Shown here: in pieces, positions 1 to 20,657 of the stretch
Numbering within the stretch: the first letter of the stretch is position 1
How the letters are laid out: each line of letters opens with the position of its first letter
Source of the DNA: a bacterium
GTDB taxonomy: Bacteria; Zhuqueibacterota; Zhuqueibacteria; Oceanimicrobiales; Oceanimicrobiaceae
NCBI GenBank assembly: GCA_046757025.1
Contig: JBHHXN010000090.1
Location: 1-20,657 of the forward strand
Reading direction: 5' to 3'
DNA length: 20,657 nucleotides
Notes under the pieces: model-generated
The model's input: only the letters and a program-made list of their open reading frames with translations
What the model was told of the DNA's origin: nothing
The model's database searches: none
Position numbers and translations under genes: made by a program

Positions 1-480
1 ACGAGTAATATTCAAATTTAAGTAACAAAAATTTATTTCGCAAATATAAACTCGTTTTAAGACAATTCTACTAACAAGGTAACCTGCAAAGAGTAAAGAA
101 GGTTGGGTTCGTCTTCTCAAACTCAAAATTCACTCTGAAATGAGTAACTTTAAGGTAAACAAATTGTTTTAATCGCTTCTAATCCTCCTGAATTTAGGAG
201 TAATTTATCTCTTAATTTCTTAAAAATGCAAAAATCCGTTTTCATCAATATAATTTGCAAAAAAATGCTGCATAAAAACAACGGTTTACGAAATTTTGTT
301 TAATTTTTGTTTTGTATGTGAAACAATTATATGACAGCCTGGATTTTGATCTTGTAGGTGACCGCAATAAATCCTTATGGCTATGGTTACTGCCACCGAA
401 TAGAAAATGGCTGATTATTTTCGTTCTGCTTCGCACAACTTATTTACAAATTTGGAAGGGTCTTTCATGACAGAAATCCC

Positions 481-747
481 GTGGGTTCGGTTCATCGCCT
501 GAATACGGCAGACCTGGCGGATCAGGTGGTTGCCTGTTCGCCGCATTTCACCGGGCTGCCATCTGTGATTCAATTTGGGCGCGCACGTGGGTATCAGATG
601 CCCGAGCAAGTCCAAATTTTTGCCGTAGAAGCGTTGGATCCGTACACATTCTCCCCAAACCTCAGTACGGAGTTACAAGCCGCTGAGCCCGGCATCGTGC
701 AGGAAGTTATCCGCTATCTGAACGCCCTTCTGCTGTCACCTGAATAG
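481..747 (+). pseudogene. C-terminal fragment of a hydrogenase maturation protease (HybD/HycI-like); N-terminus missing
   Basis: The translation PVGSVHRL...SPHFTGLPSVIQFG...MPEQVQIFAVEA...FSPNLS matches the C-terminal half of the family (S-x-H motif, P-x-x-V-x-I-x-x-V-E, F-x-x-x-L-S). The N-terminal GNxxxxDDG motif is absent, and the frame is closed upstream by TGA at 412-414. Confidence 0.6.
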
Positions 748-1033
748 ATAGTCTGAAGAAGTCCGCTTCCATTTTCTGGAAGAGATATGGCTTGCTGATT
801 TGAGTAAACGAATTTGTCTAAACCCGCTCAAAGACGGTGTTTGAGCATGTGACCATGTTCAATTATTTCCCGTGTGAAATTAAAAGCATTTTCTAAAACA
901 TGAGAAATTACCTGCGTGTGAGTTCTCAAAAATAAGAATCTGGCTGACTTTTATTTAGAATTTGTCAAAATAAAAAACAAGGAAGTTTCGTATTTTCAGT
1001 ACTTTAGATTTATTGACTAAAAGAGCGTGGTCA

Positions 1034-1049
1034 TGGCATTAAAATTGCA
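1034..1049 (+). promoter_or_regulatory. Sigma-54 (RpoN) -24/-12 promoter upstream of mdh
   Basis: TGGCATTAAAATTGCA has GG (1035-36) and GC (1047-48) 10 nt apart, matching TGGCAC-N5-TTGCW. It lies in an AT-rich intergenic region. Confidence 0.7.
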
Positions 1050-1290
1050 AAACGAAAGGCCTGCGTATGTGAGCATTTCCTGATAACATTTTCGTTTGAA
1101 ATGTTTTATTCCTGATCTCTTAAATTCTTGTTCCGAAATTCAGACAATTGTATTATATTGAAAGGCAATGCTTCTTTTATTTTTAAAGGAAATCTTATTT
1201 TAGTGGAATCGTTCCGGTTGTGGAAATAATTGGTCATTAAAATTAATTATTGTAATAAAGTCATCTCCCAAAAAAGCAAGGAGAAAAAAT

Positions 1291-2250
1291 ATGTTGAAAA
1301 AAATTGCAATTATTGGCGGCGGAAACATCGGCGGGGTTCTGGTGCAGGAAATCGTACGCCGGCGCTTGGCGCGGCAGGTGGCGCTGGTGGACGTGAAAGG
1401 CCCCGATTTAGCCAAAGGCAAAACACTGGATATTGCCGAAGGCTCACCTGTGATTTCCTCGGATATTGTCGCGCAAGGATGCAAAGAGTACGATGTCATT
1501 GACGGAGCAGAGCTGGTGATCAATACCGCTGGCGTTCCCAGAACCACCCGACCGGATGGCACCATTCCAACCCGCGAAGAGCTGCTGGTGACCAATTTAA
1601 AAATTACCGACGCGGTGAGCGGCGGCATCAGCCAATACTGTCCCCAGGCCATGGTCATTTCCATCGCCAATCCTCTGGATGCCATTGTTTATCGTTTGAA
1701 CATGAACCTGAAACCTGCGCGCGAGCGTTTGATTGGCATGGCCGGCGTGCTCGATTCCGCGCGCTACCGCTATTTCATCGCACAGGAAGCCGGCGTCAGC
1801 GTGGAAAATGTCGAGGCCATGGTCCTGGGGGGGCACGGCGACGACATGCTGCCCATTCGCTCCGCCTGTCGCATCGCGGGCATGCCCGTGGAAAAGTTTG
1901 TCTCGTCCGAAAAATTAGACGCCATCGAAGCTCGTACCCGCAAAGCCGGCGGCGAAGTGGTGAAACTGCTCGGCGTGGGCTCAGCGTTTGTTTCTCCGGC
2001 CTGGAGCGCTCTGGAAATGGCCGAAGCTATCATCTTTGATAAAAAGAAAATTTTGCCCGCCAGCGCACTGCTGCAAGGGGAATACGGCGTAAACGGTTTG
2101 TTTGTGGGCGTACCGGTGGTTCTGGGAGCTCGAGGCATGGAACGCATCATCGAAATGGAGCTGACTGAAAATGAAAAGAACGCCTTTGCCAAATCGGTGG
2201 AATCCGTACAAAAAACAGCGGAAGAGGTCATGGCGTTGACCAGTAAATAG
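1291..2250 (+). CDS. mdh: Malate dehydrogenase (LDH-like MDH)
   Basis: KIAIIGGGNIG Rossmann motif, TAGVPR, NPLD, GMAGVLDSAR, LGGHGD and RTRKAGGEVV motifs; AAGGAG RBS upstream. Confidence 0.95.
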   Translation: MLKKIAIIGGGNIGGVLVQEIVRRRLARQVALVDVKGPDLAKGKTLDIAEGSPVISSDIVAQGCKEYDVIDGAELVINTAGVPRTTRPDGTIPTREELLVTNLKITDAVSGGISQYCPQAMVISIANPLDAIVYRLNMNLKPARERLIGMAGVLDSARYRYFIAQEAGVSVENVEAMVLGGHGDDMLPIRSACRIAGMPVEKFVSSEKLDAIEARTRKAGGEVVKLLGVGSAFVSPAWSALEMAEAIIFDKKKILPASALLQGEYGVNGLFVGVPVVLGARGMERIIEMELTENEKNAFAKSVESVQKTAEEVMALTSK

Positions 2251-2583
2251 GTCACGACCAAGGCAACGCAGTCGCGACGTCTTCTTCGGTAGGTCTTGGC
2301 AGCATCCCGTTCGCAGAGCTGCGAGCAGCGCTTCGGTTAAAAAATGGCCGAGGGAGCAAGCTTAAATGTCCAGAAAGAAAGTGTAAAAAGTAAGTAAAAG
2401 TATAAATGACCAGTTGAAAATCTGTTTTGAAGGATTATTAAATAGTTTTCATAGTTTCCCGAATTTTTTTTCGGGACTAACCATGAAAAAATACGTTTGA
2501 GTCAGAACGGAATCAAAGGCTATTTTTCAATGGGTCCTTCATATTAACAATTCATTTTCATATTAAAATGTAAAGGAAGAACC

Positions 2584-3888
2584 ATGAGTAAGCTAAAAGC
2601 AAAATTAGCCGAAAAAATTCCTGGTTACAGGGAACGAGTAAACCGGTTGGTGAAAGAGTACGGTGATGTGGTGGTGGATCAGGTGCACATCCGCCAGTTT
2701 TATGGGGGCATGCGTGGATTAAAATCCCTGTCCACCGACATTTCGTACTTAGATCCAAACGAAGGCATCCGATTCCGAGGCTACACCATTCCGGAATGCA
2801 TGGAAAAATTGCCCAAACCGCCGGGTGCGGAAATGCCTTACGTGGAAGGCCATGTGTACCTGCTTTTGACCGGCGACATCCCCACGGAAGAAGAAGTGAA
2901 AGATGTGATTGACGATTTCAAAAAAAGAAGTAAGGTGCCGCAGTACGTATTTGAAATGCTCAATGCCCTGCCCAGAGATACGCATCCCATGAGCATGTTT
3001 TCATCTGCGGTGCTGGCCATTCAAAGAGAGTCCATCTTTGTGAAAAAATATAACGCCGGAATGAGTAAAATGGATTACTGGGATCCCATGTATGAGGATG
3101 CCATGAATCTGTTGTCAAAATTGCCTGAAATCGCCGCGCACATTTATCGCTTGAAATACAAAGATAACACCCCCATCGCTCCGGATCCCGAATTGGATTT
3201 TGGCGCGAATTTCGCGCACATGATGGGCATCGATCATCCGTACGATGAGATTTCCCGCTTGTACTTTATTCTGCACAGCGATCACGAAAGCGGCAATGTC
3301 AGCGCACACATCACACACCTGGTGGGCTCAGCCCTTTCCGACGTCTATTATTCATTTTCAGCGGGATTGAACGGGCTGGCCGGCCCCCTGCACGGTCTGG
3401 CCAATCAGGAAGTACTGCGCTGGATTCAGGATGTGATGAAGAAAATGGGCAACAAACTCCCCACGAAAGAGGAGCTGAAACAGTTCGTCTGGGACACGCT
3501 GAATTCCGGACAGGTAATTCCGGGTTACGGGCATGCGGTGCTGCGCAAAACCGATCCACGCTACACCGCGCAACGTGAATTTGCTTTAAAACATCTGCCG
3601 GACGATGAGATATTCAAACTCGTGAGTATGCTCTATGAAGTGGTGCCCCCCATTTTACAGGAACAAGGCAAAGCCAAAAATCCCTGGCCCAATGTCGATG
3701 CCCATTCCGGCGTGATTCAGTGGCACTACGGCGTCAAAGAGTATGACTTCTACACCGTCATGTTTGGCGTGGGCCGCGCCATCGGCGTGTTGAGCAATCT
3801 GATCTGGGACCGGGCTGTTGGACAGGCGCTGGAACGTCCCAAATCCTTAACCACCGACATGCTCGAAAAAATTGCCGGCATCAAGTAA
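2584..3888 (+). CDS. gltA: Citrate (Si)-synthase, eukaryotic-type
   Basis: YGGMRG, GIRFRG, SDHESGNVSAH, GLAGPLHGLANQEV, PGYGHAVLRKTDPR, WPNVDAHSG and LERPKS motifs; AAGGAAG RBS. Confidence 0.95.
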   Translation: MSKLKAKLAEKIPGYRERVNRLVKEYGDVVVDQVHIRQFYGGMRGLKSLSTDISYLDPNEGIRFRGYTIPECMEKLPKPPGAEMPYVEGHVYLLLTGDIPTEEEVKDVIDDFKKRSKVPQYVFEMLNALPRDTHPMSMFSSAVLAIQRESIFVKKYNAGMSKMDYWDPMYEDAMNLLSKLPEIAAHIYRLKYKDNTPIAPDPELDFGANFAHMMGIDHPYDEISRLYFILHSDHESGNVSAHITHLVGSALSDVYYSFSAGLNGLAGPLHGLANQEVLRWIQDVMKKMGNKLPTKEELKQFVWDTLNSGQVIPGYGHAVLRKTDPRYTAQREFALKHLPDDEIFKLVSMLYEVVPPILQEQGKAKNPWPNVDAHSGVIQWHYGVKEYDFYTVMFGVGRAIGVLSNLIWDRAVGQALERPKSLTTDMLEKIAGIK

Positions 3889-3917
3889 TCCTTTGTCCTC
3901 TTAGGTGGTAATAAAAT

Positions 3918-3951
3918 CCGTGTGCAGCTACCATCTGTGAGCTGCACGCGG
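3918..3951 (+). terminator. Stem-loop after citrate synthase, possible terminator
   Basis: CCGTGTGCAGCT pairs with AGCTGCACGCGG (12 bp, one G-U) about 30 nt after the stop. The U-tract is weak. Confidence 0.45.
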
Positions 3952-4490
3952 GAATATTCTATTATCTTGAAAAACTTTGTTGTTTTAACAACCTTTTTGC
4001 GGCTCTAAGTCGGGGGTGAGGGGCAGTTGAAAGAAACTGACAACCGCGGACTTTCAGGGAAACAAAGTGACAAGCGGGATTTGGCAGAAAATATTGAATC
4101 CATTCAAACGATTCTGTTTGAACATTGAAACAAACCCACAATCTAATCCCCATAACTTTCTTTAAGTGGGTTTTGTGAATGATCTCAGCCTGGTCATGAA
4201 AGTGTGCGAAAGCAAACTGCCGCAGAAAATTCTGCTTTATGACGGGAAATTCATCCGGTAATAGGTCTCCAAAGAGCCAGAGTGTGCCGTCACGCTACTG
4301 AAACGAATTTGAGATTTTGGTACCGACCCAACCAATTGCGCTTAAGGCAAGTCAAAATAAACCCCTTCAATGGAAAATTGTGAACATGAATGACTTTGTT
4401 GATAAAGTCGAAGAATCTTTTAGCATGAGGATCGATGGAAGAATAGACTTAATCAACAGAGTCATGAAGGACCTGATGAAAAATAGCCTT

Positions 4491-4509
4491 TCCCGAACTT
4501 GTTTCGGGA
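4491..4509. repeat. Short palindrome TCCCGAA-N-TTCGGGA (related copy at 2457-2476)
   Basis: TCCCGAACTTGTTTCGGGA here and TCCCGAATTTTTTTTCGGGA at 2457-2476; both are intergenic. Confidence 0.5.
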
Positions 4510-4713
4510 TTCAGGCTGAGGTGTATTTTTTCAACTAGCCATTCATACAACGAGTACCAGTCCATTAAATCAATCCGGCGTGCCGGACCGCCAACAAAAT
4601 GATCATCTGCAAATTAGCCTGAAACTTAAATTGCAATAAATGATTAAATATAAGTGAAGTCCTTCAATATCAATTATCCCAAAAGACTTTTCAACAAATG
4701 AAGGAAAAGAAGA

Positions 4714-5298
4714 ATGTTCATCCATTTAAAAACCTGGGGTCTGGTGGCTTTGTTTGTATATTTGTCGTTTTTACCGCGCGGCTGCCCGAAGTACGAAAGC
4801 TATGAAATGGCTTATGAGGTGACCGAAAGACTGGATGGCAAGGTCACTTTCAAATTCACGGGATTTACGTATGATGGTACTCTGGAAGATAGAAAAAAAG
4901 ACATGGCGGAATTTTACTCCGGCGGGTATAAAGAGGAGGCCGCACCCATCCTCAAGTTGATGGAGGAATCGAGCATCGAATTCCACGATAAAACGGATAC
5001 GGCCTGCACGGTGATCATTACCGGCACCTTTGAAAATTTCGTTCGTATTCTGGCGCCAGACGCCCAAGACGAAGAATTCACCTTTCGCAAAGAAGAAGAT
5101 CGCCTGACGGTCATTCTCGGTTACTGCAAAGATGCAGAGAACAAGGAAGATTTCGAAGGATTTACTTTTTCTTTAAAATACGCCGGCGAAATCATTGAGC
5201 ACAATGCCACGGAATTTGACCAGCAAACGAACACCCTGCGCTGGACCTGTGACAAAATATCGCCGCCCGGCATCTATTTTGTTCTGGAGGTAGAATGA
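4714..5298 (+). CDS. Hypothetical exported protein, possible lipoprotein
   Basis: 194-aa ORF with AAGGA RBS, a hydrophobic N-terminus ending in ...LPRGC, and an acidic, beta-rich mature part. No family recognised. Confidence 0.75.
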   Translation: MFIHLKTWGLVALFVYLSFLPRGCPKYESYEMAYEVTERLDGKVTFKFTGFTYDGTLEDRKKDMAEFYSGGYKEEAAPILKLMEESSIEFHDKTDTACTVIITGTFENFVRILAPDAQDEEFTFRKEEDRLTVILGYCKDAENKEDFEGFTFSLKYAGEIIEHNATEFDQQTNTLRWTCDKISPPGIYFVLEVE

Positions 5299-5308
5299 TT
5301 TCCAACAA

Positions 5309-5337
5309 ACCTTACAGGTCTCGAAGATCTGGAAGGT
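5309..5337. repeat. REP-like intergenic palindrome
   Basis: ACCTTACAGGTCT-CGA-AGATCTGGAAGGT forms a 13-bp stem (one mismatch, one G-U) between two co-oriented genes. Confidence 0.5.
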
Positions 5338-5368
5338 ATCTATTCAAAGGAGGCGGAAGAAAAGAATC

Positions 5369-7048
5369 ATGCTAAAAAAGTATTTCATGTTCACAAGTTT
5401 AGTGATTGTATTGTTTTCGATCAACACCGCAGCCCAGGAGGACTGGAAAACCTACCCCTATCACCAGCAAGGCAGCGTCATCGATTTTCCGAAAGATGAA
5501 GGCTGGCATAGGCAGATGCAAGTCGAGTGGTGGTACACCACGGCGCATGTCACCGGCGACTCCACCGGTACCGAGTACAGTTTTATGCTCACTTATTTTT
5601 ACTACCCTCCCTTTTCATTCGACGGATTTCGTATTTTCAACATCGCCAACGAAACCACCGGCGAGTTTTTTCCGGAGACTTTGCCGTACCTGGTGCGGGT
5701 CCGAGCTGAGGATCACCTGAACATTAAGGTTTTTGTGATCGGCGGTTCTCAAGAAGAATGGATAACTTTACGAGATCAAGACAATAATTTGATTCCATTT
5801 CAGTACCATATAACGGCTCATTCACAATATGGAGAAATTGACGTCTGGTATGACACCGTCAAGCGTCCGCTCATGGTTGGCGGTACGGGGTATCTTCATC
5901 TCGGTGAAAATAGCCAGACCTATTATTATTCACAAACCCTTTTGACAGTCAGGGGCAATCTCACCCTGAATGGAGTTTCGGAATCGATCAGCGGCACCGC
6001 GTGGATTGACCGGCAATATTTTGAAGCAATGGCCCCCCTGGCCGGTGAAAAGTATGAGTGGTTTAGCTGCCAGCTTTCCAACGGCATGGATTTGAATATC
6101 TGGAATATCTTCACGCCGGATAATCGTATTCCAGCTAACGAACGTTTCCGTATCTGCAGCATGTATATCGACGAGGAAACAACTGAAACGACCTCCGATT
6201 TTAGTCTGAATAGACTGCAATTTGTGTTCACACCAGACGGTGAAAGATGTTATTCGCGGAAGTGGCATTTTTCTTACAAAGATATCGATCTCACCATCAC
6301 GACTCTATTTAATGACCAGGAAGTGGTTTTACCGTTTCATTTTTACGAAGGCAGCACCCGGATTGAAGGAACCGTGAATGGCGAGGCTGTGGAAGGGGTT
6401 GGCTTCGCGGAATTGTTGCATCATTACCAGCCGCCCAGAATGCAATTGATTTTTCCAACTGCCGGCACAAACTGGAATGGCAGTCAGCCTTTTCGATGGC
6501 AGATGCTGAATCCGGACGACGGCCGGCCGATTTATTTCGATTTGGAGCTGAGTACGGACAACAAAGCGAGTTTCAGAAAACTCGCACGCGCCTTGACCGA
6601 TACCTCTTTCCTTTGGAGCCAGATCGACGTGGTCAACGGCAGCGAGTGCTGGCTGCGGGTGGTGGGTTATTCCATCGACAGCACCCTAATTGGCACCGAT
6701 GTGATGGACTCCCCATTTGTGCTCAACGTGACCAGTGTACAGGAACCCATTCAGCAGGCTGCGGTGCCGCAGAAATTGACCGCAGTGGTGCAGCCCAATC
6801 CCGGTTATTTGCAGGCTCATATTCAATTTGAGCTGTCGGTGGCTACTCAGGTGACGATACGTGTTTATAACATTCTGGGGCAGCGACTTGCCACCCTTGC
6901 GGACAACCGGCGTTTTGCAGTCGGGCGCCACGAAATAACCTGGCCGGGCCGGGATGATTCCGGCAGACCGGTGGCCAGTGGCGTGTATCTTTATCGCATC
7001 AGCACGCCGCTTCAAGTTTTGGATGGCCGGCTGGTATTTCTGCGTTGA
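5369..7048 (+). CDS. Secreted AttH/CrtC-like (lipocalin-like) domain protein with a C-terminal FlgD-Ig/secretion sorting-type domain
   Basis: Signal peptide (..NTAA|QED); FPKDEGWH, EWWY, YYYS, WIDRQ and EWFS motifs; C-terminal PNP..IRVYNILGQRLATL..W.GRD..G..VASGVYLY; AAGGAGG RBS. Confidence 0.85.
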   Translation: MLKKYFMFTSLVIVLFSINTAAQEDWKTYPYHQQGSVIDFPKDEGWHRQMQVEWWYTTAHVTGDSTGTEYSFMLTYFYYPPFSFDGFRIFNIANETTGEFFPETLPYLVRVRAEDHLNIKVFVIGGSQEEWITLRDQDNNLIPFQYHITAHSQYGEIDVWYDTVKRPLMVGGTGYLHLGENSQTYYYSQTLLTVRGNLTLNGVSESISGTAWIDRQYFEAMAPLAGEKYEWFSCQLSNGMDLNIWNIFTPDNRIPANERFRICSMYIDEETTETTSDFSLNRLQFVFTPDGERCYSRKWHFSYKDIDLTITTLFNDQEVVLPFHFYEGSTRIEGTVNGEAVEGVGFAELLHHYQPPRMQLIFPTAGTNWNGSQPFRWQMLNPDDGRPIYFDLELSTDNKASFRKLARALTDTSFLWSQIDVVNGSECWLRVVGYSIDSTLIGTDVMDSPFVLNVTSVQEPIQQAAVPQKLTAVVQPNPGYLQAHIQFELSVATQVTIRVYNILGQRLATLADNRRFAVGRHEITWPGRDDSGRPVASGVYLYRISTPLQVLDGRLVFLR

Positions 7049-7252
7049 AAACCGCAACTGGCTTCTCCTAAAGCGACTTTGAATGATCTAAAATTATAGA
7101 AAAAATTTCCCACTTTTAGGAATTTTGATTTAGGTATTCTTAAAAATGAGAAATAATCGAACTATCCATCAAAAAGTCAAAATATTTCAAAATTAGCTTG
7201 TTTAAAATCAGTGGCTTATACTAATATATTTTAGTTATTTAATTTGTGTTTG

Positions 7253-7268
7253 TGGCATAGAATTTGTA
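7253..7268 (+). promoter_or_regulatory. Probable sigma-54 promoter upstream of ald
   Basis: TGGCATAGAATTTGTA has a canonical -24 box and a GT variant at -12 with the correct spacing. Confidence 0.5.
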
Positions 7269-7610
7269 AATTACCACCCAAAGACGTATCTTACGGAATG
7301 CAATTCTAAAGTTTATTTGAAAAGACCGAAAGACTTTTGCTTGTCTTTTCTGATTAATTCACCAAAATATCGGTCGTTTCTTTTCATTCTTTTCAAAATC
7401 ATCTAGTTTATTTTTTAATAAATATTTCTAATTAGAAGTTTTCAATTTTCAAAAATATTCTAACCATAGAGGGGTCGAGGCCAACGAATTAAGCAGATGG
7501 GATTTAAAATTCGAACTGGCGAATGGAGTGCCATCCAAATAGATAATCCATTTTGCTGGTGGTAATGAACCGGTCTTTGATCTGCCCCTTGATTTTGGAG
7601 AGTCATTCAA

Positions 7611-8696
7611 ATGGACATCGGGATTCCGCGGGAAATTTCAATCGATGAAAATCGAGTTGCGGTTACCCCCGCCGGGGTCTACGAGCTCACCCATGAAGGC
7701 CACCGGGTGTACGTGGAAAGCGGTTGTGGAATCAACAGCGGCTTTTCGGATCAGGACTATCAAAATGTAGGTGGCGAAGTCGTCTATTCTCCTCAAGAGG
7801 TTTTTGGCCGAGCGGATACCATCATCAAGGTCGAGCCGCCCACCGAGTCGGAATGCGAAATGATGGTGGACGGACAAACCCTCTTTTCCTCTTTGCATCT
7901 GGGTATGCGCTCACCCAGGAGTTTCAATCTACTCATCAATAAGAAAATTACCGCGGTAGGCTATGAATACATGAGAACGGATGAAAATGAGCATTCCGTT
8001 TTAGACGCCATGGGGGGGATTGCCGGCGCCATGTTGCCGCAGATTGCGGGCCGCTACCTGGAGCTGCAAAATGGCGGCCGTGGAGTCCTAATCAGCGCTC
8101 AGCCTGGCATCCCTTCTGCTTCGGTGGTGATACTCGGGGCCGGCCATTTGGGAACCAGCGCCATCAAAGCATTTATTGGAATGGGCGCGCAGGTGATGGT
8201 CCTCGACCGCAATCTGGTCCGTTTGAGTAAAATTCATGATTTAACCTTCAAGCGAGCCGTAACCGCATTAGCCACTCCCTATAATATTGAGAAGTCTCTC
8301 CGATTTGCAGATGTGTTCATCGGTTGTGTGTTTATTCGAGGCGAAAAACCCCCACGATTGGTCACCAAAGACATGATCAAAGAAATGAGGAAAGGTACCG
8401 TAATCATGGATATTTCCATCGATCAAGGCGGTTGTATCGAGACTTCCCGACCAACCACACATTCCGATCCAGTCTTTGTTGAAGAGGGCGTGATTCACTA
8501 CTGCGTCCCGAATATTCCATCAGCGGTGCCGAGAACTTCCTCACACGCGCTTAGCAACGTCGTTTTTCCGTATGTCATGGAAACCGCTGAATTGGGCATT
8601 GAAAAAACCGTAGAATCGCATACCGCGCTGAATATGGGAGTTTACTTACTCAGAGGAGAATGTACAGATAAAAGAATTGAACGCATGTTTCTTTAA
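7611..8696 (+). CDS. ald: Alanine dehydrogenase family protein (divergent active site)
   Basis: IGIPRE..ENRVAVTP, LHL, GAGHLG, DISIDQGGC.ETSRPTTH and HYCVPNIP motifs; GGAG RBS. It has KVEPP instead of the canonical KVKEP. Confidence 0.85.
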   Translation: MDIGIPREISIDENRVAVTPAGVYELTHEGHRVYVESGCGINSGFSDQDYQNVGGEVVYSPQEVFGRADTIIKVEPPTESECEMMVDGQTLFSSLHLGMRSPRSFNLLINKKITAVGYEYMRTDENEHSVLDAMGGIAGAMLPQIAGRYLELQNGGRGVLISAQPGIPSASVVILGAGHLGTSAIKAFIGMGAQVMVLDRNLVRLSKIHDLTFKRAVTALATPYNIEKSLRFADVFIGCVFIRGEKPPRLVTKDMIKEMRKGTVIMDISIDQGGCIETSRPTTHSDPVFVEEGVIHYCVPNIPSAVPRTSSHALSNVVFPYVMETAELGIEKTVESHTALNMGVYLLRGECTDKRIERMFL

Positions 8697-8861
8697 CTGA
8701 TTGTTGTTTCGGTGCCAAACCGAAGATGAATGCAGTAGTGATAAATCGTCATGATGCCGTCGCAAGATGCCGCAATGCAAGCCGGAAAGCAGTTTGAACC
8801 CGTCCCAACAAAGGGAGCCGAGCATCTTGAAAATCGTGCTAAATTAATCAAAGGAGAAATC

Positions 8862-9452
8862 ATGACCGAATATCCGAAAACCGTCTCTCTTAAGGACAAC
8901 AACAAATTAACCCTGCGACTGATGCAAAATGAGGACCTGGATTTGTTGTTGTCCTTCTACCGTTCTATCCCCGAGGAAAACCGGCAATTTCTTCGCATCG
9001 ACGTCACCAACCGGGAAAACGTCGAACGCCGATTTGCGAATTTAGATCATAAACATGTCTATCCGATTTTAGCCATTGATGAGGGCAAAATCGTGGGCGT
9101 GGCCACCATGTTCAAAGCCGAGATAGGTTGGAAGCGTAACCTTGGAGAAGTGCGCCTGCTCATCGCGCCCGATTACCGTAGAAAAGGTCTGGCCACGATT
9201 TTTGTCCGCGAATTGTTTGCGCATGCTTTAAAATCCAAAATCTTAAAAATTCAAGCGGAAATGGTGGAAGATCAGGAATCAGCCATCGCGGTGTTCGAGC
9301 GCTTTGGGTTCCGAAAAGAAGCGGTATTGCGCAAGCACGTGACCGATACCCACGGACAGAGAAAAAACCTCATCATCATGACATTGGATGTGGAAGATCT
9401 CTGGCATTTGATGGAAAATCACGTGGAGGATTACGATATTCGCGGTCAATAA
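8862..9452 (+). CDS. GNAT family N-acetyltransferase
   Basis: PDYRRKGLA acetyl-CoA-binding motif and AIAVFERFGF. Start moved from 8751 to ATG 8862, which follows AAAGGAG. Confidence 0.85.
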   Translation: MTEYPKTVSLKDNNKLTLRLMQNEDLDLLLSFYRSIPEENRQFLRIDVTNRENVERRFANLDHKHVYPILAIDEGKIVGVATMFKAEIGWKRNLGEVRLLIAPDYRRKGLATIFVRELFAHALKSKILKIQAEMVEDQESAIAVFERFGFRKEAVLRKHVTDTHGQRKNLIIMTLDVEDLWHLMENHVEDYDIRGQ

Positions 9453-9497
9453 TTTTTAACAATCAGTATGACCTGAAATAATCTGATTTGAATATTT

Positions 9498-9663
9498 ATA
9501 ACTACTCAGCTATTGGCATTTAGCTGTTGGCTTTTGGCCATTGTTGATAAATTGGTTGTAAACAATGAGAGATTTTAGTAATCTGAATATTTAGTTAAGC
9601 TGATAAATAATCTTGTCTGCTAACTCATGGCCAACAGCCAAAAGTAAAAAGCTGAGTAGTTAT
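9498..9663. mobile_element. 166-bp MITE-like element with 14-bp TIRs and an 8-bp target site duplication
   Basis: ATAACTACTCAGCT (9498-9511) and AGCTGAGTAGTTAT (9650-9663) are perfect inverted repeats. GAATATTT directly flanks both sides (9490-9497, 9664-9671). Inner heptamer arrays are inverted relative to each other. Confidence 0.8.
9565..9623 (+). pseudogene. Collapsed remnant of a four-helix-bundle (23S rRNA IVP/bAvd-like) gene
   Basis: ATG 9565 gives MRDFSNLNI*, resembling the family N-terminus M-x-D/N-F-x-x-L-x-V/I-W with TGG changed to TAG. 9597-9623 gives KLINNLVC*, resembling a C-terminal helix. Heptamer repeats flank it. Confidence 0.5.
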
Positions 9664-9783
9664 GAATATTTTTAAAATAATAACTGTAAATCAAAAGTAA
9701 GAATCCCTGAATATCTGAATCAAAAATCGATCCAATTAAATGGGCAGCCTGGCTAAATTTGAATATAAAATTGGAGGTAAACC

Positions 9784-10101
9784 GTGAACTACTGGCGTAA
9801 ACCATTGGACGCAGATAAGCTGAATTTACCCAAAGGTTTGATTCACATCGTGAAAGATCAATGTAAAGGTTGTGGTTTTTGCGTTGAGTATTGTCCGAAA
9901 GAGGTATTAGAGCTCTCCGATGAATTTAATATCAAGGGCTACCACCCGCCGGTGGTGGTGCAGGAAGACGAGTGTGTCTATTGTAAACTTTGCGAGATCA
10001 TTTGTCCGGAATTCTCAATTTTTGTTACTCAGAAAAAGAGTACGGAAAAACCAGAAAAACCCGTTGCGGCGAGAAAGGAGGCGGAGAAAATTGAAAGCTA
10101 A
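9784..10101 (+). CDS. korD: 2-oxoacid:ferredoxin oxidoreductase delta subunit (2x[4Fe-4S])
   Basis: CKGCGFCVEYCP, FNIKGYHP and CVYCKLCEIICPEF motifs; GGAGG RBS before a GTG start. Confidence 0.85.
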   Translation: MNYWRKPLDADKLNLPKGLIHIVKDQCKGCGFCVEYCPKEVLELSDEFNIKGYHPPVVVQEDECVYCKLCEIICPEFSIFVTQKKSTEKPEKPVAARKEAEKIES

Positions 10102-11248
10102 ACCGAATGGCGTTTTGACCGGGTCGCACTATTTAGATGGCGACCACGCTTGTGCCGAGGGCGCGCTGGCAGCCGGCTGCCGTTTTTTTGCTGGCTATCC
10201 CATTACCCCCTCCACGGAAGTCGCCGAACGCATTGTAGCACGTTTTCCCATGGTCGGTGGTATATTCATTCAAGTTGAAGACGAACTGGGTGCCATGGCC
10301 GCGGTGCTTGGAGCGGCCTGGGCAGGCAAAAAATCCATGACCGTGACCTCCGGGCCGGGATTCTCGCTGATGATGGAGAATCTGGGGCTGGGTACCATGA
10401 TGGAAGTGCCCTGCGTACTGGTGAATGTTCAGCGCGGCGGACCTTCTACCGGTCTTCCTACCATGGTTGGTCAGGCCGATATGATGCAGGCCCGGTGGGG
10501 TTCCCACGGCGATTATGAAATCATCGCGCTGTGTCCGGCCTCGCCCCAGGAAGCGTTCGATTATACCATTAAAGCCTTTAATCTCTCGGAAAAATACCGC
10601 GTGCCCACGCTGTTGATGATGGATGAGTGCGTGGGGCACATGACCGAAAAAGTCGTGATTCCCTCTGCCGAAGAAATCAACATTTTTCCGCGCCGGCTTT
10701 CCAAGTTGCCGCCGGATGAATACCTGCCGTATGTACCCGGAAAAGACCTGGTGCCGGACATGATTACGGCGGGTGAAGGTTACAAAATTCACACCACCGG
10801 CCTCACCCACGATGAAAGAGGTTATCCGGTCATGAGTCCCGAAGTTCAAAACGAGCTGGTAAAGAGACTCATGGACAAAATCAATAAAAACGCCGACGTC
10901 ATCATCGAAATCGAAGAAGAAAACACCGACGACGCCGACGTCATCGTCATGGCTTACGGCATCACTGCACGGGTTACCCAGCCGGCTATCGCTAAAGCCA
11001 GAGAAAACGGCATCAAGGTAGGTTTTATCAAGATGATTACTGTCTGGCCGTTCCCGGAAAAACGGGTAAAGCAACTTGCTGAAAAAGTCAAAGCGTTTGT
11101 CATGCCCGAGATCAACATGGGACAGATGGTGTTGGAATTGGAACGCGTGGTTGGCGGGAGAGCAAAAACGTTTCATGTGCCGCATGCCGGCGGCTGGGTG
11201 CATGAACCAGATGACATTTACAAGGTAATTGAGGAGGCCGTAAAATGA
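10091..11248 (+). CDS. korA: 2-oxoacid:ferredoxin oxidoreductase alpha subunit
   Basis: AGYPITPSTE, QVEDE, TSGPGFSLM and QRGGPSTGLPT motifs. Start reassigned to TTG 10091 after AAGGAGGCGGAG; the extension from 9920 only overlaps korD. Confidence 0.92.
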   Translation: MKAKPNGVLTGSHYLDGDHACAEGALAAGCRFFAGYPITPSTEVAERIVARFPMVGGIFIQVEDELGAMAAVLGAAWAGKKSMTVTSGPGFSLMMENLGLGTMMEVPCVLVNVQRGGPSTGLPTMVGQADMMQARWGSHGDYEIIALCPASPQEAFDYTIKAFNLSEKYRVPTLLMMDECVGHMTEKVVIPSAEEINIFPRRLSKLPPDEYLPYVPGKDLVPDMITAGEGYKIHTTGLTHDERGYPVMSPEVQNELVKRLMDKINKNADVIIEIEEENTDDADVIVMAYGITARVTQPAIAKARENGIKVGFIKMITVWPFPEKRVKQLAEKVKAFVMPEINMGQMVLELERVVGGRAKTFHVPHAGGWVHEPDDIYKVIEEAVK

Positions 11249-12150
11249 CAACAGTTGCAGAAAAAATGAAACACGAACATCCCATGGGTGACTATTTGCG
11301 CATGGACCGAATTCCGCACATCTGGTGCCCAACCTGCGGCATCGGCACGGTGGTGACTTGTTTTGTAACCGCGCTGCAAAAATTCGATTATCCGCTGGAA
11401 AAAGTCGCCATTGTCTCGGGTATCGGTTGTACCGGCCGCGTCGCCGGCTACGTGAAATTGGATTCCTTTCACACTACCCACGGACGGGCGATTCCGTTTG
11501 CCACCGGTCTGAAGCTGGGGAATCCGGATTTGAAAGTGGTGGTGTTCAGCGGCGACGGGGATTTGTCCGCCATTGGCGGCAACCATTTGATTCATGCCGC
11601 CCGCCGCAATATGGATTTGACGGTCATTTGTGTCAATAATTTTATCTACGCCATGACCGGCGGTCAGGTGGCGCCTACCACGCCGATTACCGCCAATAGT
11701 TCTACCTCGCCGTACGGCAACTTCGAGCAGCCGTTTAACCTGCCGTCTCTGGTGGCCACCTGTGGCGCGGTGTATGTGGCCCGCTGGACCGCTTTGCATA
11801 TTCGCAGATTGACGAATTCGATTTTAGAGGCCCTGAATAAAAAGGGCTTTTCTTTTGTGGAAGCTATTTGTCCCTGTCCAACCTTGTACGCCCGAAGAAA
11901 CAAACTGGGTACCGGTCTGGACCTGATGAAATTTTATCATGACAATAGTGAAATTCAACATGGCGCGGATCCGGATTCTGTGGACATTGAATTTCAAGAT
12001 AAAATCGTCGTGGGTAAATTTATCGATCGCGAGCGCCCGACCTTTGTCGATGCCTGGAACGAGGGTCACAAAAAGAAGTTTGGAGATAAATTTCAACCGT
12101 ATGGGGGGTCCGAAAACGGCGCCCTGGCTGACGGAACGGCGAAGAAATAA
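11245..12150 (+). CDS. korB: 2-oxoacid:ferredoxin oxidoreductase beta subunit (TPP-binding)
   Basis: WCPTCG, SGIGC, HGRA, GDGD..IGGNH and NN..YAMTGGQ motifs; ATGA overlap with korA. Confidence 0.93.
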   Translation: MTTVAEKMKHEHPMGDYLRMDRIPHIWCPTCGIGTVVTCFVTALQKFDYPLEKVAIVSGIGCTGRVAGYVKLDSFHTTHGRAIPFATGLKLGNPDLKVVVFSGDGDLSAIGGNHLIHAARRNMDLTVICVNNFIYAMTGGQVAPTTPITANSSTSPYGNFEQPFNLPSLVATCGAVYVARWTALHIRRLTNSILEALNKKGFSFVEAICPCPTLYARRNKLGTGLDLMKFYHDNSEIQHGADPDSVDIEFQDKIVVGKFIDRERPTFVDAWNEGHKKKFGDKFQPYGGSENGALADGTAKK

Positions 12151-12168
12151 ATATCAGGAGTGCTTAAT

Positions 12169-12732
12169 ATGAGCAGAACAGAAATTAGAGTCACCGGTTA
12201 TGGCGGACAGGGCGTCATCCTATGTGGTTACATTATCGGTAAATCAGCCGCGCTGTTTGCAAATAAACATGCAACCTTGAACCAGAGCTTTGGGCCGGAA
12301 GCCCGCGGCAGCGCTTGCAGTGCGCAAGTGATTGTCTCGGATGAAGACGTACTTTATCCGTACATGCGCCAGCCTGACATTATGATCGCCATGTCACAGG
12401 AGGCGTATTCCAAATATGAACCCGAGTTGAAAAATGATGGTCTGTTACTTGTTGACGAGGACCTGGTGAAGCTGGGAAAAGTCAGGGACAACATTAAAAC
12501 CTATTCAGTACCCGCTACCCGAATAGCGGAGCAATTGGGTAGAAAAATTGTCTTGAATATTGTGATGCTGGGCTTTTTTACTGCCATTTCCCAGCTCATC
12601 GACGTTGAAGCCGTGCGCAAAGCCGTGCAATCATCCGTTCCCAAAGGCACCGAAGAGCTGAATTTGCGCGCGTTCGAGAGCGGCTATGAATATGGTATGG
12701 AAAAGTTGAAAAACGGAGAAAAGAAAAACTAA
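12169..12732 (+). CDS. korC: 2-oxoacid:ferredoxin oxidoreductase gamma subunit
   Basis: GYGGQG, SFGPEARG, NIVMLG and NLRAF motifs; ATG 12169 lies 8 nt after AGGAG. Confidence 0.9.
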   Translation: MSRTEIRVTGYGGQGVILCGYIIGKSAALFANKHATLNQSFGPEARGSACSAQVIVSDEDVLYPYMRQPDIMIAMSQEAYSKYEPELKNDGLLLVDEDLVKLGKVRDNIKTYSVPATRIAEQLGRKIVLNIVMLGFFTAISQLIDVEAVRKAVQSSVPKGTEELNLRAFESGYEYGMEKLKNGEKKN

Positions 12733-12769
12733 AGTTCAGTAATAAAACCATTAACCAGGGAGTTCAACC

Positions 12770-13162
12770 ATGACTGACTTGGTGAATGAAATCAGGCAAA
12801 TCGAGCAAGACATGGCCTGTGCATTTAATGACAAAGATGTGGAGAAATTCTTGAGCTTTTTCTCAGCCGATCTGGTAGGTTTTTCCTCCACTACCCACGA
12901 TAGAATTCAAGGATTAGACGCATTAAAAAAAACCTTTGAATACTATCTGCAAGAAGGGGAGAAGGTGGAATTTTCCGTGTCCAATGTCGCGGTGCAGACC
13001 TTTGGCGACGTGGCCGTCGCCAGTTTTCACTGGGTGGTGACTATCGACGATGGCAACCGTATTCATGACATCCCCGGTCGCGGCACGCACGTTTTTTACA
13101 AAAAAAACCACAAATGGCTGGTAGTGCACGAACATTTTTCTCGAGCGCATCACTACGTTTAA
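12770..13162 (+). CDS. NTF2/SnoaL-like (DUF4440-type) protein
   Basis: AFN.KD...F..FFS, GDVAVA, GRGTHVF and W.VVHEHFS patterns; AGGGAG RBS. Confidence 0.8.
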   Translation: MTDLVNEIRQIEQDMACAFNDKDVEKFLSFFSADLVGFSSTTHDRIQGLDALKKTFEYYLQEGEKVEFSVSNVAVQTFGDVAVASFHWVVTIDDGNRIHDIPGRGTHVFYKKNHKWLVVHEHFSRAHHYV

Positions 13163-13181
13163 AATTGCGGAGGTTCTAAAA

Positions 13182-15560
13182 ATGCAAAAAGGGCAAGCCA
13201 ATCCTCCAATCCAGAAAATTTTAGAAAAGAAAGAGGTCACCCTTTCCATCAACGAGCAGGTCAATCAGCAGTACACTGTGGGTAAAATCGAACCTTCCCC
13301 CTGCATGACCGCCTGCCCGGCGGGGGTCAATGTCAAATCTTATGTGTCGCTCATCGCCTCTGGCAAGTTCCACGAAGCGCTGGAAGTGGTTAGAGAGCGT
13401 AATCCATTCCCGGGCATCTGCGGACGCGTTTGTACCCACCCCTGTGAGTCGTACTGCAATCGCAACGAAGTGGATGCAGCGGTGGCGATATGTTGGCTGA
13501 AACGCTTTGTGGCCGATTACGAGCTGCAGAATCCCCCACAAAAAACCAAACCGCTGCCGCAAACCCGCAAAGAACAAATTGCCATCATCGGCTCGGGTCC
13601 GGCGGGATTGACCGCCGCTAACGATCTGATCAGAAAAGGCTTTGGCGTAACCGTGTTTGAAGCGCTGGCAGAACCGGGCGGCATGTTGACCTCAGGCATT
13701 CCATCCTTTCGGCTGCCCAGGGATGTCATTCAAACCGAAGTCAATGCCATCAAAAATTTAGGCGTTAAAATCAAAACCAACACGCGCCTGGCTGGTAAAA
13801 AGGCCATCGACGGTTTATTCGAAAAGGGCTTCAACGCGGTCTTTCTGGCGGTGGGGGCGCACAAAGGCTTGAAGCTGGGCATCCCGGGCGAAGAAAAATA
13901 CCAGGGGGTGTTGGACGGCATCTCGTTTTTAAAAGAAGTCAATGTGGGCAACCCGGTCAAGTTGGGCAAACGGGTGGCCATCATCGGCGGCGGCAATTCT
14001 GCCATCGACGCTTCCCGCACCGCCCGGCGTCTGGGCTGCGATGAAGTCACCATCGTTTACCGGCGCTCACGCGAAGAGATGCCGGCCAACGAGCTGGAAA
14101 TTCAGGAAGCGGAGCACGAAGGCGTTAAAATTCAATATCTGGCGGCGCCGGTGGAATTGGTGGGCAAAAACAAACGATTGACCGACATGGTTTGCACCAG
14201 GATGAAATTGGGCAAGCCGGATGCCAGCGGTCGCCGCCGGCCCATTGCCATCGAAGGTTCGGAATTTACCATCGAACTCGACAACGTCATCGCCGCCATC
14301 AGCCAGCAGCCGGACCTGTCTTTTCTGCCGCAAGATCACGGCATGGACATTTCCCGGTGGCATACGTTTTCAGTGGATGAATCAACGCTGGCCACTTCTC
14401 GTGAAGGCGTGTTTGCCGGGGGCGACGCCGTGACCGGGCCGAACACGGTGATCGACGCCATCGCCGCCGGGCACGTGGCGGCCCGTTCCATCGAGCGTTA
14501 TTTGAACCGCGAGCCTTTGCAACAAGAACTGACATCCGACCGACCCTACGAAACCGAGATCAAAATTGATCTCAAAAAACAGGACAAGAAAAAACGCGCG
14601 GCCATGCCCAAAATCCCGGCAAAGGATTTGACCAACAATTTCGCGGAAGTGGAGCTGGGATTCAACGAAGCCACGGCCATGGCAGAGGCCATGCGCTGTC
14701 TGCGCTGCGGCCCGTGCAGCGAGTGTTTCCTGTGTGTACCGGAATGCCAGAAAAACGTCACCGTGCTTACCACCGCCGACGACGACGGGCGCGCCGATGA
14801 AGTTCTGCTGAGGCTGCCCGCCGATTTTGACGCGGAAGAATTGAAAAATGCGCACAATCAGGGTATCTTGCATGCGGGCAAAAAAGGCGGTTTCACCGTG
14901 GAAACGCATCCGGTGAGCTGTTTTGTGAAAGAAGAAGTATGCCGCGGCTGCGGCGATTGCGTCACGGTTTGCGAATATTCGGCCGCCATTCTGCTGCCCA
15001 AAGAAAACGGGCTGTTTGTTTCAAGAATCGATGATACCATCTGCAAAGGGTGCGGCACCTGTGTTTCCATCTGTCCTTCCAGTGCCATCGAGCAAAACTA
15101 TTTCACCGACGATTGGCTGCAAAGCAAATTGCAAACCCTGACCACGGACAAAAAGAATGTGGTGGTTTTCACCTGCAACTGGTATGGTTCGCACCAGGAT
15201 CGCTCGGTTTTCGCGGAAATCGACAAAAAAGACCTGAACCTTTTGTTCATTCGTACGACTTGCTCCGGCCGCATCGAACCTTCGTATATTTTGAAGTCGT
15301 TTGAATATGGCGCGGCTGGCGTGCTGGTGGTGGGCTGCCCCATGAACAAATGCCATTACGGTTTCGGAAACAAATACGCGGATGAACATTTCGGGAGAGT
15401 GCAAAATATGTTGAACATACTCGGATTTACTTCGGAAAAATTCCAGTGGACCTGGCCGGAAGACGACCAGGTCAGGCATTTCCAAAATGCGGTAAATTTA
15501 TTTCTGGAGAGCATCCGAGTGGGAGAAGTGGTGGATAACGTTGTGGAGGTGTCAAATTAA
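13182..15560 (+). CDS. GltD/NfnB-like FAD/NAD(P)H oxidoreductase fused to a 2x[4Fe-4S] ferredoxin domain and an MvhD-like [2Fe-2S] domain
   Basis: PCMTACP, GRVCTHPCE..C, IIGSGPAG, IIGGGNSA.D, YRRS, FAGGD and EA.RCLRCG motifs; two CxxCxxCxxxC motifs; C-terminal FTCNW..CSGRI..GC....CHY; GGAGG RBS. Confidence 0.88.
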   Translation: MQKGQANPPIQKILEKKEVTLSINEQVNQQYTVGKIEPSPCMTACPAGVNVKSYVSLIASGKFHEALEVVRERNPFPGICGRVCTHPCESYCNRNEVDAAVAICWLKRFVADYELQNPPQKTKPLPQTRKEQIAIIGSGPAGLTAANDLIRKGFGVTVFEALAEPGGMLTSGIPSFRLPRDVIQTEVNAIKNLGVKIKTNTRLAGKKAIDGLFEKGFNAVFLAVGAHKGLKLGIPGEEKYQGVLDGISFLKEVNVGNPVKLGKRVAIIGGGNSAIDASRTARRLGCDEVTIVYRRSREEMPANELEIQEAEHEGVKIQYLAAPVELVGKNKRLTDMVCTRMKLGKPDASGRRRPIAIEGSEFTIELDNVIAAISQQPDLSFLPQDHGMDISRWHTFSVDESTLATSREGVFAGGDAVTGPNTVIDAIAAGHVAARSIERYLNREPLQQELTSDRPYETEIKIDLKKQDKKKRAAMPKIPAKDLTNNFAEVELGFNEATAMAEAMRCLRCGPCSECFLCVPECQKNVTVLTTADDDGRADEVLLRLPADFDAEELKNAHNQGILHAGKKGGFTVETHPVSCFVKEEVCRGCGDCVTVCEYSAAILLPKENGLFVSRIDDTICKGCGTCVSICPSSAIEQNYFTDDWLQSKLQTLTTDKKNVVVFTCNWYGSHQDRSVFAEIDKKDLNLLFIRTTCSGRIEPSYILKSFEYGAAGVLVVGCPMNKCHYGFGNKYADEHFGRVQNMLNILGFTSEKFQWTWPEDDQVRHFQNAVNLFLESIRVGEVVDNVVEVSN

Positions 15561-15565
15561 AGGAT

Positions 15566-15640
15566 TTTGCAGGCGTCCGCAAAACCGTCTCCCTTGACTA
15601 AACGAGTTAGAATTGCAATCCAACAGCGGACGCCTGTAAA
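15566..15640. repeat. 15-bp inverted repeat with a 45-nt spacer
   Basis: TTTGCAGGCGTCCGC (15566-15580) and GCGGACGCCTGTAAA (15626-15640), with one G-T pair. Confidence 0.6.
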
Positions 15641-15822
15641 TTATTTTTCGATGAATCGAAACGGCTGGAGCAATCGATTTGAAAACAATCAATAAAGCTC
15701 GTCGGTGAAGGAGGGACGTTAAGAAAGTGGACGAGCATCAACCACCGCGAGTTGTACTCTGGCAAATGAATGCCTACTCGCTGTGAAAATGTCAGCCATA
15801 CAAAAATGAGTAGAGGTGAGCT

Positions 15823-16182
15823 ATGCAAGAATATCTTGACGCCATTCACCGCCGGGTTTGTTCCTTATGTATCGACGCCATACTGGACAGCCAACAAAAC
15901 TTTATGCGATGTGGTTTGCCATCGGAGCGTTCGTGTCCCATCGAAAGCTATCTCAATCAGGTCATCGAGGTGGTACAAACTGTTGAGAGTCCCTGGATGG
16001 TCGATTATATCAACGTGGTGCGGGACAAAATTTGCGCCAATTGTGAGGAAAACGAAGAGGGGATTTGTGATTTAAGATTGAAAGCGGATTGCCCTTTGGA
16101 TCGGTATATCATGCTGGTGGCCGGCGCCATTGAAGAAGTCATGGGCCAGCGTTCGACAAATCCTGAACAGATGACCTATTAA
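15823..16182 (+). CDS. Hypothetical protein with a duplicated 4-Cys motif
   Basis: GAGGTG RBS; two repeats, Cx2Cx13Cx7CPIExYL and Cx2Cx7Cx7CPLDxYI. Confidence 0.8.
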   Translation: MQEYLDAIHRRVCSLCIDAILDSQQNFMRCGLPSERSCPIESYLNQVIEVVQTVESPWMVDYINVVRDKICANCEENEEGICDLRLKADCPLDRYIMLVAGAIEEVMGQRSTNPEQMTY

Positions 16183-16295
16183 TTTTGGACACTTGTTCAA
16201 AATAGATGCATCTGGGTGCTTGTCCATACGAATTAAATTTTCATCACAAGTCCATAACAAAGCGTTGAATTTTACTTTGAATAAAAGGAAATGAA

Positions 16296-17444
16296 ATGGC
16301 AGAGATTGCTGAAACCGTAAAAAAAACCAATGCCTCCTTCTGTTTGGAGTGCGGTAAATGCTCGGCGGCCTGCCCGGTGGCACAGGTCAATGACAGCTAC
16401 TCCCCGAGAAGAATGGTGTCGCATTCTTTGCAGCAGTCAAGCGACGATGTGGTGTTCGACCCCATGCTCTGGGCTTGTTTGACCTGCAAAAATTGCGAAG
16501 CCGGCTGCCCGGCTGACGTGGATTACAGCACGCTCACTCTGGGAATTCGTTCCCAGGCCAAGCAGGTGGGGCAGACCGCCCTGTGCTCACACGGCGGCGC
16601 CCTGCAATCGCTCATGCGCATCATGACCGCACCCGACCTCAATCAGCAAAGATTAAATTGGGTGAACGACGATCTGAAAATTGCGCAGGAGGGAGAGGTG
16701 CTGTACTTTGTGGGCTGTGCGCCTTATTTCGATGCGTTTTTCGCGGATCTGGGTGTGCGCACTCTCGATGCATCAAAGAGCGTGGTCAAGCTTTTGAACA
16801 ACGTGGGCATCGAACCGGTGTTGATGGCAGATGAACGATGCTGCGGACACGACCTGCTGTGGAGCGGCGATGAAGAAAATTTCAAAAAACTGGCTCAGAA
16901 AAATATCGAGACCATCCAAAAGACCGGCGCCAAAAAAGTGGTGTTTTCCTGCCCGGAATGTTACCGCACCCTGCAGGAAGATTATCCCGCGCACTTCGGC
17001 GCCCTGGGTTTCGATTCGTTTCACATCTCGGAGTTCATCTCGGATAAATTGCAATCGAAAGAAGTCATGTTTCCCACTAACAACCGCGATCTGCAGGCGA
17101 CTTTTCAGGACCCATGCCGGCTTGGTCGCCATCTCGGGGTGTATGAGGCGCCGCGGCAGGTGCTGTCCAATTTGCCGGGGGTTACATTTAATGAGATGCC
17201 TAAAAATAGCCAGAGAGCGGTTTGCTGCGGGGTGAGCAATTGGATGAACTGCACGACTTTTTCCAAACAGATTCAGGTGCAACGGCTGCGCCAGGCCAAG
17301 GCCACTGGCGCCGACACCCTGATCACGGCCTGTCCCAAATGTGAAATTCATTTTCGATGCGCCATGAAAGATCAAAATCTGGGTGCGGAAATCACCATGG
17401 ATATCAAAAACATTGCGACCATTGCAGCAGAATCTTTACCCTGA
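16296..17444 (+). CDS. HdrD-like Fe-S oxidoreductase (HdrC-like 2x[4Fe-4S] plus two CCG domains)
   Basis: CLECGKCSAACP and CLTCKNCEAGCP; YFVGC..CCG..CPEC and QDPC..CCG..CPKC; AAGGA RBS. Confidence 0.88.
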   Translation: MAEIAETVKKTNASFCLECGKCSAACPVAQVNDSYSPRRMVSHSLQQSSDDVVFDPMLWACLTCKNCEAGCPADVDYSTLTLGIRSQAKQVGQTALCSHGGALQSLMRIMTAPDLNQQRLNWVNDDLKIAQEGEVLYFVGCAPYFDAFFADLGVRTLDASKSVVKLLNNVGIEPVLMADERCCGHDLLWSGDEENFKKLAQKNIETIQKTGAKKVVFSCPECYRTLQEDYPAHFGALGFDSFHISEFISDKLQSKEVMFPTNNRDLQATFQDPCRLGRHLGVYEAPRQVLSNLPGVTFNEMPKNSQRAVCCGVSNWMNCTTFSKQIQVQRLRQAKATGADTLITACPKCEIHFRCAMKDQNLGAEITMDIKNIATIAAESLP

Positions 17445-17473
17445 AATGGGCGTTATTAAATTTTCAACAAAAC

Positions 17474-17739
17474 GTAACTATTCAGGTGTCACTCCTGCGA
17501 ATGCAGGAGTCTCCCGATTCAATGGCAATAAGTGAGAAAAGAATTCATAGCGTTCAATCAAGTAAAAACATGTTCAGGTAGAGGAATTATGGAAACATAC
17601 TGCGTGTACATGAGGGCAAATCAACATAATAACGAGCTTACATCAGTGTCACGAACAATCTTTTTCCACAATTGTTTAAATGGATGTCAAAGGAGATTCC
17701 TGCATTCGCAGGAATGACAGCTCTGTGCTGAATAGTTAC
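17474..17739. mobile_element. 266-bp MITE-like element with 12-bp TIRs enclosing a pair of REP-like hairpins
   Basis: GTAACTATTCAG (17474-85) and CTGAATAGTTAC (17728-39) are perfect inverted repeats. Inner 28-bp inverted palindromes lie at 17487-17514 and 17692-17719. The flanking 8-mers AACAAAAC and CAAAAAAC match at 6 of 8 positions. Confidence 0.75.
17589..17662 (+). pseudogene. N-terminal remnant of a GIY-YIG nuclease gene
   Basis: ATG 17589 gives METYCVYMRANQHNNEL; a -1 shift at about 17639 continues YISVTNNL. This matches the Y-x-V-Y-I...LYIGVTNNL signature with a G-to-S change. The rest of the gene is missing. Confidence 0.65.
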
Positions 17740-17819
17740 CAAAAAACTTAATAAATGTATGCAATTTCTTTCGTTTCAAAATGGCGTAAATAATGAACTA
17801 ATAAATGGAGGCGAATGAT

Positions 17820-20288
17820 ATGACTGGCACCAACACGGACCAGGATATCCGAATCGGTGTTTTTGTGTGTGACTGCGGCTTGAACATCGCCGGGGTAGTT
17901 GATACCCAGGCGGTAGCCGAATACGCTAAAACTCTGAAAAACGTGGTGGCGGTGGTACGCAATAAATACACTTGCGCGGACCCCGGACAAAATGAAATCA
18001 AAAAAGCCATTGCCGAATACAACCTCAATCGAGTGGTGGTGGCTTCCTGTACCCCCAAGATTCACGAGCACACTTTTCGGCACTGTGTGGAAGACGCGGG
18101 TATGAACCCCTATCTCATGGAAATGGCCAATATCCGTGAGCACTGTAGCTGGGTGCATCAAACCGAAAAAGCCGCGGCCACCGAGAAGGCCATGAATTTA
18201 GTGCGCAGCGCGGTTTTCAGAGCGCAGCTTTTGGAACCGCAGGTGGAGCCGGTATTTCCAGTGACTCAGGCGGCGCTGATCATCGGCGGCGGCGTCGCCG
18301 GCATTCAGGCCGCCCTGGACACCGCGGACGCGGGTCATCAGGTCTATCTGGTGGAAAAGGAACCGTCCATCGGCGGCATCATGGCGGCCATCGACAAGAC
18401 CTACCCCACCATGGACTGCAGTATATGAATTCTCGGTCCGAAAATGATGGATGTCGGTCGGCATCCCAAGATTAAGCTTCTCACCAACAGTGAAATAGAA
18501 AATGTCACCGGATTCGTTGGTAACTTCAAAGTCACGGTGCGCAAAAAAGCCCGGTATGTTGACGAAAATGAATGTACCGCCTGTGGTGACTGTGAAACCG
18601 TGTGTCCGGTGGCGGTAGTCGATGAGTACCAGCAGGGCTTTTCTTCCCGCAAAGCCATTTACATCCCCTTCCCACAGGCCGTGCCTTCTTCCTACATTTT
18701 GGACATGGACAACTGCCTGGGTACCAACCCCATTGCCTGCGGAAAATGTGCCGAGGCCTGTGAGAAAAAGTGTATCGATTACGACGTACAGGATGAGTTC
18801 ATCGACCTGGAAGTCGGCACGGTTATCGTGGCCACGGGCATGCAGCCGTACGATCCCACGGAAATGGACGAATACGGTTACCGTAAATTTGAAAATGTCA
18901 TCACCAGTATGGAGTTTGAGCGCTTGATCTGCGCCGGCGGTCCCACCGAAGGTCATTTCTTTCGACCGACAGATAGAAAGACGCCAAAAAGCGTGGCGTT
19001 TGTGCAGTGTGTAGGCTCGCGCTCATTGAACCGTGGTGTGCCGTACTGCAGCAATATTTGTTGTATGAACACCGTGAAGGATACCTTGCTTCTGCACGAT
19101 CACTATCCCGACCTGCAGAGCAAAGTATTTTATATGGACATCCGCTCGTTTGGCAAGGGCTTTGAAGATCTTTACCGTCGAAGCAAAGAAAGCGGCGTGC
19201 AGTACATTCGCGGACTGCCCGGCGAAATCGAGGAAGATCCCATCACCAAAAATCTGATCCTGACGGTGGAGAATACCCTCGAAGGCCGGCTTGAAAAGCA
19301 CGAAGTGGATATGGTGGTGCTGGCTGTGGGGCTGATTCCGCGGGTGGACAGCCAGTTCATTCGCCAACTGTTGACGCTGTCGAAAACCTCCGACGGTTTC
19401 GTCATGGAAGCGCACCCCAAGCTGAAGCCGGTGGACGCTCCCACCAAAGGCGTCTATTTCGCCGGTTGTGTGGAAGCGCCCAAGGACATCAAGGACAGCG
19501 TGACCCAGGCCAGCGCGGCGGTGGCGCGCTCCAGCATTCTACTCAATGCCGGTGAAGTGAAAATCGAAGCCATCACCTCGATTATCAACGAAGATATGTG
19601 CAATTTCTGCGGCCGCTGTGTGCGCGTGTGTCCGTTTCACGCGGTGACGCCCACCAGTAAAAAGGAGAACATTTTTCCAAAGATCATCGAGGCGGCTTGT
19701 GCCGGCTGCGGTACCTGCGCAGCAGAGTGTACCACCGATGCCATCAGCATGCGGCACTTTAACGATGCCCAGTACTACGCCCAGATCGACGCGATTCTCG
19801 AAGATCGACCGATGGATAAAATCGTGACCTTTGCCTGCAACTGGTGTTCCTATGCCGGCGGCGATAATGCCGGAACTTCGCGTTTACAATATCCACCTAA
19901 TGTCCGCTTAATTCGCACCATGTGCAGCGGCCGGGTGGACGAAGATTTTATCCTGCACGCATTCAAAAAAGGCGCTCCCATCGTGCTGGTTTCTGGCTGT
20001 CATTTTTCGGATTGCCATTATATCGACGCCGTTACCTGGACGCAGCAACGGGTGGAAAAACTCTGGGATAAATTGGAAAAGATGGGCATTCGGCCTGAGC
20101 GTTTGCAGTTGGAGTGGATCAGCGCCGCCGAAGGCCAGAAATTTGCCCGGGTCATGCGGGAAGTGGAGCAATTGCGGCTGCAGGTCACACCGGAAGAAGT
20201 GCAATTTACCATGAGTGTTTTGAGCAACGGCAAAATGTCACAAAAGAAAAAACCAGCTAAAAAGGAGGTTTTGGAGGTGATCAACTAA
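17820..20288 (+). CDS. hdrA: Selenocysteine-containing heterodisulfide reductase subunit A fused to MvhD (822 aa, Sec at TGA 18426-18428)
   Basis: ORFs 17805-18428 and 18444-20288 are in one frame and read KTYPTMDCSI-U-ILGPKM across the TGA, at the conserved HdrA CxxC position. Other motifs: CDCG.NIAG, NIREHCSWVH, GGGVAG, QCVGSR..YCS.ICC, and C-terminal FACNWCSY/MCSGRV/GCH..DCHY/WISAAEG. ATG 17820 lies 8 nt after GGAGG. Confidence 0.92.
18449..18466 (+). promoter_or_regulatory. Bacterial SECIS element
   Basis: GGATGTC-GGTC-GGCATCC forms a 7-bp stem with a G-led GGUC loop, 27 nt after the in-frame UGA. Confidence 0.8.
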
Positions 20289-20657
20289 TCATATAAAGTA
20301 TCGATCAATTTAAGCCTTATTTTTTTCGCATCTTCGTTCGCAAAAAGGTTTATTGAATTAGTGTGTAAGCTCGAACACCTAAACGGATTGGCCGGGCACA
20401 AAGCCGATAAAAAAATAGCCACTTTGTTTATATGGCTATGAACACCAGACGGTCAATCTGCGCTCTTTTTCTTTTTGCTGGCCTGCTTGTTTTTAATTTC
20501 TGAATTGAGAGAATACAGCATGAATTTCCACCCGAATGTGATGGCGGTTAAAAGCGTGAGCACCGAAATATCTGCTGTTTATGAATCGCTCAGTTCAAGT
20601 AAATAAATGTGAACAATTTATGCGTAGGCTTATTTTAACTTTTCTTGTCAGCGTAAT

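Follow-up and report, generated by a model that had tools for sequence, protein, structure and literature searches.

Introduction

Bacterial genomes contain small non-autonomous elements, among them MITEs, MICs and Tn3-derived TIMEs (PMC4133298). Among insertion sequences, ISDge4 is a single-ORF element of the ISBst12 group of the IS66 family that has been observed transposing, and it is reported with the ends GTGACTACTCAGCA and GTAACTGCTCAGCA and an 8-bp repeat (PMC12898284). The spread of CGTC/SRM-type hairpin repeats is presented in PMC3733652 as an open question, these sequences being described as ones that "apparently lack a dedicated transposase". For Ssn nucleases, the role outside Neisseria is given as unknown in PMC11893778. 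Here, we analyze a stretch of 20,657 nucleotides (the window) holding two short elements that had been predicted, from their sequence, to belong to a non-autonomous cargo-carrying mobile system with interchangeable repeat-plus-gene modules.

Results

Two elements enclose decayed cassettes

Both elements were recovered exactly where the original prediction had placed them, and no other inverted repeat in the window is as strong as these two. Each folds back with a z-score of about -5.5 to -5.8, none of 200 shuffles folding as well, and each is located between co-oriented genes. Element 1 (166 bp, 9498–9663) is bounded by ATAACTACTCAG on the plus strand at 9498–9509 and on the minus strand at 9652–9663, two changes away from GTAACTATTCAG, and is bracketed by a perfect 8-bp target duplication, GAATATTT (9490–9497 and 9664–9671, 8/8). 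Both of its arms begin with ATAA, compared with the GTAA(C)T..TCAG type of IS66 ends. Inside, a degenerate heptamer array on the plus strand (CTATTGG CATTTAG CTGTTGG CTTTTGG..., 9510–9544) forms the left arm of a four-helix-bundle cassette, with 82/93 identity to the left end of the copy on C92. The 5' remnant of the gene follows at 9565–9592 (+) and the 3' remnant at 9601–9651 (+), continuing into the right heptamer array (9601–9662, 51/62 identity to the 3' end of the C51 copy). All that is retained of the gene is ~9 codons at its start (MRDFSNLNI) and ~10 at its end, as determined by aligning the DNA with longer copies elsewhere in the genome. The gene family of this remnant is thus assigned through alignment, the profile scores being those of the longer copies, which match TIGR02436 (E 1.5e-29) and PF05635 (E 8e-29); the C51 copy lies above the cut-offs of both (102 bits versus 24 and 100 bits versus 33.8). 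Judged by these alignments, element 1 is a deleted four-helix-bundle/heptamer cassette inside IS66-type ends.

Element 2 (266 bp, 17474–17739) carries GTAACTATTCAG at each end, at 17474–17485 (+) and 17728–17739 (-), and its flanks AACAAAAC and CAAAAAAC (17466–17473 and 17740–17747) agree at 6/8 positions only. Next to the left end lies an SRM/NTS-like hairpin (TGTCACTCCTGCGAATGCAGGAGTCTCC, 17487–17514, +). The published SRM pattern has no exact match in the window, and this hairpin fits it only with two mismatches, which amount to one compensated stem pair. The right hairpin (17692–17719, minus strand TGTCATTCCTGCGAATGCAGGAATCTCC) fits the NTS consensus at 22/28 positions. Between them, at 17589–17669 (+), lies the 5' remnant of a GIY-YIG nuclease gene of the Ssn family (178/196 identity to the C28 copy), in which ~27 initial codons of a PF01541 gene survive and ~197 bp are missing relative to aligned copies of 463 bp. 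The C129 copy of this gene matches PF01541 with E 4.8e-9 and shares 39% identity over 90 aa with the NTS-flanked Neisseria gonorrhoeae homolog (pairwise E 4e-27), which places it among SsnA homologs by the threshold of Chenal et al. (tblastn E < 1e-10), taken here with the N. gonorrhoeae homolog and not the N. meningitidis protein as reference. Element 2 is a deleted Ssn-family GIY-YIG/hairpin cassette inside IS66-type ends. Both genes recognized in the original prediction are therefore real and decayed. Its remark that both ends vary together applies to element 1, where the two changes are common to both arms; element 2 has the plain consensus, and across 35 end pairs of the genome, six arm deviations are shared by both arms versus 49 unshared.

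The ends belong to the ISBst12 group of IS66

Single-gene IS66 elements of the ISBst12 group have GTAACTATTCAG as their terminal repeat. At L008, in a genome of the same family, a transposase of ~500 aa (PF03050/PF13005/PF20042, NF033517) is bounded by GTAACTATTCAG and GTTACTATTCAG, this copy itself having no target duplication, and the full-length single-ORF copies at L008, L123, L173, L187, L385 and L386 all carry the identical end. At 48 of 80 loci encoding relatives of the L008 transposase, the end pair lies 1.3–2.3 kb apart, and it is exact at each end in 37 of these. A perfect 8-bp duplication accompanies 22 of the 48 paired loci (7 genomes, with 15 of the 22 coming from one genome), and a perfect 7- or 9-bp duplication none of them. 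The IS family, left unassigned in the original prediction, can thus be named from the ends of full-length copies. The single DDE_Tnp_IS66 ORF is absent from both window elements, which are derivatives of IS66 and not members of it.

A transposase-bearing copy, the expected source of mobilization, exists in other genomes such as that of L008 and was not found in the elements' own assembly. No IS66 catalytic domain was detected in this 95%-complete assembly with the PF03050 and NF033517 profiles or by tblastn, and five further repeat-rich genomes yielded no close relative of L008, all six being incomplete drafts of a kind that often leaves repeats unassembled. The only tblastn match, at the end of C354 (30% over 128 aa), proved to be an N-terminal fragment, and the end sequence is absent from the upstream stretch inspected.

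End pairs and target duplications across the genome

The genome contains 35 exact 12-mer ends versus 0.35 expected, and further pairs beyond the two in the window are abundant: the scan yielded 35 inward-facing end pairs, and neighboring ends (up to one mismatch, at most 800 bp apart) point inward in 21 of 22 cases. Perfect 8-bp duplications flank 8/35 pairs (0 in 20,000 permutations), and 17/35 have at most one mismatch at 8 bp, where the permutation maximum is 3; the signal is highest at 8 bp. The remaining 18/35 have two or more mismatches, in a set that contains one twice-counted locus and one likely chance pair within a gene. The predicted preference for AT-rich gaps is borne out by flanks of 27% GC compared with 47% for the genome, and by 33/35 pairs without an edge in a long ORF. 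Within families, identity ranges from 69 to 97%. In metagenomes, 44 pairs occur among the 119 stretches listed, 22 of them with perfect 8-bp duplications. Searches with one end at a time gave 136 and 83 matches, 30 loci of each being covered. Of the 109 candidate ORFs adjoining ends, 38 were scanned against Pfam: three encode full IS66 transposases and one a GxxExxY-type fragment, the rest being unrelated host genes. The elements hence display the traits of MITEs, being small, multicopy, without transposase, and provided with IS-like ends and direct repeats. Together with the IS66 ends, the duplications speak for non-autonomous elements likely mobilized by a DDE transposase in trans, as had been proposed.

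Interiors are unrelated and also occur outside IS66 ends

At least five interior families lie under one end type in this genome, and 69 elements, drawn from four sources, group into 36 clusters. Such diversity could point to a dedicated cargo system, a carrier with fixed ends that swaps repeat-plus-gene modules and is kept for delivering genes, and the 1697-bp element on C51 did acquire an intact, secondarily inserted T5orf172-domain gene. Different families nevertheless have only ~12–14 terminal bases in common and no common inner site; they form disjoint similarity components, and left-half/right-half chimeras between them are absent among the 35 pairs. The IS66-ended module genes inspected in the genome are broken by stops, frameshifts or insertions, most copies have no gene at all, and at least five other end types enclose the same kinds of hairpin. 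Among 437 hairpin starts counted, 70, 37, 17, 12, 6 and 2 belong to six end types and 293 to none of these. We therefore consider a cargo system improbable, and the interchangeability of modules is the part of the original prediction that finds no support; unrelated interiors that collapse by internal deletion are upheld, element 2 being ~197 bp short. Cargo is not dead everywhere, since one copy in G059 keeps an open gene fragment adjoining an IS66-type end.

Deletion of full IS66 elements was also considered as a source of the interiors, and a comparison with the insides of 49 full IS66 copies gave no match to any short element's interior; these copies come from other organisms, so for AT-rich elements the mismatch is weak evidence. 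A GTCA-hairpin start adjoins the end in 0/32 distinct full IS66 copies versus 20/25 elements of this genome.

Both cassette types are also found free of IS66 ends: C173 carries an intact Ssn-like gene with its hairpins, C16 and C294 carry full-length four-helix-bundle frames with heptamers, and close Ssn homologs in G053, G008 and G027 likewise have no IS66 ends. The existence of such free hairpin-gene-hairpin and heptamer-gene-heptamer units, and the likening of the NTS-ssnA-NTS layout to a mobile element by Chenal et al. (PMC11893778), would suit an inner module that is itself mobile, for instance through a putatively active Ssn single-strand nuclease and its hairpins, with the IS66 ends as leftovers of the site it hit. 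We regard this as very improbable, given that the 8-bp duplications immediately flank the IS66 ends at many unrelated sites and that gene-less families display the same duplications. Moreover, Ssn-type copies have spread with a common defect, one premature TAA being present in C28:34307, C129, C34 and C109, of which the C28 and C129 copies are 97% identical and occupy different sites. Self-movement of a module may well be the way in which the first capture happened.

The ends are carried by none of 5 other GNAT-korD junctions and none of 13 other hdrD-hdrA-like junctions, the spacers from other genera being too diverged to align or to yield an exact empty site. Contigs from four runs of one study, compared with window positions 8000–19500 and with the C129 copy, gave no clean excision of an element among the joints listed (15 of 32; 3 of 3), and they count as evidence neither way because contigs drop rare variants. 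That the host keeps the elements as transcript hairpins or terminators inside operons is scarcely credible: strong fold-back, the almost exclusively intergenic location of the genome's pairs and the co-oriented neighbors of both window copies fit it, but the ends are missing from those other junctions, the copies are degenerating, selection against gene disruption already leads one to expect intergenic locations, and the proposal speaks to retention rather than origin.

Discussion

The two window elements are very probably old, non-autonomous, IS66-ended miniature elements that enclose what deletion left of two unrelated repeat-flanked cassettes and that an IS66 transposase acting in trans likely copied into AT-rich gene gaps. 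Both copies are old and broken, and probably have no function. In the mechanism we propose, a pre-existing module would have landed in an IS66 copy or replaced its inside, so that only the short ends were left. This would likely have occurred separately for each interior family, with captures of an Ssn gene and hairpins, a four-helix-bundle gene and heptamer arrays, a GxxExxY-like gene and short repeats, and a gene-less hairpin doublet. A helper transposase, probably since lost or not assembled, would then have amplified each captured unit as a family of its own. The cargo gene would likely be dispensable for movement and decay through point mutation and internal deletion. Hairpin and heptamer repeats would thereby likely spread as passengers of ordinary transposases.

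A broader generalization is conceivable, and we advance it tentatively, as somewhat short of probable: short ends of DDE insertion sequences, those of IS66 and several other types in this genome, might repeatedly and preferentially capture selfish repeat-flanked modules (Ssn/SRM, four-helix-bundle/heptamer and GxxExxY-like), such piggy-backing being a main way for hairpin and heptamer families that lack a transposase to multiply in bacterial genomes, with outer ends and inner modules mixed and matched. Hairpins within units that carry the target duplications characteristic of an identified IS group provide a concrete, testable carrier, and IS66 mini-elements may account for the spread of transposase-less hairpin repeats. 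The 12-bp end offers a simple marker of an apparently uncatalogued, widespread class of MITE, and suggests a very small end-sequence requirement for ISBst12-type transposases. A search of the openly accessible literature gave no paper on IS66 MITEs of this kind or on IS66-ended units enclosing these modules.

Compared with known systems, the ends resemble those of ISDge4 from Deinococcus geothermalis (GTAACTATTCAG here versus GTAACTGCTCAG and GTGACTACTCAG there, with an 8-bp direct repeat; PMC12898284). Unlike IS66/ISBst12 elements of ~1.5–1.8 kb, the elements described here measure 54–1700 bp, encode no transposase and have no detected IS66-derived sequence past the short ends. Element 2 shares with the Ssn nuclease units and their NTS/SRM repeats (Chenal et al. 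2025, PMC11893778) a single-domain GIY-YIG gene, of ~95 aa in those units, between two GTCA-initiated hairpins; it differs in its broken gene, in hairpins that deviate from the SRM pattern by one compensated stem pair, and in being enclosed by IS66 ends, a feature that the sections consulted in that paper do not mention. Its short xGTC-tagged hairpins, arranged as intergenic doublets, also recall the CGTC-tagged REPs of Di Nocera et al. (2013, PMC3733652), a likeness drawn from their description rather than from family consensus sequences. Element 1 holds a gene of the same family as the four-helix-bundle or 23S rRNA intervening-sequence protein genes (TIGR02436, PF05635), and heptamer arrays border free and IS66-ended copies alike; unlike the 23S rRNA intervening sequences, it lies outside rRNA, is gutted and is enclosed by IS66 ends. 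As a class, the elements agree with the bacterial MITEs, MICs and TIMEs described in PMC4133298 in being small, multicopy and non-autonomous, with ends that resemble an intact element's, with direct repeats and strong fold-back and, in some cases, with foreign DNA. They depart from a MIC with a functional passenger, as both window genes are gutted and the longer module genes of this genome are damaged. They depart from all three groups in that a single genome holds many unrelated interior families under one end type, and in that these interiors come from other repeat-flanked gene modules and not from the parent element.

The two elements and their setting

Both elements sit where the original prediction placed them. 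The neighbours of element 1 (9498-9663) are a GNAT gene and a 4Fe-4S ferredoxin-like (korD-type) gene; those of element 2 (17474-17739) are a CCG-domain hdrD-like gene and an hdrA-like gene, all gene names being inferred from Pfam domains. Both ends of element 1 read ATAACTACTCAG and its 8-bp duplication is perfect; both ends of element 2 read GTAACTATTCAG, with flanks agreeing at 6/8 positions. Fold-back is far above that of shuffled sequences (z -5.45 and z -5.76, respectively). Of a TIGR02436/PF05635 gene, element 1 retains no more than the opening and closing codons, set between heptamer arrays. Element 2 differs from a 463-bp form by a deletion of ~197 bp, with sides identical at 178/196 and 65/68 positions. 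Elsewhere the ends were absent from 5/5 GNAT-korD and 13/13 hdrD-hdrA-like junctions at which both genes were found. Their absence fits a lineage-specific insertion, but all these junctions belong to other genera or paralogs, with unalignable spacers. Elements 1 and 2 are real mobile-element derivatives.

Two further features of the window were recorded. An in-frame TGA (18426-18428; ..MDCSI*ILGPK..) joins ORFs 17805-18428 and 18444-20288 of the hdrA-like gene and presumably encodes selenocysteine, which is known for some HdrA proteins. A 28-nt inverted pair (2515-2542 and 4464-4491, 89% complementary) brackets the citrate synthase gene.

Terminal repeats belong to the IS66 family, ISBst12 group

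The original prediction had left the IS family unassigned; the terminal repeats are of the IS66 family, ISBst12 group. A PF03050 profile search over 61 genomes led to a transposase-bearing copy with such ends in a genome of the same family (locus L008). Its single-ORF transposase carries DUF6444, zf-IS66 and DDE_Tnp_IS66, scores above the NF033517 cut-off and is bounded by GTAACTATTCAG and GTTACTATTCAG; this copy has no target duplication. Pairs of such ends, 1.3-2.3 kb apart, occur at 48 of 80 loci encoding relatives of the L008 transposase, with a perfect 8-bp duplication at 22 of the 48 (7 genomes, 15 cases from a single genome) and a perfect 7- or 9-bp duplication at none. Within the full IS66 loci (L031-L110), the transposase stop codon falls inside the terminal repeat in 28/48 full-length copies. 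An 8-bp repeat is also described for ISDge4, a single-ORF ISBst12-group element observed transposing, whose ends read GTGACTACTCAGCA / GTAACTGCTCAGCA (PMC12898284). No IS66 catalytic domain was found in the assembly from which the window comes (374 contigs, 95% complete).

In this 5.96-Mb assembly the 12-mer GTAACTATTCAG has 35 exact copies versus 0.35 expected under a fifth-order Markov model. Further pairs, as predicted, were found: 35 face inward when mismatches are allowed, a set that has a duplicate entry for one locus (C13) and a pair within a gene (C224) that is likely due to chance. Enrichment of 8-bp duplications was likewise borne out, with 8/35 pairs perfect versus a maximum of 0 in 20,000 flank permutations, and 17/35 carrying at most one mismatch versus a maximum of 3. 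The average match between flanks is 0.74 for a length of 8 bp, compared with 0.32-0.49 for the remaining lengths from 4 to 11; flank GC is 27% versus 47% for the genome. The proposed covariation of the arms is true of element 1 but not of the pairs at large, where 6 deviations are shared by the arms and 49 are not.

The exact 12-mer is present in 35/61 related genomes, at up to 136 copies (reversed control, 0-2). A metagenome scan returned at least 119 stretches; among the 119 listed, 44 have a partner end within 2 kb. The 8-bp duplication is perfect in 22 of these pairs, and 3 of the 44 are full IS66 copies. Sixty-nine elements chosen by duplication score form 36 clusters. Several metagenome elements are AT-rich and lack a hairpin, so the set probably includes some ordinary deletion-type MITEs.

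Foreign modules make up the interiors

The 35 pairs split into disjoint similarity groups: GIY-YIG/hairpin elements (11, including a 135-bp gene-less form), 183-bp (9) and 123-bp (6) hairpin doublets, four-helix-bundle/heptamer elements (3), GxxExxY-like elements (3 rows, 2 loci; PF13366 above cut-off, TIGR04256 below) and three singletons. The gene of the 463-bp form shares 39% identity over 90 aa with a Neisseria gonorrhoeae GIY-YIG gene ringed by exact NTS repeats, which makes it a member of the Ssn group of single-strand nucleases (PMC11893778). The hairpins of this form differ from the SRM pattern in the literature at one stem pair, and that change is compensated. Both kinds of module also occur free of IS66 ends: contig C173 has an intact Ssn-like gene accompanied by hairpins, three related genomes have close homologs of Ssn, and C16 and C294 have full-length four-helix-bundle frames accompanied by different heptamers. 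A hairpin start adjoins the end in 0/32 distinct full IS66 copies versus 20/25 elements in the window's genome; elsewhere the count is 12/13 in G007, 4/6 in G046 and 5/24 in metagenome contigs. The interiors are foreign modules.

The C173 gene and its hairpin doublets (L333, G000:C173:8900-10500) lie amid genes of a putative type I restriction-modification locus, and a Planktothrix homolog is flanked by MmeI and DISARM drmA genes. Several decayed four-helix-bundle copies (C14, C92, C1) carry the same inserted 33-bp palindrome. One four-helix-bundle element between IS66 ends (L111, G000:C51:10051-11747), its duplication perfect, has gained a T5orf172-domain gene that is intact and has a putative integron attC-like tail behind it.

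Nor is the wrapping of hairpins special to IS66. The genome's 437 hairpin starts comprise 37 adjoining an IS66 end, 107 adjoining five other end types and 293 adjoining none of the types tested. The genome has at least seven further miniature-element end types; many of them surround similar hairpins, and some lie nested within each other or within IS66-ended elements. Seven have 2-39 pairs each, among them GTGTCCATCCGTAA (39), GCCTGTGTGAAAA (29), GTGTCTGAACGAAAA and CGGYTATCCARTT (26 each) and GTGATTGACCGAAAA (25).

Cargo is decayed and apparently not exchanged

Interchangeable cargo, as originally proposed, is not supported by the comparison: families have only the terminal 12-14 bases in common and 0/35 pairs join halves of two families. 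One premature TAA is common to four GIY-YIG copies, including two 97% identical at different sites; a fifth lacks it and is broken elsewhere. The cargo amounts to dead weight rather than a payload that is swapped, and the identities of 69-97% within families point to activity long ago. An exception is the copy of the same IS66-ended Ssn element in G059, a genome of another family (L341, L360-L367), which has an open gene fragment; its 83% identity over 318 bp suggests that the element spread horizontally or goes back to an old common source.

The results show directly which IS group the ends belong to, how long the duplications are and where they sit, what the modules are, that modules also occur free, and that the elements have decayed. 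An ISBst12-type transposase would mobilise the elements in trans, each family probably going back to its own capture event, with a module inserting into an IS66 copy or taking the place of its interior; captured units may then have been amplified and later internally deleted. Insertion sequences targeting REP sequences are known (PMC1525189) and could bring module and IS together.

Comparison with known systems

Beyond the IS family assignment with its controls, the analysis adds a pattern of many interiors under one end and many ends around one hairpin kind, and ties it to the spread of CGTC-type repeats, posed as an open question in PMC3733652. Our literature searches, with ISfinder, subscription reviews and supplements aside, turned up no account of Ssn, four-helix-bundle or GxxExxY modules inside IS66-ended elements. 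The window elements are neither autonomous IS66 elements nor functional passenger cassettes; they work like the MITEs or mobile insertion cassettes described in PMC4133298, as an IS66-family version.

Follow-up and report, generated by a model that had tools for sequence, protein, structure and literature searches.

An in-frame UGA very likely encodes selenocysteine in a bacterial hdrA–mvhD fusion gene

The 20,657-nucleotide stretch of DNA analysed here (the window) carries, with high confidence, a single hdrA–mvhD fusion gene whose UGA would be read as selenocysteine (Sec) via a conserved hairpin, giving an 822-residue bifurcating flavoprotein that likely docks on an HdrD-like protein. Sequence comparison makes it very likely that the in-frame UGA encodes selenocysteine. 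The gene is an ordinary case of a long-known selenoprotein family and no new kind of biology: Sec-containing HdrA, correctly named as a known family in the original prediction, and the HdrA–MvhD fusion have both long been described, with 103 HdrA selenoproteins counted in 42 organisms (PMC5029168). Its significance lies chiefly in annotation, and also in a putative oxoacid-oxidoreductase/Hdr module within a conserved cluster. Because gene callers split this gene, metabolic reconstructions of these uncultured anaerobes record too few HdrA proteins, a problem that the available part of PMC12054007 already notes for methanogen Sec-HdrA. The gene, its start and its recoding region comprise the following features:

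17820..20288, + strand: hdrA::mvhD, read through UGA, type Ia / HdrA2 architecture (NF040770 and PDB 5ODC matches)
17807..17811, + strand: Shine-Dalgarno-like GGAGG, 8 nt 5′ of ATG 17820 (read from the sequence)
18285..18302, + strand: FAD-binding GGGVAG motif (domain search, sequence)
18417..18428, + strand: C200-x-x-U203 motif, TGC AGT ATA TGA (alignment to solved HdrA)
18423..18425, + strand: Ile202 codon ATA, directly 5′ of the UGA (invariant in Sec orthologues)
18426..18428, + strand: in-frame TGA, predicted Sec203 (frame, contigs, orthologue comparison)
18449..18466, + strand: predicted bacterial SECIS hairpin, GGAUGUC-GGUC-GGCAUCC (folding, orthologue conservation)

The 822-codon frame contains one internal stop, the TGA at 18426-18428, in the peptide context TMDCSI*ILGPKM, as first reported. 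Because GGAGG lies just ahead of ATG 17820, we prefer this originally proposed start over the ORF finder's 17805. Translation with table 11 splits the gene into one ORF of 207 aa and another of 614 aa, bearing out the expectation that automated annotation would break it in two; for one orthologue (L039) the downstream 614-aa piece is deposited as a separate protein in a public collection, and an exact look-up of both window ORF pieces in the public protein collection returned no entry.

The TGA is present in the contigs of four of four runs, with at least 31 letters on each side and no alternative letter listed; as these are contigs rather than raw reads and come from a single study, in which the source sample may itself be included, they are not independent, and the orthologues are therefore the stronger evidence that the TGA is no assembly slip. 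TGA is retained in 70 of 80 orthologous GTDB loci across many phyla, the other ten having Cys, and at the matching site in all 20 relatives' orthologues that cover it, the two sets overlapping. A decayed hdrA remnant does lie at the end of another contig (C279) of the same genome, as would suit a pseudogene created by a nonsense mutation or an assembly error, but the sharing of the TGA across phyla, its recovery in every run and the 619 open codons 3′ of it, with all Fe-S cysteines kept, leave that explanation a negligible chance.

The site was expected to be Cys in most HdrA proteins, and the TGA indeed aligns with Cys197 of solved HdrA and with TGT/TGC in orthologues. C200 and U203 correspond to C194 and C197 of 5ODC chain A, and by that numbering U203 is Sec197 of M. 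maripaludis HdrA. The ten Cys orthologues form one clade and so count as one event, not ten. Three trees all place this clade within Sec genes, and an AU test did not reject Sec monophyly (p 0.222); on these sequences a Sec-to-Cys reversion in Dehalococcoidia is favoured. Loss of the Sec machinery as the reason for Cys was rejected, with selA above cut-off in all ten Cys genomes. Among the 44 genomes tested it was above cut-off in 42, including 32 of 34 with TGA, the two exceptions being G073 (partial match) and G085 (none); in G007, which is 76% complete, no selA was found.

The hairpin claimed after the TGA has a 7-bp stem (18449-18455 with 18460-18466) and a GGUC loop (18456-18459) 27 nt 3′ of the UGA, with an MFE of about -9.6 kcal/mol, and it satisfies the bacterial SECIS constraints in the available part of PMC13188914. 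Stability was rejected as evidence for a SECIS, since shuffles are equally stable (z of 0.36, 0.76, -0.99 and 0.64 in four folding windows); the hairpin is above chance because it is conserved, not because it is stable. All 70 Sec orthologues have stem pairs 2-7 and the GGU loop, as do all 22 neighbouring Sec HdrL-type genes; none of the ten Cys orthologues has both together, though the MDVGRHP peptide is identical there. The sole variable stem pair, which compensates as U-A, U-G or C-G, changes state 18 times or more on the tree and is C-A in none of 89 rows, where independence would predict 14.5. The covariation score was reached in 7 of 500 shuffles; five of the seven stem pairs are invariant and thus uninformative by covariation. 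Together with the Cys orthologues, the hairpin makes a very clean bacterial SECIS example with a natural negative control. Genome-wide SECIS scans were set aside as too blunt: a bSECIS-like filter also passes 12 of 99 TGA sites that look coding, among them several that are plainly noise (C188, for example), and SelD and the hydrogenase were missed. Rfam at gathering scores gave no family in the window, the only match being tRNA-Sec in L006. By established bacterial Sec biology, it is close to certain that SelB-GTP-Sec-tRNA would bind the GGUC-capped hairpin and deliver Sec to UGA 18426, failed delivery ending in termination and a 202-residue stub.

Were the TGA instead a true stop, HdrA would be made as pieces of 202 and 614 aa, with re-initiation at ATG 18444 or 18447. 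These two ATGs lie 15-21 nt past the TGA, the invariant ATA-TGA creates an ATGA overlap, and split HdrA genes are reported for D. autotrophicum in the available part of PMC2702500. Yet the break would cut through the FAD domain and remove the equivalent of the conserved Cys197, and with GGGVAG lying 5′ of the UGA the 614-aa ORF alone would be without its FAD motif. The five codons from the TGA to the ATGs are moreover kept as protein (ILGPK) with free third positions, and the hairpin is frozen only where the TGA is present. An ATGA overlap opening a conserved peptide was rejected, the length of that frame varying from 5 to 119 codons across orthologues. Two separate polypeptides are on this evidence very improbable, and we retain one read-through product.

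The genome, as anticipated, encodes the Sec machinery outside the window, with selA, selB and selD above cut-off and tRNA-Sec. It also has further in-frame TGA genes of known selenoprotein types, namely SelD, a NiFe hydrogenase large subunit, and AhpC/TSA-, deiodinase- and CMD/AhpD-like proteins. If the UGA were decoded as Cys or as Trp, through near-cognate read-through or reassignment of the code, this would fit the toleration of Cys at this site in orthologues; against it, TGA is an ordinary stop here, ending 914 of the genome's 2493 long ORFs, tRNA-Trp has the anticodon CCA, the only TCA-anticodon tRNA found is tRNA-Sec, and the hairpin conserved beside the UGA is of the SelB type. We give such a reading as slight a chance as re-initiation, and keep to Sec.

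Directly before the UGA, all 70 Sec orthologous loci have ATA, as do 17 of the 22 neighbouring Sec HdrL-type genes and 3 of 10 Cys orthologues, and it is a rare codon, making up 292 of 2239 Ile codons elsewhere in Sec genes. It is not frozen in all HdrA-family Sec genes, since distant HdrL-type paralogues have ATC in 9/14 and 5/22 cases, and an A before UGA as a general Sec context of this genome was likewise rejected, with C or G at seven of eight other candidate sites.

At the protein level, NCBIfam NF040770 (HdrA2, HdrA-MvhD fusion) is matched with 1165.6 bits against a cut-off of 1100, PDB 5odc_A matches residues 9-662 (E 4e-232) and 5odc_D residues 666-782. All parts of a type Ia / HdrA2 protein are present, namely N-terminal Fe-S, FAD/TrxR, inserted and C-terminal ferredoxin, and fused MvhD, of which the parts downstream of the UGA are:

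18573..18773, + strand: inserted 2x[4Fe-4S] ferredoxin domain, C252-C318 (domain search, 5ODC alignment)
18918..19079, + strand: E367 and K420 with cluster cysteines C397, C410, C414 and C415 (counted on the 5ODC alignment)
19599..19730, + strand: C-terminal 2x[4Fe-4S] ferredoxin domain, C594-C637 (domain search)
19821..20168, + strand: fused MvhD/FlpD [2Fe-2S] domain, all Cys: C673, C676, C702, C727 and C732 (domain search)

E367 and K420, both invariant in orthologue alignment A1, correspond to E356 and K409 of 5ODC, which the available text of PMC12054007 describes as bifurcating-flavin residues. The MvhD domain (PF02662, residues 668-783) has no second TGA and, as predicted, keeps Cys in CNWC. 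A single-sequence AlphaFold model of the whole protein was unusable (mean pLDDT 36.9). The proposal that the TGA site belongs to an Fe-S ligand region is one of two published readings: PMC9012536, in its available part, agrees and describes the residue as a partner-subunit ligand to the N-terminal cluster, whereas that of a 2026 cryo-EM paper (PMC13518236) sees a Cys-Sec bridge at the HdrA site and calls its role unresolved. By homology, the FAD and the N-terminal Fe-S cluster quite probably flank Sec203 and Cys200, which would act as a partner-subunit cluster ligand or as a selenylsulfide relay in the low-potential arm.

Upstream of hdrA::mvhD lie three sets of genes that point to its possible partners:

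16296..17444, + strand: HdrD-like protein, 2x[4Fe-4S] and two CCG domains (Pfam; 71/80 orthologous loci, within 6 kb; complex model)
13182..15560, + strand: GltD-like NAD(P)H flavoprotein carrying fused ferredoxin and MvhD domains (domain and NCBIfam searches)
9784..12732, + strand: four-subunit 2-oxoacid:ferredoxin oxidoreductase (delta, alpha, beta, gamma) (NCBIfam)

Neither this conserved operon context nor the missing HdrB was remarked on in the original prediction. The GltD-like::MvhD protein is likely the electron input module; a GltD-like domain occurs in 22 of 80 loci, many others having a Sec HdrL-type gene and a free mvhD there. The oxidoreductase alpha subunit is above the PRK08659 cut-off and beta, gamma and delta are below theirs; 42 of 80 loci encode at least one oxoacid oxidoreductase subunit no more than 6 kb away. 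The window also carries genes for citrate synthase and malate dehydrogenase.

A model of HdrA with the HdrD-like protein, in which the HdrA chain comprises residues 204-580 without residues 1-203, scored 0.79 against 0.00 for the best of three controls, with runs agreeing in at least 98% of contacts and a partner pLDDT of at least 87. Of 157 solved complexes 116 reach the mark it passes, as do 2 of 215 mismatched pairs, rates that are only rough with custom alignments, and the predictor may have passed it by reproducing HdrA-HdrC and BamE-BamD structures it had learned. In the model, the HdrC-like domain of HdrD sits against the face of HdrA that bears the clusters, which suggests that the HdrD-like protein, both of whose CCG domains retain their cysteines, likely docks on HdrA as its partner on the high-potential arm. 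In this genome (94.8% complete) HdrB was found neither by protein query nor by TIGR03288 at E 1e-30, which separates it from canonical HdrABC-MvhADG. CCG domains occur here only in longer fusions, and just one of nine family genomes with a full Sec orthologue (this one included) has an HdrB-like match. HdrB lies within 6 kb in 27 of 80 loci and HdrC in 24 of 80, so that HdrD need not be the partner in those organisms.

Sec might also be inserted into an HdrA that forms no single bifurcating complex with the HdrD-like and GltD-like neighbours, having another partner, such as a hydrogenase or formate dehydrogenase elsewhere, or being linked to the oxoacid oxidoreductase by co-regulation only; we rate this a serious contender, somewhat short of an even chance. 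A 375-nt gap with a repeated, mobile element separates hdrD from hdrA and calls for caution on their co-transcription, a second GltD::MvhD and HdrD copy on C279 has only the decayed hdrA beside it, roughly a third of the loci have HdrCB with the gene, and the genome encodes two NiFe hydrogenase large subunits, both away from any hdr genes. Promoter and terminator scans gave counts at chance level. The two hydrogenases, however, look from their neighbour genes like membrane-bound and sulfhydrogenase types, and the frequent HdrD-like neighbour, the HdrB searches and the modelled seating all argue for the HdrD-like partner. Gene context and the model give roughly even chances that NAD(P)H electrons would enter via GltD-like::MvhD, split at the FAD, where K420 and E367 are kept, and pass on one side to the ferredoxin that the neighbouring 2-oxoacid:ferredoxin oxidoreductase also uses, and on the other through the HdrD-like arm to a high-potential acceptor, perhaps a disulfide, or an ETF as in the benzoyl-CoA reductase complex. 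More doubtful is the joint proposal of an HdrBC-independent bifurcating complex (Sec-HdrA::MvhD, HdrD and NAD(P)H input, wired to the oxidoreductase) and of the rare P-site AUA as a second cis signal for Sec insertion, throughout a clade of KSB1, Zixibacteria, Chloroflexota, Eisenbacteria, Krumholzibacteria, Marinimicrobia-type and other bacteria. Matched Sec and Cys orthologues in the clade offer a handle on the role of the HdrA Cys-Sec pair, and would, if this proposal is true, make that role directly testable with natural versions. A link to sulfate respiration or Rnf was rejected, the genome having no dsrA match and no rnfC above cut-off.

As for known systems, in the available parts of their sources, M. 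maripaludis Sec-HdrA (Sec197; PMC13518236) and Methanothermococcus thermolithotrophicus Cys-HdrA (5ODC, Cys197) are collinear with residues 9-662 here and share the CxxC/U position, FAD residues and ferredoxin domains, whereas the present gene has a fused MvhD and a predicted bacterial in-frame SECIS, in a genome where no HdrB was found. The nearest named relatives of the host are not methanogens, making CoM-S-S-CoB an unlikely substrate. The HdrA2 / type Ia fusion described in part of PMC12054007 has the same domain order, and HdrA-MvhD fusions of Methanosarcina and Archaeoglobus are noted in the available text of PMC2702500; in contrast, the present gene has a predicted Sec, belongs to a bacterial clade and lies beside HdrD-like and oxoacid oxidoreductase genes rather than in an hdrA2B2C2 setting. 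The Desulfobacterium autotrophicum and Syntrophobacter clusters (available parts of PMC2702500 and PMC1794560) likewise place a bacterial Sec-HdrA by mvhD, hdrD and an NADH-binding HdrL/GltD-type gene; here the MvhD keeps Cys, a four-subunit oxoacid oxidoreductase is linked, and dsrA was not found.

BamDEF of class II benzoyl-CoA reductase (bioRxiv 10.64898/2026.04.10.717634) also sets an HdrA-type flavoprotein on an HdrD-like (HdrCB-fusion) subunit, and a CxxC disulfide between its flavin and Fe-S cluster is proposed there as a relay. In that complex the Sec belongs to BamF, the MvhD-like subunit, and the CxxC of the HdrA type consists of two Cys, the reverse of what is predicted for the present protein; the window holds no BamBC genes and no double-HdrA BamE, the present HdrA being a single unit of 822 aa. 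The hdr-korABCD-flx rTCA cluster of the Riftia symbiont, for which the available part of PMC11636981 proposes electron bifurcation, likewise joins a four-subunit 2-oxoglutarate-type oxidoreductase to hdr genes, but it contains HdrBC, Flx and ATP-citrate lyase, against HdrD-like, GltD::MvhD, citrate synthase and malate dehydrogenase in the window. Elsewhere in the genome, a DsrC/TusE-like gene sits in an unrelated sulfur-transfer cluster.

The 822-residue frame of hdrA::mvhD, an HdrA-MvhD fusion gene (17820-20288, + strand, 822 codons), is interrupted by a single internal stop, TGA at 18426-18428, in the directly observed context PTMDCSI*ILGPKMMDVGRHP. The original prediction took this gene for a hidden selenoprotein that automated annotation would break up, and translation with table 11 indeed yields two ORFs of 207 and 614 aa. 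The codon is spanned by contigs from four of four public runs with no alternative letter, all runs coming from one study and possibly including the source sample. Alignment to HdrA homologues revealed TGA in 20 of 20 site-covering orthologues (69-90% identity; 60 relatives searched), while four more distant HdrA genes among the relatives carry TGC/TGT and lack a similar hairpin. We regard a pseudogene as very improbable, and a true split gene as hardly credible. The observation was real and its interpretation correct.

In the predicted 822-aa product, Pfam detects a FAD-binding domain, several 4Fe-4S domains and, at the C-terminus, FlpD/MvhD; the product scores 1165.6 with NCBIfam NF040770 (HdrA2, HdrA-MvhD fusion; cut-off 1100). 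The closest solved structure is 5ODC chain A, which aligns to residues 9-662, and solved MvhD chains cover 666-782. As anticipated, the TGA occupies a Cys position of HdrA, C200 and U203 of the CxxU motif aligning with C194 and C197 of 5ODC chain A, and the fused MvhD contains Cys only. E367/K420 align with E356/K409 of the same chain, a pair considered a marker of a bifurcating flavin (PMC12054007). Two sources read residue 197 differently, either as an N-terminal cluster ligand supplied from a partner subunit (PMC9012536) or as part of a Cys-Sec bridge and possible electron relay, its role left unsettled (PMC13518236); the CxxC disulfide of BamE is comparable to the HdrA Cys-Sec pair (bioRxiv 10.64898/2026.04.10.717634). 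By homology, Sec203 and Cys200 very probably act together at a site that separates FAD from the N-terminal cluster.

The gene is a further member of the already known Sec-HdrA family, established in bacteria and archaea (PMC1794560, PMC2702500) and counting 103 selenoproteins in 42 organisms (PMC5029168); HdrA-MvhD fusions are likewise on record (PMC2702500, PMC12054007). The accessible sections of PMC5736913 and bioRxiv 10.1101/2024.09.26.615249 hold nothing specific to this gene, nor do titles and abstract openings of open-access literature on KSB1 and heterodisulfide reductase cover it. Selenoprotein database tables may already list this clade.

A hairpin, GGAUGUC-GGUC-GGCAUCC (18449-18466), places its loop 27 nt past the UGA, with a folding energy of about -9.6 kcal/mol, and fits the bacterial SECIS constraints quoted in PMC13188914. 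By itself it proves nothing, because its energy is no better than that of shuffles (z -0.99 to +0.76, four windows). Its conservation is directly observed. A GTDB genome scan confirmed 596 stretches, of which the best 80 were retained; the peptide KMMDVGRH was among its patterns, which selects the peptide, not its codons. The closest named matches include candidate division KSB1, followed by Zixibacteria, Chloroflexota, Eisenbacteria, Krumholzibacteria, Acidobacteriota and further groups. Among these best 80 loci, 70 carry TGA and 10 Cys, counts not summed with those of the 60 relatives because the sets overlap. The GGU loop, together with pairs 2-7 of the stem, is kept in 70/70 Sec orthologues and in 22/22 neighbouring Sec HdrL-type genes, whereas Cys orthologues with the same MDVGRHP peptide keep the stem in 1/10, the loop in 1/10 and both in none. 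Codons directly 5' of the hairpin show free variation, in contrast to the invariant GAT, GGT and CAT within it. The sole variable stem pair is U-A, U-G or C-G, with C-A in 0/89 rows against 14.5 expected; related rows are not independent observations, though the tree still requires at least 18 changes. RNAalifold on a 32-sequence subset recovers exactly this hairpin; 99.1% of alignment cells pair, dropping to 21-57% at slid control positions, and the covariation score is reached by 7 of 500 shuffles.

The window is an entire contig (C90) of a 94.8% complete genome, and selA, selB, selC and selD, expected elsewhere in it, are all present outside the window. Machinery and likely selenoprotein sites, by contig, are:

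C1: selA (580.8 bits)
C73: selB, adjoining a selD with its own in-frame TGA
C28: tRNA-Sec (ARAGORN and Rfam RF01852)
C344, 188-2452: second, Cys-type selD without TGA, making up the C-terminus of a 755-aa ORF
C73:4425: SelD, the TGA-bearing one beside selB
C158: NiFe(Se) hydrogenase large subunit
C37:17630: AhpC/TSA-like
C53:27918: deiodinase-like
C45:10758: CMD/AhpD-like
C27:6348: multihaem, c554-containing, with CGU
C6:86952: Pfam-less, TMTUGC
C45:3935: Pfam-less, NYUVGC

In-frame TGA recurs in known selenoprotein types; seven candidate genes scanned comprised four with Pfam matches, two without but with plausible motifs, and one noise-like. TGA otherwise serves as an ordinary stop, terminating 914 of 2493 long ORFs. 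With this machinery and the conserved hairpin, SelB almost certainly directs Sec insertion at the UGA, and readthrough as Cys or Trp, in a genome that uses TGA to terminate, is most unlikely. The N-terminus of the 755-aa selD ORF resembles cysteine desulfurase.

selA exceeded the cut-off in 56/61 relatives and in 42 of 44 genomes tested from the 80, including 10/10 of Cys type. Three trees place the Cys genes as one clade nested within Sec genes. Judging from the sequences, this Dehalococcoidia-type clade (L087, L089, L091, L093, L099, L100, L103, L110, L111, L112) probably reflects one Sec-to-Cys change; the AU test was not significant, Sec monophyly not being rejected (p-AU 0.222). Its hairpins have decayed although selA is retained. 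Many loci (22 rows among the best 80; L043-L060, L066, L073, L075, L094, L096, L101, L115 and others) bear, some 5 kb upstream, an additional Sec gene of HdrL type that is larger and has the same hairpin; in the window's family a Sec-less GltD::MvhD gene occupies that position.

ATA is the Ile codon preceding the UGA both here and in 70/70 Sec orthologues (best 80 loci), compared with 292/2239 Ile codons elsewhere in those genes and 7202/72793 in long ORFs of this genome. Cys orthologues have ATA at the site in 3/10, ATA being common there overall (104/254), and HdrL-type paralogues in 17/22 (more distant ones, 5/14); ATT was never seen before the Sec codon in the Sec orthologue and HdrL-type sets. 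Sec genes of this genome do not share the ATA in general, and the overlapping ATGA frame is not conserved. Our best guess is that the P-site tRNA may influence termination or slippage. A weak search of open-access literature, including parts of PMC4513850 and PMC13326102, found no description of an invariant ATA.

Upstream of hdrA, on the same strand, lie:

9784-12732: four-subunit 2-oxoacid:ferredoxin oxidoreductase
13182-15560: GltD-like NAD(P)H flavoprotein with ferredoxin and MvhD domains as fusion partners
16296-17444: HdrD-like protein, two 4Fe-4S and two CCG domains

Among the best 80 of 596 loci (6-kb flanks, many shortened by contig ends), the genes accompanying hdrA encode the HdrD-like protein (71 loci), an oxoacid oxidoreductase subunit (42), HdrB (27), HdrC (24) or a GltD-like domain (22). 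Searches of this genome (94.8% complete) found no HdrB, which is present in only 1/20 family relatives, no dsrA match and no rnfC above cut-off; two ETF pairs occur. A kor-hdr cluster is reported for the Riftia symbiont (PMC11636981). Modelled as a complex, HdrA (residues 204-580) and the HdrD-like protein score 0.79 (best control 0.00); contacts agree between runs to 98% or more, and the partner's pLDDT is 87 or higher. The mark, met by 116/157 solved complexes and 2/215 mismatched pairs, applies roughly here. The model sets the cluster-bearing HdrA face (about 397-405, 465-491) against the HdrD ferredoxin domain (15-39, 69-74), a docking that resembles that of HdrC or BamD, and the pass may reflect the predictor's memory of such structures. 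From this synteny and the model we see even chances for a bifurcating complex that does without HdrBC. GltD::MvhD would deliver electrons from NAD(P)H, and these would be divided between ferredoxin, which the complex would have in common with the oxoacid oxidoreductase, and a high-potential acceptor at HdrD; the product may instead work with a different partner set.

Between hdrD and hdrA lies a 266-nt element (17474-17739) that resembles a REP/MITE-type repeat; its inverted arms measure 31 nt (17484-17514, 17692-17722) and its outer arms 12 nt. Its relatives, most of them longer, are spread over many contigs (71 BLAST rows, element and arm), one adjoining the tRNA-Sec gene on C28. Contig C279 (1-4643) carries a second GltD::MvhD gene (69% identical) and a second HdrD-like gene; after them, at about 4347-4556, comes the remnant of an hdrA that is both truncated and frameshifted. 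Within the cluster, an ORF at 15823-16182 (119 aa, eight cysteines) has no Pfam/NCBIfam match and related ORFs in only 2-3 of the best 80 loci. On C24, a DsrC/TusE-like gene (13393-13686) sits between DsrE-like and sulfide:quinone oxidoreductase-like genes, neighbours named by eye, the latter split across two frames. Elsewhere in the window, 5369-7048 encodes a protein of CrtC/lipocalin fold that looks secreted and ends in a FlgD-Ig domain (Pfam), and a eukaryotic-like citrate synthase (2584-3888; TIGR01793 above cut-off) follows malate dehydrogenase (1291-2250).
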